Positions 1 through 64,000 of a DNA stretch of 64,000 nt are shown piece after piece. Below the pieces are notes generated by a model, which did not search any database, was not told where the DNA came from, and saw only the letters and a list, made by a program, of their open reading frames with translations. The DNA is taken from the NCBI GenBank assembly GCA_013426185.1, contig CP058602.1, positions 399,123-463,122 on the forward strand, given 5' to 3'. The DNA comes from Candidatus Woesebacteria bacterium (GTDB taxonomy: Bacteria; Patescibacteriota; Microgenomatia; UBA8517). A program made the position numbers and the translations under genes. The number at the start of each line of letters is the position of its first letter. Position 1 is the first letter of the stretch.

Positions 1-451
1 AGGAAGATTAATAAGGCCTGCAATTTTATTAAGACGATAAAACTTGATTACCATTAAAATAAGAGTAAACCACAAAGAAATAATTATAAACGCTCCAAGA
101 AGGGGATTTTTCAATCCAAAAAAGCCAATAGACCAGAAAGAATTCAAAATTAATTGAATAATAAAGATGCGAACCGCTTCATTTTTTTCTTTCCCCCCTT
201 CTGTCTTTAAGATAAGATAAAAAGAAATACCCATAAGAAAATACAAAAATGTCCAAACAGGACCAAAAACAAAATTTGGAGGGCTAAAAGATGGTTTTTT
301 CAAAGTAGAATACCAAGTTGGAATACTAGAAAAAGTAAAAATGGAGCCTACAAAACATGCTAGAAAAGGTAAAAGCAAAGAAAAAAACAGCTTTTTCAGA
401 TTTAGATTAAGAGAAGATTTCATCAATCAAATATTAGCACTGTATTAATAA

Positions 452-1627
452 TTAACCAAGCCATTTCTTTTTGAGGTCAACAAAATCACCATTGATAATA
501 GAATCTCTAATTTGATTCATTAAATTATTGATAAAAAAGACATTGTGAATTGTTGCAAGCCTCAAGCCCAAAATCTCACCAGAAGTCAAAAGATGGCAAA
601 TATAAGCTCTCGAAAAATTAAGGCACGAATAACAATTGCAAACCTTGCTAAGAGGTCTTTCGTCTGACTTAAAAGTGCTTTTTTTAATATCAAGCCTAAA
701 TTTATTTGACCTTTTTCCTCCATCTTCAGGATGAATAAAAAGAAGCCCAGTTCTTGCCATTCTCGTAATTCCGGTGTTGTCAAAAGTATCAATCCCTCTT
801 GCAATAGCTTCAAAAATGCCCTCAGGCCCACCCCCTAAGCCTAAAGCGTGAACTGGTTTTTCGTCAGGCAAGATATCAGAAATTGTATTAAGAGCTTCAG
901 AGGTAATTTTGGGATCAGAGCCTATTGCCTCGCCTCCAATAGCAATTCCAGGAAATCCGAAGGAAAGCACAAAATCAAGCGATTGTCTCCTTAAATTTTT
1001 ATCCAAATCCCCTTGAACTATGCCATAAAGTGCCTGAAATTCGCCTTTTTTATTCAACTTTTGCCAAGCCAAAAATGACCTTTCTTCCCACTTCAAAGTT
1101 CTCAAAAAAGCCTCTTTAGCTAATTTTTTGGGCATATTCAAAGATTGAGGCTCGTCAAGCGCCATAATAATGTCAGCACCCAATATTTTTTGAATCTCAA
1201 TTGATTTCTCAGGTGTTAAAAGATGCAAAGAACCATCAAGATACGATTTAAAAAGCGCACCTTTATCATTAATCTTAACAACTTTAGCTTCGTCTTCTTC
1301 GCCTTTTGACCACAAAAAAGAAACTTGATAACCACCACTATCTGTGATTGTCGGGCCTTCCCATTTCATAAAATTTGCAAAACCGCCAAACTTTTCTATT
1401 ACTTCAAGACCAGGTTTAAGATAAAGATGATAAGTATTAGCCAGAACCACCTGAGTTTTTGCATCTTTTAAATCCTCAGGGCTTAAAGTGCGAACAGAAG
1501 CGCGGGTTGCAACAGGAGAAAAGGCTGGAGTTTTAATTATTCCATGAGGAGTCTTGATAACACCAGCTCGAGCTTTAGTTTTTAAATCTTTGCCAACTAT
1601 TTTAAAAGAAAAAAGAGACATCAGCAA
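452..1627 (-). CDS. tgt: queuine tRNA-ribosyltransferase (tRNA-guanine transglycosylase)
   Basis: 391 aa. Tgt-like N-terminus (KTPHGIIKTPAF), LGLGGGPEG, C-terminal zinc motif CNCYSC...H. Confidence 0.9.
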   Translation of the reverse strand: MLMSLFSFKIVGKDLKTKARAGVIKTPHGIIKTPAFSPVATRASVRTLSPEDLKDAKTQVVLANTYHLYLKPGLEVIEKFGGFANFMKWEGPTITDSGGYQVSFLWSKGEEDEAKVVKINDKGALFKSYLDGSLHLLTPEKSIEIQKILGADIIMALDEPQSLNMPKKLAKEAFLRTLKWEERSFLAWQKLNKKGEFQALYGIVQGDLDKNLRRQSLDFVLSFGFPGIAIGGEAIGSDPKITSEALNTISDILPDEKPVHALGLGGGPEGIFEAIARGIDTFDNTGITRMARTGLLFIHPEDGGKRSNKFRLDIKKSTFKSDERPLSKVCNCYSCLNFSRAYICHLLTSGEILGLRLATIHNVFFINNLMNQIRDSIINGDFVDLKKKWLG

Positions 1628-1668
1628 ATTCTAGCAAAAAGATTGGGGAAACTAAATTAAGGCGAAGA

Positions 1669-1920
1669 TTATTCGCTATCCTCAGTGTCAATTCTTGCCC
1701 AAAAGCAGTTCTGACATTTCTTAGGTAGTCGCCCCAGAACTTTCTCTGTTTCCCCAATCTTTTCGAGGCTCCGCTCAAAAATCCTGTCTTCCATATCGGG
1801 AGGAAGACGGAAATCTAAAACTGAATTCAGACCTTCCAGAGCTTCTTCATACTCGTCTTGAATCCGAACAATAGTCTCTACCCAAGGACATCCGCCATTG
1901 CAACTAATTCTTTCAACCAT
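1669..1920 (-). CDS. small Cys-rich (zinc-ribbon-like) hypothetical protein
   Basis: 83 aa with CNGGC...C and CQNC pairs. No family recognised. Confidence 0.4.
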   Translation of the reverse strand: MVERISCNGGCPWVETIVRIQDEYEEALEGLNSVLDFRLPPDMEDRIFERSLEKIGETEKVLGRLPKKCQNCFWARIDTEDSE

Positions 1921-1983
1921 AAACTAAATAGAAATTAAAATAATATAAACAAAAAGTCAAGTCAAAAGATCAAGCTCTTTCTA

Positions 1984-2517
1984 TCAAGGACTAGTTGCAA
2001 TCCATGCTATCTTATACTTGCCAGTTTCAACCTCTTTAAGATTTATCCATCTTTTATTTATTCCTTCCACCCAACCGTAATTGGGAATAGGAAGATCAGT
2101 TAAATTCTTTTTAAGAGAAACATCTATATCAACCTCAAAAGAATTGCGAGTCTTATCTATCTTTGACTCTTTGATATTAACCGATTTAAAAGAAGAAAAA
2201 TTGTTTAAAGAAACAGCCCAACTTTGCATTCCTGCGTCGTCTTTCAGATCCATCATAAGAACAGCATCGGAAATTCTGCCTCCATCTATTAATTCACAAA
2301 AAGTCCTGACCATATCTTCTTTTGATGGCAAAGGGGTACTAATTTCAGGAGAAGGAGATAAAACAGCAGTTAAAATCGGAGAATTCAAGACCTCGGGCTC
2401 ATTAGTATTTTTCTTATTTAAAAATTTACCGGCCAAAAAGAAAACTCCAACAAAAGCAGCCAAAATCACAAAAAACAAAATCCACCTTTTTGCAATTTTT
2501 GCAAGCATTATACACAC
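1984..2517 (-). CDS. membrane-anchored hypothetical protein
   Basis: 177 aa, single N-terminal TM helix, then a soluble domain. Confidence 0.5.
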   Translation of the reverse strand: MCIMLAKIAKRWILFFVILAAFVGVFFLAGKFLNKKNTNEPEVLNSPILTAVLSPSPEISTPLPSKEDMVRTFCELIDGGRISDAVLMMDLKDDAGMQSWAVSLNNFSSFKSVNIKESKIDKTRNSFEVDIDVSLKKNLTDLPIPNYGWVEGINKRWINLKEVETGKYKIAWIATSP

Positions 2518-2548
2518 AGATTATATAGCAAAAAGAAGATTAACAAAA

Positions 2549-2587
2549 ACATCAATTTGATCCCGGATCAGGGTAATGGCATTTCTT
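2549..2587. repeat. 39-bp copy of the secA 3'-end (direct repeat partner of 8463-8501)
   Basis: 35/39 identical to 8463-8501. The minus strand reads FKKCHYPDPGSN-stop, i.e. a SecA C-terminal zinc-finger tail, in an intergenic position. Confidence 0.7.
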
Positions 2588-2611
2588 GAAGTGCTAGCCA
2601 AATAGGAAACC

Positions 2612-3205
2612 TTATATCTCTATTTCTTTCATCTCCAAAGGTGACCAATCGATATACCTCGCTAAATCAAGAAATACCAACTGATCATATTTTTTTCCCG
2701 CAGCAATAACTCCAAGTAGATGCCTGAAAAATATTGCGTGTCCAACCACAGCAACTCTATTATATCTCTCTTTTTGTTTTTTAAGAAATTTTAAAAATTT
2801 CTCTGCCCTTGCCTTTATTTCGTTAAAACTTTCGCTGCCATCATATTTCCAATTAGGATCTTTACGATATTCTAAAAGCCCCCAATCCCAAAATTTTCTT
2901 GCCTCTTCTCGACTTTTACCGTCTAAAAACTTGGGCCTAATATACTCATAAATATAATCGACAATTTCATAGTTGCCTTTACCAAAAAGCAAATCTGCCG
3001 TTCTTGTTGCCCTAACTAAAGGAGAACAATATACTTTATCTACCTTTAGATCAGAATAAAGCCCTTTTTCAACTGAGGTTTCATCTATTATTGCATCTGG
3101 GCTTTGAGATTTCCCCTCTTCTGAATCAATTGTCTTAGCATGGCGAATTAAATATAATTTCATACAGTCAAAAGTTATTCTATATAAAACATCAATTCTT
3201 TTCAC
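2612..3205 (-). CDS. histidine phosphatase family protein (phosphoglycerate mutase-like)
   Basis: 197 aa, N-terminal LYLIRHAKT (RHG catalytic motif), later His (VVGHAIF). Confidence 0.75.
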   Translation of the reverse strand: MKRIDVLYRITFDCMKLYLIRHAKTIDSEEGKSQSPDAIIDETSVEKGLYSDLKVDKVYCSPLVRATRTADLLFGKGNYEIVDYIYEYIRPKFLDGKSREEARKFWDWGLLEYRKDPNWKYDGSESFNEIKARAEKFLKFLKKQKERYNRVAVVGHAIFFRHLLGVIAAGKKYDQLVFLDLARYIDWSPLEMKEIEI

Positions 3206-3254
3206 CTTTTCTATAAGATTCTAGGCTCAGAAAAAACAAAAAGAGGCTTGCAGA

Positions 3255-3372
3255 TGCTTTCGATTCCTAACTTTTGGGTGTGTAAAGCTTGCGAAGAAGC
3301 CTTCAGGTTCCTAACTTTCGATGTCTTTTGGTTTTTCTTCCAGCCTTTTGGTTCCTAACTTTCGATGTCTGC
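3255..3372. repeat. 44-bp tandem repeat (~2.5 units) across the 3' end of the kinase gene
   Basis: ggttcctaactttcgatgtct at 3306-3326 and 3350-3370 (period 44). Degenerate copy cgattcctaactttt at 3259-3275. The two full copies are read in different frames (TSKVRN / HRKLGT). Confidence 0.7.
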
Positions 3373-4013
3373 ATTAATTTTTCCAAACCATCGGCTACAT
3401 ATTCTAGTATTTTGGTTTTATCATCAAATAGAAACGTATTTCTTTGGCAAGAAAGTTTTTCTGTTAAAAATTTATTCAATTTTAAAGCTGTTTTAATTTG
3501 TTTCTTATTCAGAAATCTCCTATGAGTAATAGATTGCATGTTATTAATTAATCTCTTTTCATCATCTAATATTAAATAAAAATCTAGGCAATCCACTCCC
3601 TTAATCTCAATCAATGTTTTTAATTCAGGAAATATGTGGTTGCCTTCTATAATAAAATTCTGCCTTTCGGTTTTGGAAAAGCGTAAAATATTAACAATCG
3701 GTGTAAATAAGGCTTTCGCCTGGCTAAAATAATTATTAAAAAGATCTTTATCTGAATTTGAGTATTTGTAAAGATCGTATGTATGACAAGTAAAAATTTC
3801 TCCTTTTTCCTCTAATAATGAATAATAAACAGCCCTGATTATACCGGTAGGAATAATAGCCATACTATGTAAGAAACCCTGAAGTTCCCTCGCTATTGTT
3901 GATTTCCCGGTACCACAATAACCGCCTATAAGGATTACTAGAGGCCTCTTAATTCTGCCTGAAGACCACATTTCGTTAAATCTATTAAAAACCGAAAAAA
4001 TTCTCTTATTCAT
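3303..4013 (-). CDS. P-loop kinase (AAA / 2-phosphoglycerate-kinase-like nucleotide kinase fold)
   Basis: 236 aa, Walker A GGYCGTGKSTIA near the N-terminus. 4-nt overlap with the upstream nucleotidyltransferase gene. Confidence 0.6.
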   Translation of the reverse strand: MNKRIFSVFNRFNEMWSSGRIKRPLVILIGGYCGTGKSTIARELQGFLHSMAIIPTGIIRAVYYSLLEEKGEIFTCHTYDLYKYSNSDKDLFNNYFSQAKALFTPIVNILRFSKTERQNFIIEGNHIFPELKTLIEIKGVDCLDFYLILDDEKRLINNMQSITHRRFLNKKQIKTALKLNKFLTEKLSCQRNTFLFDDKTKILEYVADGLEKLMQTSKVRNQKAGRKTKRHRKLGT

Positions 4014-4639
4014 AACCCAATATTTCTAAATAAGTTATAAACTCTATCTTTTGCAACTTGTTGTGCACCAGGATCTCTAAAATTATTTAAAGAAAAGTTT
4101 ATTATATGCCACCACCGCATTTTCTCCTCATCGGGTAAAGAGGAAAAATTATTTACAAGCAATCTTACATCTTTAAAATCTTTTTCACGAGGCGGTATTT
4201 CTCCTTTATTTGCTAATTTTTGGACTAAAATAATTGCGGGGTGGACTATTAATACTCCATGATCCTCACGCTCTATCTCAACTGCGCTAGACACTAGAAA
4301 ACCATCCTCGAACGATAAACCATTCCAAAAAGTATTAGGCCTTACAACATCAATCCTCCTAAAATGTAAATCTGTATCCAACCACCCATTTACAACCACA
4401 ATATCTATATCTCTATGATACCGACTCTTTCTACCAATAAAAAAATCCATCGCCAACCCTGAGGCTAAAAGGTAATTAATTCTCCCCTCTGAAGAACGTT
4501 GAGGGAATTTTGATATCAATTTGAAAAAACCCTCAAATGTTCCCCCTTTCAAAAGCATTCCTAAAGACAGTCTTCTCAAATAACTACTAAATTCTTCTAA
4601 ACTAAAGCCCTTTCCTCGAAAAACTTCTAATTCTTTCAT
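4010..4639 (-). CDS. Pol-beta-superfamily nucleotidyltransferase domain protein
   Basis: 209 aa, GS...D.D core (SGLAMDFFIGRKSRYHRDIDIVV). Confidence 0.6.
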   Translation of the reverse strand: MKELEVFRGKGFSLEEFSSYLRRLSLGMLLKGGTFEGFFKLISKFPQRSSEGRINYLLASGLAMDFFIGRKSRYHRDIDIVVVNGWLDTDLHFRRIDVVRPNTFWNGLSFEDGFLVSSAVEIEREDHGVLIVHPAIILVQKLANKGEIPPREKDFKDVRLLVNNFSSLPDEEKMRWWHIINFSLNNFRDPGAQQVAKDRVYNLFRNIGL

Positions 4640-4662
4640 GGTATGAACAAGAACTTAAAATA

Positions 4663-5484
4663 TTAAAATCTCACTACTATTTTTAATGCTACATGATCAG
4701 ATAGTAATCCTTTATTAAGCTCTTTATCAATCAATGGTTTTTTAAAAAGATGCTCTCTTTTTTCAACTCCAATATCTTTGGCTGATGGCTTTAACAAAAT
4801 GTAGTCTAACCTCTTTCCTTTTTCACCTTTCGGTAAAAATACTTTTTGAAAAGTTGGAGAATCAAAATTTTTGTAAGGGTCCATAACTCCTAATACCTTA
4901 ATCAATTCTTTATAAAAAGCCGAATTTTTAGAAATATTAAAATCCCCGGTCAAAACAATCAGTTTATATTTACTCAATCTCTTAATAACATTTTTTAACC
5001 TCTCAATAGAAGCACTATAGATTTGATTAAATTTATTAGCCGAAGACCAATCATGAGTAGGATTAGCCACCATGTGAGTATTTGCCACTACAACTTTCCC
5101 AGAAAGAAACTTTGAAAACAAAATTCCTTTTCCTGAAAGAAGGTTTCGAAAAATAACTCTTAACCATCCTTCCACAGCCAAACAAGCCACAACACTTAAA
5201 GGATAAGTATAGGCAAAATAAGCGCTTTCAAAAGGTTTTAATTTTGAGAAGGTAACCACCCCCCCTCTTGGGCCAAGCAATGCCCTTTCATAAACACAAT
5301 AAGGAAAATTAGTAAGTTTATTCTTAATAATTTCTAAATGTTTATATGTAAAAACTTCCTGAAGGTTAATAATATCCAGATTTTCGTTATTTAAAAAATC
5401 CCCTATCTTAACTAACCTTTTAACAGTAGATTCGCTAAAAATAGGTGTTCCTTTTATATTAAAAGTAACTACAGATAATTGCAT
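4663..5484 (-). CDS. endonuclease/exonuclease/phosphatase (EEP) family protein
   Basis: 273 aa, N-terminal INLQEV, later TGDFN and SDH motifs typical of the EEP fold. Confidence 0.75.
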   Translation of the reverse strand: MQLSVVTFNIKGTPIFSESTVKRLVKIGDFLNNENLDIINLQEVFTYKHLEIIKNKLTNFPYCVYERALLGPRGGVVTFSKLKPFESAYFAYTYPLSVVACLAVEGWLRVIFRNLLSGKGILFSKFLSGKVVVANTHMVANPTHDWSSANKFNQIYSASIERLKNVIKRLSKYKLIVLTGDFNISKNSAFYKELIKVLGVMDPYKNFDSPTFQKVFLPKGEKGKRLDYILLKPSAKDIGVEKREHLFKKPLIDKELNKGLLSDHVALKIVVRF

Positions 5485-6488
5485 TTTTTTGATATTTTAC
5501 AGAGCGTTGTTATTTTTTTCAAAAAAATTACAATATGTTTTTTCTGAAGAACCAAAACTAGTAATATCATAGTATAATCTCCTGTGCTTAGAAGTACCGA
5601 GACTGCTATATACATGGGTAACCAGACATAATAAAAATCAGATAGAGGAAACTCATTTAAAGAAAAAATATTAATAAATCGCCTACTATGAGGGGAAAAT
5701 AGATAGACCAAGATCCAAAAAATTAAATAAACAAGAAATAGAATCTTCATGTTAATATTTTTAACCAAAAAAGAAAAGAATAAAAGAAGCAACACTTCTG
5801 GCAAATATAAGATCTTAATAAGCTTTTGGCTAAATTTCACATCTTTAACAGTGGTTAAAGTTTTAACACCTGAACCTAGATCACTAGAAAAATCTTCTAT
5901 TTGGTGCATCAACATAGCTCTCAACCCCAAAACGAAAAGTGCAACCGAAAAAAGATAACCCTCAGTTTTATTGTAATCTAAAACAGAAAACACCAACAAA
6001 ACAGGCAGAGTCCTTTGGATCAAAGAGCCAACAACTATATCAAGAAAAGGCTTTTCCTTAAATCTCACTGGCGGAGAAGAATAAAAAACTACCAAAAAAA
6101 ACATTATTACCCACCAAAACATTATTTTTAAAACAAAACCTCCAAAAAACCACCAAAAAATAGAGGATAAAATAAAAAACAAAACCGAAGTTAAAAAAAT
6201 ATGATAATCTTTAATATTAGCACTTGTGCGAATTTTGCCAGCTTTTAAATCTACAAATTTATCCCAATAATCGTTAAGGATAGAGGCAAAAGAACCATAA
6301 AGCACAAAAAATGCAAGAAGAATCCAAAATACTATTCCAAAACCTGGCGTCAGTTCTTTGAGACCTCCTTTTTCTATAATAACTAGACCAATTGAAACAA
6401 TAAAAAAAATTAACTTTGTATTTGACCAAGAATGCCAACGAATAAACTTATTCAAGAATTCAAGTCTACCCGCTAATGATCCGAACAT
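5469..6488 (-). CDS. UbiA-family prenyltransferase (polytopic membrane protein)
   Basis: 339 aa, about 8 TM helices, NDYWDKFVD matches the UbiA NDxxDxxxD motif. Confidence 0.7.
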   Translation of the reverse strand: MFGSLAGRLEFLNKFIRWHSWSNTKLIFFIVSIGLVIIEKGGLKELTPGFGIVFWILLAFFVLYGSFASILNDYWDKFVDLKAGKIRTSANIKDYHIFLTSVLFFILSSIFWWFFGGFVLKIMFWWVIMFFLVVFYSSPPVRFKEKPFLDIVVGSLIQRTLPVLLVFSVLDYNKTEGYLFSVALFVLGLRAMLMHQIEDFSSDLGSGVKTLTTVKDVKFSQKLIKILYLPEVLLLLFFSFLVKNINMKILFLVYLIFWILVYLFSPHSRRFINIFSLNEFPLSDFYYVWLPMYIAVSVLLSTGDYTMILLVLVLQKKHIVIFLKKITTLCKISKKCNYL

Positions 6489-7747
6489 TTCATATAATTA
6501 GAATAAGTTTGTAAAAACTTTTCTCTCAACCCTTTAATTAAAAAATTGTCTGGTAGAATAATTTCTTTTGATTGATTTATCCACTGATCCAGGTATCGAC
6601 TATCCGGGATAAGGGAAACCAGATATTCAAAAAAACTATCTAGTTCTCTTCGAGGTAAATTTTTACTAACATAATCAAACATCTCATTATATATACCGTG
6701 GCCGATTATTTCAAGATCACGTTGTTTTATCGATCTCAACTTAATAAAGCTTTCAGCTAAACCAATAATTTCTGCCCAAACAGGCAAGTCCCACAACCAA
6801 TAAAGATTTTGTAATTTATTAAAAGCAATTCCCCTTATTAGAATCATTCTAATCATTCTTCTTAAAACCATCTTTAAGTATTCATCATTATTTTTATCCA
6901 AATCTAATTCTCCTGGAAATTCCTCTCTCGCTAAAGAAAAAACCTCCGATTTGTTATTGTTTAGTTTATAACCTTTATTTTCATCTTTTTTCCCCAAAAA
7001 AAATATTTCCCTTCTAATACTAGCTAATGAAACAAAAGGACTCACATAATGATTTATTCCCATCCTGTTTGCCACAATACCAAAACGATTATTCTCCCCC
7101 GTTACCGGATTTCCTTCATCATCAAAGGGTTGAAAGTGTCCAATTCTTTTAAAGGTCTGAACATGCATAGCATAACCACCCGAACCTCTAGTCTCCTTGA
7201 TCCCAGACAAAGTTAAAGACCAGACGACCTGAAACCTTATCCAAGCTGATCCAACTATTAGCATCAAACTACTTTTTCTGCTCTTCTGACTATTAACCCA
7301 TTTGATCAACTCAGTAGGATTATTCCTCTCACAAAAACTGACCAATTCGAAATTCCTATTAATAGCAGAAACTATTTCTTGGAAGAACATTTTATGAACA
7401 AAAACATCGGCATCAACCGTTGAAATAATCGCATTATCTTTAGAATTCCCTAATTCCGAATCTAAAAGATTTAAAACATATTTAAAACCAGTATTTCTTG
7501 GTTGGCCTCCGCACCTCAATTTAGAATTTTCCTCAATAACCTTAAAAGAATCAAAACCATTTTTATACCTTAACCCTACCTCTACAGTTTTATCTTCGCT
7601 CCTATGATTTACAAGAACTAAATTAAGACTAAAATTACCATAACTACCAGCATCTAACAAACTTTTTAATATAAATCCAATATACCTCTCCTCATTATAG
7701 GCCGGTACTATTATAAATATTCTTTCCCTCACGTTTTTTGGAAACAC
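6473..7747 (-). CDS. family 2 glycosyltransferase
   Basis: 424 aa, N-terminal FIIVPAYNEERYI (GT-A DxD-type signature). Confidence 0.75.
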   Translation of the reverse strand: MFPKNVRERIFIIVPAYNEERYIGFILKSLLDAGSYGNFSLNLVLVNHRSEDKTVEVGLRYKNGFDSFKVIEENSKLRCGGQPRNTGFKYVLNLLDSELGNSKDNAIISTVDADVFVHKMFFQEIVSAINRNFELVSFCERNNPTELIKWVNSQKSRKSSLMLIVGSAWIRFQVVWSLTLSGIKETRGSGGYAMHVQTFKRIGHFQPFDDEGNPVTGENNRFGIVANRMGINHYVSPFVSLASIRREIFFLGKKDENKGYKLNNNKSEVFSLAREEFPGELDLDKNNDEYLKMVLRRMIRMILIRGIAFNKLQNLYWLWDLPVWAEIIGLAESFIKLRSIKQRDLEIIGHGIYNEMFDYVSKNLPRRELDSFFEYLVSLIPDSRYLDQWINQSKEIILPDNFLIKGLREKFLQTYSNYMKCSDH

Positions 7748-7933
7748 TTTTTCACTTTTTAATACTTTCCCTAAAAAAACCAGCTCTTTCCTTAAATCAG
7801 GCTGGTTTCTAAGTATCTAAAATAATCTAAACGTTAACTGACTATATCTTATCACCAAACCCCTAATTCATCAAATTCCGGTTTAGTGTAAAGACATATG
7901 CGACACTTTTAGGTAAGATAACAGATTATGTAG

Positions 7934-8490
7934 GTGAGAAATATGCATATTGTCAAACTAAACGATAAAGAGGTTTTAAGGCCCAAACTTTTGGGCGCAT
8001 ATGAGGCTATGGAACCTAAAAATGTCAGGTATTTGTGTAAACTTTCTGAATACATCATTCAACTTTCCACAGGGTTAAGAAAACCACACAAACATTGTAC
8101 AATTGATTTTGTAAAAAACTTTTGACTGAAACTAAAAAGAAAGTTATAATAATTAAGTTAATCCAATCTGATAATGACCATGAATTTCAGGCTAAATTTG
8201 AAGAATATTTAAAATCATCAAACATTAGTATTCAACATACTTGGATTCACACACCTGATCAAAATGGAGTTGTTGAAAGAAGCCATAGAACCGATGAAGA
8301 GGAATTCTACCAAGAAACTGAGATAGACTACTCAGATTTGGAAGATATAAACAACAAGCTCAAGCTCTGGCTTGAATATTACAACACTAAAAGATTACAC
8401 TTTAGTCTGAATTATTTGACACCCGAAGAATACCAGTGTCGCATATCTAGTTACCTCGCACGACATCAATTCGGTCCCGGATCGGGGTAA
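7934..8490 (+). mobile_element. degraded DDE transposase (rve integrase-core, IS481/IS3-like) pseudogene
   Basis: ORF 8122-8490 carries the rve C-terminal part (SDNDHEF...NGVVERSHRT...YNTKRLHFSLNYLTPEEY). The upstream 63-aa ORF is out of frame. No HTH or N-terminal DDE residues remain. Confidence 0.7.
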
Positions 8491-8501
8491 TGACATTTCT
8501 T
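8463..8501. repeat. 39-bp direct repeat (partner of 2549-2587) overlapping the secA stop codon
   Basis: The minus strand encodes the SecA tail KKCHYPDPGPN-stop. The plus strand is the read-through tail of the transposase ORF. Confidence 0.7.
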
Positions 8502-11225
8502 CCATTTCTTCCCCGACCCGCACCAACAGGGATCGTTTCGGCCAATCTTTTTGGAGGAAGCCTGAACCCTTTTGACCAAAGGCTTGTCTCCACTTACCGA
8601 CTCTTTTACTTCGGGAGATTGGCTTAAGCCCATCATATCGGATGTATCAACATTAGTTTGAGCCATATCAAGCGGAATCTCCTGAGGCCTTTCCATAACA
8701 CCAATCCTAAATATTCTTCGCGTAAGTTCGTCATCAATTTTTTCGAGAAGACTTTCAAAAGAATTATAAGCTTCATTTTTAAACTCAACCAAAGGATCCT
8801 TCTGTGCGTAAGCCTGAAGCCTTACATTTTCTCTTAAGCTATCCAAATAATCTATATGTTCAATCCAAAAATGATCAATCGCAGAAAGATAAGCAAACTT
8901 GTCAATTTGGTTTGAGATATCAGTGCCATACTGCTTTACCCGCGCATCATAAACATCTTTTACAACTTTCAACAAAAACCCTCTAATCTCATTTTCTCCC
9001 TCTAATTCGCTCAATTTTTTCTTAAAAGCGTCTTTTGAGGCATCATCAAAAGGAACTATTTCCAAAAATAAAGCCAAAAGATATTCATAATCAAAACTAC
9101 CTTCCCGTTGTGAAGACAAAATAATTCTGTCAATTTTCTTCTCAAGCTTTTCAAAAACAACATCATGAAGGTCATCTGCCATCAAAACTTTCCTTCTTAA
9201 CTTATAAACAACCTCCCTTTGCTGATTAGCAACATCATCGTATTCAACTACACTCTTCCTCAAATCAAAATTGAAGCCCTCAACCTTAATTTGCGCCTGC
9301 TCAATCGCCCGCGAGACAAGCCTATTTTCTATTGGCTGGTCTTCAGGAATAGCAAGCCTATCCATCAAAGATTTGATTTGATCTCCACCAAAAATACGCA
9401 TCAAGTCATCTTCAAGAGAAAGATAAAAACGAGAGGAACCAGGGTCACCCTGCCTGCCTGAACGACCACGAAGTTGATTATCAATTCTTCTTGATTCATG
9501 CCGCTCGGTGCCAATCACATAAAGCCCCCCAAGGCTAACAACTTTGTCATGATCCTCTTGCCATTTTTTGACTTCTTTTGATTTTGCCCATTTTTCCTTG
9601 GAAACCCCAGCCGGACAATCCGGAAAAGAACCTCCTAAGACAATATCAACTCCTCGCCCAGCCATATTGGTTGCAACAGTTACTGCATGGAGTTTACCAG
9701 CATCAGCAATAATTGATGCTTCTTTTTCGTGGTTTTTGGCGTTTAGGACATTGTGGGGAATTTTCTTTCTCTTTAAGTACTGGCTTATTATTTCGTTCTT
9801 TTCAATAGAAGTCGTACCCACCAAAACTGGCTGACCCTTTTTGTATCTTTCCTCAATATCAGAAACTATGGCTCCATATTTGGCACGAAGAGTTTTGTAA
9901 ATCAAATCAGGGTGATCAACCCTAATCATTGGCTTATGAGTTGGAATAACAACCACATCAAGTTTATAAATCTTTTTGAATTCCTCAGCTTCAGTGGCTG
10001 CAGTTCCTGTCATACCTGAAAGAACCTCATACATCCTGAAGTAATTCTGAAAAGAAATAGTCGCCAAAGTCTTTGACTCCTGCTGAATAGGAACGCCTTC
10101 TTTGGCCTCAACTGCCTGATGCAAACCATCACTCCAACGCCTGCCAAACATCAGTCTTCCCGTAAACTCATCAACAATAATCACCTGATTATCTTTGACA
10201 ATATAATCTCTATCTTTCAAAAAAAGCGTCTTGGCACGAAGCGCGTTTTCAATATGATGTATGGCGTCAAAATCCTTTTCATAAAGGTTGGGAACACCCA
10301 AAAGCTTTTCTACCCTTGCAATACCATGGTCAGTTAAAGTCGCTGTTTTTGCCTTTTCGTCAATTTTAAAATCAGTATCAGGGTTTAATTTTTCAACAAG
10401 CTGAGCAAATTGATAATATTTCTGGGTTGGTTCACTATCAGGAGCAGAAATTATAAGCGGCGTTCGCGCCTCATCAATTAAAACTGAGTCAACCTCATCA
10501 ACCACGGCAAAATAATGCTCACCCAAGCCTTCCTTTCCACCAGTCTTTTTGCCAAGAGGTGATGATTGAACAATCTCATCCAAACTTTGGGCCATATTGT
10601 CGCGAAGATAATCAAAACCAAACTCATTATTGGTGCCATAGGTAATATCACACTCATAAGCCTCGCGACGAGAGGATGGCCTTAAATGTTCAAGCCTCTC
10701 ATCCCCATGGCTTTTGTCAGAATAATTAGGATCAAAGACAAAAGATTTTGACTCCTGAATAATAATACCAACCGAAAGCCCCAAGAGATTAAATGTCGGT
10801 CCATTCCAACCAGCATCGCGTCTTGCTAGATAGTCATTGACCGTCACAAGATGAGCGCCTCTTTCTTTTAAGGCACGAAGATACAAAGCAGGAACAGCAG
10901 ATAAAGTTTTTCCCTCGCCTGTTTTCTGCTCTGCCACTTTGCCTTCAAACAAGGCAACTGCCGCCATCAACTGGACATCAAAATGCCTAAGGCCAATAGC
11001 GCGAAAGGAAGCCTCACGCACTAAAGCAAAGGCTTCAGGCAAGATGGATTCCAAAGACTCGCCTTTATTAATTCTTTCTTTAAACTCCTGTGTCTTTTTG
11101 GCAAAATCCGAGTCTTTTAGCTTTTTGACCTTTGAATCGTAAGAGTTGATTTTCTCAACTACTTTGGCAAGGCGATCAACTTCTTTAGCATTTAAATCAA
11201 GCAATTTGGAAATAAATTTAAACAT
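8466..11225 (-). CDS. secA: preprotein translocase ATPase SecA
   Basis: DEAD-like motor domains throughout. C-terminal zinc finger CWCGSGKKWKKCH. Likely start is MFKFISKLL, 8 codons inside the listed ORF. Confidence 0.95.
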   Translation of the reverse strand: MFKFISKLLDLNAKEVDRLAKVVEKINSYDSKVKKLKDSDFAKKTQEFKERINKGESLESILPEAFALVREASFRAIGLRHFDVQLMAAVALFEGKVAEQKTGEGKTLSAVPALYLRALKERGAHLVTVNDYLARRDAGWNGPTFNLLGLSVGIIIQESKSFVFDPNYSDKSHGDERLEHLRPSSRREAYECDITYGTNNEFGFDYLRDNMAQSLDEIVQSSPLGKKTGGKEGLGEHYFAVVDEVDSVLIDEARTPLIISAPDSEPTQKYYQFAQLVEKLNPDTDFKIDEKAKTATLTDHGIARVEKLLGVPNLYEKDFDAIHHIENALRAKTLFLKDRDYIVKDNQVIIVDEFTGRLMFGRRWSDGLHQAVEAKEGVPIQQESKTLATISFQNYFRMYEVLSGMTGTAATEAEEFKKIYKLDVVVIPTHKPMIRVDHPDLIYKTLRAKYGAIVSDIEERYKKGQPVLVGTTSIEKNEIISQYLKRKKIPHNVLNAKNHEKEASIIADAGKLHAVTVATNMAGRGVDIVLGGSFPDCPAGVSKEKWAKSKEVKKWQEDHDKVVSLGGLYVIGTERHESRRIDNQLRGRSGRQGDPGSSRFYLSLEDDLMRIFGGDQIKSLMDRLAIPEDQPIENRLVSRAIEQAQIKVEGFNFDLRKSVVEYDDVANQQREVVYKLRRKVLMADDLHDVVFEKLEKKIDRIILSSQREGSFDYEYLLALFLEIVPFDDASKDAFKKKLSELEGENEIRGFLLKVVKDVYDARVKQYGTDISNQIDKFAYLSAIDHFWIEHIDYLDSLRENVRLQAYAQKDPLVEFKNEAYNSFESLLEKIDDELTRRIFRIGVMERPQEIPLDMAQTNVDTSDMMGLSQSPEVKESVSGDKPLVKRVQASSKKIGRNDPCWCGSGKKWKKCHYPDPGPN

Positions 11226-11468
11226 ACTCAGTGCAAAAAATATTAACAAGGTAAGTATAGCAAAGAAAACTGCTAAGTGATAATGAAGACTTAAGAAATC
11301 AAAAACAGTAGGCTAAAGGCCGTAAAAGAAAAAAGCAACCAAAGAACGCTTCTTCCTTTTTAAAAAGACGCTTTAGCCTACTGTAATTTTAAGCCAAACA
11401 AACTTAAAAGAGGTGAGGCAAACCCCTAAAAATAAGGATAAAAAAGGGTCTGCCCCACCTAATAAAAC

Positions 11469-12800
11469 TTAATACTGAGGATCAGGGTTCTCCTCACAAT
11501 ACTTCAAAATACGCCTGTGCGTCTCCTCTGGGGGAAGAAGTCTCCCTGCGCTGTCAAAGAAACAGTCTTTTTTGACTTTTTCCTGTTCCTTCCGAAGCGC
11601 CTCTGGGATTAACCTCTCGGAACGTCGGGTATAGGTTTCCAAAGGTATAACACTTATCTTTGGAAAAGGAATCTGAGGACTAGGGACGAGGCGAATTCGG
11701 GAAGTGGTATTATGATCCGCTGTCATCAGAGCAAACTGAGCTAGTGGATCCGCAGACTTGTTGCCATCTAAAACCGATACTATGTTAGTATTAGATGTAC
11801 CAAGCTTAGGATAAAAACCACCTCTTCCAACCATAGCCGCAACCCTACTTATCGCCTCAGTAGGAATTCCACCCGTAACCATTCCACCACCCGGTTCTGC
11901 TACAGCTCTAAAAGCATCAACTGCACGCGACGCGCTCTCATAAAAAGTAATACAATGGTAGTGCGCCCCAAGAACAAGGCTACGGTGGTACCCCCAAAGA
12001 AAGACCTGCCACTGAAATTCCTGCGGGACCCCCTTGGGAGCAGACCAAACTTCAACTAAGCCATGGGGGGTATTTTGGAGAAGATCTAAATAATCACTTA
12101 GGTCCTCACCACGCTCTCCCACAAAGACCAACACTGCACAAATCCTCGAGTCCTGAGTCAATTTTAAAACTTCCTTCCAGGCCTCAAGAATAAGAGTAGT
12201 TTTACCCAAGCCGCCCTCACCAAGAATATAAGTTGTTTGCCCATAACCTTGAACAGCTCCCAAAAGATAAATCATTCTCCAAGCTATACTTCCGCCTTTA
12301 TCCAGAGGGATTATCTCTTGAGGATATTCAGGCAACACTTCAAAGTCAAAAAATGGCCTATGAGAGAAAGGCTTTTGGCCATTTACGGAAGTGATACAGA
12401 CCAGATCACCCTCAACCCCCACCTCCACTTTATCCCCCATCCTCAAATTGTAATACTTCACTATAGGTGGAGGGACTTCCAAACCCCAGCTTTTCAAATC
12501 ATCCGAATTGATATCACCCTTTTTCAAAAGGTCGGCATAATCTGCAGGGTTTAGGTAGTGCGGGTAAGGGTTCGGAAGAGTCACACTCTCTCCATCAAAA
12601 GCCCAAAAACACGTGGGGCCGTCTGGCTTGACCAGGACTGCCTGAGAACTCTGGCCTATTATCTGATCAGATGGAAAAGAAGTTAAAACCCTTCGCAGGT
12701 CTTTTTCTAAAACCAAAACGGTCCTGGGAACAGGTTTATCCCCATAAAGGAGTAGCTCTTTAGGGTCAACCTCCTCCTGAATAACATAAGCAGAAATCAT
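11469..12800 (-). CDS. P-loop NTPase (GxGGxGKTT Walker A; VirB11/STAND-like, family unresolved)
   Basis: 443 aa, ILGEGGLGKTTL and a Walker-B-like VLVFVGERGED. GC-rich codon usage. RBS aaggagg upstream. Confidence 0.55.
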   Translation of the reverse strand: MISAYVIQEEVDPKELLLYGDKPVPRTVLVLEKDLRRVLTSFPSDQIIGQSSQAVLVKPDGPTCFWAFDGESVTLPNPYPHYLNPADYADLLKKGDINSDDLKSWGLEVPPPIVKYYNLRMGDKVEVGVEGDLVCITSVNGQKPFSHRPFFDFEVLPEYPQEIIPLDKGGSIAWRMIYLLGAVQGYGQTTYILGEGGLGKTTLILEAWKEVLKLTQDSRICAVLVFVGERGEDLSDYLDLLQNTPHGLVEVWSAPKGVPQEFQWQVFLWGYHRSLVLGAHYHCITFYESASRAVDAFRAVAEPGGGMVTGGIPTEAISRVAAMVGRGGFYPKLGTSNTNIVSVLDGNKSADPLAQFALMTADHNTTSRIRLVPSPQIPFPKISVIPLETYTRRSERLIPEALRKEQEKVKKDCFFDSAGRLLPPEETHRRILKYCEENPDPQY

Positions 12801-12945
12801 AGTTCCTCCTTTTTCTATTACTATTTTACCCTCGAGGACTTGGCGCTATTTTTCTTTTTGGATACGCCACGCCATAGGCTTAAAGCAAAACTTAAAGACC
12901 ATGGCATGGCGTACCCAATCGTTTGTTTGGCTTTCAAAGTGCCCT

Positions 12946-13075
12946 TCTTTAATTAAAGCTATAGAAGGCTTATCTTCCTGCTTTAAGCAAAGAAGAATTA
13001 AATTTTTAAATAAATTCTCTAGTTTTAACCAACTAACAAAAGCTAGTTGGCTAAAAAAGAGACACAGCAAGAAAG
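12946..13075. repeat. island repeat copy 1 (module 2 only), preceded by a distinct 12-bp-stem hairpin at 12862-12915
   Basis: Shares gtgcccttcttta...ccaactaacaaaagctagttggctaaaaaagagacacagcaagaaag with copies 2 and 3. Lies upstream of CDS 11469-12800. Confidence 0.8.
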
Positions 13076-13304
13076 TTAATTAAAAAGGGCGTTTACCAAA
13101 AGAAAAGGAGGATGGGAATCAAAGATCCCCATCCTCTGGGCCAAACTCAAAAATTAGAGATCCAGTAATTAATGAGACTAAGTAATATACAGAGAAAAGA
13201 AAGCACCAAAAAACTTAAAACATAAAACAAGCAAGATCGCCACACCATTGTCTTTTCAAACCTGTTGGGATCTGGCAATTCAAATCTTACATATCTTCCC
13301 ATAG

Positions 13305-13799
13305 TTACCTCAACTCCATAAACTGGCACAAAAACAAATAGTAATACCGGCGAGAAGGAAACTCTTTCCTAACTGCTGGGCCAACAATAGCAAGACTCCA
13401 ATCAAGGTAAAAAGGTATTCCAGTGGATGAAACAGCAATACTATCAACGCCAAATTCAACCAGAGCCTGTTTCGGCCAAAGGGAAGCCATCGCTTCTAAA
13501 AATCTATCCACCCAAAGAGCCAGATTACAACCCTCGTCTAAAAACTCTTCGAGAGTAATGTAGCCATTATTAGGATAGACAATAGCTCTTTCACCCTCAG
13601 GACTAGCCTCAAACCCAAGGCCTAACTTTCTAGCCTGAAAGTTAAAAGCCTCTAGAACACGATCCCTCTGATCAGGGTTGCCAAAAATCTGGACTCTAGC
13701 AAATTCTGGGGAATATCTAAATCCCCAAACAGGAAAACTCCCATCCCAGGATCCAGGAAGAAAACAATTAAACGCAGGAGCATAAATATCTGTGTCCAC
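13305..13799 (-). CDS. hypothetical protein (island)
   Basis: 164 aa, GC-rich ORF, no recognisable motif. Confidence 0.45.
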   Translation of the reverse strand: MDTDIYAPAFNCFLPGSWDGSFPVWGFRYSPEFARVQIFGNPDQRDRVLEAFNFQARKLGLGFEASPEGERAIVYPNNGYITLEEFLDEGCNLALWVDRFLEAMASLWPKQALVEFGVDSIAVSSTGIPFYLDWSLAIVGPAVRKEFPSRRYYYLFLCQFMELR

Positions 13800-13814
13800 T
13801 TTTCCTCCCTCTTT

Positions 13815-15053
13815 TTACTCCTGATCGCTCCCTACATAGATAACAGAACCAGAAGGGCCTTGGCTTTCATCAACCTCATTAGAAGATGAAGAAGTTGAAG
13901 ACGAACTAAGAACCCTGCCAGTTAACAACGAAAAGAAAGGGCCCTGCTGCCCTTGCTGCTGCTGTTCCGCCTGCAACCGTCTGGACTCATCCCTCGCTCT
14001 GAAAAGAATCTCTTTCAGACGAGAAACATCATCCATATAAGGAAGAAAATCTGTGCCGGATTTATTAATGTAGATGATTAGCAAAGCCCCAGTGCCATAC
14101 TTCCTGTACCAGAGTGAAAGGAAAAATTCCTTAAACCACCCGGTTTTGAACCTGTTTTTTACCTCCGGATCTAAATCGACTGTAACATCCTCCGGATCTG
14201 CAGCCGTCAACACATCCTGGATACCAGAGTTGACAGTCAAAGAGGTAACAGGAAGCCCTGAATGGCCACCTGAAAAAAACAGATGCTTCAAAAAAGCCCG
14301 TGTAGTCTCAGGAAGTAAAAGTATTGCTAAGACTAAAATAATGCTCCCAAAGATCCACAAGTTAAAAATACCAACAATCAAAAGAAAAACCATAAAGATC
14401 AATGGCTTGATAACAGGCATCAAGCCAAGGAGGTTCTTCCTGATCCTTAACAAGACTGAATTGTGTGTAAAGACTGTAAAAATTGTCGTCCTCCGATCCC
14501 ACTCCAGAAGGGATAACTTCACAACAAGGACCAACACTAAAAGACAAACAAGAATTATATTTGCCCCAATATTTAGAGGCAAAGGTAAAAAAAACCATAA
14601 AGCGAAAGAGATAAACCAACCCAAGATGGTAACAAGTGGCAAAAATTGCCAGTTCATCACAAAATCCACTGTCGCCACTTTTGAAGGCAGCTGACGGTGG
14701 AATAAAATCTCACGATCTCGAGCGCGATAAACTAACTTGTCTTCTTTGGGAAGCCAGAAAAAACTAAATAGCCGGAGAAGAAAACCAGGTTTCTCCTCCG
14801 ACCCGACCGCAATTTTGGAAAAGATGGAATACAACAATATTACAGCCGCTAAAGTAGCAAGGCTGTAAAAAATGTAATATCCCGCTCTTCCAAAATCGAT
14901 CTGAAATTCAGGAAGACCAAAACTTACAAGGTCTATCCCAAAAAGGCTTAGCATAAAAAGGTAACCCAAAGCGGCTACCAAAACAAAAACCAAGGCCAAT
15001 ATAGCCCCTAAAAAATTCTTTCCTTCCATAGATCTCTCCCTTCCGAAAAACAA
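13815..15053 (-). CDS. polytopic membrane protein (island), C-terminal Q/S-rich tail
   Basis: 412 aa, at least 6 hydrophobic helices, RBS gggagag, low-complexity QAEQQQQGQQG...SSSTSSSS tail. Confidence 0.5.
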   Translation of the reverse strand: MFFGRERSMEGKNFLGAILALVFVLVAALGYLFMLSLFGIDLVSFGLPEFQIDFGRAGYYIFYSLATLAAVILLYSIFSKIAVGSEEKPGFLLRLFSFFWLPKEDKLVYRARDREILFHRQLPSKVATVDFVMNWQFLPLVTILGWFISFALWFFLPLPLNIGANIILVCLLVLVLVVKLSLLEWDRRTTIFTVFTHNSVLLRIRKNLLGLMPVIKPLIFMVFLLIVGIFNLWIFGSIILVLAILLLPETTRAFLKHLFFSGGHSGLPVTSLTVNSGIQDVLTAADPEDVTVDLDPEVKNRFKTGWFKEFFLSLWYRKYGTGALLIIYINKSGTDFLPYMDDVSRLKEILFRARDESRRLQAEQQQQGQQGPFFSLLTGRVLSSSSTSSSSNEVDESQGPSGSVIYVGSDQE

Positions 15054-15061
15054 ATTTTTAT

Positions 15062-15320
15062 GGCTCCTCTTGTTTTTGGGTGAGCCTCGATTAATCTCCT
15101 AAACTCAAATTAGAGAATTAAGAAACTAATCAAGGCTCACCCAGATTGGTGTGGGATAATCTTCTTTCTTGCTGTGTTGTTAAAGTGCCCTTCTTTACTT
15201 AAAGAATAGAAGGCTTATCTTCCTGCTTTAAGTAAAGAAGAATTAAATTTTTAAATAAATTCTCTAGTTTTAACCAACTAACAAAAGCTAGTTGGCTAAA
15301 AAAGAGACACAGCAAGAAAG
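15062..15320. repeat. island repeat copy 2 (modules 1+2), immediately upstream of CDS 13815-15053
   Basis: Near-identical to 18647-18905. Contains a 9-bp stem gggtgagcc/ggctcaccc, a 15-bp perfect stem cttctttacttaaag/ctttaagtaaagaag, and the hairpin ccaacta..tagttgg. Flanked by cttgctgtgt/acacagcaag inverted repeats. Confidence 0.85.
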
Positions 15321-15377
15321 AAAAAAGAAGTGAAAGGACCGCCAAAAAGAAGGCTTTGAAACTTGAAAGCAGTCCTT

Positions 15378-16667
15378 TCACTTACAAAACAAAATAGAAT
15401 GGTCTTGGATATTCGAGGAGGCCTGCCTTAGCCAAACATGCGCATGGGCAGCCGTTGAATTCCCAATATTACCCACACTGCCTATTTCCCGTCCGGCTGT
15501 GACTTGGCTCCCCACGGCAAGATTTTCAGGAAAATGCAAATGCATTATCCCTAGTTCTGTACCGTTTTCCAACTTGAGGGTTAGAATAGAATTGCCCAAG
15601 CCATCATAAAACATAGCTGTGACAACCCCATTCATTGGAGTAAAAAGCGGAGTCCCATCAGAAGCTATATAATCATAGCCTTTGATGAGTCCACAGCTCC
15701 AACTTGTACCCTCACAGCCGGTGTGGTAACCTCGAGGACCAATGGTATACATGCCACCAATAAGGGGCTTGCAGTCACCATCGCCTCCAGGATTATCAAC
15801 CGGCAAACCTTCACCTGGGCTGTCATCATAGGCATAAGCAACTTTCGGAAAGATTCCAAGAAGTTGCAAAGCCTCCAAGACAATTTTTTTCCAGAACAAA
15901 GGCTTAAGAACTACACGGTTGGCCCCGGGGGTTGTTGCTATCGGCAATTTATCTCCAGTTCTACTCAGAAGCTCTGAGTAGAGCCGGTAGACAAATTCAC
16001 CCTGCGGAGGATAACGATTCCACCCCATAAACTCGTTAATAAAATTCTCCTTCCCCTTAGAATAGGCGTCATCCAGTCCTATCAGCTTGTAATAAACACA
16101 AGCCGCATAGGCTGACGCCCGCCTATCAGTTCGATCAGGGATAGGGAACACTTCCAAAAGTTCAGGGTAAAGCTCCGGGATTTGAACGGTCCAGAGCCTT
16201 TCCCATGTGGAATCTATAAACTGCCAAGTACCAATAGCAGTTGCCCTGTTTTTAGTCCTATAATTGGTATAGGAACTAGATTCACTAAAAGCAACCGCTA
16301 TGTTAAGGCGCGGATCACACCATGGGAAATGCATATAAGCCTCCCAGACCGGATCCCACACCTCAGGAGGAGCATAAAACTCTACCTCATTTCCATTCCA
16401 ATAGGTTATGGTGAATGGTTGGATAACTGTCTCTTTACCATCCACCACAACTGGAACGGAACGGATATTAAAATCCTGGACCCCCAGGAGTCCGGAAACG
16501 ACTTCTTCATAATGCTGGGGGTCCGTGTCATGATAGTAACCCAAGGATAAAACCATGGTTACTATCAAGACAAATAGGAAAAAAGGGGTATTAGCCAAAA
16601 GAAGAAGGAAGAGTTTAAGAGTCAGTTTCTTCATCCTCTTCCCCTTTCGGCTTAATACGTTCGACAA
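15378..16667 (-). CDS. bifunctional cell-wall hydrolase: lytic transglycosylase (SLT) + M23 (LytM) peptidase, VirB1/CwlT/PrgK-like
   Basis: 429 aa with signal peptide. SLT motif AFSESSSYTNY...AIGTWQFIDSTW. C-terminal M23 motifs GIMHLHF and AAHAHV. Confidence 0.75.
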   Translation of the reverse strand: MSNVLSRKGKRMKKLTLKLFLLLLANTPFFLFVLIVTMVLSLGYYHDTDPQHYEEVVSGLLGVQDFNIRSVPVVVDGKETVIQPFTITYWNGNEVEFYAPPEVWDPVWEAYMHFPWCDPRLNIAVAFSESSSYTNYRTKNRATAIGTWQFIDSTWERLWTVQIPELYPELLEVFPIPDRTDRRASAYAACVYYKLIGLDDAYSKGKENFINEFMGWNRYPPQGEFVYRLYSELLSRTGDKLPIATTPGANRVVLKPLFWKKIVLEALQLLGIFPKVAYAYDDSPGEGLPVDNPGGDGDCKPLIGGMYTIGPRGYHTGCEGTSWSCGLIKGYDYIASDGTPLFTPMNGVVTAMFYDGLGNSILTLKLENGTELGIMHLHFPENLAVGSQVTAGREIGSVGNIGNSTAAHAHVWLRQASSNIQDHSILFCK

Positions 16668-18615
16668 AACTCAGAAGGGGGTAGTGGAGATGCTGATTCA
16701 GGGTGACTACTAACTCACCTGTTTGCGGGTTTATCACCTTAGCCAGATGACCTGTGCCCTCACCCATCTTAAACAAAAAATTAAAGGATTGGACCACATC
16801 TCCAATAACTTTCTTAAAATCATCGACATTCTGGATAGCTATCCAGATACGTATGCCAGCGTTTGCCCCTTGAGTTACAAACCAGTTAATAGTTCTTGCA
16901 AGATTAACTGCCGTGTCCCAAGGCAAGCTTCCCAAGACAGGGTGATCCTTCTGCTGGTTCGCCAAGTGCGACCAGTTATCTACAACCAACAGTAGATCAC
17001 TCCCAGTCTGAGGATAAAAATCTACCATAGCCCTTTTAAGGCTATTCAGAAAGCTATCCAGATACGCAAGCCAGCCAAGAGTATTGCCGGACTTAAGTTC
17101 AAAAGCGACAGACCTCGTTGGAAAACCGTATTTCTTCCACTCTTCAACAAGCTCTACAACATGGCCTTCTGCGATTTTGCCATATTCAACATGAAGCTGC
17201 AATTGTTTCTCTCTAACCTCTTTGTCAGTCGGATTGTTGTTGCTATCCTCATTTCTGAGAACATCCAATGCATCCGGCAGAATTAACTCAAATACCTTAC
17301 CACCTTCTTCACGTATTCTAGTCGCAGCTCTATCCAAACGGCTTGCAGTCAAATCCACCCACACTACAACTCTTTTTGCCTGAGCCGCTAACACCTGCAT
17401 AATAGTGGATTTACCCGCCTTCTTTGATGGGCCCACAAACACCCACGAAGGGTACAATTTGGGATTTATTAGATAGGGGGTTCTGCCCACATGGCCAAGA
17501 ACCAATGACCCGTTCGGATCTCCAACGGGTATAATGGCCTCGGCCACTTGCTGCAAAATCCCAGAAGGAGAGACACTAGTCCATCCTCTAACAGAGTGTC
17601 TTCCAAAACGGCCAGGCAAATTCGGACCGCCAGGGAAAAAGGCGCGCCAGGCAATTTCCAGATCAGCCCCTGTAACAAGCTTCCAGTTACTGATTTCCAG
17701 TAACTTTCCGCTCATTGACAATACTGACTGAGAGTCACCCTTGCGCACTTTTAACCGCAGAAGTGGCGTAACAAAAAGAAAGGGTGTTCCTCTCTGAAAT
17801 TCGAGGCGGAGGAAAATATCAACAGGCAGCTTTAGCAACTCGGCAAAATTCTTCGAGCTGAGCTGCCCGCCATCCCAGAAATAAAACGACCATTGATTGT
17901 CTATGACAACCTGATCGTCTACGAACACCACCGACCGCGGCGATGCATAGTCTAGGTGACACGCATCACCCGTCATAGGGTCGTGGGAAATATAGTTAAG
18001 CTTCGGAGGAAGACCATAAACTAATGAATGGAGCCCTGAACCTGCATTACTACTGTTCAGGACTTTCCCTCCAAAAACACCACTAAAACGTGGTGCGAAG
18101 TTGGGAGGAACAAAAAGCCAAAGAGTTCGAGCAATGTGGATAGAACTATCATCGTTCCCCACTGCCCATCTTTTTATAGCATCCAAGAAGCTCCTCCGAT
18201 AGTCGTTTGCCCCCTCAGTCAGACGAGACAGGTTTCCAAAAAACCGGCCAAACATCAGGGGGTGGCAAGTGAGCACCAAGCGCAAGTCATAGCATCCCAT
18301 CTCGGGAAGCTTGAATAGCGCCGGCACCTCAACTACCTTGCCATTACCGGCGTCAAATGGGTAAGGAGAAAGGGTACTCCCGTCAGTAAAAACCAATACA
18401 GAGTTGGCACCGCTCTTCCCAACAAAGGTAGCTTGTATCTTGTCACCGTCAACCACTTTTGACGGTAATACCCTAAGACCACCAAATAACCAAGCGGTAC
18501 TGGTGTCCTCGTTGTGCCCATTTACCCCGACAACAGGGTCTCTAGGAGGTGGTAAAAGAGGCTGATGTCTCCCATTAAGACCCAAACGATGGAGTAAAAG
18601 CTGAAGACTATTCAT
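16615..18615 (-). CDS. P-loop ATPase, VirB4/TrbE-like (putative T4SS ATPase)
   Basis: 666 aa, mid-protein Walker A GPSKKAGKST, Walker-B-like LLLVVDNWSH (compare VirB4 DEAW), no TM helices. Family assignment is tentative. Confidence 0.5.
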   Translation of the reverse strand: MNSLQLLLHRLGLNGRHQPLLPPPRDPVVGVNGHNEDTSTAWLFGGLRVLPSKVVDGDKIQATFVGKSGANSVLVFTDGSTLSPYPFDAGNGKVVEVPALFKLPEMGCYDLRLVLTCHPLMFGRFFGNLSRLTEGANDYRRSFLDAIKRWAVGNDDSSIHIARTLWLFVPPNFAPRFSGVFGGKVLNSSNAGSGLHSLVYGLPPKLNYISHDPMTGDACHLDYASPRSVVFVDDQVVIDNQWSFYFWDGGQLSSKNFAELLKLPVDIFLRLEFQRGTPFLFVTPLLRLKVRKGDSQSVLSMSGKLLEISNWKLVTGADLEIAWRAFFPGGPNLPGRFGRHSVRGWTSVSPSGILQQVAEAIIPVGDPNGSLVLGHVGRTPYLINPKLYPSWVFVGPSKKAGKSTIMQVLAAQAKRVVVWVDLTASRLDRAATRIREEGGKVFELILPDALDVLRNEDSNNNPTDKEVREKQLQLHVEYGKIAEGHVVELVEEWKKYGFPTRSVAFELKSGNTLGWLAYLDSFLNSLKRAMVDFYPQTGSDLLLVVDNWSHLANQQKDHPVLGSLPWDTAVNLARTINWFVTQGANAGIRIWIAIQNVDDFKKVIGDVVQSFNFLFKMGEGTGHLAKVINPQTGELVVTLNQHLHYPLLSFVERIKPKGEEDEETDS

Positions 18616-18646
18616 AAAACTCTCCTTTCCGAAAAAAAATTTTACT

Positions 18647-18905
18647 GGCTCCTCTTGTTTTTGGGTGAGCCTCGATTAATCTCCTAAACTCAAATCTAGA
18701 GAATTAAGAAACTAATCAAGGCTCACCCAGATTGGTGTGGGATAATCTTCTTTCTTGCTGTGTTGTTAAAGTGCCCTTCTTTACTTAAAGAATAGAAGGC
18801 TTATCTTCCTGCTTTAAGTAAAGAAGAATTAAATTTTTAGATAAATTCTCCAGTTTTAACCAACTAACAAAAGCTAGTTGGCTAAAAAAGAGACACAGCA
18901 AGAAA
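18647..18905. repeat. island repeat copy 3 (modules 1+2), immediately upstream of the VirB4-like ATPase gene
   Basis: Differs from copy 2 by only a few substitutions. Confidence 0.85.
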
Positions 18906-19044
18906 TTTTTGGATAAAAGAAAGTTAATCGGCAATTAACCAAAGCTTTTTTGGAATGCTTCAAATTAACTTTCTCAAACAAAAAAAGAGAGGATGGTAGT
19001 TCCTTGATTTGTTCCTTGAAAGAAAAGGAACTACCATCCCTCAA

Positions 19045-19371
19045 TTATCTCTTAATTACTCTTATTACCTTACTGTAAGGTTTATACGACCTTACTTTTT
19101 TCCGGTAAATCACAAACCTAACTAGCCTTGTGGCTAGAAAGACTAGTAATATACTTACCGAAAGGGGTAACAGGCAAGCAAGAGACAGACGGAAAAATAA
19201 AACTACTACTGGTTTCCATGCTACCGACAAAATGCAGAAAAAGGAAACCAGTAGCATCAAAAACGGGGCAATATACCTAGTGAAGTACCTCTTCACTGGA
19301 TAGTGCTCCGTTGGGTCAAACAAAAAATATAACCAGAACCTAACTTTTTCCCTAAGATTCCTCGTATTCAT
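19045..19371 (-). CDS. small membrane protein (island)
   Basis: 108 aa, 2-3 hydrophobic helices. Confidence 0.4.
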   Translation of the reverse strand: MNTRNLREKVRFWLYFLFDPTEHYPVKRYFTRYIAPFLMLLVSFFCILSVAWKPVVVLFFRLSLACLLPLSVSILLVFLATRLVRFVIYRKKVRSYKPYSKVIRVIKR

Positions 19372-19380
19372 CTTAACCTC

Positions 19381-20769
19381 CTAGGGAATTACAATATCGT
19401 CTGAATTAGAAAGCTGGGAAATTTTTTCCCCAAGACTGGTAAGGTTGGGGTCTCCCTTAGCCTTACTGGCAGCTTGGAGAATACCACCAAACACCTTCTC
19501 CTTGGGATAGGCCTGTTGCAGGTCTTGGCCTGCCTCTTTAGCAGCTTTCCTATCAATCAATCCCTCTGCTACCTGTGTAGTAGCGTTGACAACAGGGATA
19601 ACGATAGGTGCCGCCTCAGGGGCTGCCACAGCTGTCACTAAATTTACAGCCGTAGCCACCTTACCCACAGCCGCCTTTGCCTTACTAGCCTCCTCTTGCG
19701 GCTTGGATGGAGAAGGCGTTGGAGAAGACTGGTTAGGGCCATTCTCTCCCGGGCTTGGGGGGATGACAACATCTCCGGAAGGAACATCTGTTGGCCCACT
19801 GGAAGTGAAACCACTATCCCCAGCCGGTCCAGAAGGGACATCTCGTTCAGAGCCAGAAGAGGAAGAGCCAGCTGTTAGCAAAGGAACAAATTCTTCGGGA
19901 ACTACAACTTCTCCCCCTCCGCTTCTACTAGCTCGCCTACTCCTCTCCCACGGTTCTAAAACAGAATTCCAGTCTACCGGAGGTCTTTCCTTGCTCACAC
20001 CCTCTATAGCCGTTTCTTCTTCATCCCTAAATTCGGGAGTGAGGATTGCGGCCAGGAAAGGTACGGTGACATAACAAAAGAACATTGTCAAAATAACTGT
20101 CCCCGTATAAAACACATTTACTAGGACAGTTACTGGACCAAAAGCCCAATCAGGATAATTGCTTCCAAAGAATTGAACGATGGCATTGAAAAGGGCAAGA
20201 AAAATTGCCCATCCAAAAACCTCGCCAATTATGAAAGCAATACCCTTAATTGATCGCCCCAAAATGGACCAAGATAGAGCAACGATAGCTGCAATCAACA
20301 TAACGACCTGCCACCTTGAGACAATCAAAGGGATCAGAAAAGTCAACGTAACCCCCCATGCCGCACTTGCCAAATTTCCCAAATCAGGAGACAACTCCCA
20401 CCGCATGGCGGTAAGGATTTTCTCCAGCCTAAGTTCGGCGGGTAAGACTATTTCACCCAATCTGGTAGTGAAGTCTATAAATAACAACACTACCATCGGG
20501 ATAGAGAACATCAATATCATGCTAGTTACAAGCCCAGCACTAACAACTTTCCCTCTACCCACACTACGTGCAAGGGATATAAGCGCTGAGATAAAACCAG
20601 CAAGGATTAAAAAAATCAAGACCGGACCAAGATACTGTTGAATTTCCTGCGGCGAGATCTTTAAAAAAAAGCTGTCCCGCCAGTGTCCTTCAACAGCATC
20701 TGGGATTTGACACCCCGTCAGCAGAAGACTGCCGACGGTTAAGAAGAAAAATGCCGGCAGTCTCTTCAT
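19381..20769 (-). CDS. polytopic membrane lipoprotein, VirB6/TrbL-like topology, P/S/G-rich C-terminal tail
   Basis: 462 aa. Lipobox LLLTGC, at least 6 TM helices, C-terminal low-complexity PSPGENGPNQSSPTPSPSKP. Confidence 0.5.
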   Translation of the reverse strand: MKRLPAFFFLTVGSLLLTGCQIPDAVEGHWRDSFFLKISPQEIQQYLGPVLIFLILAGFISALISLARSVGRGKVVSAGLVTSMILMFSIPMVVLLFIDFTTRLGEIVLPAELRLEKILTAMRWELSPDLGNLASAAWGVTLTFLIPLIVSRWQVVMLIAAIVALSWSILGRSIKGIAFIIGEVFGWAIFLALFNAIVQFFGSNYPDWAFGPVTVLVNVFYTGTVILTMFFCYVTVPFLAAILTPEFRDEEETAIEGVSKERPPVDWNSVLEPWERSRRASRSGGGEVVVPEEFVPLLTAGSSSSGSERDVPSGPAGDSGFTSSGPTDVPSGDVVIPPSPGENGPNQSSPTPSPSKPQEEASKAKAAVGKVATAVNLVTAVAAPEAAPIVIPVVNATTQVAEGLIDRKAAKEAGQDLQQAYPKEKVFGGILQAASKAKGDPNLTSLGEKISQLSNSDDIVIP

Positions 20770-20785
20770 TGCCCCTCCTATAGTA

Positions 20786-21070
20786 CTACGGCAACAGGCT
20801 GGGGGCGCTTCCCGAAAAGACAGAGTTGTAGATCCCCTCTGCCCATCTTACGATTTGAGCGTTGGAGAGGTTCATGATATCCCTAAAGCCGACTACCACA
20901 AAGGCCGCTGCAATTAACACGCCAAAAATAATTACCCCGAGGCCCCAAACAGTTTGGTTGCCTCTCCAAACGCCGGAGACCCCGGCTTGAGAAAACAGGG
21001 CCTGGATTAAAAAATACAGGCCAAAAACTATCATCGCGATGCCAGCGACAACTCCTACAAAAGCAATCAT
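20786..21070 (-). CDS. small 2-TM protein (VirB3/VirB2-like size and topology)
   Basis: 94 aa, two hydrophobic helices, RBS aggagag. First gene downstream of repeat copy 4. Confidence 0.45.
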   Translation of the reverse strand: MIAFVGVVAGIAMIVFGLYFLIQALFSQAGVSGVWRGNQTVWGLGVIIFGVLIAAAFVVVGFRDIMNLSNAQIVRWAEGIYNSVFSGSAPSLLP

Positions 21071-21106
21071 TTTACACTCTCCTTCTGAAGATTGGGTTAG
21101 ATTTTA

Positions 21107-21350
21107 GGCTCCTCTTGTTTTTGGGTGAGCCTCGATTAATCTCCTAAACTCAAATTAGAGAATTAAGAAATTAATCAAGGCTCACCCAATTTGGGATTTT
21201 TGTTAAAAAGGTTCTCTTGTCGCCTCAAATTTCTTGCTGTGTTGTTAATGTGCTCTCCTTTACCAAGTTAAAAGAAGGGCAACCCTTCTTTTCTTAAGGC
21301 AAAGAAAATCAAACTTTTGAAGACAAAACTTAATTTGTCTTCAAAACTAA
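21107..21350. repeat. island repeat copy 4 (module 1 plus a divergent hairpin-rich tail)
   Basis: Shares ggctcctcttgtttttgggtgagcc...ggctcaccc...cttgctgtgttgttaa with copies 2 and 3. Tail has stems aagaaggg/cccttctt and tttgaagaca/tgtcttcaaa. Confidence 0.8.
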
Positions 21351-21483
21351 ACACTCAAATAATCTTAAGTGCTTAGTTTTAAATAGGGGTGTAATTGAGA
21401 AAGACCTGCTGGTGGAGACGAGATTAAAAAACGCGCAAAATGCGTTTTAATCTTTGCCAACCACCAGCAGGATGAATTTAAAA

Positions 21484-21564
21484 TGGTGGGGAGAGGATTC
21501 GAACCTCCTTATTCCTGGAGTATAAAATTCCAGCGCTCATCCTTTCTCTTTGAGCTTCCCCACC
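21484..21564 (-). tRNA. tRNA-like gene, non-canonical (81 nt), identity unresolved
   Basis: Perfect 7-bp acceptor stem GGTGGGG/CCCCACC, T-arm GGAGG-TTCGAAT-CCTCT, discriminator A, no encoded CCA. D and anticodon regions are 8 nt longer than canonical. One fold gives anticodon loop UUUUAUA (anticodon UUA). Confidence 0.55.
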
Positions 21565-21575
21565 AATACCAATAA

Positions 21576-22061
21576 TTACCGATAACGACGCCACTTTTTC
21601 TGGCCGGCACGGTCAACAAATTCCTGCCAGACAGCAACCCCTTCTGGAATATCCTCTTCCCGTGTGAAGAAAACAGGGTCGCCACCCATATTAGCCAAGA
21701 AACGACCGGTTGGCCTTTCTTTATTGCTATTACCAGGCGTCGCTTTTTTTTGGCCCTGAGGACGATTGCCTTTTTCTTCCTCTTCCATCTGCGCGAGGAC
21801 TTCTCGCACCACCCACTGTGGGCAGAAATCCTCAAAGTTGGCGAGGAAGTAAAAAACAAGGACATCGTCCAAGGGACCCACAATAAGATCCGGAAATACA
21901 ACCCAAAGAAATCCGGCCACAAAACCAAGCTTAAGCCAACCGGAAACTCTGGGATCTTTTAAGAGCCGAATTTTAAGCTTCAGACCTTTTAAAATCTGAA
22001 GCATAATTCCAGCTCTTTCCGGATCACGGCGAACAGGGGATTTGGGTTGGGGAGTCGCCAT
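21576..22061 (-). CDS. DUF1232 (YkvA-like) membrane protein
   Basis: 161 aa; FPDLIVGPLDDVLVFYF matches the D.IPD.IP..G..DD core of DUF1232. Confidence 0.55.
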   Translation of the reverse strand: MATPQPKSPVRRDPERAGIMLQILKGLKLKIRLLKDPRVSGWLKLGFVAGFLWVVFPDLIVGPLDDVLVFYFLANFEDFCPQWVVREVLAQMEEEEKGNRPQGQKKATPGNSNKERPTGRFLANMGGDPVFFTREEDIPEGVAVWQEFVDRAGQKKWRRYR

Positions 22062-22129
22062 AAAAAGACCTCCTTCTACTCCCCAACCCTTAAATATCCC
22101 TCACGGCTGGGGAGCATCAGAAAAGGAAC

Positions 22130-22588
22130 TCAAGCCGTAGTAGCCGGCTCGGCAGCCTTTTTCGCATTGCCATTTTCGTTGTCTTGGTACTCCTTGTAAC
22201 GTTTTTGCCAAGGCCTATCTTTGATAGCTTTGATGAACTCATCCTTAACTTGCCGAAGCTGCTCGTCAGAACAACCGAGGTCTTTCATTACCAACGTCAG
22301 CAGCCAAGGGGTATTATGCCGAGTTACATCAAAACGTCGGCCATTTGGTAAACAGATAAACAATCTACCACCTTCGAAAGAGAAGTGTGGCACAGAAGGA
22401 CGACTCAAGCGAGAAACAATTTCTGCAGCCACTCTCGCAGGGCCCGCAAAGGAAACATTGTTTGGACCCGTCAGAATCACCTTCTGTTCACCCATACCAT
22501 CCCAATCGCCTGGAGTAAAAAATCTTGGGAAGACCTCCGGGTTCTCAGCCTTTATTTCAAATGAGCCAATTCTCAACGTGCCAGACAT
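22130..22588 (-). CDS. hypothetical protein
   Basis: 152 aa, GC-rich, no motif recognised. Confidence 0.45.
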   Translation of the reverse strand: MSGTLRIGSFEIKAENPEVFPRFFTPGDWDGMGEQKVILTGPNNVSFAGPARVAAEIVSRLSRPSVPHFSFEGGRLFICLPNGRRFDVTRHNTPWLLTLVMKDLGCSDEQLRQVKDEFIKAIKDRPWQKRYKEYQDNENGNAKKAAEPATTA

Positions 22589-22933
22589 ATCTCACTCTCC
22601 TTAAACGAATGAAAAGATTTTTACTGACTTACAGAACTTACAGAAATTAAAAACCCGGTTTCCTCAATATGACCTCCTTCCTTAATTGAAAGAAAAAACT
22701 ATGTGCCCTGCTTTTTCTTTTTAGCTTGGGGCCGGAATACTTTTAAACTTAATAAACAATAAACACAAAAACAAAAATAATAAAAATGGAAAACAATTTT
22801 AAGAAGACTGTTGAAGAAATAACGCTTAAAAGCATTCCTGCCCCAAGCTTTTTGGCCCAAACTACCCCTGTCTTAATTCCAATTACACCCCTATGTTAAG
22901 GTGCAATTCCTTTTTCAAGGAATAAGAGCAGGA

Positions 22934-22958
22934 ACAAAAAAAGCTGCCACAGGCAGCC
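22934..22958 (-). terminator. intrinsic terminator downstream of the VKOR-like gene
   Basis: Hairpin gctgccacaggcagc followed on the minus strand by a T7 run. Confidence 0.55.
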
Positions 22959-23093
22959 TCTCAACCACTTTTCAACTTAAAAAGATCTAACCACTTATAG
23001 GATTATGGCCTATTATAAAAAAACTTTTATTTATTGTCAAGCTTTTCAAAACAAAAGAGGCAAAACCCACTAACAAAATTACTATAAGAGATT

Positions 23094-23561
23094 TTAATTA
23101 TTCTTATTACGGGATAAATTAAAATTCAAAAACAAAGAAATCATAAAAAGAAAAAACATAACTGTTTGACAAGTAAGACAGACTGGGCAGACAACTTTAA
23201 TAAAGAAAATCTCCAAGATTGTAAGCCTCAAGCAAAATATCATCCCAAAAGAAGACATAAAAAGAGCCAGTCTTTTCCTTTCGGTGAGAGAGGAAAACAA
23301 AATCACAGCATAACCAATAAGACCAACCAAAGCCACAGGAACACCGGCGAAAGTAGCCAAAGACCCAGAAATAACAGCCTGGCAATTTACTTTATCGTTA
23401 ATGTCGCAAAATAAAACAGGTTTGGGATTGTAAAAGTTGTAAAGAAGATAACTAGCAAGAATAATGCCAACAAAAGAAAAAGCCGCCATCAAATAAAACC
23501 AAATTTTCTTATTTAAAGCCATAGACAATTTTATCATATTTAGACAGGAGGTGTCAGACAT
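23094..23561 (-). CDS. vitamin K epoxide reductase (VKOR)-family membrane protein
   Basis: 155 aa, 4 TM helices, loop Cys pair C-x7-C (CDINDKVNC) and a TM CxxC (CPVC). Confidence 0.6.
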   Translation of the reverse strand: MSDTSCLNMIKLSMALNKKIWFYLMAAFSFVGIILASYLLYNFYNPKPVLFCDINDKVNCQAVISGSLATFAGVPVALVGLIGYAVILFSSLTERKRLALFMSSFGMIFCLRLTILEIFFIKVVCPVCLTCQTVMFFLFMISLFLNFNLSRNKNN

Positions 23562-23564
23562 CGG

Positions 23565-24180
23565 CTATCGGACATTGGCCGTCAGACATCAGATGTCGGA
23601 CATCAGCTATCGGAATTTGGTCGGAACTGGCCGAAGTTGGTCTCCGCCTGTGGCGGAGTTGGTCAAAAGTTAGTCCTCACTTACAGTGAGGTTGGTCAAA
23701 GTTAGTCGGAGTTAGTAGAAAGTAGAACGTAGTAAATAGAAAGCAAAATTAATAAATAGTTAAAAGTGCAAAGTTAAAAGTTGTGTATTATCCTTTCTAC
23801 TTTCTGCTTACTAATTTCTACTAATTTTAAGTTTTGATTTTTGAGTTTTAAGTTTTAATTTAATTTGTAATTTGGAAAATTGGAAAATTGTAATTTGTTT
23901 AGGATTTAGAATTTAGAATTTGAAATTTGTATATTGTAATTTGTTTGGATCTTGGAATTTGGAGCTTGTAATTTGGGACTTATTTTTAATTTGTGATTTG
24001 AAATTTGTGATTTGTTTAGAGTTTAGAATTTCGGATTTAGAATTTAATTCAGTAATCTATAATCTAGAATCTATAATCTAACTAGAAAGTTTTAACTTTT
24101 AAGTTTTGAATTATATTTTTGACTTTTGAGTTTTAATTTTTGAGTTAATTATCAATTTGACCAAAAACAATTCTTATCTT
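23565..24180. repeat. AT-rich low-complexity, satellite-like non-coding spacer
   Basis: ~600 bp with no ORF. Many imperfect copies of taatttg, tagaattt, gaaatttg. The 5' part has paired hairpins tccgcctgtggcgga and cctcacttacagtgagg, each followed by gttggtcaaa(a)gttagt. Confidence 0.7.
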
Positions 24181-24201
24181 AGAATAACTTAGAATAAAGA
24201 T

Positions 24202-24654
24202 ATGGAAAAGAAAAAGGAAAGCATACTTTTAAGATCAAAAGAAAATCGGATCATCGCTGGCGTTTGCGGCGGGTTGGGAGAGTTTTTCAAAATCGATCCA
24301 ACTGTAATCAGAATTATTTTCATTCTTATTACTCTTTTTGGTGGCTCGGGTGGTCTCCTTTATCTTATTCTCTGGCTTATTATCCCCTCTGAAAATAAAG
24401 GCAAAGAACCAAAAGATTTAATTAGAGATAACGCCAAAGAGATAAAAGATGAGACAAAGGAACTAATCAAAAAGAGTAAAAATTACTCCAAGAAAGAAGA
24501 AGGAAGACTGATTATCGGCATGACCTTAATGATTTTGGGCCTTATGTTTTTGCTTGAAAACTTCAACATCTTCCGTATTCAATATCTTTTTAGACTCTGG
24601 CCTTTAATTCTTATTGTCATTGCTCTTGGTATTCTTTTTAAGAAAAATGACTGA
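24202..24654 (+). CDS. PspC-domain protein
   Basis: 150 aa; IIAGVCGGLGEFFKIDPTVIRIIFIL is the PspC domain signature, with 2 further TM helices. Confidence 0.8.
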   Translation: MEKKKESILLRSKENRIIAGVCGGLGEFFKIDPTVIRIIFILITLFGGSGGLLYLILWLIIPSENKGKEPKDLIRDNAKEIKDETKELIKKSKNYSKKEEGRLIIGMTLMILGLMFLLENFNIFRIQYLFRLWPLILIVIALGILFKKND

Positions 24655-25033
24655 AGAAGATAGTGATATCTACAGCGCAATTATTTTAATTTTTGTTGGT
24701 GTAATCTTGCTTTTGAACAATTTTGGCTTTCTGCCTTGGAGTTATTGGGGCGTTCTTTTCCAATTTTGGCCACTTCTTATTATTAACTGGGGAGTTGCCC
24801 TTGCCTTTGGCAGAAACTCTATATTGCACCTTGTTAGTTTCTTACTTATAGTTATTGTCTTTATCTATTCTGCCAGTGTCGTAAGCCCTAAATTTAATAA
24901 CTGGATTGAAAGCCAAGTTCCAAGCTGGAAAGAAATTAGAAAAAGAATACCTGAAAGGAAGTTCCAAGTAGAAAAAAGAAAAGTCTTTCGCTGCGACCCT
25001 ATTACAGGTGAATGCTCGGTTTACTACAAATAA
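24614..25033 (+). CDS. membrane protein (possible PspC partner)
   Basis: 139 aa, 3 hydrophobic helices. Overlaps the previous gene, so the true start is probably MTEEDSD. Confidence 0.45.
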   Translation: MSLLLVFFLRKMTEEDSDIYSAIILIFVGVILLLNNFGFLPWSYWGVLFQFWPLLIINWGVALAFGRNSILHLVSFLLIVIVFIYSASVVSPKFNNWIESQVPSWKEIRKRIPERKFQVEKRKVFRCDPITGECSVYYK

Positions 25034-25658
25034 AAACTAAATTAGCCTGAGGATAAAAGTATTCAACTTCACTAAAAAAATTCTCAAGTTTACGGCCTAA
25101 AAAAAGAGCAGATTTACGAGTCTTTAAATCCGAAGTATAAAGCCTGTTAAAAAGAACAACACCTCCTTTTGAGATAATCTTTGACACCAACTTCAAAAAT
25201 TTATCAGAGGAAAATTTTTCTGGAAATTTAGAACCGCAATAAAGATCAACGACAATAAGGTCATACTTTTTGCGCCTTTTTAACTCATTTAAAACAAAAT
25301 CCAAAGCATCGGCAACTTTTATTTTTACTTTTTTTCTATCAAGACCTAAATATTTCTCCCCCAGACTAACCATAAAATGATCAATATCAACACCATAAAC
25401 TTTTGCCTGAGTCCAAGTTGAATTTACTAATTTTGCTACTGTTCCCCCACCCAAACCCAAAATCAAACAATTCTTAATATCAAGATTTCTCTTTTTGAGC
25501 TTCTCCAAAACTTTTTTCCAGATAGATTCAACAACTCCACCTGATTGGGTTAATCCTTCTGCTTGAATATAAGTCCCCCAGGCCAAAGATTTAACAACCT
25601 TCAATCGACCATTATAAGGAGATTCAACTGAAGCCAAAGTTTTCTCAAAAATTACCAC
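25002..25658 (-). CDS. SAM-dependent methyltransferase, spermidine-synthase-like fold
   Basis: 218 aa; LILGLGGGTVAKL glycine-rich SAM loop, VYGVDID, DLIVVDLY. Confidence 0.6.
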   Translation of the reverse strand: MVIFEKTLASVESPYNGRLKVVKSLAWGTYIQAEGLTQSGGVVESIWKKVLEKLKKRNLDIKNCLILGLGGGTVAKLVNSTWTQAKVYGVDIDHFMVSLGEKYLGLDRKKVKIKVADALDFVLNELKRRKKYDLIVVDLYCGSKFPEKFSSDKFLKLVSKIISKGGVVLFNRLYTSDLKTRKSALFLGRKLENFFSEVEYFYPQANLVFICSKPSIHL

Positions 25659-25690
25659 TAAGTTATTCTAGCAAATTCTAGACCAAGAGA

Positions 25691-25771
25691 TTGACAAGGA
25701 CGGACCTTGTCAAAAAGCAACTTTTTTCGAGGCCAATTTTCTAGTCGTATGACAAGGACGGACCTTGTCAA
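25691..25771. promoter_or_regulatory. two copies of a perfect 23-bp palindrome TTGACAAGGACGGACCTTGTCAA in a divergent promoter region
   Basis: 25691-25713 and 25749-25771, each followed by aaaagcaaYtt. Third copy at 31316-31338. Confidence 0.6.
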
Positions 25772-25846
25772 AAAGCAATTTCTATTGAAGCTAATACGTC
25801 TTGGCTTTGGACAGAGTCGGATCCTGTTCAGGGAGTTTTTTAAAAA

Positions 25847-27019
25847 TTGTTATATAATTGGCTGATGAATAAACCTTTAGCCGAGATTTTAAGACCCAAA
25901 AGCCTTGATGAATTTATAGGACAAGAGCATTTGGTTGGAAAAAATGGAATAGTCAGCCTTCTTCTCAAAAATCAAAAAACCAATTTTCCTTCTCTAATTT
26001 TTTGGGGACCACCTGGTGTCGGAAAAACCACTCTCGCAAGAATCATAGCCAGAAGCCTAAACCGAAATTATTTTGAGTTCTCAGCTGTTTCCTCCTCAAT
26101 CAAAGAAGTAGAAAAAATAGTTAATAGCGAAGAAAATCCGCCTGTCATAGTTATCGATGAGATCCATCGTTTCAACAAATCCCAACAAGCAAAATTTTTG
26201 CCTTGGGTTGAGTCGGGCAAAATCGTTTTAATCGGCGCAACCACTGAAAACCCTTCATTTGAGGTAATCTCCCCACTTTTATCAAGAACGAAAATTCTTG
26301 TTTTCAAACAACTTGAAAAAGAAGAGCTTGAAAAAATTGCTCAGAAAGGAATTAACTACTTTAAAGCAAAAATTAAAAATGACGCCCTTGATTTTTTGAT
26401 TGAAAGTTCAAACGGAGACGCAAGAATTCTCTTAAACACGATTGAAGTTGCCGCTTCTTTACTCAAAAAAGGAAAAATGATCGATACCACAACAATTGAG
26501 CAAGCATTGCAGAAAAAACAATTAATGTTTGACAAAAAAGGAGAAGAATTTTATAACCTGATTTCAGCCTATATTAAATCAATGAGAGCATCTGATGTTG
26601 ATGCGGCACTATATTATCTTGCCCGAATGGTTGAGGCAGGGCAAGACCCTTTATATATTGCAAGAAGAATGGTTGTTTTTGCTTCAGAAGACGTAGCATC
26701 ACCAACTGCTTTAGTAGTTGCAAACTCAGTTTTTCAAGCTTGCCAAGAAATAGGTTATCCTGAATGTCAGGAAAATCTAGCCGCAGGCACGGTTTACCTT
26801 GCAACTGCCAAAAAAGACAGAAGCGCTTATGAGGCTTATATAAAAGCTTTGGAAGACGTCCGCCAATTTGGCAATCTACCAGTACCTTTAAAAATCAGAA
26901 ATCCTGTCACTAAACTAATGGAACAAATAGGCTACGGCAAAGGCTACAAAAAATACACAAAAGAAAGTTTGCTACCAGAAAAATTAAAAGGCAGAAAATA
27001 TTATAAAATTCAAAAATAA
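25847..27019 (+). CDS. rarA: replication-associated recombination protein A (AAA+ ATPase RarA/MgsA)
   Basis: 390 aa; WGPPGVGKTTLARIIA Walker A, VIVIDEIHRFNKSQQ Walker B and sensor, MgsA C-terminal domain. Confidence 0.9.
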   Translation: MLYNWLMNKPLAEILRPKSLDEFIGQEHLVGKNGIVSLLLKNQKTNFPSLIFWGPPGVGKTTLARIIARSLNRNYFEFSAVSSSIKEVEKIVNSEENPPVIVIDEIHRFNKSQQAKFLPWVESGKIVLIGATTENPSFEVISPLLSRTKILVFKQLEKEELEKIAQKGINYFKAKIKNDALDFLIESSNGDARILLNTIEVAASLLKKGKMIDTTTIEQALQKKQLMFDKKGEEFYNLISAYIKSMRASDVDAALYYLARMVEAGQDPLYIARRMVVFASEDVASPTALVVANSVFQACQEIGYPECQENLAAGTVYLATAKKDRSAYEAYIKALEDVRQFGNLPVPLKIRNPVTKLMEQIGYGKGYKKYTKESLLPEKLKGRKYYKIQK

Positions 27020-27022
27020 AAT

Positions 27023-27190
27023 ATGGAAAGAAAATTAGAATGTAAAAAAGGTCAAGATAGCCAAGACAAAGAAAAAGTAATCAAACCCAAGGAACCAATA
27101 AACGGCACAAAACCTATTGAGATACCTCGTAAACCAGAATGTGAGAAAAAACACATCACCCAAGATGGAAAAAGAAAATCTCAATCATGA
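27023..27190 (+). CDS. possible small Lys-rich protein (55 aa)
   Basis: ATG-initiated ORF missing from the track (<60 aa): MERKLECKKGQDSQDKEKV... Low-complexity, so uncertain. Confidence 0.25.
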   Translation: MERKLECKKGQDSQDKEKVIKPKEPINGTKPIEIPRKPECEKKHITQDGKRKSQS

Positions 27191-27220
27191 ATCTTCAACA
27201 CCTGGTTTTGAAATCTGCTA

Positions 27221-27865
27221 TTGCCACCTTCAAAATCAAGATATACAATTTTCTCTACTATGATTACCGAAGTTTTCTTTGATGTTGAAACAAAAACTTT
27301 TTTTGATGAATCCGGAGCCTCAAAACCTGAAGAATTGGGTATTTCTATAGTCTCTCTATACAGAAGAACCCTTGACGAAAATCTAAATGAAAAAGAAGGA
27401 AAAATGTACAGCTTTTGGGAAAATGAAATATCTCAAATGTGGAACCTATTTCTTGACGCTCAAAGAATTATTGGTTTTAACAGCATTAGGTTTGATTTGC
27501 CAGCCTTAAAACCTTACAGTCCGCCATTCTTCCCCAAACTTCCACACTTTGATATTTTACAAGAAGTGAAAAAAGTGTTCGGCAAAAGAGTTTCTCTTGA
27601 TAACATAGGTCGAGAGACTCTGGGTATAACCAAGATAGATAATGGGGCAAACGCAGTTCTTTACTTCCAAAAAGGAGACGGCAAAAGCCTCTCGCTCCTT
27701 AAAAAATATTGTGAAGCTGATGTTGACCTAACACGTAGAATTTATGATTTTGCTCTGAAAAACAAGAAATTAAGATTTAAAGATCACTGGAACAATCCGC
27801 AAGAGATAGAGGTAGACTTTTCATACAGCAAAAATTCAAAAGACAATCAGCTTGGTTTATTTTGA
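27221..27865 (+). CDS. RNase H-like 3'-5' exonuclease (DEDD-type) family protein
   Basis: 214 aa; FFDVETK (Exo I D.E), IGFNSIRFD (Exo II), YCEADVDLTRRIYD (Exo III Y..D). Confidence 0.5.
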   Translation: MPPSKSRYTIFSTMITEVFFDVETKTFFDESGASKPEELGISIVSLYRRTLDENLNEKEGKMYSFWENEISQMWNLFLDAQRIIGFNSIRFDLPALKPYSPPFFPKLPHFDILQEVKKVFGKRVSLDNIGRETLGITKIDNGANAVLYFQKGDGKSLSLLKKYCEADVDLTRRIYDFALKNKKLRFKDHWNNPQEIEVDFSYSKNSKDNQLGLF

Positions 27866-28417
27866 ATGAATATAATAAAAATAAAACCACTACTTCCAGC
27901 TTCCTCAGGAGCACTTGTATTCTTTAGAGGAAAAATCTTGCTAATTAAAAGAGATAACAAACCTAATATTCCTCATCCTGATATGTGGTCTATTCCTGGC
28001 GGTCAAGTTGAAAAAGGAGAAAGTTTTGATGAAGCTCTAAAAAGGGAATTGCAAGAAGAAATTGGAATAATTCCTAAGAGGTATAAACTACTGGGTTTCC
28101 TTAAAGTAAAAACAGACAAAGTAAAAAGAGCTATCTATTTAATAAAAATAAGCAGAGAAGAATTCAAAAAAGCTAAACTGGGCAATGAAGGGCAAGAAAT
28201 GAAATGGTTCAGACCTGATGAGATAAAAGACTTAAATGCGGTACCTCAAGTGAGAGATTTCTTCCGAAAAAATGCTGGGGTATTAAGCATGCTAATAAAA
28301 GACTGTACAAAAATTGAGGAATTGAAAAATTCTCTTAAAACGAAAATAAGAAAGGATACAGAATTTGTGTTATTTGATTTCAAAAACAACAGTAACAGTC
28401 TTGGAAACAACTCCTGA
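27866..28417 (+). CDS. NUDIX hydrolase
   Basis: 183 aa; Nudix box GGQVEKGESFDEALKRELQEEIGI. Confidence 0.75.
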   Translation: MNIIKIKPLLPASSGALVFFRGKILLIKRDNKPNIPHPDMWSIPGGQVEKGESFDEALKRELQEEIGIIPKRYKLLGFLKVKTDKVKRAIYLIKISREEFKKAKLGNEGQEMKWFRPDEIKDLNAVPQVRDFFRKNAGVLSMLIKDCTKIEELKNSLKTKIRKDTEFVLFDFKNNSNSLGNNS

Positions 28418-29155
28418 CCCTGGTTCAATAGGCATTCCCCCTCCTCCTCCCATATTACTCCTTAAATATGGAACTACTGGACTTGATGAGTATCCTTCAG
28501 ACACATTAAGTATTCCCCCCAACTTTTTTCCAGACAAATCAGCAATCTTCTGCGCCTTACTTCTTGCGTTTTCAATAGCATCTTTAATAAGTAACTCTTC
28601 AACTTCCTTTGTGTCATCAAAAGAAAAATTTGGACCGTAAACATTTGTCGCTCCAGTCTGGGTTAGAACTTTTGATAGTTCTGAAGCTCTGTCAACATTC
28701 CTCAAGATAATGCTAACATTATTGCTAACGCGCCACTGGCCAGGTCTCGTTTTTTGTCTGCCCTCCTCCCAATAAGATTCCTCTTGCTGATATATGTTTA
28801 GATTTTCCGTCTTAATATCAGATCTCTCAATTCCAAACTTCAAAACAGCATTAATTATTCCTTCTACCTTTTGATTTACAGAATTAACTGCCTCATCCTT
28901 ATTGTCAGATACCGCCGAAACGCCTGCTGTAAAAGTAGCGATCTGTGTTTTTTCCTTACTTTCAGCAGTTCCAGTAACAACGATGGTTGAAGGCTGTGCC
29001 AATTCAATTTTGCCCCATTTAATATCTTTCCAGGGTAAAAAATAAAAAGCAGCTAAAAGCAAACCTAAGACAAAAACGGAAACAAACAAATTGGAAAGAA
29101 AAGAAGAACTCTTCGCTTGAGTCTGTTTCACTTGGACAGGATTATTTTCTTCCAC
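28370..29155 (-). CDS. SIMPL/DUF541-family secreted protein
   Basis: 261 aa, N-terminal TM or signal, GIERSDIKTENLNIYQQ typical of SIMPL (26 kDa periplasmic immunogenic protein family). Confidence 0.55.
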   Translation of the reverse strand: MEENNPVQVKQTQAKSSSFLSNLFVSVFVLGLLLAAFYFLPWKDIKWGKIELAQPSTIVVTGTAESKEKTQIATFTAGVSAVSDNKDEAVNSVNQKVEGIINAVLKFGIERSDIKTENLNIYQQEESYWEEGRQKTRPGQWRVSNNVSIILRNVDRASELSKVLTQTGATNVYGPNFSFDDTKEVEELLIKDAIENARSKAQKIADLSGKKLGGILNVSEGYSSSPVVPYLRSNMGGGGGMPIEPGSGVVSKTVTVVFEIK

Positions 29156-29210
29156 ATTTATATCCTAGAAAGAAAGGCTGCGAGTGTCAAGACGCAATCT
29201 AAAAAAGATC

Positions 29211-29480
29211 TTAAAACGGAGTTTGTTCTTCAAGAGAATCATCTCCCAATTCCTCTTCGTTCACACCACTTGGCAACTCTTCCAAATCACGAAACTCATT
29301 TTTAATCTCATGAATTTCGTTTTCTATCTCCTCAAGCCTCTTCTTAATTCTTCTTGAAAGCTCAAGGCCTCGCCTAAACTTAGGTGTCGCCTCCTCAAGC
29401 GAAATTTTGCCCGATTCAAATTCTTCAGTCAACTTGGTTAATTCCTCAAAATCAGACTTTAGTGTCCCTTTTTTATTCAT
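29211..29480 (-). CDS. xseB: exodeoxyribonuclease VII small subunit
   Basis: 89 aa; FEELTKLTEEFESGKISLEEA...FRRGLELSRRIKKRLEEIENEI matches XseB. 4-nt overlap with xseA. Confidence 0.8.
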   Translation of the reverse strand: MNKKGTLKSDFEELTKLTEEFESGKISLEEATPKFRRGLELSRRIKKRLEEIENEIHEIKNEFRDLEELPSGVNEEELGDDSLEEQTPF

Positions 29481-30769
29481 AATTTTTCAAGTTTTAACAC
29501 CTCCGATGCTATTTTACCATCAACAAAGTTAGTTGTAATCAGTGAATTTTTAGAGACACTTTTAATTGATCTGACAAGTTTGCCATTTTCATCAAAAGTA
29601 AGACTAAAACCTCGTGCCAAAGTCTTCTTTATATCAAATGAGTGAAAATATCTGATTAGACTCAAGATCGCTTCTTTCTGTTTCAAAAACAAATAATTGC
29701 AGGCATTGTAGAGTCTCGTTTTTAATACTTTATTTTCTTTTCCTAAATTCAAAATCCGTGACTTTAATAGATTAAACTGGCTAAGCATTTTATCCTTTAC
29801 TCTTGTCACAAGATAGATTTGATAAGAAATAGCCTTTTCCAAAATTGAGACTCTCTTTCTTAAATCGTTTTTGGTATCAGCAAGCCTCTGCTTAATAAAA
29901 TTGTCTATAATTTTCAGGAAATAATTAACATCACTTAAGATCTCATTTCTTGTTTTGACCAAAAGCTCGGCTGCATTTGAAGGAGTAGAAGCTCGCAAAT
30001 CAGAAACCAAATCGGCAATGGTAAGATCATCCTCATGTCCCACCCCACAAACAACCGGGATTTTGCTTGAAAAAATAGCCCTAGCCAGCCTTTCGTCATT
30101 AAAAGACTGCAAATCCTCAAGCGAACCACCCCCACGAACCAAAACCAAAGCATCAAGGTCGGGCATCTTTTGATTGAAATAATTAAAAGCAGAAACAATA
30201 GAATCAACAGAGTCTCTTCCCTGAACCAAGACTGGATAAAAATATATTTTTATGCCGCCAATTCTTTCTCTTAACACCTTGACAAAATCATTGAAAGCGC
30301 GAGAAGAGGGTGCAGTAATAAGTCCTATATTTTCAGGAAAAGGAGTAATTTTCCTTTTTCTTGCCTCATCAAAAAGCCCTTCTGACGACAATTTTTCTTT
30401 CAACTTTTCAAAAGCGAGCCTCAAAGCTCCTTCACCAGCCGGTACTATTTTAGTCGCATAAAGACTGAATTTCCCAGTTTTCTGGTACAACCGAGGGATT
30501 CCATAAATATGAACCATCATTCCAGCCTCCAAAACAGAATAACCTGAGATTTGATAAGTGACAGCAAAAACATCAAGACTTGAAGTATCATCTTTAACAG
30601 TCAAAAAAAGCCACTTATTCTGGCTAACTTTAATTTCAGCAATCTCACCTTCAACTACAACTTCACCAACACCAGAAAGATAAATATTGATAAACTCATT
30701 AAACTCACTAACTTTAAAAACCTTTTCTTCTATTTCTTTCATTCCTAAAGTATAATCACACAAAGACAA
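29477..30769 (-). CDS. xseA: exodeoxyribonuclease VII large subunit
   Basis: 430 aa; N-terminal OB fold, central catalytic domain (VLVRGGGSLEDL), C-terminal coiled region. Confidence 0.9.
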   Translation of the reverse strand: MSLCDYTLGMKEIEEKVFKVSEFNEFINIYLSGVGEVVVEGEIAEIKVSQNKWLFLTVKDDTSSLDVFAVTYQISGYSVLEAGMMVHIYGIPRLYQKTGKFSLYATKIVPAGEGALRLAFEKLKEKLSSEGLFDEARKRKITPFPENIGLITAPSSRAFNDFVKVLRERIGGIKIYFYPVLVQGRDSVDSIVSAFNYFNQKMPDLDALVLVRGGGSLEDLQSFNDERLARAIFSSKIPVVCGVGHEDDLTIADLVSDLRASTPSNAAELLVKTRNEILSDVNYFLKIIDNFIKQRLADTKNDLRKRVSILEKAISYQIYLVTRVKDKMLSQFNLLKSRILNLGKENKVLKTRLYNACNYLFLKQKEAILSLIRYFHSFDIKKTLARGFSLTFDENGKLVRSIKSVSKNSLITTNFVDGKIASEVLKLEKL

Positions 30770-30786
30770 TTTTTAATCAAGAGAAT

Positions 30787-30996
30787 ATGACAAATGAAAG
30801 ACTAGAACAGATTATAAAATTTGCTGAAGGATTAAAACAAAATCCAAAAGGCAAAGATCTATTAAAAGGGGCCATAGAAAACGTGAGAGAATTGCTAAAA
30901 AATGGAGAGCCTGTAGAAAGAACACTTGAGAGTTTGGAACAAGTGCAAAAGACTTTCGATTCAATACCAACAAAGGGAAAAGAAAGAAATAACTAA
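30787..30996 (+). CDS. small hypothetical protein
   Basis: 69 aa charged helical ORF, no motif. Confidence 0.3.
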   Translation: MTNERLEQIIKFAEGLKQNPKGKDLLKGAIENVRELLKNGEPVERTLESLEQVQKTFDSIPTKGKERNN

Positions 30997-30998
30997 AA

Positions 30999-31322
30999 CT
31001 AAACTCGCCCAAAAGCTTTCTTCAACTCAATCTTTGCTTCTTCAAGTATCTTTCTTCGCTCAAGTGGCAATCTTTTTCCGGCTCGATTGATATAGAAATT
31101 AAGCATACTCATTGCTGATTGATAAGGCGTTTTTGCCTTGCTGCGTATTGAATTTTCAGCTGATTCTTTTAAAGAAAGGGCAATCTTTTTGGGATCATTC
31201 CAAGTAAAAACCCCTTCTTCAAGATCAAGAGCAATAGAAGTCTTTGTCACTTTCTCCGACCAGTTCCGCGAAGTCATACCTAAACTAATTTTACACCTTT
31301 TGGACAAGGTCCGAATTGACAA
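30999..31322 (-). CDS. DUF3175-like small protein
   Basis: 107 aa; TWNDPKKIALSLKESAE...SAMSMLNFYINRAGKRLP resembles DUF3175. The true start may be the internal MTSRNW. Confidence 0.5.
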   Translation of the reverse strand: MSIRTLSKRCKISLGMTSRNWSEKVTKTSIALDLEEGVFTWNDPKKIALSLKESAENSIRSKAKTPYQSAMSMLNFYINRAGKRLPLERRKILEEAKIELKKAFGRV

Positions 31323-31338
31323 GGTCCGTCCTTGTCAA
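31302..31338. promoter_or_regulatory. third copy of the 23-bp palindrome (TTGACAAGGTCCGTCCTTGTCAA) plus an adjacent half-site
   Basis: 31316-31338 is the exact reverse complement of 25691-25713. Half-site ggacaaggtccgaa at 31302-31315. Upstream of the DUF3175-like gene. Confidence 0.6.
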
Positions 31339-31347
31339 TCCCATAAT

Positions 31348-31914
31348 TTATTCCCTACAACAATCTATCGCTTTTTTGACTAGCTGTCCCATCTTCTCAA
31401 AAATACTAGCAGAACCTTGAACTTCAGGTTTTTTATCTTCGCTCAAGAATTCAATCTTCTTATTTTTCGTTGTTTTAATATCAGAAACACCAACCACACC
31501 AAGATTCAAACCCCAAAAAAGAGAATAAAGCTGATAGGATTTTTGGAACATGTCTTCTGCCTCGCTTCTCTCTCCTTTTGTCAAAGCCTTTGTGCCAACT
31601 TCCAGCAAACGCATCGAGGCAGAAAGTAAATGCTTACTAATACACCAAACCTCACCTTCATAATCCTTGATAATCCTTTTCAAAAGAGATTTTCTCATCT
31701 CGCGAACTTCATCTAAAAGATCAAGATACTTCTTATTTTTTGTCTTGTTATAGGTAAAAAATAAGTGCTCTTCAATCGAGATTAAATTCATAATTCCAAT
31801 TGAAAGATCCTCGTCTGAAGATAAATCAAGCTTTTCGCCTTTTTCCATTTCCTTCACTTTTTCCAAAAACTTATTTATATCAACCTCCATCTTTTTGCCT
31901 TTCATAAGATTCAC
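31348..31914 (-). CDS. hypothetical protein
   Basis: 188 aa, helical, charged, no motif. Confidence 0.45.
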   Translation of the reverse strand: MNLMKGKKMEVDINKFLEKVKEMEKGEKLDLSSDEDLSIGIMNLISIEEHLFFTYNKTKNKKYLDLLDEVREMRKSLLKRIIKDYEGEVWCISKHLLSASMRLLEVGTKALTKGERSEAEDMFQKSYQLYSLFWGLNLGVVGVSDIKTTKNKKIEFLSEDKKPEVQGSASIFEKMGQLVKKAIDCCRE

Positions 31915-31920
31915 CTCCTT

Positions 31921-32433
31921 TTACAAGGTTAACAAATAAAAAATAAAACTGGTCAAAGTAAGCAAAAAAACAGGAACTATAACTTTCTGATAATAAATAA
32001 AGACCTTGCCATTATTTTTATTTCTTAGCCATCTGTCAAGCCAAACTCCAAGAAGAAAAACAAAAGAACCAAATAGTATTCCCAATAAAATTTTATCAAC
32101 ACCCCAAAAAGTATTGCCATTTATTCCAATAAAGTGGGACCAATAAAGAGGAGGAATTACAAAAACAAACATCAAAAAAGTAGAAATAAAATCTAGATGA
32201 CGAATTTTTATCCCCTTTTTACCTATAAAGTCAGATAACCAAAACCCGCTTGAAAGAATAAGTCCACCTATCCAAACTCCAACAACAGTATCATCTATCC
32301 CCAGCCATCTTGAAATTCCAAGCCCAGCACCAACCGCAACTGTACAAACAGGACAAACTGCCAATACGGGTTTGGAAAAGACAAAAAATGGCAAAAATAA
32401 AGTCAAGAAAAAGAAAACAAATCGCATAATCAT
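31921..32433 (-). CDS. membrane protein with periplasmic CxxC (CPVC) motif
   Basis: 170 aa, signal/TM then CPVC, 4 TM helices. Co-oriented with the downstream thiol-redox genes. Confidence 0.5.
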   Translation of the reverse strand: MIMRFVFFFLTLFLPFFVFSKPVLAVCPVCTVAVGAGLGISRWLGIDDTVVGVWIGGLILSSGFWLSDFIGKKGIKIRHLDFISTFLMFVFVIPPLYWSHFIGINGNTFWGVDKILLGILFGSFVFLLGVWLDRWLRNKNNGKVFIYYQKVIVPVFLLTLTSFIFYLLTL

Positions 32434-32885
32434 TTTGAAAGAGTAGAGCTCTCACTTGCCGCCTTTAATTTTTCAGAAAAATAATCAATGATATCAGGGG
32501 TTCCAATTAAGCATTTCCCTTCAGGTGTATAAAGAAAAGGAACTCCAATTGAATTTGTACTAATTCCGCATCTCTGAGCCACTTGAGAAAGCTCAAAAGC
32601 ATTAGTTCTATTATCATAGACTTCTTTTTTGATAACCTTAACTTTCTCCTCAAGCTTATTTTCTTTCATCCACCCCTCGACATCAGCGCAATGAGGGCAG
32701 GTATTGCCGTAATAAAAAATTGGATCGCCATTATTTTTCGCTTCATCCGGAGTTTTTGTTTCAATAGTATCTTGAGAATTCTTAACCTGGCTAGTCTTTT
32801 TACCTTGGCTTCCCCAGACAATAGCAGCTAGCATTCCAGCTGTTAGTAAGATAACAAGCAAGGTAACAATAACCGTTTGCTTCAT
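32430..32885 (-). CDS. thioredoxin-fold thiol:disulfide oxidoreductase (CPHC active site), membrane-anchored
   Basis: 151 aa, N-terminal TM, YYGNTCPHCAD...GVPFLY thioredoxin-fold motifs. Confidence 0.7.
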   Translation of the reverse strand: MKQTVIVTLLVILLTAGMLAAIVWGSQGKKTSQVKNSQDTIETKTPDEAKNNGDPIFYYGNTCPHCADVEGWMKENKLEEKVKVIKKEVYDNRTNAFELSQVAQRCGISTNSIGVPFLYTPEGKCLIGTPDIIDYFSEKLKAASESSTLSK

Positions 32886-32890
32886 AGCCT

Positions 32891-33886
32891 TTAGATTTTA
32901 ACAGAAAAGAAATTAAACAGGTAGCCTATTAAGATAATTCCCAAAGTGACCATAGCAAAAAAACTAACAAGCAGCTTTGTTTTCATCGCCCGCTTTAAAA
33001 TCAAGGCTTCCGGCAAAGACAAACCAACAGTTGCCATCATAAAAGCAAGAGCTGTGCCAAAAGGAACCCCTTTTTGAACCAAAGCTTCCATAACAGGTAT
33101 GACACCAACTGCATTTGAATATAAAGGCACCGCTAAAATAGAGGCTAAAGGAACAGACCAAAAACTGCTATTCCTTAAATACTTCTCAAAAAAACCAACA
33201 GGCACAAAACCATGAATTAGAGCTCCCAAGCCAACACCAATTAAAACATAAACAAAAATTTTCCTTGTCAGACTCCATCCCTCCAACCAAAATTGCTTCA
33301 AAAGAACAAGTAAAGGTAATTTTTTTGTCTTGATCTCCAATCTTTGGTTTAGCTTTCCATTTTCAATAACCTTTCTTATAGTTTCATCTATTTCTTTATC
33401 AAGTCCCATCTTACCCAAAAAAAAGCCTCCTATCATCCCCAAAACAACACCTGAAAAAACATAGAGCAAAGTTATCTTCAAACCAAAAAGGCCAATAAAA
33501 ACTGCAATTGAGGCCTCATTCACAAGAGGAGAGGTAATTAAAAAAGCAAGTGTCACACCAAGAGGAATTCCTGACGAGAGAAAACCAACAAAAAGAGGTA
33601 TAGAAGAACAGGAACAAAAAGGAGTAATCACCCCAAAAGCTGAAGCTAAAAAGTAATCAAAACCATACCATCGTCTTTTGGTTAGAAAATCGCGAATTTT
33701 CTCAGTTGGAATAAAGTAGCGAATAATCGCCATTAAATAATTGATAACAAGAAGTAAAATAAAGATCTTAACTGAATCATAAATAAAAAAGTTTAAACTT
33801 TGAGCCAAATGAGTATTCTCCTTAAGGCCGAGAAGACTAAAGGTCAAAAAATCAAAAATTTTTTGTAAAGGGTAGAAAATATCCAT
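32891..33886 (-). CDS. COG0701/ArsP-like permease
   Basis: 331 aa, about 8 TM helices, conserved TPFCSCSSIPLF motif. Confidence 0.65.
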   Translation of the reverse strand: MDIFYPLQKIFDFLTFSLLGLKENTHLAQSLNFFIYDSVKIFILLLVINYLMAIIRYFIPTEKIRDFLTKRRWYGFDYFLASAFGVITPFCSCSSIPLFVGFLSSGIPLGVTLAFLITSPLVNEASIAVFIGLFGLKITLLYVFSGVVLGMIGGFFLGKMGLDKEIDETIRKVIENGKLNQRLEIKTKKLPLLVLLKQFWLEGWSLTRKIFVYVLIGVGLGALIHGFVPVGFFEKYLRNSSFWSVPLASILAVPLYSNAVGVIPVMEALVQKGVPFGTALAFMMATVGLSLPEALILKRAMKTKLLVSFFAMVTLGIILIGYLFNFFSVKI

Positions 33887-33906
33887 AAAAACAAAATTCT
33901 AGAAAA

Positions 33907-34155
33907 TCAAGAATTTTCCTGAATTATTTTCTTTATCTCTTCAGTATCCGGTGTAAATCCAACCATCACAGGTTTGCCATCAATCACGAGAACCGGAGAT
34001 TGCATTATTCCAAACTCAATTATCTTTTGAATTCCCTCCTGTCCACTAATATACTCAACCTCATCTTTAATCCCCAATTCAGAAGCAGCCACTTTAGCAG
34101 CTTCCCATAAATTCCTGCAGGTTGAGCACCCAGAACCCAAAACTTGGATTTTCAT
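33907..34155 (-). CDS. thioredoxin-like small protein (redox-active disulfide protein 2 family)
   Basis: 82 aa; MKIQVLGSGCSTC...VLVIDGKPV. 4-nt overlap with the ArsR gene. Confidence 0.7.
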   Translation of the reverse strand: MKIQVLGSGCSTCRNLWEAAKVAASELGIKDEVEYISGQEGIQKIIEFGIMQSPVLVIDGKPVMVGFTPDTEEIKKIIQENS

Positions 34156-34433
34156 ACTTCCACCTCCCCCAAAATCTGAACAACCTTCTGTCCCTTTCTT
34201 GTTAAGGAATAATATGTCCTTGGGCCAACTTCTCTACCTTTAATAAGACCAAAATCCTTAAGGTCTGCAATGTGATGAGAAATTAAGCTTTGAGATAATT
34301 TTGTAGATTTGACCAAATCACAAACGCAATTTTCTTTTTTTGAGAGCTCTTTTAAAAGTCTTAATCGATTTTCTTCAGATAAGATTTTAAGAAAGAATGA
34401 CAATTTCCGACAATTATATGAACCCATATTCAT
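34152..34433 (-). CDS. ArsR/SmtB-family metalloregulator
   Basis: 93 aa; wHTH with metal-site Cys pair ENCVCDLV and SQSLISHHIADL. Confidence 0.8.
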   Translation of the reverse strand: MNMGSYNCRKLSFFLKILSEENRLRLLKELSKKENCVCDLVKSTKLSQSLISHHIADLKDFGLIKGREVGPRTYYSLTRKGQKVVQILGEVEV

Positions 34434-34437
34434 ATAT

Positions 34438-34459
34438 CATAGTACTTTTGAATACTATG
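34438..34459. promoter_or_regulatory. candidate ArsR operator (imperfect palindrome catagta-N8-tactatg)
   Basis: 7-bp inverted arms with 8-bp spacer, 5 bp upstream of the arsR start codon. Confidence 0.45.
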
Positions 34460-34469
34460 TCAAGAAGCA

Positions 34470-34505
34470 AAAGGTCCTCTTTTTTCAAAAAAAAAGAGGA
34501 CCTTT
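34470..34505 (-). terminator. intrinsic terminator downstream of CDS 34520-34750
   Basis: Perfect 13-bp stem aaaggtcctcttt/aaagaggaccttt separated by a T/A run. Confidence 0.55.
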
Positions 34506-34519
34506 CAAGAGAAGTAAAA

Positions 34520-34750
34520 CTACTTTCCCAAACGAGCAGCGTCTGCAGCACTTAAAATCTTGAAAAGCTTCATTCCGTCAACTTCAGCCTTTGCTGCTTT
34601 TTTACCATTCTTCATGGTAACAACAGTCACCTGACTATCAGGGACTTCAACGGTTGATCTTGTCTTAACGTTATAGAATTTCAATTTACTCACCCCCTTG
34701 CTCTCAAAGCTAACTAGCCTTAAACTAATACAAACTTCAAGCTTTGTCAA
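34520..34750 (-). CDS. small hypothetical protein
   Basis: 76 aa, followed by the terminator hairpin. No family recognised. Confidence 0.4.
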   Translation of the reverse strand: MTKLEVCISLRLVSFESKGVSKLKFYNVKTRSTVEVPDSQVTVVTMKNGKKAAKAEVDGMKLFKILSAADAARLGK

Positions 34751-34804
34751 GAAGTAAAGCTAAACAAGCTTGAAAAGGGAGACAAAAATGCTATTATAAG
34801 GATT

Positions 34805-35002
34805 ATGGCAGAAAAAGGCGAAAATCCTTTAAAACTCCCAAAAAGAAAGATTTCTGAAGATGAAGCCAATTATTATGCAAGATCAGGCGGAAGTGGAGGA
34901 AAAAGCCTAGAAGTTCCAACTTTTATGAGAGAGGAGCAAGAAAAAATTAAAAGTCTACCCAAAGCAAAAACGCCTCAAGAAAAAGATATTTCCAAAAACT
35001 AA
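34805..35002 (+). CDS. small hypothetical protein
   Basis: 65 aa, charged. Confidence 0.3.
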   Translation: MAEKGENPLKLPKRKISEDEANYYARSGGSGGKSLEVPTFMREEQEKIKSLPKAKTPQEKDISKN

Positions 35003-35005
35003 ATT

Positions 35006-35230
35006 TTGAAAATTAAAAGCTCAAGTAGAATGAAAGAAGAAGAAATTTGCCTAAATTTTGAAAATATTAAAGCTGCCGGCAAGACTAAATTAGCCCGCTG
35101 CCCATACATTGAAAGTTGCGATGGTAAGACTTGCGATTTTACTAGAGAGTCAAAAAAAGAACTAAAAGAAGACCTAGAACAAGAAAAAGCTATTCTTGCT
35201 TGGCAGTTAAGTCTAAATAAGAGAAACTAA
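35006..35230 (+). CDS. small Cys-containing hypothetical protein
   Basis: 74 aa with CPYIESCDGKTC. Confidence 0.3.
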   Translation: MKIKSSSRMKEEEICLNFENIKAAGKTKLARCPYIESCDGKTCDFTRESKKELKEDLEQEKAILAWQLSLNKRN

Positions 35231-35280
35231 ACCTATTTATTTCGGCTTTCTATAAAAGAGAGTAGAGCAAAAAAATCAAG

Positions 35281-35976
35281 ATGAAAACCCTTTTAGAAGT
35301 CAAAAACCTAAAAATAAACCTTGACGAAAACAACATCGTTAAAGATCTATCATTTCAACTTAAAGAAGGAGAAATATTAACAATTCTTGGCCCAAACGGA
35401 TCTGGAAAGAGCGTCTTGATTAAAACTCTACTCGGAATTTTTCCATACGAAGGAGAAATAATCTGGCACAAAAAGCCAAAAATAGGGTATCTACCTCAAA
35501 ATCTAAATCAAATTGGCCTCAAAAATTATCCCCTGACAGTATTTGACTTTTTCAAACTCAAAAACGAAAGACTTACAAAAAAAGAAATGATCAAATATCT
35601 AGAAATTGTGGGGCTTAAAGAAGAAATTTTGGACAAAACTGTAGGAGTCCTCTCTGGGGGAGAGTTTCAAAGAGTGTTAATAGCCTGGGTCTTAATATCA
35701 AAACCAGAGCTCGTATTTTTTGATGAACCAACATCAGGAATTGATCTTTCAAAAGAAGAGACTATCTACTCTCTTCTTAAAAAAATAAAGGAAAAAGAAA
35801 ATTTAACCATAATCCTGATAACACACGACTTGAGTGTTATTTACAAATACTCAGACAATGTTTTGTATCTAACACACAAAAAACATTTCTGCTACGGCAA
35901 GCCTAAAGAAATATTAAAAGAAGGAAATCTAAAAGAAATCTACGGAGAAAATATTGGAATTTATAAGCACAAATAA
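35281..35976 (+). CDS. ABC transporter ATP-binding protein (metal/ZnuC-like)
   Basis: 231 aa; Walker A GPNGSGKS, signature LSGGEFQRV, Walker B LVFFDEP, H-loop ITHD. Confidence 0.85.
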   Translation: MKTLLEVKNLKINLDENNIVKDLSFQLKEGEILTILGPNGSGKSVLIKTLLGIFPYEGEIIWHKKPKIGYLPQNLNQIGLKNYPLTVFDFFKLKNERLTKKEMIKYLEIVGLKEEILDKTVGVLSGGEFQRVLIAWVLISKPELVFFDEPTSGIDLSKEETIYSLLKKIKEKENLTIILITHDLSVIYKYSDNVLYLTHKKHFCYGKPKEILKEGNLKEIYGENIGIYKHK

Positions 35977-36748
35977 TATGGAGCAAGCCATACTTACAAT
36001 AACAAGCGCAATTTTTATAAGCTCAGCTGCTGCCTATCTTGGAACTCTTATGCTTTCAAGGAAGATGTCTGTCACAGCTGACCCTTTGGCACACCTTGCC
36101 TTTCCCGGAGTAACATTGGCTCTAATTCTTGGAATTGAAATCTCGTTTGGCATCTTCCCTTTTATAATCATCGGCGCTTTATTAATTTGGCTTCTTGAAA
36201 AAAGAACCAAACTCCCCTTTGAAAATCTTTCAGCCGTTATTTTTGCAATAGGCGTTGGAACAGCCTTAGTTTTTTTGCCTATTGAAAAAGCTGAAGAAGC
36301 TCTTGTTGGTGTAATTGATAATATCACACTAAGCGAGACACTTTTTATAACTCTCACATCTCTAACCTCTATTGTCCTGACAAGAAAAATATATTCCAAA
36401 ATTATGCTAATTAATATTGACGAAGAACTGGCAACAGCAGAAAAAATAAATGTAAGCAAATACAACTTAATTTATCTTTTAAACATTGCCCTTGTCATAG
36501 GACTTGGGGTTTACTTGGTTGGGGGATTGATTACTGCCGCTTTAGTTGCAATACCTGCTGCAACCTCAAGAAATTTAAGTAAAAATCTATCTTCATACCA
36601 AACAATGTCTGTTATATTTGGAATTTTATCTTCTATAACAGGTATAACCACTGCTCACCTGACAAATTTGCCTACAGGACCGATGATAATTGTAGCAAAC
36701 GCTATTTTATTTATTCTCTCTCTTGCCTTCTCAAGAAAGAGGAGTTAG
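35954..36748 (+). CDS. ABC-3 family metal transporter permease (ZnuB-like)
   Basis: 264 aa, 7-8 TM helices. Overlaps and is co-oriented with the ATPase gene. Confidence 0.8.
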   Translation: MEFISTNNMEQAILTITSAIFISSAAAYLGTLMLSRKMSVTADPLAHLAFPGVTLALILGIEISFGIFPFIIIGALLIWLLEKRTKLPFENLSAVIFAIGVGTALVFLPIEKAEEALVGVIDNITLSETLFITLTSLTSIVLTRKIYSKIMLINIDEELATAEKINVSKYNLIYLLNIALVIGLGVYLVGGLITAALVAIPAATSRNLSKNLSSYQTMSVIFGILSSITGITTAHLTNLPTGPMIIVANAILFILSLAFSRKRS

Positions 36749-36948
36749 TTGCTTCTGACAAATATCTGCTCACCATTCGGCAAAACAATATTCTCCTCTC
36801 CACCTCCAGACACAACAATAGCATCATTTTTACCCTGCGAGACTACATATTTTTTACCACCATCACCCACAAGCTCTACCACACCATCGCCAGCACCTTC
36901 GTTTTTAATTAAATCTCCCAACTGTTGATAAACTTTTCTTTCGGACAT
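36745..36948 (-). CDS. small Gly-rich hypothetical protein
   Basis: 67 aa. Confidence 0.3.
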   Translation of the reverse strand: MSERKVYQQLGDLIKNEGAGDGVVELVGDGGKKYVVSQGKNDAIVVSGGGEENIVLPNGEQIFVRSN

Positions 36949-37031
36949 AAGCAGTGATTTTACTCAAAAAACGGCAAAAAAACAACAAAAATTGCAAAAT
37001 TATGAATTTTTATTTTGAGGTAAAATAAGAT

Positions 37032-37628
37032 ATGCATAAAACCAAAAGTAAAAACAAAGAAAGACAATTGATAATAATTGATCTTGATGATACCTTAATT
37101 GACACTTATTCATTCAAAAATATAATCTTTGACAAGCTTGCCTTAGAGTCAGGCCTTACAAAAAAAGAAATAGAAGAAATTTATCAAGAAATAAAAAGAA
37201 AAGGAAATAAAAACCTTTTATCAACCTTTTGTTTAGAAATTGGTAACAAATCTAATAAAGACAAGAACATTTTTGAGAAGACAATTCTATCAGCCGTAAA
37301 GACCATAAAAATTAACAAAGAGGTTCTTAACTTTGTCAAAAAAACGAAAGGAGACAAAATACTATTAACGCAAGGAGAAACAAAATTCCAAAAAGCAAAA
37401 ATTGAATTTCTAAAAGAGAAAACAAAAATAGACAAAATTTTGAGCGATATAGTTATAACAAAAAATGACAAAGCACAATTTATAAGTTCCAAAATTAAAA
37501 GGAACAAATTCATTTTCAAAGGGAAAAGCTACAACACTATCACTATTTTAGACGACAAACTTGATTTGTTTTATGATTTGAGAATGTATCCTTTTATTGG
37601 ACTAATTCACCCCAAAGAAATTGAGTAG
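37032..37628 (+). CDS. HAD-superfamily hydrolase
   Basis: 198 aa; motif I LIIIDLDDTLIDT, C-terminal ILDDK. Confidence 0.6.
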   Translation: MHKTKSKNKERQLIIIDLDDTLIDTYSFKNIIFDKLALESGLTKKEIEEIYQEIKRKGNKNLLSTFCLEIGNKSNKDKNIFEKTILSAVKTIKINKEVLNFVKKTKGDKILLTQGETKFQKAKIEFLKEKTKIDKILSDIVITKNDKAQFISSKIKRNKFIFKGKSYNTITILDDKLDLFYDLRMYPFIGLIHPKEIE

Positions 37629-37632
37629 GAGT

Positions 37633-38940
37633 TTAATTTTTGAGAGAAGAGATAAAATCTTCAAGATTAACTAACTTTTGATCTCCAGTTTCTAGATCTT
37701 TGACCTTGATAAGACCTTTTTTAATCTCTTCCTCGCCAAACATAACCACCCAAGGAATACCCAAACTATCAGCATATTTAAACTGTTTATCAAGTTTTGA
37801 GGAATCATAATAAACTTCAGCGGCTATTCCTGCCGCTCGGAATTTCTTCGACAAGAGAGAATAATTTGAGGGATCAATTCCAGGAAAATTAACAACCAGA
37901 ACCTTGGAATTGGTCTTAACTTTTTCAACTTTACCTAACTTTTCAAGAGCCGAAAAAAGCCTATCAACACCCACTGAAGTTCCGACAGCTGGCAAATCAA
38001 CTTTGCCGTCTGACAAAAGTGAAATCAATTTATCAAATCTGCCACCACTGCAAACACTGCCTATTTCAGGCAAATCCAAAAGGTAAGTTTCATAAATTAT
38101 GCCCGTATAGTAGTCAAGCCCACGAACAATGGTTGGGTCAAAGACAACTAGATTTTCACCATAGCCTGATTTCTTTAAAATAGAAAACACTTCCCCCAGG
38201 TTAGATATTCCCTCAAGAAGAGCAACACTTGACCCCAAGACTTCTCTTATCTTGTCTATTTTTTCTTCGCTACTGCCACTAATTGACAAAAATTGTAAGA
38301 CTAATTCAGAAACTTTGTCTCCAAATTCAATCTTTATTTCCTCAAGAACTTTGTCTTTTCCTAGCTTACTAGTCTTATCAATTATCAAAAATAATTTCCT
38401 GGAAGCATCGCTATCAAGGCCTAATTTTTCAGATAAAGCATCAAGAATTCTTCTATTGTTAACAGAAATCAAAGCACCAACACCCAAGGCCTGCATGGCA
38501 TCTGCCATCATCATCACAATTTCACTATCAGAAAGTGCGCTTTTGGCACCAACTATATCAGCATCAAATTGCAAAAACTCGCGATACCTACCTGTCTGCG
38601 GGCTTTCGCCACGCCAGACATTACCAACTTGATATCTTTTATAAGGCAAGACTAGATCGTCTTTATATTGCGCCACAACCCGTGCCAAAGGAACAGTTAA
38701 ATCATAACGAAGCGCAACTTTTCTTCCCCCATGATCCTCAAACTGATAAATAAGTTTCTCCCCTTCCTCGCCATATTTACCTGTTAAGGTCTCAAAACGC
38801 TCGATGGCAGGGGTATCAAGTGGGAGAAAGCCATAGCTTTCGTAAACCTTTTTTATAGTTTCAATCATCCTTTGCCGAGGTATAAGCTCTGAGGCAAGAA
38901 AATCACGAAACCCCGACATCGGACCTTTAGTTTTTGCCAT
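37633..38940 (-). CDS. hisS: histidine--tRNA ligase
   Basis: 435 aa; class II motifs (GFRDFLP, RYREF, GGRYD) and a C-terminal anticodon-binding domain. Confidence 0.9.
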   Translation of the reverse strand: MAKTKGPMSGFRDFLASELIPRQRMIETIKKVYESYGFLPLDTPAIERFETLTGKYGEEGEKLIYQFEDHGGRKVALRYDLTVPLARVVAQYKDDLVLPYKRYQVGNVWRGESPQTGRYREFLQFDADIVGAKSALSDSEIVMMMADAMQALGVGALISVNNRRILDALSEKLGLDSDASRKLFLIIDKTSKLGKDKVLEEIKIEFGDKVSELVLQFLSISGSSEEKIDKIREVLGSSVALLEGISNLGEVFSILKKSGYGENLVVFDPTIVRGLDYYTGIIYETYLLDLPEIGSVCSGGRFDKLISLLSDGKVDLPAVGTSVGVDRLFSALEKLGKVEKVKTNSKVLVVNFPGIDPSNYSLLSKKFRAAGIAAEVYYDSSKLDKQFKYADSLGIPWVVMFGEEEIKKGLIKVKDLETGDQKLVNLEDFISSLKN

Positions 38941-39033
38941 ATTCTTAATTATAAAAGACGCGATCGCAAAAAGAAACCGACATAAAGACTTTCAACCAAA
39001 GGGACCACAGCCTGAGAACCAAGAAAAGAATCT

Positions 39034-39759
39034 CTAAGGGCGATAGGGAATACTTACAACCGTGATATTATCCGAACCACCACAAGCATTGGCCATCTCA
39101 ATCAAAGTTTTTACAAAATCACGATTGGAGGAGGATTGCTGATTCACATATAATACATTTCCAATTCCAATCTTTCCGTTGTCAAGATACCTAGTAAACC
39201 CATCCGTTGCCAAAACAAGCTTTTGTCCAGGAGTCAAATTTACCTCTGCAATATTTGGAGTCCGAAGCATCATCGGCTTTCCTCCCGAGCTACCCAAAGC
39301 TTGATTAAGCCTTCCCTTACGATCTTCATCACGGGGCGTGAGTTCTCGGATCTCCCCTTTTCGGGAATCAAGCAGCAAGGCAGAGCTATCACCGACCGAA
39401 AAAATACGAAAATGATTTGGCACTATCTCCTGAGCAACAACAAGTGTTGTAAAACCCTTATCAATTTTAGAATTAATAATCGCGATATCCTCTGGGGTTA
39501 CAACCTTCGACCCCTCCGCAATTTTTCTTAACAAAACAACTGCTGTTCTAGAAGCTATCTCACCATGTTCTTCTCACCCAACGCCATCTGCCACAGCATA
39601 AGTTGGTCGCGGAAGATCAAAGCCTAGCAATATTGCGTCTTCGTTAGATCTCCTTTTCAAACCCCAATTCGTTTCGCCATAAGGTTGATGAGCAGCAAAG
39701 TCTTTTTTCTCTCTACTCCTCCTCCCACCTTCCAGATCAACTCTAACTGCATCTACCAT
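39034..39759 (-). pseudogene. PP2C-family Ser/Thr phosphatase interrupted by an in-frame TGA at 39574-39576
   Basis: N-terminal ORF RRSNEDA...AVADGVG-stop. The same frame continues EEHGEIASRTAV...GGSDNITVVSI. The stop replaces the second Gly of the conserved DGMGG motif. Confidence 0.65.
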
Positions 39760-39793
39760 AATCTACATTATAAATTTTACTTAATTCATCAAG

Positions 39794-40036
39794 TCAATAA
39801 GCCTCTATCTGTTTTGGAGGGCACTTACTATCCGCAAAAGAACAAAAAACACAGCAATCCCCCTTCTTGGGTTTTAACAGCTTACTACAATAAACACACT
39901 TATAAAAATACTGGCAAGAATCAGTGGGCATGGTCAGCACCTGCTTTTCTCCACATTCAGGACAGGTCAAAACAGCTTTCGTCCTAATCTCGCCCATAAA
40001 GCTAGTATACACCCCACCACCGCGATTACAAAACAA
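39794..40036 (-). CDS. small Cys-rich zinc-ribbon protein
   Basis: 80 aa; CPECGEKQ...CVYCS...GDCCVFCS (three Cys pairs). Confidence 0.45.
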   Translation of the reverse strand: MFCNRGGGVYTSFMGEIRTKAVLTCPECGEKQVLTMPTDSCQYFYKCVYCSKLLKPKKGDCCVFCSFADSKCPPKQIEAY

Positions 40037-40168
40037 GCCAATATCCTAGCCACTGACAGAGGCGCATTTTGCTCGGTTGCGCTAGGAACGAACCCTACTC
40101 AGCCATAATCAGAGTAAAATCACAAGGTTCTAGCTTGTCGAATGGCTTGCACTGAGCTTGCCGAAGTG

Positions 40169-40239
40169 CTGCCCAGCAGGGATTCGAACCCCAATTTTCG
40201 CGTCCAGAGCGCGACGTCCTACCATTAGACGACCGGGCA
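40169..40239 (-). tRNA. tRNA-Gln (anticodon CUG)
   Basis: 71 nt. U1-A72 acceptor pair with G73 discriminator (tRNA-Gln identity set). D-arm GTCT/GGAC, anticodon loop CUCUGGA, T-arm TGGGG-TTCGAAT-CCCTG. No encoded CCA. Confidence 0.75.
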
Positions 40240-40500
40240 AAGTTTTAAAGAATCTCTAAGCATTAGCTTCAGAGCTTTCTTGCCTTTTGCTGTTTTAAGA
40301 TATTTTTCTCTCCTTTGTGCATCTTCTTTGCTCAAATATGCTTCGTAAAACACCAACCTTAGACCTTTTCTATTTTTTGTCAACTTCACCCCACCACTTT
40401 TATGCTTCCTAATTCTTTGTCTCAAATCCCCAGAATAACCTATATAAAAACGCCGACCATCAAACAAGACATAAACATAGTAGAATTCTCTAAGCACCAA
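40225..40500 (-). CDS. GIY-YIG nuclease family protein (small, YhbQ/UPF0213-like)
   Basis: 91 aa; YVYVL...GRRFYIGYSGDLRQRIRKH GIY-YIG core. The 3' end overlaps tRNA-Gln by ~15 nt. Confidence 0.7.
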   Translation of the reverse strand: MVLREFYYVYVLFDGRRFYIGYSGDLRQRIRKHKSGGVKLTKNRKGLRLVFYEAYLSKEDAQRREKYLKTAKGKKALKLMLRDSLKLCPVV

Positions 40501-40578
40501 TATATATTATAGCGTCCACCCCAAACCAGAATAAATTCGGTTTAGGGTGCCATGAATCAAACGTTGTTTTGGTTCATG

Positions 40579-40642
40579 GCAGAGCGCGACGTCCTACCAT
40601 GTCGTCGCTTCGCTCCTTTTGCTTCGCACAGACGACCGGGCA
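40579..40642 (-). pseudogene. tRNA-Gln 5'-half pseudo-copy with a 29-nt insertion in the D-loop
   Basis: TTGCCCGGTCGTCT-[29 nt]-ATGGTAGGACGTCGCGCTCTG matches tRNA-Gln positions 1-36. It then diverges into a hairpin ccatgaa...ttcatgg. Confidence 0.6.
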
Positions 40643-40649
40643 ACGATAA

Positions 40650-41060
40650 ACAGGTAAAAGGCAAGAGTTAAAAGTTAAAAGAATTCGGATTTCAGCCATC
40701 GGCTGTCAGCTGTCAGTTCCGAGTCCTATCTTAATTCATAAATCAAAAATCAATATTCTATGATTAAAAATAAAAGAGCAATAGAAATCAAATAAAACTA
40801 TTTAATTTTAGCACAAATCAGATTCAAAATCGATAAAAAATAGAGCTTAGGCTTGATAGCAAAAAACAACAACCAACATTCAACAACCAACAATCGAAAA
40901 CTGCCACAGGACTTACAAAATCCTCAGCTCCGATACTGTAGTAAATTCAGATATAAACAGAGGCAGATCAAAAGATAAGTTGTTTCTTTAGAAATTCAAT
41001 AGTATTGGAACAGTTCTCTACTCTCGTACTTAAAAATCCATATTAAAAATAAAATAAAAT
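40650..41060. repeat. AT-rich low-complexity non-coding spacer
   Basis: No ORF. Contains cagccatcggctgtcagctgtcag (related to the catcggctatcgg units at 23565-23620) and caacaaccaaca-type runs. Confidence 0.6.
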
Positions 41061-42629
41061 TTAAGAGACAATCTCTTCTTTCTTCGCTTTAATAAAATGA
41101 ATCCATTCTTCAACAACCTCAAGAAAAACTTTAAGTGGCGCCTCGATAATAAAATCAAGAATAAAACTTAAGACATTAATACTTGCAATTTTTGATGATA
41201 GCCATTGCCCTACTTTAATAACAGGCAAGAAAATAAAATCTTTAAAAGAAGAAAGCAAAGATTCTCTGTCATCCTTCTCTAAACTAAAATCCTTGGCAAT
41301 GCCGCGCACACGATAAGCAAAAAATGAAACCACCGACAAGAAAAACAAAAATATAATTTGACTAACAGGGTTAAAACCAAGTTTTGTCAAAATCCAAATC
41401 ACCCCGCCAAAAGTAATGCCAAACATCACAAGATAAAAAATGCCAAAAATCTCACTTATTTTTTGACCTTTAGAAAGTGAAGAGATAATTTTTACTTCAG
41501 GTTTATCTTGAGAATAAAAATAATCATTAATCACTTCTACCATCCTTTCGGTATTTTCCTCATCGGGTAAATCTATATCAAGATTGAGAAGGAACATCAA
41601 AAGAGGTGGAAAAGAAAGATTAATTCCAAGCGCTAGATAATTCACCTTCCCAAAGATAATGTCTATTGGCAGCTCAAGCAAAATCCCAATCACCATTTTG
41701 GTCAAAAAAATATAAACAATGCTTCTTAAAGAAGCGCGTGAGAGCTTGTCTTTTGTTTCGCGATAAAGATCTTCAAGAAGAGATCTAACGGTCTCCTCTA
41801 GCCTATCTTTATTTGAGACCAAATCAACAAAATCTTGTTGATAAGTATTCACCATTTCGCGAATAATATTAAAAGGGGGCGAAAGAAAAACAACTTCTCT
41901 TTTTAGGACAGAAGCAAGCGGATAATTAAGCTGAGATTCAATATACGAAAGATTTTGAAAGAAATCGCCTCTTAATTTTTCAGCGTCAGCTTGATTATTA
42001 AACCAGGCAGGAAAGAGCGTCTTTAATAACTTATACGCTATCAAGCCGTCACTGTTTTTACCAAATCCGCGCTCAACAGCAATGTAAATTTGAATCGATT
42101 TTGTTTTGGAATCAGCTTCATCAAAATCAAGTCTTCTAGAAAGCGTTTCAAAAACATAATTGATAATAACCTGCGGCAGAGGATCAAAAGCAAGCTTTTC
42201 TTCTATCTCACAAGAGGCAATCTCCAAAACTCTCTTTGACAAGCCGTTGACACCCTCGGCTCCCGAAAGCAAGGACCTGTATTTCTCAATTATCACAGCT
42301 ATTTCCTCAACTAACCCTGCAGATACAGATTCGGGCTTTAAATACCTTGCCCAAAGAAGCTCTTTTACAAGAAGACGGGCTAACTTTTCGCTTTTCTGGT
42401 TTAAAAAAAGACGCCTTTTCAAAATTCTTTCGATTGCCGCCTGACGAATCAGATGCTCCGCTCTAAACTCGACTGCATTCCTTGCCGACTCATAAATTAC
42501 CGCCAAAGTAGAAGCAGTTTTACTAATTGCAAGCGGTTCCTCAACTTTCTTCTGGGAAAGCTTTAGTTTAAAAGCTAAAGAAAGTTCTTTTTTAAATTCT
42601 TCTGTTTGTAAGTTAAGCCCGTCTCTCAT
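41061..42629 (-). CDS. hypothetical protein with C-terminal TM helices
   Basis: 522 aa, helical N-terminal domain, 3-4 C-terminal TM helices. Confidence 0.5.
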   Translation of the reverse strand: MRDGLNLQTEEFKKELSLAFKLKLSQKKVEEPLAISKTASTLAVIYESARNAVEFRAEHLIRQAAIERILKRRLFLNQKSEKLARLLVKELLWARYLKPESVSAGLVEEIAVIIEKYRSLLSGAEGVNGLSKRVLEIASCEIEEKLAFDPLPQVIINYVFETLSRRLDFDEADSKTKSIQIYIAVERGFGKNSDGLIAYKLLKTLFPAWFNNQADAEKLRGDFFQNLSYIESQLNYPLASVLKREVVFLSPPFNIIREMVNTYQQDFVDLVSNKDRLEETVRSLLEDLYRETKDKLSRASLRSIVYIFLTKMVIGILLELPIDIIFGKVNYLALGINLSFPPLLMFLLNLDIDLPDEENTERMVEVINDYFYSQDKPEVKIISSLSKGQKISEIFGIFYLVMFGITFGGVIWILTKLGFNPVSQIIFLFFLSVVSFFAYRVRGIAKDFSLEKDDRESLLSSFKDFIFLPVIKVGQWLSSKIASINVLSFILDFIIEAPLKVFLEVVEEWIHFIKAKKEEIVS

Positions 42630-42660
42630 CTTTGAGGAATTTTACACCTAAAAGCAGTTA

Positions 42661-42975
42661 TTAAAAAGATGATAGACTGTTTCTTAATTTCTTCAAGATT
42701 AATGAGAAAAGCGAAGGCGCTCTTTTTTCCTGTTGCCTTTTGGTCCAAACCGAAATTACCACCCACCTTTTGTCTTTCTCTTTTGCCACAATCTCAACTC
42801 TCAAATTACCATATAAACGCCAGTAGATGTAGGCTCCTTTTGAAAAAGCATAGCGGCTACCTGAGGGATTATGCCAAACAGCCCAAATATCAGAAATTTT
42901 AAGACCGCGCTCTCTTGCTCTTTCTAAAGCATGATTCGTAAAGTAAAGTCCTTTAAAACTTTTTGTGCTCACCAT
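42661..42975 (-). CDS. DUF4258-family protein (putative toxin-like)
   Basis: 104 aa; HALERARERGL resembles the DUF4258 HA..R..ERGI motif. Confidence 0.45.
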   Translation of the reverse strand: MVSTKSFKGLYFTNHALERARERGLKISDIWAVWHNPSGSRYAFSKGAYIYWRLYGNLRVEIVAKEKDKRWVVISVWTKRQQEKRAPSLFSLILKKLRNSLSSF

Positions 42976-43294
42976 AAGTGGAAACTAACCCAGTTATCTC
43001 AAGGGTCAAAATAAGAACAGCTTCCTTTACAATCTTAATAATATCTTCCTCAGCTTTTGATTTGAGAAAATCAATTATTTTTTCATCAGCAGGATTTTTT
43101 GCAACAAGCGAGGCAAATTCGGCATGATGCTCCTTGGGTAAAACTTTCAAAATCGAAGACAAAACACGATAATGAATCAGCTCATCAATAAGTAGTGCAA
43201 GTTCCGAAAATTCATCATTATCTCTTACTATTTTCTTTAGTTTTTTTTCTATCTTTTCTAACTTTAGAAAACGATCGTAAAAAACAGTACTCAT
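42953..43294 (-). CDS. hypothetical protein, overlapping upstream partner of the DUF4258 gene
   Basis: 113 aa helical protein. 23-nt overlap with the downstream gene (TA-like organisation). Confidence 0.4.
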   Translation of the reverse strand: MSTVFYDRFLKLEKIEKKLKKIVRDNDEFSELALLIDELIHYRVLSSILKVLPKEHHAEFASLVAKNPADEKIIDFLKSKAEEDIIKIVKEAVLILTLEITGLVSTYGEHKKF

Positions 43295-43298
43295 ATTT

Positions 43299-44276
43299 TT
43301 AAGCTTTAACTAAATTTTTAGCCTCAAGATCAATCTTGTCATATTCAACAGGTCCCAAAGGCACCTCACCTTCTGACTCATCAATAAAAAAAAGAAGAAC
43401 AGGCCCCTTTTTGTAAGAAGGCCCACCCAGATAATTCATAACTTCAGGGCTCCCACCAAAATGCTTACCTGTCCAAGCAGCAGGTCCTGAATCAGCAATT
43501 GAGGCAACAACGGCTCTCCCATTTTCTGTATTTACAATTAAAACCTTGCGATATTTATACCAATTCTTAAGAAAAGGTTGATTAGTGTTCCAGTCAGGTA
43601 GATAAAGAGTTTGGACCACTGCATACCACCTTTCTATATTTTCGATTTCAGGAGTCATTTTTTGAGAAGACGGAGCAAAATAACCCCAAGCACCAAGTCC
43701 GGGTGCCATTCCCTCTTTCAAAACCAAGCGGTCATCTGTATGTTTTTCAAGAGTATCGCCTGGATATCTTCTTAAATGCTGCTCAATACCAATAATTCCA
43801 TAAGTAGTATTCAAGTGTTGGCCATCAAGAGTTGCTTTGGCTTTAATTCCAAGAACCTGGCCAAAAAGCTTCTCCAATAAACTTTCTTCCTGAGGCATAA
43901 GCGGTCTTACCTTTTTGGGCAAAATTGAATCTAGATTTGAAACAAGAATATTTCTTAAATTGACAGCGTTATCCAAACCATTATCCTTAAATCTTTCAAT
44001 AGACATTGACGGCAAGGCCGCTATCTTACCGTCAGGGACAGAAAAAAGTAGCGTTCCTGCCAAGAGCCCACCTGAAATAATCTTTGAAGAATGCTCTCTT
44101 ATTTTCCCTAAATTTATTCCTTTTTCAGAAAGCAAAGACCAAAATTCAGGATATTTTTCTTTAAGGTTCTTTTCAGCCTCAAAACTTTTTAGTTTTAACT
44201 TGTTACGATAAAATTCTCCGTCAACTTTATCTTTATAAGTTTTATGATAAGTCTGTGTAGGAAGTTTTCCTCCCAT
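43299..44276 (-). CDS. hypothetical protein (one TM helix)
   Basis: 325 aa. Confidence 0.5.
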   Translation of the reverse strand: MGGKLPTQTYHKTYKDKVDGEFYRNKLKLKSFEAEKNLKEKYPEFWSLLSEKGINLGKIREHSSKIISGGLLAGTLLFSVPDGKIAALPSMSIERFKDNGLDNAVNLRNILVSNLDSILPKKVRPLMPQEESLLEKLFGQVLGIKAKATLDGQHLNTTYGIIGIEQHLRRYPGDTLEKHTDDRLVLKEGMAPGLGAWGYFAPSSQKMTPEIENIERWYAVVQTLYLPDWNTNQPFLKNWYKYRKVLIVNTENGRAVVASIADSGPAAWTGKHFGGSPEVMNYLGGPSYKKGPVLLFFIDESEGEVPLGPVEYDKIDLEAKNLVKA

Positions 44277-44278
44277 AG

Positions 44279-45625
44279 TTAAAGCAAAGCGCTTATTCTT
44301 TTCAAAGCCTCATCCCTTCCAAGAATTATTATAGACTCGTTAATTGGAGGAGTAATCCTCTTGCCTGTTATCGCCAACCTTAAATCCATAAAGAAATCGC
44401 CTGTCTTAAAACCTTTTTCCTGAATTTTATCCATCAAAGCCTCATTTAATGAATCAAGATTCCAAGGAACACTTTTTATAGCCTCAAGACAAGTTGAAAG
44501 ATGTTCTTTGTAATTATTACCAAGAAGAGAGACATCTACACCAGGCCTTTCGAAAAAGAATCCCGCCAAAGTCTCAAACTCTCTTAATGTCTTAATTCTT
44601 TCTTTAATCAGAGGAACCACTTTCAATATCTCATCTAGCTCGTACTTATCACGAAAAAGGCTAACTATACGAGATGCCAAATCTTTATCTGATAATTGCC
44701 TGATATACTCACCATTAAACCAATCAAGCTTGTCTCTGTTAAATATGGGATTATTCTTTTGAAAACCAGCAGGGTCAAAGACACTTACAAAATCAGAGAG
44801 GGTAAAAAGCTCACGGTTATCCTTCGGCGCCCAACCTAAAAGCATTACAAAATTAAGAAGAGCTTCGGGCAAATAGCCATCATTAAGCAGAGCCTCACAG
44901 GAAACAGATCCTTTTCTCTTTGACAACTTTCCGCCTTCAGGATCCAAAATATCTGTCAGATGCCCAATTGCAGGCATCTTGTAACCTAAGTATTCATAAA
45001 CCAGAAGATGAATAGGTGTTGAAGGCAACCAATCATGACCTCTTAAAACATGAGACACCTCCATCAGATAATCATCAACCACGACTGCCAAGTGATAAGT
45101 AGGAAAACCATCTGACTTTAAAAGTGTTGTGTCTGCCACGCTTGAAGTGTTCCAGCTAATCTTTTTGTTTAAAACAAAATCGTTAAAAGAAACTATTTTA
45201 TTTTCAGGGACTTTGAGCTTGATAGCGCCTGTCTTAAGATTTAAGTCTCGGCAAGGGTCGCGCAGCACTTTACCAGAACTTTCGGTTTTGGGATTTCGGG
45301 GAGGACATTGGCAATAAAAAGCATAACCCTTTTTCACTAAAGACAAAGCTGCGTCCTGATAGATTCCTGTTTTAACTCTTTCTGATTGAACATAATATTC
45401 ATCCCACTTAAGACCAAAAGTTTCCAAGAGCTCAAGAATTTTTTCTTTTGATCCTTTTATTTCTCTTTTTTGGTCCGTATCTTCAATTCTTAAAATAAAA
45501 TCACCACCATAATGTTTTGCCAAAGCATAAGAATAAAGAGCTGTTCGCAAACCTCCTATATGCAAATCCCCAGTAGGGCTTGGGGCAAAACGGGTTCTAA
45601 TCTTTGACTTTCTTTTGTCAGGCAT
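44279..45625 (-). CDS. gltX: glutamate--tRNA ligase
   Basis: 448 aa; RFAPSPTGDLHIGG (HIGH) and KLSKR (KMSKS). Confidence 0.9.
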   Translation of the reverse strand: MPDKRKSKIRTRFAPSPTGDLHIGGLRTALYSYALAKHYGGDFILRIEDTDQKREIKGSKEKILELLETFGLKWDEYYVQSERVKTGIYQDAALSLVKKGYAFYCQCPPRNPKTESSGKVLRDPCRDLNLKTGAIKLKVPENKIVSFNDFVLNKKISWNTSSVADTTLLKSDGFPTYHLAVVVDDYLMEVSHVLRGHDWLPSTPIHLLVYEYLGYKMPAIGHLTDILDPEGGKLSKRKGSVSCEALLNDGYLPEALLNFVMLLGWAPKDNRELFTLSDFVSVFDPAGFQKNNPIFNRDKLDWFNGEYIRQLSDKDLASRIVSLFRDKYELDEILKVVPLIKERIKTLREFETLAGFFFERPGVDVSLLGNNYKEHLSTCLEAIKSVPWNLDSLNEALMDKIQEKGFKTGDFFMDLRLAITGKRITPPINESIIILGRDEALKRISALL

Positions 45626-46722
45626 TACAATTGAATTATACCCTCTCTTCAGGCTATACTCAAAAGGGGATTTTTATGACAAGACTTACACAAGTTTCAA
45701 TAATTACAAGAAAGATAATTCGTTATACCTTTTTCGGTATTATTGGCATCATACTTTTGCGCGGTGCTTTCCTTACTGCCTATAAAATCTACAGGCACTA
45801 TTTTCCAGCTCCTCCACCGCCACCCACTGTCTCCTTTGGCAAACTGCCAGCTTTACCCTTTCCTCAAAAAGACAATCCAACCAACTTGCAATTTCGTCTT
45901 GAGACACCAACTGGCAGCTTGCCTCAATTTCCATACACTGTAAAGATTTTCTTTATGCCCAAAGTCTTTCCGACACTTTTGTCTCTTGATGAAACGAAAA
46001 GAAAAGCTCTCAGCCTCAACTTCGATGGTGAATCTTCTCAGATAACTGAAACGGTTTACTCTTTCAAAAACTCAAAAGTGCCTTCGGAATTAAAGATTAG
46101 TATAGCCACAGGAGTTTTTTCAATCAGCTATAATTTGGCCGAAGATCCATCACCTCTAGACAAAAGGCCTCCGGTCCCTGAAATAGCTGCAACCAAGGCT
46201 AGATCCTTTCTCTCAAGGGCCAATCTTTTAGCAAAAGACCTAAACGGGCCTACAATTACCGAACCCGTTGTGCTTGAGGGAACAAAGATTATTGGCGCAA
46301 AGTCTCTATCTGACGCAAATTTCGTCAAGGTTAATTTCTTCAGGAAAGACTACGACAACTACCCAAGTGTCACTCCTGATCCAAAAGAAGCTAATGTGTG
46401 GCTGATTGTAAGCGGCGACCCTCAACGCGAGAAAGAAATCGTGGGCGCTGAATATCATTATTTTCCAGTTGATGAAACCAAATTCGCCACCTACCCTGTC
46501 AAAACTGCTCAAGAAGCATGGCAAGAATTGCAAGCTAACAAAGCTTTTATTGCCAGTCTCGGTGAAAATCAAGACAAAGAAATTACAATAAGAAGAATTT
46601 ATCTTGCCTATTATGATGCTGGAGTCCAAACAGATTTTTACCAACCAGTAGTTGTCTTTGAAGGAGACAGAAACTTTAAAGCTTATCTCCCTGCTGTCAC
46701 TAGTGACTATTACGGGCAATAA
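45604..46722 (+). CDS. hypothetical membrane-anchored/secreted protein
   Basis: 372 aa. Probable start at MTRLTQ, one TM helix, PPPPP linker. Confidence 0.5.
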   Translation: MTFFCQALQLNYTLSSGYTQKGIFMTRLTQVSIITRKIIRYTFFGIIGIILLRGAFLTAYKIYRHYFPAPPPPPTVSFGKLPALPFPQKDNPTNLQFRLETPTGSLPQFPYTVKIFFMPKVFPTLLSLDETKRKALSLNFDGESSQITETVYSFKNSKVPSELKISIATGVFSISYNLAEDPSPLDKRPPVPEIAATKARSFLSRANLLAKDLNGPTITEPVVLEGTKIIGAKSLSDANFVKVNFFRKDYDNYPSVTPDPKEANVWLIVSGDPQREKEIVGAEYHYFPVDETKFATYPVKTAQEAWQELQANKAFIASLGENQDKEITIRRIYLAYYDAGVQTDFYQPVVVFEGDRNFKAYLPAVTSDYYGQ

Positions 46723-47757
46723 TTATTTAACCTCCACCCAAAGCCAATCGTAGCTTGAATTGACCCAATTTATAAGCTCCTTGGTTTCTCCAAATCGGTC
46801 TTGACTCCCAAGAAGAATTATAAGCAAACGATGATCATCTTTTTCATAATAAGTAATCAGGTTTTCCCTTGCATTTTCTGTCCACCCTGTTTTAAGACCC
46901 AAAACCCCATCCACTTCTCCCAACAATTTATTAGTGCTTACAAGGTGCTGTCTTATTTTTCCGTCAGCGCTTTCAATATTTATTTCTTTTTTTCTAACTA
47001 TTGCTTTGATTTCAGGATTCTCAAGCGCTGCTTTTGCAATTAGAACTAAATCACGCGCTGTTGTTTTATGATTTCCACCGTCAAAACCTGTTGGGTTCTC
47101 AAAATGGGTATTAACAGCCCCCAAATCGCTAGCTTTTTTGTTCATAGCCAGAACAAACCCCTCAACTCCGCCGGGATAATTTTCAGCCAAAAGATAGGCT
47201 GCATCATTCGCAGAATAAACCAAAAGAGCATTTACCAAATCTATCACCTTAACACTTTCACCTCTAACAAGACCCATCTTTTGACCATCAATAAACTGAC
47301 CATTAAAAGTAAAAACAGCATTCAGGTCAAAAGACTCAAGCGCAACCAAAGCTGTTACAAGCTTTGTAATTGAAGCTGGAAGCAAAGATAAATCAGGATT
47401 CTTTTCATAAAGAGAAGTGTTACTATCAAGATCAAGAACAATAACTGATTGGGCTGAAAGAACAGGAAAAGAAAAAACTCCTTCCTTAAGAACAGGTTTT
47501 AAGACGAAAACCTTATCCTCAAGAGGAACCTTTTTGTAATCCATTTGATAAGACAAAACTGAACTAGTTTTCTTTACCTCTTGTTTTTGGTGAGATATAA
47601 AAATAAAAAAGAAGATAATTACAAAAGCCGACGACAAATAAATTATGAGATGATCTTTGGCTAGCAGCTTTCCTGCCTTACCCTTTTTTAGCCTAAAAAA
47701 AAGAAAGGAAAAGATTTTGTTCTTCAATTTCAGATTTCTTTTCTTCTTTGCTTTCAT
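46723..47757 (-). CDS. D-alanyl-D-alanine carboxypeptidase (S11, PBP5-like)
   Basis: 344 aa; SITK (SxxK), YSAND (SxN), LKTGWT (KTG). Confidence 0.8.
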   Translation of the reverse strand: MKAKKKRNLKLKNKIFSFLFFRLKKGKAGKLLAKDHLIIYLSSAFVIIFFFIFISHQKQEVKKTSSVLSYQMDYKKVPLEDKVFVLKPVLKEGVFSFPVLSAQSVIVLDLDSNTSLYEKNPDLSLLPASITKLVTALVALESFDLNAVFTFNGQFIDGQKMGLVRGESVKVIDLVNALLVYSANDAAYLLAENYPGGVEGFVLAMNKKASDLGAVNTHFENPTGFDGGNHKTTARDLVLIAKAALENPEIKAIVRKKEINIESADGKIRQHLVSTNKLLGEVDGVLGLKTGWTENARENLITYYEKDDHRLLIILLGSQDRFGETKELINWVNSSYDWLWVEVK

Positions 47758-47759
47758 AA

Positions 47760-49178
47760 CTACTTCTTGGCAACTTTTATCCCCAACTCTTGAAGTTGTT
47801 CGTCTGTGGCTTCACTTGGAGCATCAAGAACAGAGGTGGTACCGTTTGAAGACATTGGGAAAGCAATCACCTCCCGCAAGCTGGGCTGGCCTAAGATAAC
47901 CATCAGGAGGCGATCAATTCCGGGCGCGATCCCTCCATGAGGTGGAACACCATATTTGAAAGCAGTTAACATATGGTCAAACTGATGCTTTTGTTCCTCG
48001 GTAAAACCAATTAAATCGAAAACTTTATCTTGAATTTCGGGTTGATGAATTCTAATGCTGCCTCCACCCACTTCAAAACCATTCAAAACCAGATCATGCT
48101 GCAAACCCCGCACCCGACCTGGGTCTTTATCCAAAAGTGGAATATCATCAGGATGAGGAGCAGTAAACATATGATGTGAAGGCGCCCACTTAGACTTGCC
48201 CGAACCATAGAAAAAATCTTCTTTTGTCTGCTCACTAAACAGTGGAAAATCAATCACCCAAGCAAAAGCCAATTCGTCAGGATTATTTTTGTCTTTTCTC
48301 AAGTCAGGCTTGTCACTACCGTACTTTTCCATTGCCTCATGATGAGAAATTCTAGGCCAAGGCTCCTTAGTAAACTTCTTATTTGGAAAAAGCTTTTTAA
48401 TCATCTTGGTAAACATCTCCTCAACCAAAGCCAAAATATCATCTTGGGTCACAAAGCTCATTTCAATATCAAGTTGTGTAAACTCACCATAGGCTCTGTC
48501 TGCTCTTGGATCTTCATCACGAAAGCATCTTGCAATTTGGAAATATCTTTCAAATCCGGCAACCATTAAAAGCTGCTTATATTGCTGAGGAGATTGAGGT
48601 AAAGCATAAAACTTCCCAGGTTGAAGTCGAGAGGGAACTATAAAATCACGAGCGCCCTCAGGAGTAGTTTTTGTCAAAATTGGGGTCTCGATCTCCACAA
48701 AATCACGTTCAAAGAGCCAGTTTCTTAAAAATTGAAGAACTTTAAAACGATTCCTGATATTTTTGGTCATACGAGGCCTTCTTAAATCAAGATAACGATA
48801 CTTAAGACGAACCGCTTCTTCTATTTCAAGACCATCTGTATCAAGAGGAAGAGGCAATTCCGAAGCCAAACTTATAACTTCAAGGTGTTTTACTTCTATT
48901 TCAACTTTCCCTGTTTCAAGATTGGGGTTAACTAATTTTTCTGGTCTTTCACGAACAACTCCAACAACTTCAACTACTGATTCGACAGTCAATTTTGGCA
49001 AAGAGCTAAAAACACACTGGACTATCGCGCTTCTATCTCTTAAGTCGATAAAAGCTATTTTTCCATGATCACGAATAGAATTGACCCAACCCAAAAGTCT
49101 GACCTTCTTGCCAACCAATTTCGTTGTTTCAATCGCTAAAGTTCTTTTTCCCATTACTTCAAGATATTTTAATCTCAA
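47760..49178 (-). CDS. aspS: aspartate--tRNA ligase, archaeal/short type (likely non-discriminating)
   Basis: 472 aa class IIb; OB fold, QSPQQYKQLLM, FRDE, GGGSIRIH. Confidence 0.8.
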   Translation of the reverse strand: MRLKYLEVMGKRTLAIETTKLVGKKVRLLGWVNSIRDHGKIAFIDLRDRSAIVQCVFSSLPKLTVESVVEVVGVVRERPEKLVNPNLETGKVEIEVKHLEVISLASELPLPLDTDGLEIEEAVRLKYRYLDLRRPRMTKNIRNRFKVLQFLRNWLFERDFVEIETPILTKTTPEGARDFIVPSRLQPGKFYALPQSPQQYKQLLMVAGFERYFQIARCFRDEDPRADRAYGEFTQLDIEMSFVTQDDILALVEEMFTKMIKKLFPNKKFTKEPWPRISHHEAMEKYGSDKPDLRKDKNNPDELAFAWVIDFPLFSEQTKEDFFYGSGKSKWAPSHHMFTAPHPDDIPLLDKDPGRVRGLQHDLVLNGFEVGGGSIRIHQPEIQDKVFDLIGFTEEQKHQFDHMLTAFKYGVPPHGGIAPGIDRLLMVILGQPSLREVIAFPMSSNGTTSVLDAPSEATDEQLQELGIKVAKK

Positions 49179-49179
49179 A

Positions 49180-49500
49180 AAGGAAGACTTACAAGAAGAA
49201 CTTATAACTCAAAACTTAAAACTTAAAAGTTAACAATTAGATTATAGATTTTGGATTATTGTAGATTATAGAATAAAATTACAAATCACAAATTACAATA
49301 TACAAACAAATTACAATATACAAATTCCAAATTTTAATCTCTAATTTCTAAATTCTAAACAATTCTACAATTATCCAATTTTCCAAATTACAAACAAATC
49401 AGGAATACTGAATATAGTATTATGAATTATGTATTATGGGGGTAATGCATTTCTCTGCATAATACATAATACAAGATACTAAATACCAGCTTTCGACTAG
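49180..49500. repeat. AT-rich low-complexity spacer with motifs complementary to those at 23565-24180
   Basis: caaattaca, aaattcta and aaaactta runs, the reverse complements of the taatttg/tagaattt units in the 23.6-24.2 kb spacer. Confidence 0.65.
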
Positions 49501-49510
49501 CTTCGACTAA

Positions 49511-50992
49511 CTATTGTCTCAACGCTTTCTTTATTTCCCTTTTTGCCGCACTCGTCGCCACAAAATCAAGCCAATCACGACGCGGCTTTTGAGGATTTTT
49601 ACTTTTGATTATTTCAACAACATCCCCGCTTTTTAGTTTATAATCAAGTGGGACTATCCTGCCATTTACTTTTGCTCCTTTAATATAATTACCTAGATGT
49701 GTGTGCACAGCATAAGCAAAATCAACAGGTGTGGCATCAGCAGGTAAATCATAAACATCTCCAGCCGGCGAAAAAACAAAATTTCTATGCATTAGAACAT
49801 CAAACTTAACTGCCTCAAGATATTCTTTAGAATCGCTTAGCTCTTCCTGCCAACGGACCAACTGATTTACCCACCCCATTTTCTCTTTTGGAGCTTTCAC
49901 ACCTATCTCCTCGAGATAGGCCCCACTCTTGCCCTTTGCTTTCTCCTCGCTATAAGCCCAATGAGCTGCAAGACCATATTCTGCTTCCTGATGCATCTTT
50001 TGTGTTCTTATCTGAATCTCAACAATTTTACCCTTAGGCCCAAAAACTTTTGTATGGATAGAGCGATAACCATTAGGCTTTGGCTGAGCAATAAAATCCG
50101 AAATCCCCAAGTAAGGCACGGGTTTATAGAAATTATGAATTATACCCAAGCTTGAATAACAAGCAGGAATGTTATTATCTTCAACAATAACTCTTAAGGC
50201 TACGATATCATAAATCTTTCCAAAATCACCGGCAATTTCAGGCCTCTTCAACTTCGTCCACAAAGAATAAAGATGCTTCTTCCTTGACTGCATAACTACT
50301 CGTATTTTTTCCTCTGCCAAATAACGCAAGATCTTCTGCCTCATAGTTTTTATAATATTTTCAGCCTCTTTATAGTAAGGTTTGGAAATCTTCACAAGGT
50401 TTTGATATTCATCAGGGTAAAGATAAAAAAAAGACAAGTCTTCAAGTACACCCTTAACCTCTCCCATACCCAATCTCTCAGCCAAGGGAGCATAAATTTC
50501 AAGCGTCTCCCGAGCAATCTTTTTCTGCCTATCGGAAGGCAAAGCCCAAAGAGTTCTCATATTGTGGAGTCTATCGGCTAATTTAACAAAAACTACTCTC
50601 AAATCTCGGGCCATAGCCAAAAACATTTTTCTTAAATTCTCAACAAACTGATCCTCTTTGGATCCTCTCAATTTAATGGAAGAAACCTTACTGACACCTT
50701 GAACAAGATAGGCTATATCAGAACCAAACTTGGTCTCTAATTTTTCTTTCTTAACACCAGCATCTTCTATAGTGTCATGAAGAAGACCTGCAATAACAGT
50801 AGCCAAGTCTAACTTCCAATCAGCTAAAATTAGAGCAGTCTCCAAAGAATGAGAGACATAAGGATCACCAGAGAATCTTAACTGACCTTGATGCGCTTCT
50901 TGGGCAAATTGCCATGCCTCATCAAGAAGTTTCTCTTCCTTTCTGCTATTTAAGTCTAACTTTCTCTTTAACTCAAGAAATTTCTCCTCCAT
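49511..50992 (-). CDS. RelA/SpoT-family (p)ppGpp synthetase/hydrolase, compact form
   Basis: 493 aa; HD hydrolase (HSLETALIL...HD), synthetase domain, TGS domain. No ACT or C-terminal domains. Confidence 0.85.
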   Translation of the reverse strand: MEEKFLELKRKLDLNSRKEEKLLDEAWQFAQEAHQGQLRFSGDPYVSHSLETALILADWKLDLATVIAGLLHDTIEDAGVKKEKLETKFGSDIAYLVQGVSKVSSIKLRGSKEDQFVENLRKMFLAMARDLRVVFVKLADRLHNMRTLWALPSDRQKKIARETLEIYAPLAERLGMGEVKGVLEDLSFFYLYPDEYQNLVKISKPYYKEAENIIKTMRQKILRYLAEEKIRVVMQSRKKHLYSLWTKLKRPEIAGDFGKIYDIVALRVIVEDNNIPACYSSLGIIHNFYKPVPYLGISDFIAQPKPNGYRSIHTKVFGPKGKIVEIQIRTQKMHQEAEYGLAAHWAYSEEKAKGKSGAYLEEIGVKAPKEKMGWVNQLVRWQEELSDSKEYLEAVKFDVLMHRNFVFSPAGDVYDLPADATPVDFAYAVHTHLGNYIKGAKVNGRIVPLDYKLKSGDVVEIIKSKNPQKPRRDWLDFVATSAAKREIKKALRQ

Positions 50993-52681
50993 CTAACTAA
51001 TTTTAAAATCTTTTAACCTAAGTTCTATTTTTTCAATACCATTCCAATTATTTTTATCAATACCAAACACGATGTCTAAAAAAGTATCTCTTTTTATTCG
51101 AGACAGAGAATTTCCAAAACCAAAAGCAACCGCTTCAAATATTCTTTGAGAATGATTTAAAACTAGACGCAAATGTTTACCATCTTTCCCCATATTTTTC
51201 GCATCTAGCACTCTCACTTTGCGAGAAAGAAAAATTGGAGAAGGATTATCTATACCCAGAGGCTCAAAAAGAGAGAGAGCTAAAAGCAATTTATCATCTA
51301 TAAAATCAAAGTCCACCTCAAGATCAACATAAAGCTTGGGTTGTAAGAGACTATCTTTTATCTTTTTGTTGGCATATCTAATAAATTTCTCTTTGAAACT
51401 ATCAATCTTGTCTGTTTTTATAGAAAAGCCTGCTGCCATCGAATGACCACCCAATGATTCGAACATGCTCTCAAATTCTCTTAGTCCTTTTGTGATATCA
51501 AACCCAGCTACAGAACGAACAGAAGCTTTGGAAAACCCTTTTTTCTCTGAAATAACAACAGCTGGTCGATAAAATTCTTCAACTAACTTGCCTGCCACCA
51601 AACCTATAATTCCCTCATTGTAATCTCGCCCTTTAACTACCAAGACCTTGTTCCCAAGCTCTCTCGTGGCTTTGATACGCACTTCTTCCACAAGCTTGTC
51701 TACCATATTTTGCCTTTCTTGATTAACCCGACTTAAATGCAAAGCCAGATCCCGTGCTTTTTCCTGATTTTTGGTACATAAAAGATGCAAAGATTCAAGA
51801 GCATGAGAAATTCTGCCCATAGCATTAATCCGCGGCGCGATAACATAATTCATCTCATAAGTCCCTATCTCACCTTTTTTGATACCAGCCTCTTTAAAAA
51901 GCTCTATAAGACCTTTTCTTTTGGTGTTATTTATAGCCTCAATTCCATATTTAGCAAAACTACGATTAACCCCAACAAGTGGCATCTGATCAGCTATTGT
52001 GCCTATTGCCAGAAGATCTAGGCCATCATTGTCATAGAATGAATTCTTAACTTCCATCTTCTTCTTTAAGAAAGAAGACAAGAACCAGGAAACTCCCGCC
52101 CCTGAGATTTTTTCAGTGTGAATGACAACATCAGCAGCGGGAATTTTGGGACCTTTTTTATGGTGATCACTAACAACAACCTCAAGTCCCATTTCCTTAA
52201 TCCTTTTCACCTCATCAAAGGCAACTATGCCATTATCAACAGTAATCACCATTCCTAAATCAGGATACTTTTTTTTCAAGCGAGCCACACTCTCAGCTCT
52301 TACACCATAACCTTCCTTGGCGCGGTCAGGCAAATACGGCAAAACTTTAAACCCTCGAGAATACAAGGCTTCCCATAAAATAGCGCTTCCTGTTATTCCA
52401 TCAGCATCATAGTCTCCATAAATAATAATTGATTGACCTTTTTTGCCAACTTCTTTTATCTTGGCGACTGCTTCTTCCAATTTTTCTTCGTCAAGGCCAA
52501 CATCTGAAGCTTTCAATTTAAAAGGATGAGGTGGATTAAGAAAGAATTCTCTCTCTTTTTTATCTTTAATACCCCTATTTTCCAAAAGAATGGTCGTCAA
52601 GCGATTAATATCAAGCTTTGATTTTGAATCTAACGAGCTCTTTATTTCCCAAATTTTGCCAGAAACACCAATAATCGCCAT
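50993..52681 (-). CDS. recJ: single-stranded-DNA-specific exonuclease RecJ
   Basis: 562 aa; DHH motifs (IYGDYDADGITG, VVSDHH) and DHHA1. Confidence 0.9.
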   Translation of the reverse strand: MAIIGVSGKIWEIKSSLDSKSKLDINRLTTILLENRGIKDKKEREFFLNPPHPFKLKASDVGLDEEKLEEAVAKIKEVGKKGQSIIIYGDYDADGITGSAILWEALYSRGFKVLPYLPDRAKEGYGVRAESVARLKKKYPDLGMVITVDNGIVAFDEVKRIKEMGLEVVVSDHHKKGPKIPAADVVIHTEKISGAGVSWFLSSFLKKKMEVKNSFYDNDGLDLLAIGTIADQMPLVGVNRSFAKYGIEAINNTKRKGLIELFKEAGIKKGEIGTYEMNYVIAPRINAMGRISHALESLHLLCTKNQEKARDLALHLSRVNQERQNMVDKLVEEVRIKATRELGNKVLVVKGRDYNEGIIGLVAGKLVEEFYRPAVVISEKKGFSKASVRSVAGFDITKGLREFESMFESLGGHSMAAGFSIKTDKIDSFKEKFIRYANKKIKDSLLQPKLYVDLEVDFDFIDDKLLLALSLFEPLGIDNPSPIFLSRKVRVLDAKNMGKDGKHLRLVLNHSQRIFEAVAFGFGNSLSRIKRDTFLDIVFGIDKNNWNGIEKIELRLKDFKIS

Positions 52682-52683
52682 AA

Positions 52684-54084
52684 TTGAAGTATAATAATAC
52701 CAGAATGGAAATTAAACTACCAGAAAAAGTCATAGAAATCATAAAGATATTAAAAGACAACAAATTTGAAGCCTATATTGTCGGCGGCGCGGTAAGAGAT
52801 ATCCTGATGGGTAAAGACGTCTATGATTGGGATTTTACAACAAACGCCACACCAGAAGAGATGCTTAAAATTTTTTCCAATAGTTATTACGACAACGAAT
52901 TTGGAACAGTAGGTATTCCCAACGAAAAAGAAGGAGAAAGACCTTATGAAATTACAACCTTCAGGACTGAAAGAAAATATGATGATAAAAGGCATCCGTC
53001 GGAAGTTAAATGGGGCAAGACTCTTGAAGAGGACTTAAAAAGACGAGATTTTACTATCAACGCTATGGCTTTTGATATTTTGAAAGATAAGCCTAAAGTT
53101 GAAGTTAGGTTAATCGATTATTTTGACGGGCAAAAAGATATGGAAAAGAAATTAATCAGAGCGGTTGGTGAACCACAAGAAAGATTTTCAGAAGACGCCT
53201 TAAGAATGATGCGGGCAGTAAGAATAGCAGCTGAGCTTAATTTTAAAATCGAAGAAAAGACTCTTGAAGCAATAAAAAATAATGCGAGTTTAATCAAAAA
53301 AATTGCCTACGAAAGGGTAAGAGACGAGTTACTTAAATTACTTGCTTCCAATCATCCTTATGAAGGCGTGTTGGTATTGAGAGAGTCTGGTTTGATGGAA
53401 ATAATTTTACCTGAACTTGAAAAAACATTTGGGGTTGACCAAGTTTCCCCAAACAGGCACCACATCTATGATGTTGGAACACACAGTCTTCTCACCTTGA
53501 AATATACCGCTTTAAAAAACAATGACCCCATAACAAGGCTTGCAAGTCTAATTCATGATGTTGGCAAATATCAAACTTATAAAAAACAAGATAATGGAGT
53601 TATTACTTTCTACAATCACGAAATAGTAGGTGCAAAAATTGCAAACCGTATTGCAGACCGCTTAAAATTTTCCAAAAAACAGAAAGACAAACTTTGGCGT
53701 CTTGTCCGTTATCATCAATTCACAGTAGATGAAAAGCAAACTGATTCTGCCATAAGAAGATTTATTAGAGAAGTTGGAATTGAAAATGTAAAAGACGCAA
53801 TTGATATAAGAGTTGGAGACAGACTCGGAAGTGGAGCTAGAGAAACTAGCTGGAGGCTAGAAGCGTTTAAAAGAAGGCTAGTTGAAGTCCAAAAAGAGCC
53901 ATTTAGTATCCACGACCTTAAAATAGACGGAAATCAAGTTATGGAGATTTTGAAAATTAAACCTGGTCCAAAAGTAGGGCAAGTGCTCCAAATTCTTTTT
54001 GAGAAAGTGGTCAACAAAGAATTGCCCAACGAAGAAGAAGCTCTAAAAGAAGAAGTCGCAAATATCGGAAAAGGCTTATCTTAA
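52684..54084 (+). CDS. cca: CCA-adding tRNA nucleotidyltransferase with HD domain
   Basis: 466 aa; GGAVRD..., DF...N head domain, HD domain (HD...GK). Confidence 0.85.
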   Translation: MKYNNTRMEIKLPEKVIEIIKILKDNKFEAYIVGGAVRDILMGKDVYDWDFTTNATPEEMLKIFSNSYYDNEFGTVGIPNEKEGERPYEITTFRTERKYDDKRHPSEVKWGKTLEEDLKRRDFTINAMAFDILKDKPKVEVRLIDYFDGQKDMEKKLIRAVGEPQERFSEDALRMMRAVRIAAELNFKIEEKTLEAIKNNASLIKKIAYERVRDELLKLLASNHPYEGVLVLRESGLMEIILPELEKTFGVDQVSPNRHHIYDVGTHSLLTLKYTALKNNDPITRLASLIHDVGKYQTYKKQDNGVITFYNHEIVGAKIANRIADRLKFSKKQKDKLWRLVRYHQFTVDEKQTDSAIRRFIREVGIENVKDAIDIRVGDRLGSGARETSWRLEAFKRRLVEVQKEPFSIHDLKIDGNQVMEILKIKPGPKVGQVLQILFEKVVNKELPNEEEALKEEVANIGKGLS

Positions 54085-54179
54085 GAGCTAAGTGATTTCA
54101 AAATAAAAAACTTAAACCTATAATCTATCGGATATTCACCCCTCTGGATGAGAAGATTAATCCTAATACTTTATCAAAA

Positions 54180-55025
54180 TCACCCAGGCTTACACCCCCT
54201 AGCAAAATAATAACCGAGTAGTCCTCTTTCTATGGCCTGATGAGAAGCTATAGGAGCTCTTCTGCTTCTCCTCAAAATTTCGGAGCCAGGATCTCCTTCG
54301 GTTATCCTTAAACTAGCATGTTCGCTCATTCTCCTGACAGATCCAATTATACTAGGTGTATGATCTACTAAAACTATATCCGTAAAACCGATTGCCTCCC
54401 AAACATTCTCTAATTCCCTCGCTTTCAAGACACTAGGAATGCACCAACCATCTTTAATCTGCTCCAAAAGCGCACCCTCAACTTCATCCAAAGGATCCCT
54501 TAGTAAAAACATATCGCTCAGGACAACCCTACCGCCCGGCTTAAGAACACGGAAGGTCTCTTGCATAAGCAACACCTTATCATAAGAGTGAACATAACTC
54601 TCGCAAAAAATAACCGCATCGAATACCTCGGTAGGAAAAGATAGATAATGATAGTCTTGACAACTAAATAGTATCTGACCTTCTGGAGCTTGATGCCGAT
54701 AATTCTCAGCGGAAATTAACTGGTTATAGGCAATGTTAACTCCCACAACCTTTACACTTGGATGCTTGCCAACAAGTTCAAATGTCAGCGCTCCCGACCC
54801 GCAACCAGCATCCAACACTAATGAACGAGGTGGTAGTTGTGCAAAATTGATAAGCTGTCTTGTAAGCTCTTTAACCTCTTCGTAATGAGATAGGTTCCTC
54901 CCTTCAACAGCAAAACCAGCATGAAGAGCATAAACTCCTTCTCTCTCCTCGTCTCTTCCCCAGTTGTTATAGGCTTGTTCTGCTGCAAGATAATAACCTT
55001 TAATCTTTTCAATTATCTCTTTCAT
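54180..55025 (-). CDS. class I SAM-dependent methyltransferase
   Basis: 281 aa; VLDAGCGSGALT motif I. Confidence 0.7.
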   Translation of the reverse strand: MKEIIEKIKGYYLAAEQAYNNWGRDEEREGVYALHAGFAVEGRNLSHYEEVKELTRQLINFAQLPPRSLVLDAGCGSGALTFELVGKHPSVKVVGVNIAYNQLISAENYRHQAPEGQILFSCQDYHYLSFPTEVFDAVIFCESYVHSYDKVLLMQETFRVLKPGGRVVLSDMFLLRDPLDEVEGALLEQIKDGWCIPSVLKARELENVWEAIGFTDIVLVDHTPSIIGSVRRMSEHASLRITEGDPGSEILRRSRRAPIASHQAIERGLLGYYFARGCKPG

Positions 55026-55504
55026 ATTCTTTTCAAAAAATATTTAACTACTCTTCTGAAAGTTATTTTTAACTCACGATAAGTTAGTAAAGAAAGAATT
55101 TTGTCCGAACTGTACCAATGTGCCCAAATAACATCCTTATCTATAGGAGTGAAAATCAAATTACCTCTTCTGAGAAAGACAACAAAAACTTGTTGCCAGC
55201 TCTCTATTTTGAGTGGCAAATTTTTATATTTAAATTTATGTATTAATGGTATTGAAATTAATTCTGATTTTTTGATTTCAAGGCCGGTTTCCTCCAATAA
55301 TTCTCTAATCGCCGCTTCGCGAAAATCCTCAAAAGGATTTAAACTCCCACTTGGAAAGGTTACCGCATTACTGGGCATAGATTTAATAACCAGAAATATC
55401 CTTCTTTTATTCCTGTTTCTACAAACAATTACAAGCACTCCAGGTAACGCTTTACTTTTTATTAGAAACTTTATGTTGTTGATGAATTTGAGAAATCTAT
55501 CCAT
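55022..55504 (-). CDS. NUDIX hydrolase
   Basis: 160 aa; Nudix box FPSGSLNPFEDFREAAIRELLEETGL. Confidence 0.6.
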   Translation of the reverse strand: MDRFLKFINNIKFLIKSKALPGVLVIVCRNRNKRRIFLVIKSMPSNAVTFPSGSLNPFEDFREAAIRELLEETGLEIKKSELISIPLIHKFKYKNLPLKIESWQQVFVVFLRRGNLIFTPIDKDVIWAHWYSSDKILSLLTYRELKITFRRVVKYFLKRI

Positions 55505-55563
55505 TCTATCTCCCTCTAACTAAAATAATTATTTAATTTCTGATTGACAATTTTTTGCAGATT

Positions 55564-56460
55564 CTACTTTGAAAGTCTTCTCAGGCGCAGTTTTTCTTCA
55601 ACACTATTCCAAACCACAAGAAGGGGAACTGCAACAAATGGCGAGGAATAAGTACCAGAGATTGTACCAACCAAAAGAGCCGCAGCAAACCATTTAACTG
55701 TTGAGCCACCAAGAAGTATCATCGCAAGAAGCATAAAAATTATGGTAAAAGAATTATTTAAAGATCTGACCATAGTCTCGCTTAAAGCACGATTGGCAAG
55801 AGAAGTAATCTCTCCTCCTTCCTTTTTCTGTAATTCTCTTATCCTGTCATAAACAACAATCGTATCGTGAACCGAAAAAGAAAGAGTGGTCAAAAGTGCA
55901 GTAACAAAAAGAAAATCTACTTCAGCAGAGAAAAAGCGACCAAACCAAGCAAAAGACCCAATCAAAATAAAGGTATCATGAAACATTGCCAAAATAGCAG
56001 AAACCCCAAACTTAAAGCTACTAAACTGACGCGCCACCATCAAAAGAATAAAAAATGAGCTGATTAAAACCGCATAGACTGTCTTTTTGACAAGCTCAGG
56101 ACCAACCGATGGTCCTACGCTTTCAAATCTCAATTCTTCAACCTTACCATTAGTAGTATCCTTTAAAATCTTGTTTAGTTTTTCCTTCTGACTTTCATCA
56201 ATATTTGAGAGACGAAACAAATAGACATCATCACTACCCACTTGAGAAATCGAAGAAACATTTACTCCCAATTCTTTTTCTATTTGAGATGTTATAGCTT
56301 CAGTCGGCGCATTCTTAATAAGTTTATATTCGGCCATTACTCCACCTGTAAAATCAACACCAAGCTTAAGTCCCCATCTCAAAAGTCCAAAAATAGAAAG
56401 AAAAAGCGCTAAAAGCGAGATACTAAAATAAATATATTTATATTTTAACCAGTTAATCAT
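55564..56460 (-). CDS. secF: protein translocase subunit SecF
   Basis: Start MINWLKYKY lies 2 nt after the secD stop. 6 TM helices. The listed ORF is N-terminally over-extended. Confidence 0.85.
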   Translation of the reverse strand: MINWLKYKYIYFSISLLALFLSIFGLLRWGLKLGVDFTGGVMAEYKLIKNAPTEAITSQIEKELGVNVSSISQVGSDDVYLFRLSNIDESQKEKLNKILKDTTNGKVEELRFESVGPSVGPELVKKTVYAVLISSFFILLMVARQFSSFKFGVSAILAMFHDTFILIGSFAWFGRFFSAEVDFLFVTALLTTLSFSVHDTIVVYDRIRELQKKEGGEITSLANRALSETMVRSLNNSFTIIFMLLAMILLGGSTVKWFAAALLVGTISGTYSSPFVAVPLLVVWNSVEEKLRLRRLSK

Positions 56461-57850
56461 TTTTGTTTTTCTCCCGAACAAAAACACGAAGCAGATTCCT
56501 TGAGACAACAATACCCGTAAACATACTAAGGCCCACTCCAAGCGCCAAAGTTATAGCAAAACCTCGCACAGGACCTGAAGTGTGCAAAAAACCCCAATCA
56601 AAAGGATTAGCAAGAACAAAGGCGGTAGTTAAAGTTGCAATATTGGCATCACGAATTGAATCCCAAGCTCTTCCAAAAGAAACTTCAAGAGCCTCGCGCA
56701 GTGGTCTTCTTGGCCTTTCTTCTTTAAACCTTTCAAAAATCAGGATATTGCTGTCAACCGCCATCCCAACTGAAAGCAAAAAGCCAGCAATACCAGGAAG
56801 AGTCAAGACAACAGGGATCAATTTATACAAAGCAAGACTGATAACAGCAAAGACAAAAAGAGCAATGCTGGCAATTAAACCAAGCCAACCGTAGGATAAA
56901 ACCATAAACAAAACAACCATAAAAAGACCTATCAATCCTGCTTGAATACTTCTTTGGATAGACTCTTCACCTAAAGTGGCACCGACAGTTCTTTGTTCAA
57001 TCAATTTAACAGGGACAGGGAGAGCTCCCGCATTAAGTTGTATGGTCATCTTTTTAGCCTCATCAAGCGTAAAGTCACCGGTAATCTGTGCCATACCGCC
57101 AGCTATCTTCTCTTTCACCAAAGGAGCAGAAATAATCTCATTATCAAGAAAAATAGGTAACACTTTATTAACATTTCTTTCGGTTAAAGTCTCAAACTTC
57201 TTTGCTCCCTCAGGAGTAAATTCAAGACTCACAGAAGGTTTACCTGTGGTATTGTCAAAAACTACACTTGCTTTTTTCAAATCAGCGCCAGTCAGATCAC
57301 TAAAGGTAAAAGGAAGCTCGTTTGTCTTTTTCTCTCCCTCTCCCTCTTTAATTTCCTTAACCTCTGCAAAGACAAGCTGAGCTGTCTGACCAATCAAAGC
57401 TGTAGCATCCCTAGGATCGCTTACTCCAGGCAATTCAACAATAATTCTGCTTTTGCCTTCAAATAAAGAGGTTTGAACATTGGGTTCTGACACGCCAAAA
57501 AAATTAACCCGCCTCTCAATCACTTCTTTAAGAGAAGAAAGAGCAGTTGCTTTTTCCCCTTCTGGAATTTTTGATAAATCAGCCTCAAAAACCAAGTGGC
57601 TGCCTCCCGCAAGATCAAGCCCTAAAACCAAATCAAGGCTTCTTTTAAATGAAAATCGACCCAACTTAAGATCAATATTGCCTCTTTCCAAAGTCTTGTC
57701 AAAAGAATATCTGCCTACTTTAAACTTTACAGGAAGTTTGGCTGGCAAGCTAATATAAAGGCAAATCAAGGTAACAAGAAAAATGGCAATAACCTTAAAA
57801 AGAGGTGACTTCATATAACCATTATTCCACAAGTCCTTCCTGATCTCCAA
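56453..57850 (-). CDS. secD: protein translocase subunit SecD
   Basis: 465 aa; periplasmic domain plus C-terminal 5 TM helices, SecD-like. Confidence 0.85.
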   Translation of the reverse strand: MEIRKDLWNNGYMKSPLFKVIAIFLVTLICLYISLPAKLPVKFKVGRYSFDKTLERGNIDLKLGRFSFKRSLDLVLGLDLAGGSHLVFEADLSKIPEGEKATALSSLKEVIERRVNFFGVSEPNVQTSLFEGKSRIIVELPGVSDPRDATALIGQTAQLVFAEVKEIKEGEGEKKTNELPFTFSDLTGADLKKASVVFDNTTGKPSVSLEFTPEGAKKFETLTERNVNKVLPIFLDNEIISAPLVKEKIAGGMAQITGDFTLDEAKKMTIQLNAGALPVPVKLIEQRTVGATLGEESIQRSIQAGLIGLFMVVLFMVLSYGWLGLIASIALFVFAVISLALYKLIPVVLTLPGIAGFLLSVGMAVDSNILIFERFKEERPRRPLREALEVSFGRAWDSIRDANIATLTTAFVLANPFDWGFLHTSGPVRGFAITLALGVGLSMFTGIVVSRNLLRVFVREKNKND

Positions 57851-58406
57851 TAATCATTATTCTGCTTGAAGAGAGAATTCCCAATAAAAATGGGTCACGC
57901 CTTTTTTTCCTAAATTCAAATTCCTCCCGCGACATCACTGTATAATTTATTTCCATATTACGACTTGCTTCTTCATATCTTATTAGGGACGCAAGTTCCG
58001 GTAAGACAATATCTCCAACCACAAGAATATCTACTTCATCCTCTTTTAATCTCCTCTCTCTTTTTACAAATCGTTCAGAAAACATTACCCAGTTGACATT
58101 GCCTATTTTTCTTCTGTTTTCAATAATTTTTTCCCCTATACCTGTGGTTTTAGCAACCATCGAAAGAATATCCTCAAAAAATGGATAATCCTGCCTTGGC
58201 CAATAGTAAACTCTGTTACCTCGCACTTCTTTTTTAATGACACCAGCCTTCTCAAGTTTTTCAAGCCCAAGCCTGACTGCATTAATTTCTTCTTTAATCT
58301 CACGGGCAATACCTCTTACATGATAGAGCTCATTAATATTGGAAAAAAATAATTCCAAAAGCTTTACCCTAACCCGAGAAGTTATGATATCTGAAAGACT
58401 TGCCAT
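57822..58406 (-). CDS. winged-helix DNA-binding protein with a C-terminal domain of unknown function
   Basis: 194 aa; N-terminal wHTH-like (VRVKLLELF...YHVRGIAREI...LEKLEKAGVI). Confidence 0.4.
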   Translation of the reverse strand: MASLSDIITSRVRVKLLELFFSNINELYHVRGIAREIKEEINAVRLGLEKLEKAGVIKKEVRGNRVYYWPRQDYPFFEDILSMVAKTTGIGEKIIENRRKIGNVNWVMFSERFVKRERRLKEDEVDILVVGDIVLPELASLIRYEEASRNMEINYTVMSREEFEFRKKRRDPFLLGILSSSRIMIIGDQEGLVE

Positions 58407-58424
58407 TTTAAGTTAAGGCAGGAA

Positions 58425-59627
58425 TTAATAATTGACTTTGTTGCCGATAGCTAAAATCTCTACCCAAATTGGACCTCTTACAAAAAAGATCTCTTTACCC
58501 TTTTTATCCCTAAAAATAATCATTGACTCTCGACTCTCTTTCTCCCAAGTTGCCTCAATCGCCTCACCATTTTGGAAAATCAAAGCATTCCCTTTACCTA
58601 TTGTTGTGTACAGATTATGTTTATTTCTGTCAACTGATGTTTTTTCTTGAGTAAAAATAATTGCCACATTCTTGGCTTTTATTTGCTCATTGTTCTCGTG
58701 ATCTTTATGTTCAACTCCGCCATTAAATCTTAAATACTCATTATTGGCAGGATTATATTTCCAAGTGACACTATATTCTGGCTTATTGCTCCAGAAGTCA
58801 AAAGATATTTCTTTCACTGACTGAGATTGAGATTTGCCATCAGCAAATCTCCACGGTTTAAAATTAATATCCCAAGAAACTCCATTTTTATCTTTGGCTG
58901 CAAAACCTCTCTTTTCTGCTTGCAAGTAAGCCTGATCAAGAGAAGCCATCATGGTATGTTCTGTCGCTACAGGGTGGTCAAGCCTATCATAATTGCGCCA
59001 AAAGACAGGATAGCCTGAATCGTAAGTTGTATCAAAATCATTACCCTGCGGGACTCTCCAACCCAAAGTCTGAAGGAGCTCAAGAGCGCGAGCTTCTTTT
59101 ATTGTATCGCCCGTTCCGGCAAAATCATTAGCACCTCCAACATGCATAAAGATAGGATTTTTACCATAGGCTGCAGCCAAATCAATGAAATAGACACGAG
59201 CAGACCTAACTGGCGCTACCTTAACATCTCCTGCTGCTGCGCCACAATAAAAAATGGCTAAAAATCGAGTAATTCCACCCTCTGCTACTGCCTCATAGAC
59301 AACATCAGCCTTAGAAATTCCAGATTGAGGCCTTGCATCAACCGAATTTTCTATGACAACAGCAATAGGCCTTCTTTTCTCCCAAACAGCTCTCTCAGGT
59401 TTACTAAACAAGGCCCCATTCAAAGGACATTCTTCAGTCTTGGGCAATCCTTCCCCAATCTTGGAACGAACCTGAGACAGATCACCTGAAACATCTACGT
59501 TATTTGAAGAAGATGTTTTACCACCAAGAAAAGAAAATATCGCAAGAGAAGCTCCTGCCGAAAAAAGATAAAGACCTAAAAAGGCCGATATCAACATAAT
59601 CCTTTTTGATGTTAGAAAATTTTTCAT
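58425..59627 (-). CDS. DUF3048 (YerB-like) lipoprotein/secreted protein
   Basis: 400 aa, signal peptide; RPIAVVIENS...ARPQSGISKADVVYEAVAEGGITRFLAIF matches DUF3048. Confidence 0.6.
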   Translation of the reverse strand: MKNFLTSKRIMLISAFLGLYLFSAGASLAIFSFLGGKTSSSNNVDVSGDLSQVRSKIGEGLPKTEECPLNGALFSKPERAVWEKRRPIAVVIENSVDARPQSGISKADVVYEAVAEGGITRFLAIFYCGAAAGDVKVAPVRSARVYFIDLAAAYGKNPIFMHVGGANDFAGTGDTIKEARALELLQTLGWRVPQGNDFDTTYDSGYPVFWRNYDRLDHPVATEHTMMASLDQAYLQAEKRGFAAKDKNGVSWDINFKPWRFADGKSQSQSVKEISFDFWSNKPEYSVTWKYNPANNEYLRFNGGVEHKDHENNEQIKAKNVAIIFTQEKTSVDRNKHNLYTTIGKGNALIFQNGEAIEATWEKESRESMIIFRDKKGKEIFFVRGPIWVEILAIGNKVNY

Positions 59628-60094
59628 TTTGTCTTGACCGCTTTTTCAAGAGCCTTCTTTTCCTCATCCGAAAGCTCATATTCGCTCTTTAAGTTCTTAA
59701 TAGGCTTCACATAGAGCCTCGTCCTCTCACGAGTGTGCAAACCTGTCATCACCCAACCATTATTTTTTCCATCCAAAAGAGCCAAAGAAAAACTATTATT
59801 ACCCCCTGTCTCATTGAAAGGATTAAATCTAATTAAACCCAACTTTTGAAAATGCGCCAATCCTTCTTCCGAATTCTTTCTTACCTCCTGTCTTAAACTC
59901 TCAACCGCTTTTATATTCTCCTTCTCCTTCTTAATTAAATCTTCAAAAATCTTAATAAACCCCTGTTTATCGTTGTCTTTAATTAGCCTGTTTAATCTCA
60001 GAAAGAACCAAAGAAATACTCCTGAGAGTACAACAAGATAAATACTAACAAAAAAAAGCCAAATAAAAAAGGGATTGTTAAAATCCATAACCAA
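59624..60094 (-). CDS. DUF4446-family membrane-anchored protein
   Basis: 156 aa, N-terminal TM; RFNPFNETGGNNSFSLALLD...GLHTRERTRLYVKPI matches DUF4446. 4-nt overlap with the DUF3048 gene. Confidence 0.55.
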   Translation of the reverse strand: MVMDFNNPFFIWLFFVSIYLVVLSGVFLWFFLRLNRLIKDNDKQGFIKIFEDLIKKEKENIKAVESLRQEVRKNSEEGLAHFQKLGLIRFNPFNETGGNNSFSLALLDGKNNGWVMTGLHTRERTRLYVKPIKNLKSEYELSDEEKKALEKAVKTK

Positions 60095-60126
60095 AAATCA
60101 AACTTGAAAACTTTAACATTGTCGCA

Positions 60127-60148
60127 TCTTGACTTTTTTATGTCAAGA
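60127..60148. promoter_or_regulatory. palindrome tcttgac-N8-gtcaaga in a divergent intergenic region
   Basis: 7-bp arms, T-rich spacer, contains a TTGAC -35-like element. Confidence 0.3.
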
Positions 60149-60509
60149 CTTTCAATTTTATTTAAATACCGAAGCCTGCCCTTGTTTTCAATATAAAATT
60201 CGTATATAAATTAAAATGATGAGCGAGCGAAGAACTAAAGAGAAAAAGAGCATGGCTAACTATCAATTTCTCCTAAAATTAAACCAGGAGGGCTCAACTC
60301 CCAAGATAAGCTTTGTTAAGCCAGAATCATCCATACAAATTACAAAAGAAAAACAGAATATACCCGTCCAAAAAAACACAACAAAACCCCTAAGCGAAGT
60401 CGGTATCACTTTCATAAAAAGGGATATCTTCAAAAGTCTGAGCCTGGCAACTTTCATCTTAGTCTTAGAGATAGTGCTATACTTTGTTCTTAGATAGGGG
60501 GTGAGAAAC

Positions 60510-60644
60510 ATGATGTATTGCGTTAAGTGCCGATCTAAAAGAGAAGGCAAAAACAAGACAGAAGTTGCTCTTAAAAACGGCAAGAAGGCGACAAAAGCAA
60601 TCTGTGAAGTTTGTGGCACCACTATGTTTAAGATCGGAGGCTAA
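60510..60644 (+). CDS. small zinc-ribbon protein (44 aa, CxxC...CxxC)
   Basis: Not in the ORF track (<60 aa): [44 protein letters not shown]. Preceded by RBS ggggtgag. Confidence 0.45.
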
Positions 60645-60655
60645 AACCACCCTTA

Positions 60656-61315
60656 TTGAAAAGTACAAAAGAGAATTTGAAAGTGGGTTTGTGTTTCCAA
60701 AAAATGGTTAGCATTAAAAAAGTTCTAGCTACTTTCCAAAAAAAACCTCTAAATGTTCCTCTTGAGGTCTATAAAGATGATTACAAAATATTAATTTCGA
60801 CGCTTTTATCTTCAAGAACAAAGGATGAAACCACATTTAAAGCTGCTGAAAGACTCTTCAAAAAAGCTCCCAATTTTAAAAAACTAAGTGTCTTAAAACA
60901 GAAAGAAATTGAAATACTTATTTATCCTGTCGGCTTTTACAAAACAAAAGCAAAACATCTAAAAGAATTATCCAAGATAATCCTAAAGAAATATCAAGGC
61001 AAAGTGCCTGTAACAAGAACCGACCTTGTCAGTTTGCCTGGTGTGGGAAGAAAAACAGCCAATTTAGTCTTGAATCGAGCTTTCAAAAAACCCGCAATCG
61101 CCGTTGACACTCATGTCCATAAAATTAGTAATCTTTTGGGTTGGGTAAAGACAAAAACACCAGAAGAAACAGAAAAAGAGTTGATCAAAATTGTGCCCAA
61201 AAAATATTGGAAGGATATAAACCGTCTTTTTGTTTCAATAGGAAGGCAATATAACACAAAAGAAAAGTTAGTTGGTTTCTTAAAAGAAAAGGGGCTTATT
61301 GGTAAGCAGCAATAG
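60656..61315 (+). CDS. HhH-GPD base-excision repair glycosylase (endonuclease III-like, no Fe-S cluster)
   Basis: 219 aa; [16 protein letters not shown] HhH-GPD. C-terminus lacks the 4-Cys cluster. Confidence 0.75.
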
Positions 61316-61925
61316 CCACTCCAAAACCATTCTGGGCATAGGTACAACCCCAAACATACTCGCCACCTGTTAAAAGCTTCTTGTGACCCAAAGTGTCAAG
61401 CCAACTATCAACCGCTTCCTGAGGTGAACTTGCTCCAGCTATTAAAAATTCGCTAATATTATACCTTTCAAAAATCCATTTTAAATCAGGCCGTCTTTTA
61501 GGAAGATTAGAAAAACCTTCATGCCCATCAAGTTTGCCAAGTTCTAAGAGCTCGTTTAGACGAATCGAGGCAATGGTGCAAAGCTCGTCAGCTTGTTTTA
61601 AGGGGTTAACTCCATGTTCAACTCGAGATTTGTTTACGGCCTCCCAAAGCTGCGGGCCTGTCCAATCAACACTTTTCTTTTTTGGCGGCAAAGAAGGCGA
61701 AACTATTAAAGTCGGCACCGGAGTTTTCGTAGATAAACCTGAACCTTCTTCCTGCCTAGACTTAATTTGGGATAAATAATTAGAAAACTCATTTATACTT
61801 GAAATTTCTCCCTTCTTAAACCCCAGCAAATAGGCAACTACCACCAACGAAATTACCAAAAAGACAACAAAAATAAAGTAAAAGACATCAAAAATGATTC
61901 TCCAATTAATTTTCATTTGAATCAA
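61296..61925 (-). CDS. CAP (SCP/PR-1/YkwD-like) domain secreted protein
   Basis: 209 aa, N-terminal TM; CAP motifs [20 protein letters not shown]. Confidence 0.6.
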
Positions 61926-62352
61926 GGATAATGGTCACAGGCCCATCAAGCTCCAAGCTGATCTTCATATAACTTCCAAATTTACCAGTCTCCACCTCGA
62001 TACCCAAATTCTTTAGCTTTTCTATAAAAAGATTATAAAGTTTTAAAGCAAGTTCCGGCTCTGCTGCTTTAATAAAAGATGGTCTGTTACCACCTTTAGT
62101 GTCAGCATAAAGAGTAAACTGAGAAACAACAAGCACTTTACCTTCCACATCCTTAACTGCAAGATTTATTTTTCCCTTTTCATCAGACATTACCCTTAAT
62201 TTGGCTAGTTTTTCTGCAAGAAAAAGAGCATCCTCTTCTTTATCTCCTTTTGAAACTCCAAGAAGCACAAAAAGACCTCTCTTGATTTTACCCACAATTT
62301 TTCCCTCGTTTTTTACTTCAGCTTGATCTACCCTTTGCATAATAAGCCTCAT
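61906..62352 (-). CDS. dtd: D-aminoacyl-tRNA deacylase
   Basis: 148 aa; MRLIMQRV...SQFTL...GNRPSF. Confidence 0.85.
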   Translation of the reverse strand: MRLIMQRVDQAEVKNEGKIVGKIKRGLFVLLGVSKGDKEEDALFLAEKLAKLRVMSDEKGKINLAVKDVEGKVLVVSQFTLYADTKGGNRPSFIKAAEPELALKLYNLFIEKLKNLGIEVETGKFGSYMKISLELDGPVTIILDSNEN

Positions 62353-62451
62353 AAGTCAATTCTATCAGATTTTAATGGAGAGATAACAATTTATCAAAGC
62401 TTAATTCCCAAAGCTCATAAGTGTAGATTACAATAGTTGTTTAGATTTCTT

Positions 62452-62826
62452 TCAGACATCATCTTCTTTCTTGAGATAACGATTAATTGAAACCAGATTC
62501 TCTCCTGTAAGAACAACAAACGATTCACCATTACTTTTAAGGTTTCCGATTTGCCTTACCTTACAACTGGATCTGAAAAGATGCTTTTTTGGAGTCTCTG
62601 TCACTTCAACAAGCTTTGATTTGCCTGCTTTGAGATTAGTAACTCTGAAATCAATTAACGAAGAACCACCATTACCATTTTGATGATTATGACCATTAAT
62701 TGGCACCTGATACTCCAACTTGATATGAGGCTTACCAAGACAAGCTTCGGCAAAAGTCCTTTCTCCCCAATTTTTGATTCTTTCAAGATCTTGAAATGTT
62801 AAAATTTTTACATTTTCAGTACTCAA
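62452..62826 (-). CDS. hypothetical protein
   Basis: 124 aa, no motif. Confidence 0.4.
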   Translation of the reverse strand: MSTENVKILTFQDLERIKNWGERTFAEACLGKPHIKLEYQVPINGHNHQNGNGGSSLIDFRVTNLKAGKSKLVEVTETPKKHLFRSSCKVRQIGNLKSNGESFVVLTGENLVSINRYLKKEDDV

Positions 62827-63041
62827 TTGTTTAACGGCAGACTAAAAAGGAAATTACTATTTAAAAAGTAAATTTTCAACCCCCAAAAATGCTTAAAATT
62901 GTAATAGAATTAAACACATAAAAATATCTATATTTTCAATCCATATTTATAAAAATATGAGTTTTTACATCTTACTAATCTTTAGACTTTCAAAAAGGCA
63001 AAAACATCCTCTCTAAATTTTTTGGCATTCAACCAAAATTG

Positions 63042-63694
63042 CTAATCTTCGCGGAGACGGTATTGAAGAGCCTCGGCTAAATGATTGACAGCAATTTCTT
63101 TATCAGAAGATAAATCAGCAATTGTCCTTGCCACTTTTATAACTTTAAAATAAGCGCGCGCTGAAAGATTAAGGCTCGAGATCGCGCTTCTTAATATTGT
63201 GCGACACTCATCGGATAGGGGACAGTATTTTTTAACATCTTTTGTCCCCATCTCAGCATTTGATTTGAGCTTTGTTCCTTGAAAACGCTTTGTTTGTGCT
63301 TCCCTTGCCTTCTGAACTCGCTTCTGGATTTCCTTTGAAGTCTCTGCCTTGTTTTGGCTTGAGAAACCAATTTTTGCGTCTCAACTGATGGAACCTCAAT
63401 ATGAAGGTCAATTCTATCAAGAATTGGCCCTGAGATTCTTTTCTGATATCTTGAGATCTGGCCTGGCGCACATTTGCAAGGCCTTTTAGGATCGCCAAAA
63501 TAGCCGCAAGGACAAGGGTTTGAGGCGGCGACTAAAAGAAACTGAGCAGGATAGGTAACTGAGCCTCTGGCGCGGGAAATCGAAACTTTTCCATCTTCCA
63601 AGGGTTGCCTTAAACTTTCCAAAACATTGCGCGGAAACTCAGGAAATTCATCCAGAAATCGGAATCCTCGAAGGACAAATAAAAAAGGCTTCAT
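63042..63694 (-). pseudogene. ComM/YifB (Mg-chelatase-like AAA+) C-terminal remnant, frameshifted and N-terminally truncated
   Basis: Two overlapping ORFs in different frames carry FLDEFPEF (Walker B end), [19 protein letters not shown] and the ComM C-terminal domain. The ~300-aa N-terminal part with Walker A is absent. Confidence 0.65.
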
Positions 63695-63746
63695 AACCTC
63701 TTAAATTATCCCACAAAATTAAGGCGCAATCCCAGGGCAAAAAACC

Positions 63747-64000
63747 ATGACTGCCCAAAGATTGTCACAAATTCAAACTCTAAGGAAGCGAAATGTCAAG
63801 CGATTTTTAGATTGGGACGCAAACACCGACATTCTCAAAGACTACTTCGCAGGGTTGACCCTCGAACAAATGGTCGCCAAAAACGGTAAAGACTCTTATG
63901 CAGTAAATAGAATCCTCCTCACCAACATATCCGAAAACTGGGAACGAGACAGGCGCATCCTAAGCGATTACCTCTACTCTCCGCTGTCGATAAAAGATAT
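63747..64000 (+). CDS. partial ORF running off the window end (hypothetical)
   Basis: At least 84 codons from ATG (MTAQRLSQIQTLRKRNVKRFLDWDANTD...), no stop before the window end. Sits where the comM 5' portion would be expected. Confidence 0.3.
   Translation, partial: MTAQRLSQIQTLRKRNVKRFLDWDANTDILKDYFAGLTLEQMVAKNGKDSYAVNRILLTNISENWERDRRILSDYLYSPLSIKD

What the first reader, a model, noticed from the sequence alone, without database searches (positions are those of the whole stretch)
39034..39759. PP2C phosphatase with a single in-frame TGA at the conserved Gly of the DGMGG metal-binding motif
The two ORFs are in the same frame. Joined they give ...AVADGVG[TGA]EEHGEIASRTAV..., which aligns with the PP2C consensus ADGMGGHAAGEVAS. 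The stop therefore occupies the exact codon where Gly (GGA) is expected. The simplest explanation is a GGA-to-TGA nonsense mutation or a sequencing error. TGA-as-Gly recoding (code 25) is unlikely because secA and other genes terminate with TGA and long ORFs lack internal TGAs. Loss of the only Ser/Thr phosphatase, or stop-codon readthrough, would be biologically relevant.
Basis: seen in the sequence. Interest (0 to 1): 0.55.

Follow-up and report, generated by a model that had tools for sequence, protein, structure and literature searches.

The report
Nonsense-mutated PP2C phosphatase pseudogene
A protein-phosphatase gene in a tiny-genome groundwater bacterium (Candidatus Woesebacteria Ch104c) carries a real GGA-to-TGA stop mutation in its catalytic motif, and close relatives have broken the same gene in other ways, so this is ordinary gene decay and not a new genetic code or a sequencing error.

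Summary
On the minus strand, 39759..39034 is one reading frame: 61 codons, TGA (39574-39576), 179 codons, TAG. Joined, it is a PP2C-family phosphatase. The TGA replaces the second Gly of the metal-binding D-G-x-G-G motif, which is invariant in 24 orthologues.

The stop is not a sequencing error. Ten independent assemblies of this lineage (three haplotypes) all read TGA. Every close relative has GGA in an otherwise identical local context.

It is not recoding. In the same window TGA correctly terminates SecA, XseA and an RNase-H-like gene, and no other coding sequence is interrupted by TGA. No SECIS-like structure or Rfam match follows the stop.

In related lineages the gene is intact in two allele types (six contigs) and independently destroyed in two others. 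One has an IS1595-family insertion that removes the C-terminal catalytic motif. The other has an IS remnant at the same site, plus two frameshifts and a nonsense codon.

Best reading: a recent, fixed loss-of-function allele, one of several parallel losses of this gene in the Ch104c clade. GenBank annotates it as two hypothetical proteins (CH104c_0446/0445). Low-level UGA readthrough cannot be excluded, but nothing supports it. Interest is low.

The parts
39034..39759 (-). Whole PP2C-family gene, now a pseudogene: 61 codons, TGA, 179 codons, TAG
   Evidence: Single-frame translation. Pfam PP2C_2 2.7e-11, 43.9 bits; NCBIfam Stp1/IreP 86.7 bits, below its 230-bit cut-off. Orthologues of 245-250 aa at 40-50% identity in Woesebacteria/Shapirobacteria-like CPR bacteria.
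39574..39576 (-). Premature TGA stop, replacing the GGA (Gly62) codon of the D-G-x-G-G metal-binding motif
   Evidence: TGA in the window and in L001-L008 and L092. GGA in L009-L011, L093, L094-L097 and L098-L100, with identical flanks. Gly62 is invariant in 24 orthologues.
39574..39759 (-). N-terminal fragment ORF of 61 aa, annotated in GenBank as hypothetical protein CH104c_0446 (QLG69678.1)
   Evidence: It contains the NEDA and ADGVG motifs only.
39034..39534 (-). Downstream ORF called from an internal TTG (166 aa), annotated as hypothetical protein CH104c_0445 (QLG69677.1). The in-frame remainder of the gene starts at 39573.
   Evidence: The bases before the TTG (AGAACAGCAGTTGTT) contain no Shine-Dalgarno-like motif (read). 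The fragment lacks the first two metal-binding motifs.
39238..39306 (-). Variable patch 2 (codons 152-174, the PP2C flap region). It differs from alleles B and C by about 22 substitutions and a 1-codon indel, while the flanks are about 99% identical.
   Evidence: 16-18.5 nonsynonymous against 2-2.5 synonymous differences, depending on the codon range counted.
39424..39569 (-). Variable patch 1 (codons ~64-112). Identical in alleles A, B and C; strongly divergent in alleles D and E.
   Evidence: 24.8 nonsynonymous and 8.2 synonymous differences between A and D.
39148..39149 (-). Position equivalent to the IS1595-family insertion junction in sister alleles C and E. There is no insertion in the window.
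   Evidence: Homology of L009-L011 and L098/L100 to the window ends after window 39149. Transposase: PF12762 9.4e-36.
37633..38940 (-). hisS (histidyl-tRNA synthetase), the next gene downstream, same strand, 93-nt gap
   Evidence: Pfam tRNA-synt_His 9.9e-45 plus the HGTP anticodon domain. Synteny is kept in alleles A, B and D.
39794..40036 (-). Upstream neighbour: an 80-aa zinc-ribbon-like protein of the GDCCVxC family, Cys form, uninterrupted
   Evidence: NCBIfam NF041374, 2.3e-26, 91.8 bits against a cut-off of 40.

Best explanation
This is a genuine G-to-T transversion that changed GGA (Gly62) to TGA in a PP2C-family Ser/Thr phosphatase gene of Candidatus Woesebacteria Ch104c, and it is fixed in that lineage. 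Shown: translation under the standard code, which this genome uses, stops after 61 residues, inside the D-G-x-G-G loop. Inferred from PP2C structures: that loop's Asp and backbone hold the catalytic metals. The 61-aa product lacks most of the PP2C fold. The remaining 179 codons have no evident ribosome-binding site, and they lack the first two metal-binding motifs. The allele is therefore most likely null, that is, a young pseudogene. It has not yet collected further lesions because the lineage is almost clonal. Close relatives carry independent disruptions of the same gene (an IS1595 insertion; an IS remnant plus frameshifts plus a nonsense codon). This shows that the phosphatase is dispensable, or that its loss is favoured, in this clade of reduced-genome bacteria. 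Shown here: the stop is real, its ancestral state was GGA, the genetic code is standard, and the lesions in relatives are independent. Inferred: loss of function and relaxed or negative selection.
For: (1) One frame, 61 codons + TGA + 179 codons.
(2) PP2C identity: Pfam PP2C_2 above its cut-off, and alignment to tPphA 2J82 places the stop on the second Gly of VADGMGG.
(3) Gly61 and Gly62 are invariant in 24 orthologues.
(4) TGA is present in 10 independent assemblies (window-identical L003, L005-L008 and L092; L001, L002 and L004 with SNPs at 40382 and 38355), so at least three haplotypes share it.
(5) GGA is present in all related alleles (L009-L011, L093, L094-L100), including assemblies with accession numbers close to those of TGA-carrying ones (ERZ27245800 against ERZ27247266 and ERZ27247220).
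(6) TGA is a working stop here. SecA ends 5 aa after its SEC-C motif. XseA ends at profile position 314/315. TGA separates complete RNase_H_2 and NUDIX domains. 18 of 58 ORFs of at least 150 codons end in TGA.
(7) This is the only TGA that interrupts a recognisable coding sequence in the window.
(8) Independent null alleles exist in relatives. Allele C has an IS1595 transposase (PF12762, 9.4e-36) inserted after codon 203. The junction creates a TAG stop and removes the GGSDNITVV motif. Allele E has two 1-nt deletions, a GAA-to-TAA change and a decayed IS1595 remnant at the same junction.
(9) Intact alleles B (240 aa) and D (241 aa) show omega of about 0.27 outside two variable patches, so the gene was functional ancestrally.
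(10) The window holds another decayed gene, a comM/yifB remnant, which fits ongoing gene loss in this 0.83-Mb genome (PMC7509429).
Against: The TGA lineage shows no second lesion in the gene, so decay after the stop cannot be demonstrated. The lineage is 99.9-100% identical over 3 kb, so this absence is uninformative either way. The nonsense allele is the most frequently assembled one (10 of 22 assemblies), which could also fit a tolerated, leaky allele. There are no expression or proteomic data. I could not examine the rest of the genome for a second phosphatase, a kinase or a suppressor tRNA.
Confidence: 0.85

Rival explanations
1. Leaky UGA readthrough (near-cognate decoding, for example by tRNA-Trp) yields a small amount of full-length, partly active phosphatase, so the allele is hypomorphic and not null.
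For: The downstream 179 codons are still open and in frame. The allele is widespread, in 10 assemblies. UGA is generally the leakiest bacterial stop codon (own knowledge).
Against: The open downstream frame is expected for a very recent mutation in a near-clonal lineage. There is no stimulatory structure 3' of the stop: MFE z-score +0.79, and 162 of 200 shuffles fold at least as well. Rfam finds nothing there. The position is an invariant Gly in a tight metal-binding loop, so Trp or another bulky residue would probably cripple the enzyme. Relatives lose the gene outright, so no residual function seems to be required.
Confidence: 0.08
2. Sequencing or assembly error: the true codon is GGA.
For: The GGA version would form a run of five G (GTTGGGGGAGAA), a context where base-calling problems can occur (sequence).
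Against: Ten independent assemblies from different projects and assemblers all read TGA. These include a closed genome, another NCBI MAG, five Logan runs, two ENA assemblies and one JGI contig. The same G-run context is assembled as GGGGG in 12 contigs of the other alleles. TGA is in complete linkage with the A haplotype.
Confidence: 0.02
3. TGA is decoded as Gly, either by genetic code 25 as in Gracilibacteria/Absconditabacteria or by a local suppressor tRNA-Gly(UCA).
For: The stop sits exactly on a Gly codon, and the organism belongs to the CPR/Patescibacteria, where code 25 occurs in some lineages (own knowledge).
Against: TGA terminates conserved genes at their expected ends (SecA, XseA, RNase_H_2). 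18 of 58 long ORFs end in TGA. No other coding sequence has an internal TGA. The only tRNA in the window is tRNA-Gln(CUG). Relatives at 91-97% nucleotide identity use GGA.
Confidence: 0.02
4. A split gene: the 166-aa (or longer) C-terminal fragment is translated by reinitiation and works alone or together with the 61-aa peptide.
For: Gene callers annotate both pieces as proteins (CH104c_0446/0445).
Against: There is no Shine-Dalgarno-like sequence before the TTG at 39534 (sequence). The fragment lacks the NED and DGxGG metal-binding motifs. No orthologue is split in this way.
Confidence: 0.02
5. Selenocysteine is inserted at the TGA.
For: The adjacent gene belongs to a family (GDCCVxC, NF041374) that includes selenoproteins in other organisms.
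Against: Homologues have Gly, not Cys, at this position. There is no SECIS-like hairpin or Rfam hit downstream. The neighbour is the Cys form with no TGA. The downstream sequence is identical in the GGA alleles.
Confidence: 0.005

Closest known systems
Bacterial PP2C/PPM Ser/Thr phosphatases (tPphA of Thermosynechococcus, PDB 2J82; PstP of M. tuberculosis, 1TXO/2CM1; Stp1, 2PK0)
   Same: Same domain and motif order: GxxRxxNEDA, VADGxGG, GxTT, GDS, DG and GGxDNxT. Similar size, about 240 aa. The best PDB sequence matches are tPphA (3e-10) and PstP (1.7e-5).
   Different: It is interrupted by a stop at the second Gly of DGxGG. It is divergent: 86.7 bits against the 230-bit cut-off of the Stp1/IreP equivalog model. 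It belongs to a CPR-specific subfamily with a short insert-free core. No adjacent Hanks kinase is seen in the window or in the Shapirobacteria orthologue locus L012.
Ordinary nonsense or IS-insertion pseudogenes in reduced genomes of symbionts and CPR bacteria
   Same: A single inactivating point mutation in an otherwise intact gene. Parallel, independent lesions in sister lineages (IS insertion, frameshifts). Another decayed gene (comM/yifB) in the same window.
   Different: Nothing essential. The only notable point is that the null allele is the commonest one among public assemblies, and that GenBank annotates it as two hypothetical proteins and not as a pseudogene.
Genetic code 25 (UGA = Gly) of Gracilibacteria and Absconditabacteria
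   Same: A UGA at a conserved Gly position in a CPR bacterium.
   Different: It is a single case. UGA is used as a true stop throughout the window, and relatives have GGA.

Membership tests
PP2C/PPM phosphatase family (Pfam PF13672 PP2C_2 / PF00481) | A significant match to the family profile above the curated cut-off | tested here: met
   PF13672: 43.9 bits against a cut-off of 24, E 2.7e-11. SpoIIE PF07228: 26.6 against 25. PF00481: 18.2 against 20.3, below cut-off. The query was the joined sequence with Gly placed at the stop.
PP2C/PPM phosphatase family (Pfam PF13672 PP2C_2 / PF00481) | Conserved metal-coordinating motifs (N-terminal xED, DGxGG, central GDS/DG, C-terminal GGxDN) | tested here: met
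   NEDA (39-42), ADGVG[stop] (57-62), GDSS (123-126), ATDG (184-187) and GGSDN (227-231) are all present and aligned with orthologues and tPphA.
PP2C/PPM phosphatase family (Pfam PF13672 PP2C_2 / PF00481) | An uninterrupted reading frame that can encode the whole catalytic domain | tested here: not met
   TGA at codon 62 in 10 assemblies. It is therefore filed as a pseudogene derived from a PP2C gene, not as a functional member.
PP2C/PPM phosphatase family (Pfam PF13672 PP2C_2 / PF00481) | Mn2+/Mg2+-dependent phospho-Ser/Thr phosphatase activity | not testable with these tools
   This needs biochemistry on the intact alleles (B or D) and on any readthrough product.
Stp1/IreP-type PP2C (NCBIfam NF033484 equivalog) | A score above the equivalog cut-off | tested here: not met
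   86.7 bits against a cut-off of 230. It is a related but distinct subfamily.
Stp1/IreP-type PP2C (NCBIfam NF033484 equivalog) | Genomic pairing with a Hanks-type (PASTA) kinase | tested here: not met
   The six-frame translation has no HRDxKxxN or DFG...APE motif. No Pkinase hit was found among the roughly 60 window ORFs scanned. None is seen next to the orthologue in L012. This covers the window only; the rest of the genome was not examined.
Unitary pseudogene (recent loss-of-function allele) | A disabling lesion relative to intact orthologues, shown not to be an artefact | tested here: met
   GGA to TGA at an invariant Gly, in 10 independent assemblies and three haplotypes.
Unitary pseudogene (recent loss-of-function allele) | Evidence that the gene is dispensable (independent lesions in relatives) | tested here: met
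   Allele C has an IS1595 insertion. Allele E has two frameshifts, a nonsense codon and an IS remnant.
Unitary pseudogene (recent loss-of-function allele) | Absence of a functional product | not testable with these tools
   There are no transcriptome or proteome data. No readthrough signal was found.
Genetic code 25 (UGA = Gly) | UGA is not used as a terminator, and UGA occurs often at conserved Gly positions inside genes | tested here: not met
   TGA ends SecA, XseA and RNase_H_2 at the expected positions. 18 of 58 long ORFs end in TGA. Only one internal TGA exists in the window.
Genetic code 25 (UGA = Gly) | A tRNA-Gly(UCA) gene and loss of release factor 2 | not tested
   There is no such tRNA in the window.
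Bacterial selenoprotein | A SECIS hairpin just 3' of the UGA, and Cys in non-Sec homologues | tested here: not met
   Fold z-score +0.79. No Rfam hit. Homologues have Gly.

The most novel reading that the evidence does not exclude
The PP2C gene is a target of recurrent adaptive inactivation in the Ch104c clade. At least three independent null alleles exist (nonsense; IS1595 insertion; IS remnant plus frameshifts), and they outnumber intact alleles in public metagenomes. The two strain-variable surface patches, one of them the substrate-binding flap, would reflect diversifying selection on its partner interactions. Alternatively, the TGA allele is kept as a leaky, low-dosage version through UGA readthrough.
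Probability: 0.12. Interest if true: 0.4.

Novelty: new member of a known kind. Interest (0 to 1): 0.15.

Why it matters
Mostly as a correction. CH104c_0445 and CH104c_0446 in the published closed genome are two halves of one inactivated PP2C phosphatase gene, not two hypothetical proteins. The in-frame TGA is not a hint of codon reassignment in Woesebacteria. It also gives a small, well-documented example of parallel loss of a signalling gene among very close CPR lineages. That is relevant to how these reduced genomes shed regulatory functions, but it does not open a new question.

Tried and rejected
1. Code 25 or general TGA recoding: rejected by stop-codon usage and profile end-points.
2. 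Sequencing error: rejected by 10 independent assemblies against 12 GGA contigs with the same context.
3. Selenocysteine or a readthrough-stimulating structure: the fold z-score is +0.79, and Rfam at both gathering and E<=10 thresholds gives only chance hits.
4. Reinitiation at TTG 39534: no SD motif is visible. The sigma-70 and terminator scan was at background level (3 promoter-like sites against 2.4 expected, 0 terminators).
5. A diversity-generating retroelement as the cause of the hypervariable flap patch: no template-repeat copy and no reverse transcriptase in the window.
6. A cognate Hanks kinase, an FHA protein or a second PP2C in the window: none found.
It returned only one close orthologue (L012, Shapirobacteria, intact, next to secA) and many distant PP2Cs, and it did not recover the Ch104c genome itself.
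8. dN/dS to test for decay after the stop: too few substitutions (4-5 of each kind outside the patches) to be informative.

Full report
**Observation.** The minus strand of 39759..39034 translates in one frame. It reads MVDAVRVDLEGG...PTYAVADGVG, then TGA (window 39574-39576, 'tca' on the plus strand), then EEHGEIASRTAVVLLRK...GGSDNITVVSIPYRP, then TAG. With Gly placed at the stop, the 241-aa product passes the Pfam PP2C_2 cut-off (43.9 bits against 24). It also hits SpoIIE and, below cut-off, PF00481. It scores 86.7 bits on the NCBIfam Stp1/IreP equivalog, far below that model's 230-bit cut-off. A search of PDB sequences aligns query VADGVGGEEHGEIASR to VADGMGGHAGGEEASR of tPphA (2J82). The stop therefore lies on the second Gly of the metal-binding D-G-x-G-G loop.

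**Organism.** The downstream ORF is identical, apart from its TTG start, to 'hypothetical protein CH104c_0445 [Candidatus Woesebacteria bacterium]'. The 61-aa upstream ORF is CH104c_0446. Both lie on an 818,817-bp contig. Ch104c is a closed 0.83-Mb CPR genome from a 2.8-km-deep aquifer in Western Siberia (PMC7509429). The name is also used as a genus label for digester MAGs (PMC11237690).

**Is the stop real?** The exact 166-aa ORF occurs on contigs from many sources. In every one the 61-aa ORF precedes it. The sources are another NCBI MAG (GCA_020725745.1), five Logan assemblies (SRR27800363, ERR14790974, SRR17454618, SRR17454620, SRR26638147) and two ENA assemblies (ERZ511474, ERZ27245800). 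A pattern scan of JGI metagenomes added Ga0073932_1080033.
- All ten assemblies read ...GGCGTTGGG TGA GAAGAACAT....
- They are 99.93-100% identical to the window over up to 3 kb. They still fall into three haplotypes, defined by SNPs at window 40382 and 38355.
- So the TGA predates a little diversification and is not an artefact of one assembly.

**What was the ancestral codon?** Every related allele has GGA, with identical flanking bases. All 24 full-length orthologues (40-50% identity, 244-261 aa) have Gly at this column, and Gly61 and Gly62 are invariant. The event is a G-to-T transversion, GGA to TGA.

**Genetic code.** The window uses TGA as a normal terminator.
- 18 of 58 ORFs of at least 150 codons end in TGA.
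- SecA ends 5 residues after its terminal SEC-C motif. XseA ends at profile position 314 of 315.
- Besides the finding itself, only one other pair of substantial same-frame ORFs on a coding strand is joined by TGA. That pair (27212-27865 and 27866-28417) is a complete RNase_H_2 domain followed by a complete NUDIX domain, that is, two genes.
- A scan of every stop with at least 50 open codons on both sides finds no other TGA inside a recognisable coding sequence.
- The only tRNA in the window is tRNA-Gln(CUG).
- Code 25 and general recoding are therefore rejected for this window.

**Selenocysteine or programmed readthrough.** The 100 nt around and after the stop fold no better than shuffled sequence (z = +0.79; 162 of 200 shuffles fold at least as well). 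Rfam finds nothing at gathering threshold, and only chance hits at E up to 10. Homologues have Gly, not Cys, at this position. The neighbouring 80-aa gene belongs to the 'GDCCVxC (seleno)protein' family (NF041374, 2.3e-26). It is the Cys form without any TGA, so it says nothing about Sec decoding here. The TTG at 39534 that gene callers use for the downstream ORF has no Shine-Dalgarno-like sequence before it. That fragment also lacks the NED and DGxGG motifs.

**Population context.** This is the most informative result. Five allele types exist among close relatives (91-97% nucleotide identity in this region).
- **A (nonsense):** the TGA allele, in the window and ten assemblies.
- **B (intact):** 240 aa (P0128, locus L093, two contigs). 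It keeps synteny into hisS.
- **C (IS insertion):** B-like, but homology to the window stops after window 39149. It is followed by a 267-aa IS1595-family transposase on the opposite strand (PF12762, 9.4e-36). The junction creates a TAG, giving a 202-aa product without the C-terminal GGSDNITVV metal-binding motif. Found in three samples.
- **D (intact):** 241 aa (P0123), in four samples including a 283-kb contig.
- **E (heavily decayed):** D-like, with a 1-nt deletion in codon 41, GGG-to-TGG and GAA-to-TAA changes at codons 135 and 139, and a second 1-nt deletion. It also carries a decayed IS1595-type transposase remnant at the same junction as in C. That remnant is 61% identical in protein to the transposase in C and has an in-frame stop. 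Found in three samples.

So the gene is intact on six contigs and disrupted on sixteen, by at least three independent routes. Between the two intact alleles, omega outside two variable patches is about 0.27 (7 synonymous, 6 nonsynonymous differences). This fits a functional ancestral gene, but the counts are small. Window versus B gives 0.25 for the gene core and 0.11 for hisS.

**Interpretation.** The simplest account that fits everything is a recent null allele, fixed in the Ch104c lineage proper. It is one of several parallel losses of a dispensable PP2C phosphatase in this clade.
- Shown: the stop is real, it derives from GGA, the code is standard, and relatives carry independent lesions.
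- Inferred: the allele has no function. The 61-aa product ends within the first metal-binding loop, and no restart signal is visible.
- Not excluded: basal UGA readthrough giving traces of full-length protein. Nothing in the sequence suggests this is enhanced. The position is an invariant Gly in a tight loop, where a near-cognate Trp would be damaging (own knowledge of PP2C structures).
- Uninformative: the absence of further lesions in allele A, because the lineage is nearly clonal.

**Context in the window.** The surrounding genes are housekeeping genes: tgt, secA, xseA, hisS, gltX, aspS/asnS-type synthetase, relA/spoT, recJ, cca, secDF and dtd. No Hanks kinase, FHA domain or second PP2C is present. 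The Shapirobacteria orthologue (L012) also has no kinase next to it. Whether this was the genome's only Ser/Thr phosphatase could not be tested.

**Novelty and score.** This is an ordinary nonsense pseudogene of a known enzyme family. It is mis-annotated in GenBank as two hypothetical proteins. The parallel losses and the mosaic variable patches are mildly interesting for CPR population genetics. Interest 0.15.

Noticed in passing
window 39238-39306 and about 39424-39569 (minus-strand PP2C gene); L093, L009, L094: The PP2C alleles are mosaics. Two short patches (codons 152-174, the flap, and codons ~64-112) differ by 30-45% between strains whose flanks are about 99% identical. The flap patch has a large excess of nonsynonymous changes (16-18.5 nonsynonymous against 2-2.5 synonymous) and a 1-codon indel. 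This suggests short recombination tracts from divergent donors, or diversifying selection. No DGR template repeat or reverse transcriptase is present in the window.
   Followed up: partly
L009 2412-3237; L098 2237-2461; L100 942-1052 (equivalent to window 39148/39149): Two different IS1595-family elements (transposases 61% identical; the one in L098 has an in-frame stop) sit at exactly the same junction (AATGTATTATA|GGGTAA...) in the 3' part of the PP2C gene in two different lineages. This is either one old insertion followed by IS turnover or an insertion hot spot. No copy of this IS is present in the window.
   Followed up: partly
window 63042-63700 (minus strand), running towards the window end at 64000: A remnant of a comM/yifB (Mg-chelatase-like AAA ATPase) gene. 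Only profile positions 296-499 of 499 (TIGR00368, 5.5e-76 after manual splicing) are recognisable. There is a frameshift near 63370-63400, and TAA stops (63703, 63721) in the frame upstream. It looks like a second decaying gene in the window, and its stops are not TGA.
   Followed up: partly
window 12866-13074, 15057-15319, 18642-18905, 21102-21278: A repeated intergenic element of 90-260 nt (copies up to 99% identical) lies at the 5' ends of large minus-strand ORFs of unknown function, in the GC-richer block 10-22 kb (GC 0.41-0.46 against 0.33-0.38 elsewhere). It holds several long hairpins. One is GGGTGAGCC...GGCTCACCC, whose divergent copy at 12.9 kb keeps the pairing with different bases (GGGTACGCC...GGCGTATCC). 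An AAGAGGAG Shine-Dalgarno-like motif follows the hairpins. Rfam gives only sub-threshold matches to generic hairpin (miRNA precursor) models. It could be a shared 5' leader or regulatory RNA of a paralogous gene cluster.
   Followed up: partly
window 39794-40036 (minus strand): An 80-aa Cys-rich protein of the NCBIfam 'GDCCVxC domain-containing (seleno)protein' family (91.8 bits against a cut-off of 40) lies directly upstream of the PP2C gene. It is the Cys form (KKGDCCVFCSF). It is conserved next to the PP2C gene in alleles A and C, with a 1-codon difference in L009; an ORF of similar size lies upstream in several other loci but was not compared.
   Followed up: no
window 11469-12845 (minus strand): A 458-aa ORF with only weak, sub-threshold similarity to transcription termination factor Rho and to the ATP-synthase alpha/beta nucleotide-binding domain (34.5 bits against a cut-off of 315). 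It may be a divergent Rho-like ATPase at the edge of the GC-rich block of unknown genes.
   Followed up: no
window 40168-40239 and 40225-40500 (minus strand): The predicted GIY-YIG nuclease ORF (91 aa, PF01541 2.3e-12) overlaps the 3' end of tRNA-Gln(CUG) by about 15 nt as called from its TTG start. The true start is probably further in. In the D and E lineages, homology to the window ends near 40140, and a sigma-70-type gene lies upstream of the PP2C gene there.
   Followed up: no

What the first reader, a model, noticed from the sequence alone, without database searches (positions are those of the whole stretch)
40169..40642. tRNA-Gln(CUG) and an upstream 5'-half pseudo-copy bracket a small GIY-YIG nuclease gene
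An intact 71-nt tRNA-Gln (U1-A72, G73) lies at 40169-40239. About 340 bp upstream on the same strand, 40579-40642 repeats tRNA positions 1-36 with a 29-nt insertion in the D-loop, then diverges into an unrelated hairpin. The only gene between them is a 91-aa GIY-YIG (UPF0213-like) nuclease whose 3' end overlaps the tRNA. Partial tRNA duplications flanking a cargo gene are footprints of integration or homing. Here the 5' half is duplicated rather than the usual 3' half, and the cargo is a nuclease that could itself be the mobility factor.
Basis: seen in the sequence. Interest (0 to 1): 0.6.

Follow-up and report, generated by a model that had tools for sequence, protein, structure and literature searches.

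The report
Nuclease-hairpin cassette nested in tRNA gene
A small GIY-YIG nuclease gene with its own double hairpin sits inside the tRNA-Gln transcription unit, between a broken 5' copy and a whole copy of the tRNA, and the same layout recurs at other tRNAs in many uncultivated bacteria, which points to an undescribed selfish element that targets tRNA genes.

Summary
An intact tRNA-Gln(CUG) lies at 40169-40239 (-). A 14-nt and a 21-nt exact repeat of its positions 1-36 lie ~400 nt upstream, interrupted by 29 nt. A 91-aa GIY-YIG ORF between them overlaps the tRNA by 15 nt.

New anatomy: the "unrelated hairpin" is a double hairpin (40517-40579) inserted exactly between tRNA positions 36 and 37. 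The tRNA then resumes for 5 nt (GACGC) before the ORF.

The layout [tRNA 1..N][two hairpins][next 4-7 tRNA nt][spacer][GIY-YIG][whole tRNA] recurs in about ten independent loci. These cover Gln, Ser, Arg and Glu tRNAs, with breakpoints in the D, anticodon or T loop. In another 26 loci the cassette follows a complete tRNA or tmRNA, and the first hairpin incorporates the discriminator/CCA.

At the orthologous locus, relatives show an empty site, ORF-less remnants carrying the same 29-nt insert, or a different, decayed cassette.

Best reading: a selfish, tRNA-nested cassette of a single-domain nuclease plus cognate hairpins, expressed from the tRNA promoter. The partial duplication restores the tRNA. 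The closest functional analogue is the hairpin-guided ssDNA nuclease family Ssn, but its defining motif is absent here. The mobility mechanism is inferred, not shown.

The parts
40805..40815 (-). Extended -10 promoter-like motif TGTGCTAAAAT, probably the native tRNA-Gln promoter, now 565 nt upstream of the intact tRNA
   Evidence: The motif TTTGTGnTAAAAT is found upstream of tRNA-Gln in all five related genomes. It lies 29 nt from the tRNA in the empty-site relative L112, and 159, 276, 343 and 565 nt away in L110, L114, L109 and the window. No terminator-like site lies between it and the tRNA. Function is inferred.
40630..40643 (-). Upstream partial tRNA copy, part 1: one flanking T plus tRNA positions 1-13 (TTGCCCGGTCGTCT)
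   Evidence: 100% identical to 40227-40240.
40601..40629 (-). 29-nt insert in the D loop of the partial copy (GTGCGAAGCAAAAGGAGCGAAGCGACGAC). Its 3' end GACGAC pairs with the tRNA's GTCGTC.
   Evidence: A near-identical 30-nt insert sits at the same D-loop position in ORF-less pseudo-copies of relatives L110 and L114. It is also kept in strain variant L005. It is therefore older than, and separate from, the GIY-YIG cassette.
40580..40600 (-). Upstream partial tRNA copy, part 2: tRNA positions 15-36, ending at the last anticodon base
   Evidence: 100% identical to 40205-40225.
40548..40581 (-). Hairpin H1 (TGCCATGAAcCAAA / TTTGaTTCATGGCA, 14-nt arms, 6-nt loop). The element starts at CCATG (40579).
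   Evidence: Inverted repeat I6. Unique in the window. It has the same CCNYG...CRNGG hairpin type that begins at the discriminator/CCA of the tRNA in 21/26 loci where a tRNA precedes a homologous GIY-YIG, against 1/32 other tRNAs. The arms co-vary between loci.
40519..40547 (-). Hairpin H2 (CCCTAAACC / GGTTTGGGG, 11-nt loop), related in sequence to H1
   Evidence: (fold). Equivalent second hairpins occur in L007, L018, L022, L035 and others.
40512..40516 (-). GACGC, i.e. tRNA positions 37-41, resuming straight after the hairpin module (after a TG)
   Evidence: In all other split loci, 4-7 nt of the local tRNA likewise follow the hairpins: AATCC, ATTCC, AAAAC(TG), (T)GGTCCC, TAGT.
40501..40511 (-). 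AT-rich spacer TATAATATATA between the tRNA remnant and the ORF start
   Evidence: TATAAT sits at the same relative place in L007. Promoter function was not supported by the scan.
40225..40500 (-). 91-aa single-domain GIY-YIG nuclease ORF (TTG/GTG start). Its last 15 nt, including the stop codon, lie inside the tRNA.
   Evidence: Y8/Y10, Y19, G21, R29, H33, E53 and E65 conserved; closest solved relatives are UPF0213 BH0048 (E = 7e-11) and EF2693, then Slx1 and I-TevI.
40169..40239 (-). Intact tRNA-Gln(CUG), no encoded CCA

Best explanation
The locus holds a selfish cassette nested in the tRNA-Gln transcription unit. The cassette consists of a double hairpin (H1-H2) and a ~90-aa single-domain GIY-YIG nuclease gene.

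Shown:
- The hairpin module is inserted exactly between tRNA positions 36 and 37 of an upstream tRNA copy.
- That copy ends 5 nt later. The ORF follows, and a complete tRNA copy abuts and overlaps the ORF's 3' end.
- The same architecture recurs at other tRNAs, with breakpoints in the D, anticodon or T loop, or at position 73/74.
- The cassette is patchy among relatives at the orthologous locus.

Inferred:
1. The cassette entered the tRNA gene, and the 5' duplication is what leaves a functional tRNA.
2. Cassette and tRNA are transcribed together from the old tRNA promoter, and the tRNA is cut out by RNase P and 3' processing.
3. The nuclease, which has no DNA-binding domain, recognises its own hairpins when the heavily transcribed tRNA gene is single-stranded. 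It nicks a few nucleotides away, as Ssn nucleases do at their hairpin repeats.
4. The resulting breaks are repaired with the tRNA sequence as the only homology shared between genomes. Repair is homologous on one side and by end-joining or microhomology on the other. This copies the cassette into cassette-free tRNA genes and creates the partial tRNA duplications, tandem arrays and ORF-less remnants seen around these elements.
For: Anatomy.

Recurrence of [tRNA 1..N][H1 H2][N+1..N+4-7][spacer][GIY-YIG][whole tRNA]:
- window: Gln, 36|37
- L118-127: Gln, 34/35
- L109: Gln, about 21|22, ORF decayed
- L074: Ser-CGA, 35|36
- L054, L079, L128-132: Ser-GGA, GGTTCG|h|AATCC
- L088: Arg, GGTTCG|h|ATTCC
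- L031, L042: Glu, ATCGTC|h|TAGT

Mirror cases with a whole tRNA upstream and a 3' fragment downstream: L030 (13 nt) and L027 (26-32 nt).

tRNA linkage: 26/89 upstream and 9/98 downstream, against 1% and 0.27% expected. The targets include tmRNA (L006, L038).

Hairpin at the tRNA 3' end: 21/26 against 1/32 control tRNAs. The one control is an ORF-less H1+H2. The arms show compensatory changes: 53 double-change cells against 21 in shuffles, 0/500 shuffles as high.

Patchiness at the orthologous locus: L112 is empty, L110 and L114 carry ORF-less pseudo-copies (tandem in L114), and L109 carries a different hairpin type plus a frameshifted ORF.

Heterologous arms: in L079 the upstream copy is a different tRNA-Ser(GGA) with an internally paired anticodon stem, 86% identical to the downstream tRNA.

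Promoter displacement and absence of a terminator.

Catalytic residues conserved. Slx1/UPF0213-like.

Published support: Ssn precedent for a 94-aa GIY-YIG that binds a hairpin in ssDNA only and cuts a few nt away, with its gene flanked by its hairpins (PMC11893778). tRNA genes are ssDNA hot spots in vivo (PMC10948833). The GIY-YIG homing endonuclease SegB acts in a tRNA cluster and drives segmental amplification (PMC2330249, PMC13096335).
Against: - No cleavage, transcription or transfer has been observed. Every step after the anatomy is inference.
- The intact downstream tRNA keeps an uninterrupted target sequence, which a classical dsDNA homing enzyme would cut.
- GIY-YIG enzymes are hydrolases, so the exact insertion of the hairpins without a target duplication is not explained by the nuclease alone.
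- The 4-7 tRNA nucleotides between the hairpins and the ORF are not accounted for by any simple one-step insertion model.
- The Ssn recognition motif (SRM) is absent, and membership of cd10448 could not be tested.
- Only about 35-40% of sampled family members are next to a detectable tRNA.
- The family is nearly absent from phages, plasmids and IMG/VR, so no vector for transfer is evident.
- G:T and A:C mismatches in the stems are balanced (23 against 25), so DNA-level and RNA-level roles of the hairpins cannot be told apart.
Confidence: 0.6

Rival explanations
1. RNA-level element. The 5' tRNA fragment plus H1-H2 is a functional leader of a tRNA-mRNA co-transcript. It could be a processing, stability or translation-control structure, or the GIY-YIG protein could act on tRNA precursors. 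In this reading the arrangement is kept for regulation rather than left by mobility.
For: The hairpins lie in the transcribed leader between the conserved promoter motif and the ORF, with no terminator. In canonical loci the hairpin sequesters the discriminator/CCA of the tRNA. The 29/30-nt insert and pseudo-copy are conserved in relatives whose neighbouring protein is only 67-72% identical. RNase P cleavage at tRNA +1 would remove the ORF's stop codon, which hints at coupling. A prokaryotic Slx1-like GIY-YIG fused to a TrmH tRNA methylase has been noted (PMC1564403).
Against: Strain variant L005 has lost H1 and part of the pseudo-copy yet keeps an identical ORF and tRNA. The empty-site relative L112 expresses the same tRNA without any of it. 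There is no excess of G:U over A:C in the stems, and C.A mismatches recur. SsnA does not bind RNA (PMC11893778). No Rfam family matches. A regulatory role does not explain the variable breakpoints, tandem arrays and decayed ORFs.
Confidence: 0.15
2. The hairpin pair is itself a tiny non-autonomous mobile element, a double-hairpin MITE like the REP/RAYT or NTS/Ssn pairings. It inserts into single-stranded loops of tRNA genes. The GIY-YIG gene is its linked, possibly domesticated, nuclease, and the tRNA duplications are secondary repair products.
For: The hairpins are inserted exactly, with no target duplication, at loop positions 12|13, 21|22, 34-36, 57|58 and 73|74. An ORF-less H1+H2 follows a second tRNA in L035. 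ORF-less pseudo-copies with inserts occur in L110, L114 and L043. The T-loop subfamily always uses GGTTCG|AATCC, and anticodon arms that mimic it are also hit (L118 GGGTTCT|GGTCCC, L074 TCTCG|AAAAC).
Against: No further copies of H1 exist in the 64-kb window. Hairpins and ORF are almost always adjacent. A hydrolytic nuclease cannot carry out strand transfer by itself.
Confidence: 0.15
3. Remnant of an integrase-mediated genomic island or prophage that used tRNA-Gln as its attachment site, with the GIY-YIG gene as leftover cargo.
For: tRNA genes are classical integration sites. A large serine recombinase lies next to the cassette-bearing tRNA-Gln in L118-127.
Against: No integrase or phage gene lies near the window locus; the neighbours are a 522-aa protein, a PP2C-like protein and HisRS. 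The duplicated part is the 5' portion and ends in a loop. The insert is only about 400 nt. The same layout recurs with GIY-YIG and nothing else. The family is almost absent from phage and plasmid collections.
Confidence: 0.03
4. Chance juxtaposition: an ordinary tandem tRNA duplication that decayed, with an unrelated housekeeping GIY-YIG gene in between.
For: Tandem tRNA genes are common. L008 and L035 have two different tRNA-Ser genes flanking the ORF.
Against: The split layout recurs about ten times, with the hairpins exactly at the breakpoint and 4-7 tRNA nucleotides resuming after them (about 1e-3 by chance per locus). The orthologous locus is patchy among relatives.
Confidence: 0.03

Closest known systems
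Ssn family of site-specific single-stranded DNA nucleases with their NTS/SRM hairpin repeats (Chenal et al. 2025, PMC11893778)
   Same: Single-domain GIY-YIG protein of about 90-95 aa with no DNA-binding domain. The catalytic spacing is similar: Y6/Y17/E64 in SsnA against Y8/Y19/E65 here. The gene lies directly next to cognate 20-50-nt hairpin-forming inverted repeats that differ between homologues. The tRNA remnant here ends 4-8 nt from the hairpin base, the same scale as SsnA's cut a few nt from its hairpin.
   Different: The SRM consensus HGTCWY... is absent from the window and from about 100 related loci. Here both hairpins lie upstream of the gene, rather than one on each side. They are embedded in a tRNA gene and are not amplified elsewhere in the 64-kb window. 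tRNA association and tRNA duplication are not mentioned in that paper (0 occurrences of 'tRNA'). The closest solved relatives here are UPF0213 proteins. Assignment to cd10448 was not testable.
Free-standing GIY-YIG homing endonucleases of T-even phages, especially SegB in the T4 tRNA gene cluster (PMC2330249; PMC13096335)
   Same: A GIY-YIG nuclease gene lying free between tRNA genes. It is inherited selfishly through break repair with co-conversion of flanks. SegB is reported to promote segmental amplification of tRNA loci, which parallels the tandem partial duplications seen here (L114, L043, L009, L035).
   Different: Seg proteins are about 200+ aa and have DNA-binding modules; they cut dsDNA of the cassette-free allele. 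Here the protein is the catalytic domain alone and is chromosomal in Patescibacteria and other phyla. It comes with a conserved double hairpin and splits the tRNA gene itself.
UPF0213 / bacterial Slx1-like GIY-YIG proteins (BH0048, PDB 1zg2; EF2693, PDB 1ywl)
   Same: Best sequence matches among solved structures (E = 7e-11 and 1e-7). Same size and single-domain build. Slx1 is a structure-specific nuclease.
   Different: No function or genomic-context rule is attached to these PDB entries, which are named only 'hypothetical UPF0213 protein'. A link to tRNA genes and hairpins was not found in the literature searched.
Integrative elements that duplicate part of a tRNA gene at their attachment site
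   Same: A mobile insert in a tRNA gene, with a direct repeat of tRNA sequence that keeps the tRNA intact.
   Different: Those elements use a tyrosine or serine recombinase and normally duplicate the 3' part. Here there is no recombinase, the 5' part is duplicated, the breakpoint lies in a loop, and the insert is about 400 nt.
IS200/IS605 and REP/RAYT systems (hairpin-guided single-strand transposition)
   Same: Subterminal hairpins recognised in ssDNA. Insertion without target duplication next to a short specific sequence. ORF-less hairpin derivatives exist.
   Different: Those systems use HUH/Y1 transposases that form covalent intermediates. A GIY-YIG hydrolase cannot do this. Both hairpins here are on one side of the gene.

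Membership tests
GIY-YIG nuclease superfamily | GIY...YIG motifs, catalytic Arg, His and Glu; match to Pfam PF01541 | tested here: met
   PF01541 at E = 2.3e-12, above the cut-off. Y8/Y10, Y19, G21, R29, H33 and E53 are invariant or nearly so, and E65 is >=90% conserved, in 42 homologues.
UPF0213 / Slx1-like branch | Sequence similarity to UPF0213 and Slx1 GIY-YIG domains; single domain | tested here: met
   Profile search against PDB: 1zg2 E = 7e-11, 1ywl E = 1e-7, Slx1 chains E = 6e-5 to 1e-3, I-TevI E = 4e-3. No NCBIfam model matches.
Ssn (cd10448) ssDNA nucleases | Single-domain GIY-YIG of about 94 aa | tested here: met
   91 aa; only the GIY-YIG domain is detected. SsnA is described as 94 aa and single-domain.
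Ssn (cd10448) ssDNA nucleases | blastp E < 1e-10 to N. meningitidis SsnA (CAX49033.1) or top CDD hit cd10448 | not testable with these tools
   The SsnA sequence and CDD are not available here, and the paper's supplements are not held. tblastn of the window protein against 72,556 plasmids gave one weak hit. This is only an indirect hint that the protein is not close to proteobacterial homologues.
Ssn (cd10448) ssDNA nucleases | Gene flanked by SRM motifs (HGTCWYN(0-2)YYVSBRHN(0-5)WNVSBRGN(0-2)RNCYNB) | tested here: not met
   0 matches within 400 nt of the gene in 103 loci and 0 in the whole window, on both strands. Other hairpins are present instead.
Ssn (cd10448) ssDNA nucleases | Binds its hairpin only as ssDNA and cuts a few nt away | not testable with these tools
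   This needs biochemistry. The only indirect pointer is that tRNA homology ends 4-8 nt from the hairpin base.
Free-standing homing endonuclease (Seg-like) | Nuclease domain joined to a DNA-binding module that gives site specificity | tested here: not met
   91 aa. No second Pfam domain and no PHROG match.
Free-standing homing endonuclease (Seg-like) | Presence/absence polymorphism at a fixed site among relatives | tested here: met
   The orthologous tRNA-Gln locus is empty in L112, holds ORF-less remnants in L110 and L114, a different decayed cassette in L109, and an intact cassette in the window and L001-5.
Free-standing homing endonuclease (Seg-like) | Cleaves the cassette-free allele | not testable with these tools
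The uninterrupted tRNA copy next to the ORF argues against simple dsDNA cleavage of the tRNA sequence.
Group I intron with homing endonuclease in a tRNA anticodon loop | Group I ribozyme core, followed by the 3' exon (tRNA 37-76) | tested here: not met
   No intron family matches in Rfam, even at E <= 10. 276 of about 340 intervening nt are ORF. The downstream sequence is a whole tRNA, not a 3' exon.
Integrase-type tRNA-targeting island | Integrase gene in the insert; direct repeat of the tRNA 3' end | tested here: not met
   The only gene in the insert is the GIY-YIG ORF. The repeat is the 5' part.

The most novel reading that the evidence does not exclude
This is a previously undescribed class of bacterial mobile element. 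It pairs a double hairpin with a cognate minimal GIY-YIG nuclease that acts on single-stranded DNA. It inserts at loop positions or at the 3' end of tRNA and tmRNA genes, rebuilds the tRNA by partial duplication, lives off the tRNA promoter, and carries tRNA fragments as portable, universally conserved homology arms that let it cross species and phylum boundaries.
Probability: 0.4. Interest if true: 0.8.

Novelty: new variant of a known kind. Interest (0 to 1): 0.68.

Why it matters
If correct, this links the recently discovered hairpin-guided minimal GIY-YIG nucleases to a concrete selfish life cycle. It would also identify tRNA genes as a target for a nuclease-based element, in addition to integrases and group I introns. 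The targets are the loops and the 3' end, in single-stranded form.

It would explain many unexplained tRNA fragments, tandem partial tRNA repeats and "hypothetical GIY-YIG" genes in Patescibacteria and other uncultivated phyla. More than 7,800 homologues scored at E <= 1e-10 in one capped search.

It warns annotators that a tRNA may be transcribed through a nuclease gene.

It also offers a set of natural hairpin/nuclease pairs with different specificities, which is of practical interest for ssDNA tools.

Tried and rejected
- **Rfam.** The whole window at gathering threshold, the locus at E <= 10, and 11 related loci at E <= 1 gave only tRNA, tmRNA and unrelated hits. No known RNA family covers the hairpins, and there is no group I intron.
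- **Ssn recognition motif.** No match anywhere.
- **Hairpin copies elsewhere in the window.** None, so there is no REP/NTS-like expansion at this scale.
- **Other GIY-YIG genes or tRNA fragments in the window.** None.
- **Phage, plasmid and IMG/VR searches.** 3, 1 and 2 weak hits, so there is no evidence for a phage or plasmid vehicle.
- **RNA versus DNA role of the hairpins.** G:T against A:C counts in the stems were 23 against 25, which is inconclusive.
- **Promoter scan.** The simple scan did not support the TATAAT before the ORF as a promoter.
- **Multiple insertion sites of one cassette.** Identical proteins found on many contigs (P0320, P0316) turned out to be the same locus in many samples.
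- **A palindrome in L053.** I first read it as a cassette scar. ARAGORN shows it is the anticodon arm of a normal tRNA-Ala(GGC), so I dropped the idea.
- **Literature.** Eight full-text searches found no description of tRNA-linked small GIY-YIG genes with partial tRNA duplications. The library is incomplete, so prior description cannot be excluded.
- **One-step insertion models.** A simple target-site duplication, a Campbell-type single crossover, and insertion of hairpins plus ORF as one block each fail to explain the 4-7 tRNA nucleotides between the hairpins and the ORF without an extra assumption.
Full report
**1. The observation**

The intact tRNA-Gln(CUG) is at 40169-40239 on the minus strand (ARAGORN; Rfam 57.1 bits). 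On the same strand, two exact repeats of it lie upstream: 40630-40643 equals 40227-40240 (14 nt), and 40580-40600 equals 40205-40225 (21 nt). They are collinear and cover tRNA positions 1-13 and 15-36. In a blastn-short search of the tRNA against the whole window they are the only significant extra hits (E = 8e-7 and 0.012).

Between them, 29 nt (40601-40629) replace one A of the D loop. The only ORF in between is 40225-40500, 91 aa, Pfam GIY-YIG at E = 2.3e-12. Its stop codon lies in the tRNA D loop, giving a 15-nt overlap. Five independent assemblies of the same species (NCBI GCA_020725745.1, three Logan runs, one ENA assembly) show the same arrangement.

**2. Finer anatomy**

After tRNA position 36 come two hairpins, not one. 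H1 is 40548-40581 (14-nt arms, one mismatch). H2 is 40519-40547 (CCCTAAACC / GGTTTGGGG). After a TG, the sequence GACGC (40512-40516) follows, and this is exactly tRNA positions 37-41. So a 63-nt hairpin module (40517-40579) is inserted precisely between positions 36 and 37 of a tRNA copy that then stops at position 41. Next come 11 AT-rich bases, the ORF and the complete tRNA.

**3. The protein family and its link to tRNA genes**

The protein has more than 130 homologues at E <= 1e-3 in one search. A search with a related sub-family profile scored more than 7,800 at E <= 1e-10 (capped). Most come from Patescibacteria/CPR, but some come from Lentisphaerota, Verrucomicrobiota, Planctomycetota, Nitrospirota and others.

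I fetched 23 genome loci and 80 metagenome loci and scanned them for tRNAs.

- A same-strand tRNA or tmRNA ends within 300 nt upstream of the ORF in 26 of 89 usable loci. About 1% is expected from the tRNA density elsewhere in the same loci (P about 1e-30).
- A same-strand tRNA starts within -20 to +60 nt of the ORF end in 9 of 98 loci. About 0.27% is expected (P about 9e-12).
- Many tRNA identities are involved: Gln, Ser, Glu, Met, Arg, Gly, Asn, Trp and Ala, plus tmRNA (Rfam in L006; ARAGORN in L038).

**4. The hairpins are part of the element**

Where a complete tRNA precedes the ORF, a hairpin starts inside the last 2-7 nt of the tRNA in 25 of 26 loci. By a strict motif (CCNYG-N4 ... N4-CRNGG, starting at the discriminator/CCA), 21 of 26 have it. 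Only 1 of 32 other tRNAs in the same loci has it, and that one (L035, tRNA-Ser GCU) carries a complete H1+H2 pair with no ORF behind it.

H1 in the window (CCATGAACC ... GATTCATGG) is of this type, but it is fused to anticodon base 36 instead of to the discriminator. A second, sequence-related hairpin usually follows.

Across 31 hairpins the two arms change together. Cells with a change on both sides number 53, against 21.4 in shuffles. The covariation score is 0.40 against 0.15, with 0 of 500 shuffles as high. The set was chosen for being hairpins, so the paired fraction is inflated by design. The compensatory changes are the informative part.

No Rfam family covers the module. H1 occurs once in the 64-kb window.

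**5. The window's odd layout is a recurrent class**

For loci with a tRNA right after the ORF, I compared that tRNA with the upstream DNA. Most have an upstream copy of the 5' part of the same tRNA. In each, two hairpins sit exactly at the breakpoint and the next 4-7 tRNA nucleotides resume after them.

| Locus | tRNA | Breakpoint | Resumed tRNA nt / junction |
|---|---|---|---|
| window | Gln (CUG) | 36\|37 | GACGC |
| L118-L127 (Moranbacteria) | Gln (CUG) | 34/35 | (T)GGTCCC |
| L109 | Gln (CUG) | about 21\|22 | — |
| L074 | Ser (CGA) | 35\|36 | AAAAC(TG) |
| L054, L079, L128-L132 | Ser (GGA) | T loop | GGTTCG\|h\|AATCC |
| L088 | Arg (UCU) | T loop | GGTTCG\|h\|ATTCC |
| L031, L042 | Glu (CUC) | D loop | ATCGTC\|h\|TAGT |

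- The upstream copies are often 100% identical to the tRNA: 71 nt in L054 and L128, 56 nt in L088, and 35 nt in the window.
- They start at tRNA +1, with 0-8 shared nt further upstream.
- In several loci (window, L011, L031, L088, L118) the ORF reads into the tRNA.
- Mirror-image cases exist, with a whole tRNA, hairpins, an ORF and then a repeat of the tRNA 3' end: 13 nt in L030 and 26-32 nt in L027.
- Tandem arrays of partial copies occur in L009, L013, L035, L043 and L114.
- All breakpoints (12|13, 21|22, 34-36, 57|58, 73|74) lie in loops or at the single-stranded 3' end of the tRNA.
- In the GC-rich-hairpin sub-family the site is the universal T-loop sequence GGTTCG|AA, or an anticodon arm that resembles it (L118, L074).

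**6. The orthologous locus in relatives**

I used the 522-aa neighbour gene (window 41061-42629) to find relatives with 67-82% identical orthologues. All have tRNA-Gln(CUG) downstream of that gene.

- **L112 (CP055308.1)** is an empty site. The tRNA lies 115 nt after the gene, with no pseudo-copy and no GIY-YIG.
- **L110 (AP024680.1)** has no ORF. It has a pseudo-copy carrying the same D-loop insert as the window (GTGCGAAGCAAGAGGAGTGATAGCGACGAC), followed by a diverged anticodon arm, about 45 nt upstream of the tRNA.
- **L114** has two tandem copies of that unit, with a 123-nt period.
- **L109** has a different event: tRNA 1-21, a GC-rich double hairpin, a frameshifted GIY-YIG pseudogene, then the intact tRNA.
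- **L005**, a strain variant of the window organism, has lost H1 and part of the pseudo-copy through a 37-nt deletion. Its ORF and tRNA are unchanged.

So this tRNA gene has been hit at least three separate times. The 29-nt insert is an older footprint, independent of the present cassette. It contains the GCGAAGC(AAAA) motif, which also occurs in hairpin loops of other cassettes, for example L006 and L037. The cassette is gained, lost and decays.

**7. Expression context**

An extended -10-like motif TTTGTGnTAAAAT is conserved upstream of the locus in all five genomes. It lies 29 nt from the tRNA in the empty site and 565 nt from it in the window (40805-40815). No terminator-like site lies between it and the tRNA. 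I infer that the intact tRNA is now transcribed through the pseudo-copy, hairpins and ORF, and that the ORF is expressed as a passenger of a strong tRNA promoter. This was not tested.

**8. What the protein is**

A profile of 42 homologues matches the UPF0213 structures best: BH0048 (1zg2, E = 7e-11) and EF2693 (1ywl). Next come Slx1 structure-specific nucleases, then the I-TevI catalytic domain. The GIY, YIG, Arg, His and Glu positions are conserved. There is no second domain and no NCBIfam or PHROG match.

The window copy differs from the four other assemblies by S40L, at a position where most family members have Ser.

**9. Comparison with what is known**

The closest functional analogue is the Ssn family (PMC11893778). 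SsnA is a 94-aa single-domain GIY-YIG. It binds a hairpin repeat (NTS/SRM) only as single-stranded DNA and cuts a few nucleotides upstream. Its gene is typically flanked by its own hairpins, and homologues have co-varying hairpin specificities.

The present family shares the minimal protein, the adjacent cognate hairpins and a similar catalytic spacing. However, the published SRM pattern is absent, both hairpins lie upstream of the gene, and that paper does not mention tRNA. Assignment to cd10448 could not be tested.

Phage T4 SegB is a GIY-YIG homing endonuclease inside a tRNA cluster (PMC2330249), reported to drive segmental amplification of tRNA loci (PMC13096335). It is a second analogue, but it is a larger, dsDNA-cutting, multi-domain enzyme.

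tRNA genes are known hot spots of single-stranded DNA in vivo (PMC10948833). This makes a single-strand-specific enzyme acting there plausible.

Integrase islands, group I introns and IS200/IS605 each fail a defining feature (see the membership table).

**10. Mechanism: what is shown and what is inferred**

Shown:
- the architecture and its recurrence;
- the loop-specific breakpoints;
- the exact insertion of the hairpins;
- the patchy distribution among relatives;
- ORF-less and decayed derivatives;
- heterologous tRNA arms in L079;
- conservation of catalytic residues.

Inferred: the nuclease recognises its hairpins in single-stranded tRNA-gene DNA and nicks nearby. Breaks are repaired with the tRNA as the only shared homology, homologous on one side and by end-joining on the other. 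This copies the cassette into naive tRNA genes and yields either a 5' partial copy upstream or a 3' partial copy downstream, depending on which side of the donor cassette the complete tRNA lies. Only products that keep one whole tRNA survive.

Unexplained:
- how the hairpins come to be inserted exactly, with 4-7 tRNA nucleotides between them and the ORF;
- why the intact tRNA copy is not itself a target;
- how the DNA travels between cells. The family is almost absent from phage, plasmid and viral-contig collections. Natural transformation is a guess.

**11. Verdict**

It is an instance of a widespread architecture that I could not find described: a minimal GIY-YIG nuclease plus double hairpin nested in tRNA genes, with partial tRNA duplication. 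I rate it a new variant of a known kind (hairpin-associated or free-standing selfish GIY-YIG nucleases). Interest is 0.68. Confidence in the selfish-cassette reading is 0.6, and confidence in any specific transfer mechanism is lower.

Noticed in passing
window 15190-15240 and 18776-18826: Two identical hairpins (15-nt arms CTTCTTTACTTAAAG / CTTTAAGTAAAGAAG, 21-nt loop) lie 3.6 kb apart. This suggests a repeated element or a duplicated gene end.
   Followed up: no
window ~40698 (L002-L004 position 1): Three independent Logan assemblies break at the same base, 198 nt upstream of the ORF, next to the low-complexity run ctgacagctgacagc. This suggests a repeat or a population variant at that point.
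   Followed up: no
window 40380-40382 (codon 40 of the ORF): The window's GIY-YIG has Leu (TTG) where the four other assemblies of the species, and most family members, have Ser (TCG). It could be a weakening mutation.
   Followed up: partly
L005:300-420: A strain variant has a 37-nt deletion that removes pseudo-tRNA positions ~20-36 and hairpin H1, and it alters the top of H2. The ORF and tRNA stay identical. Downstream of the tRNA its sequence is unrelated to the window.
   Followed up: partly
L035:2817-2975: A second tRNA (Ser-GCU) in the same locus is followed by a complete H1+H2 hairpin pair with no GIY-YIG ORF behind it, a solo hairpin module. Upstream in the same locus, a truncated ORF start is joined to a tRNA T-arm fragment.
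   Followed up: partly
L073:1119-2743; L087; L108: Three (L073) or two (L087, L108) GIY-YIG homologues lie in tandem within 1-2 kb, with no tRNA detected.
   Followed up: no
L118-L127:1818-3267: A large serine recombinase gene (Resolvase/Recombinase Pfam domains) lies on the opposite strand, directly 3' of the cassette-bearing tRNA-Gln in Moranbacteria. The contigs end at different points inside it.
   Followed up: no
L027:1290-1800: A second, different GIY-YIG ORF lies between tRNA-Asn and a 26-32-nt copy of the tRNA's 3' end. A truncated copy of the query family follows it.
   Followed up: partly
L083, L089, L094, L102-L107 (about 30 nt before the ORF start): Another sub-group of homologues has a single hairpin with a conserved (C)ACCCCGT arm directly before the start codon and no detectable tRNA. 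This may be a different cognate hairpin type.
   Followed up: no
L010:4427-4501 and 6091-6261: Group II intron domains lie about 1.2 kb downstream of a cassette-bearing tRNA-Glu.
   Followed up: no
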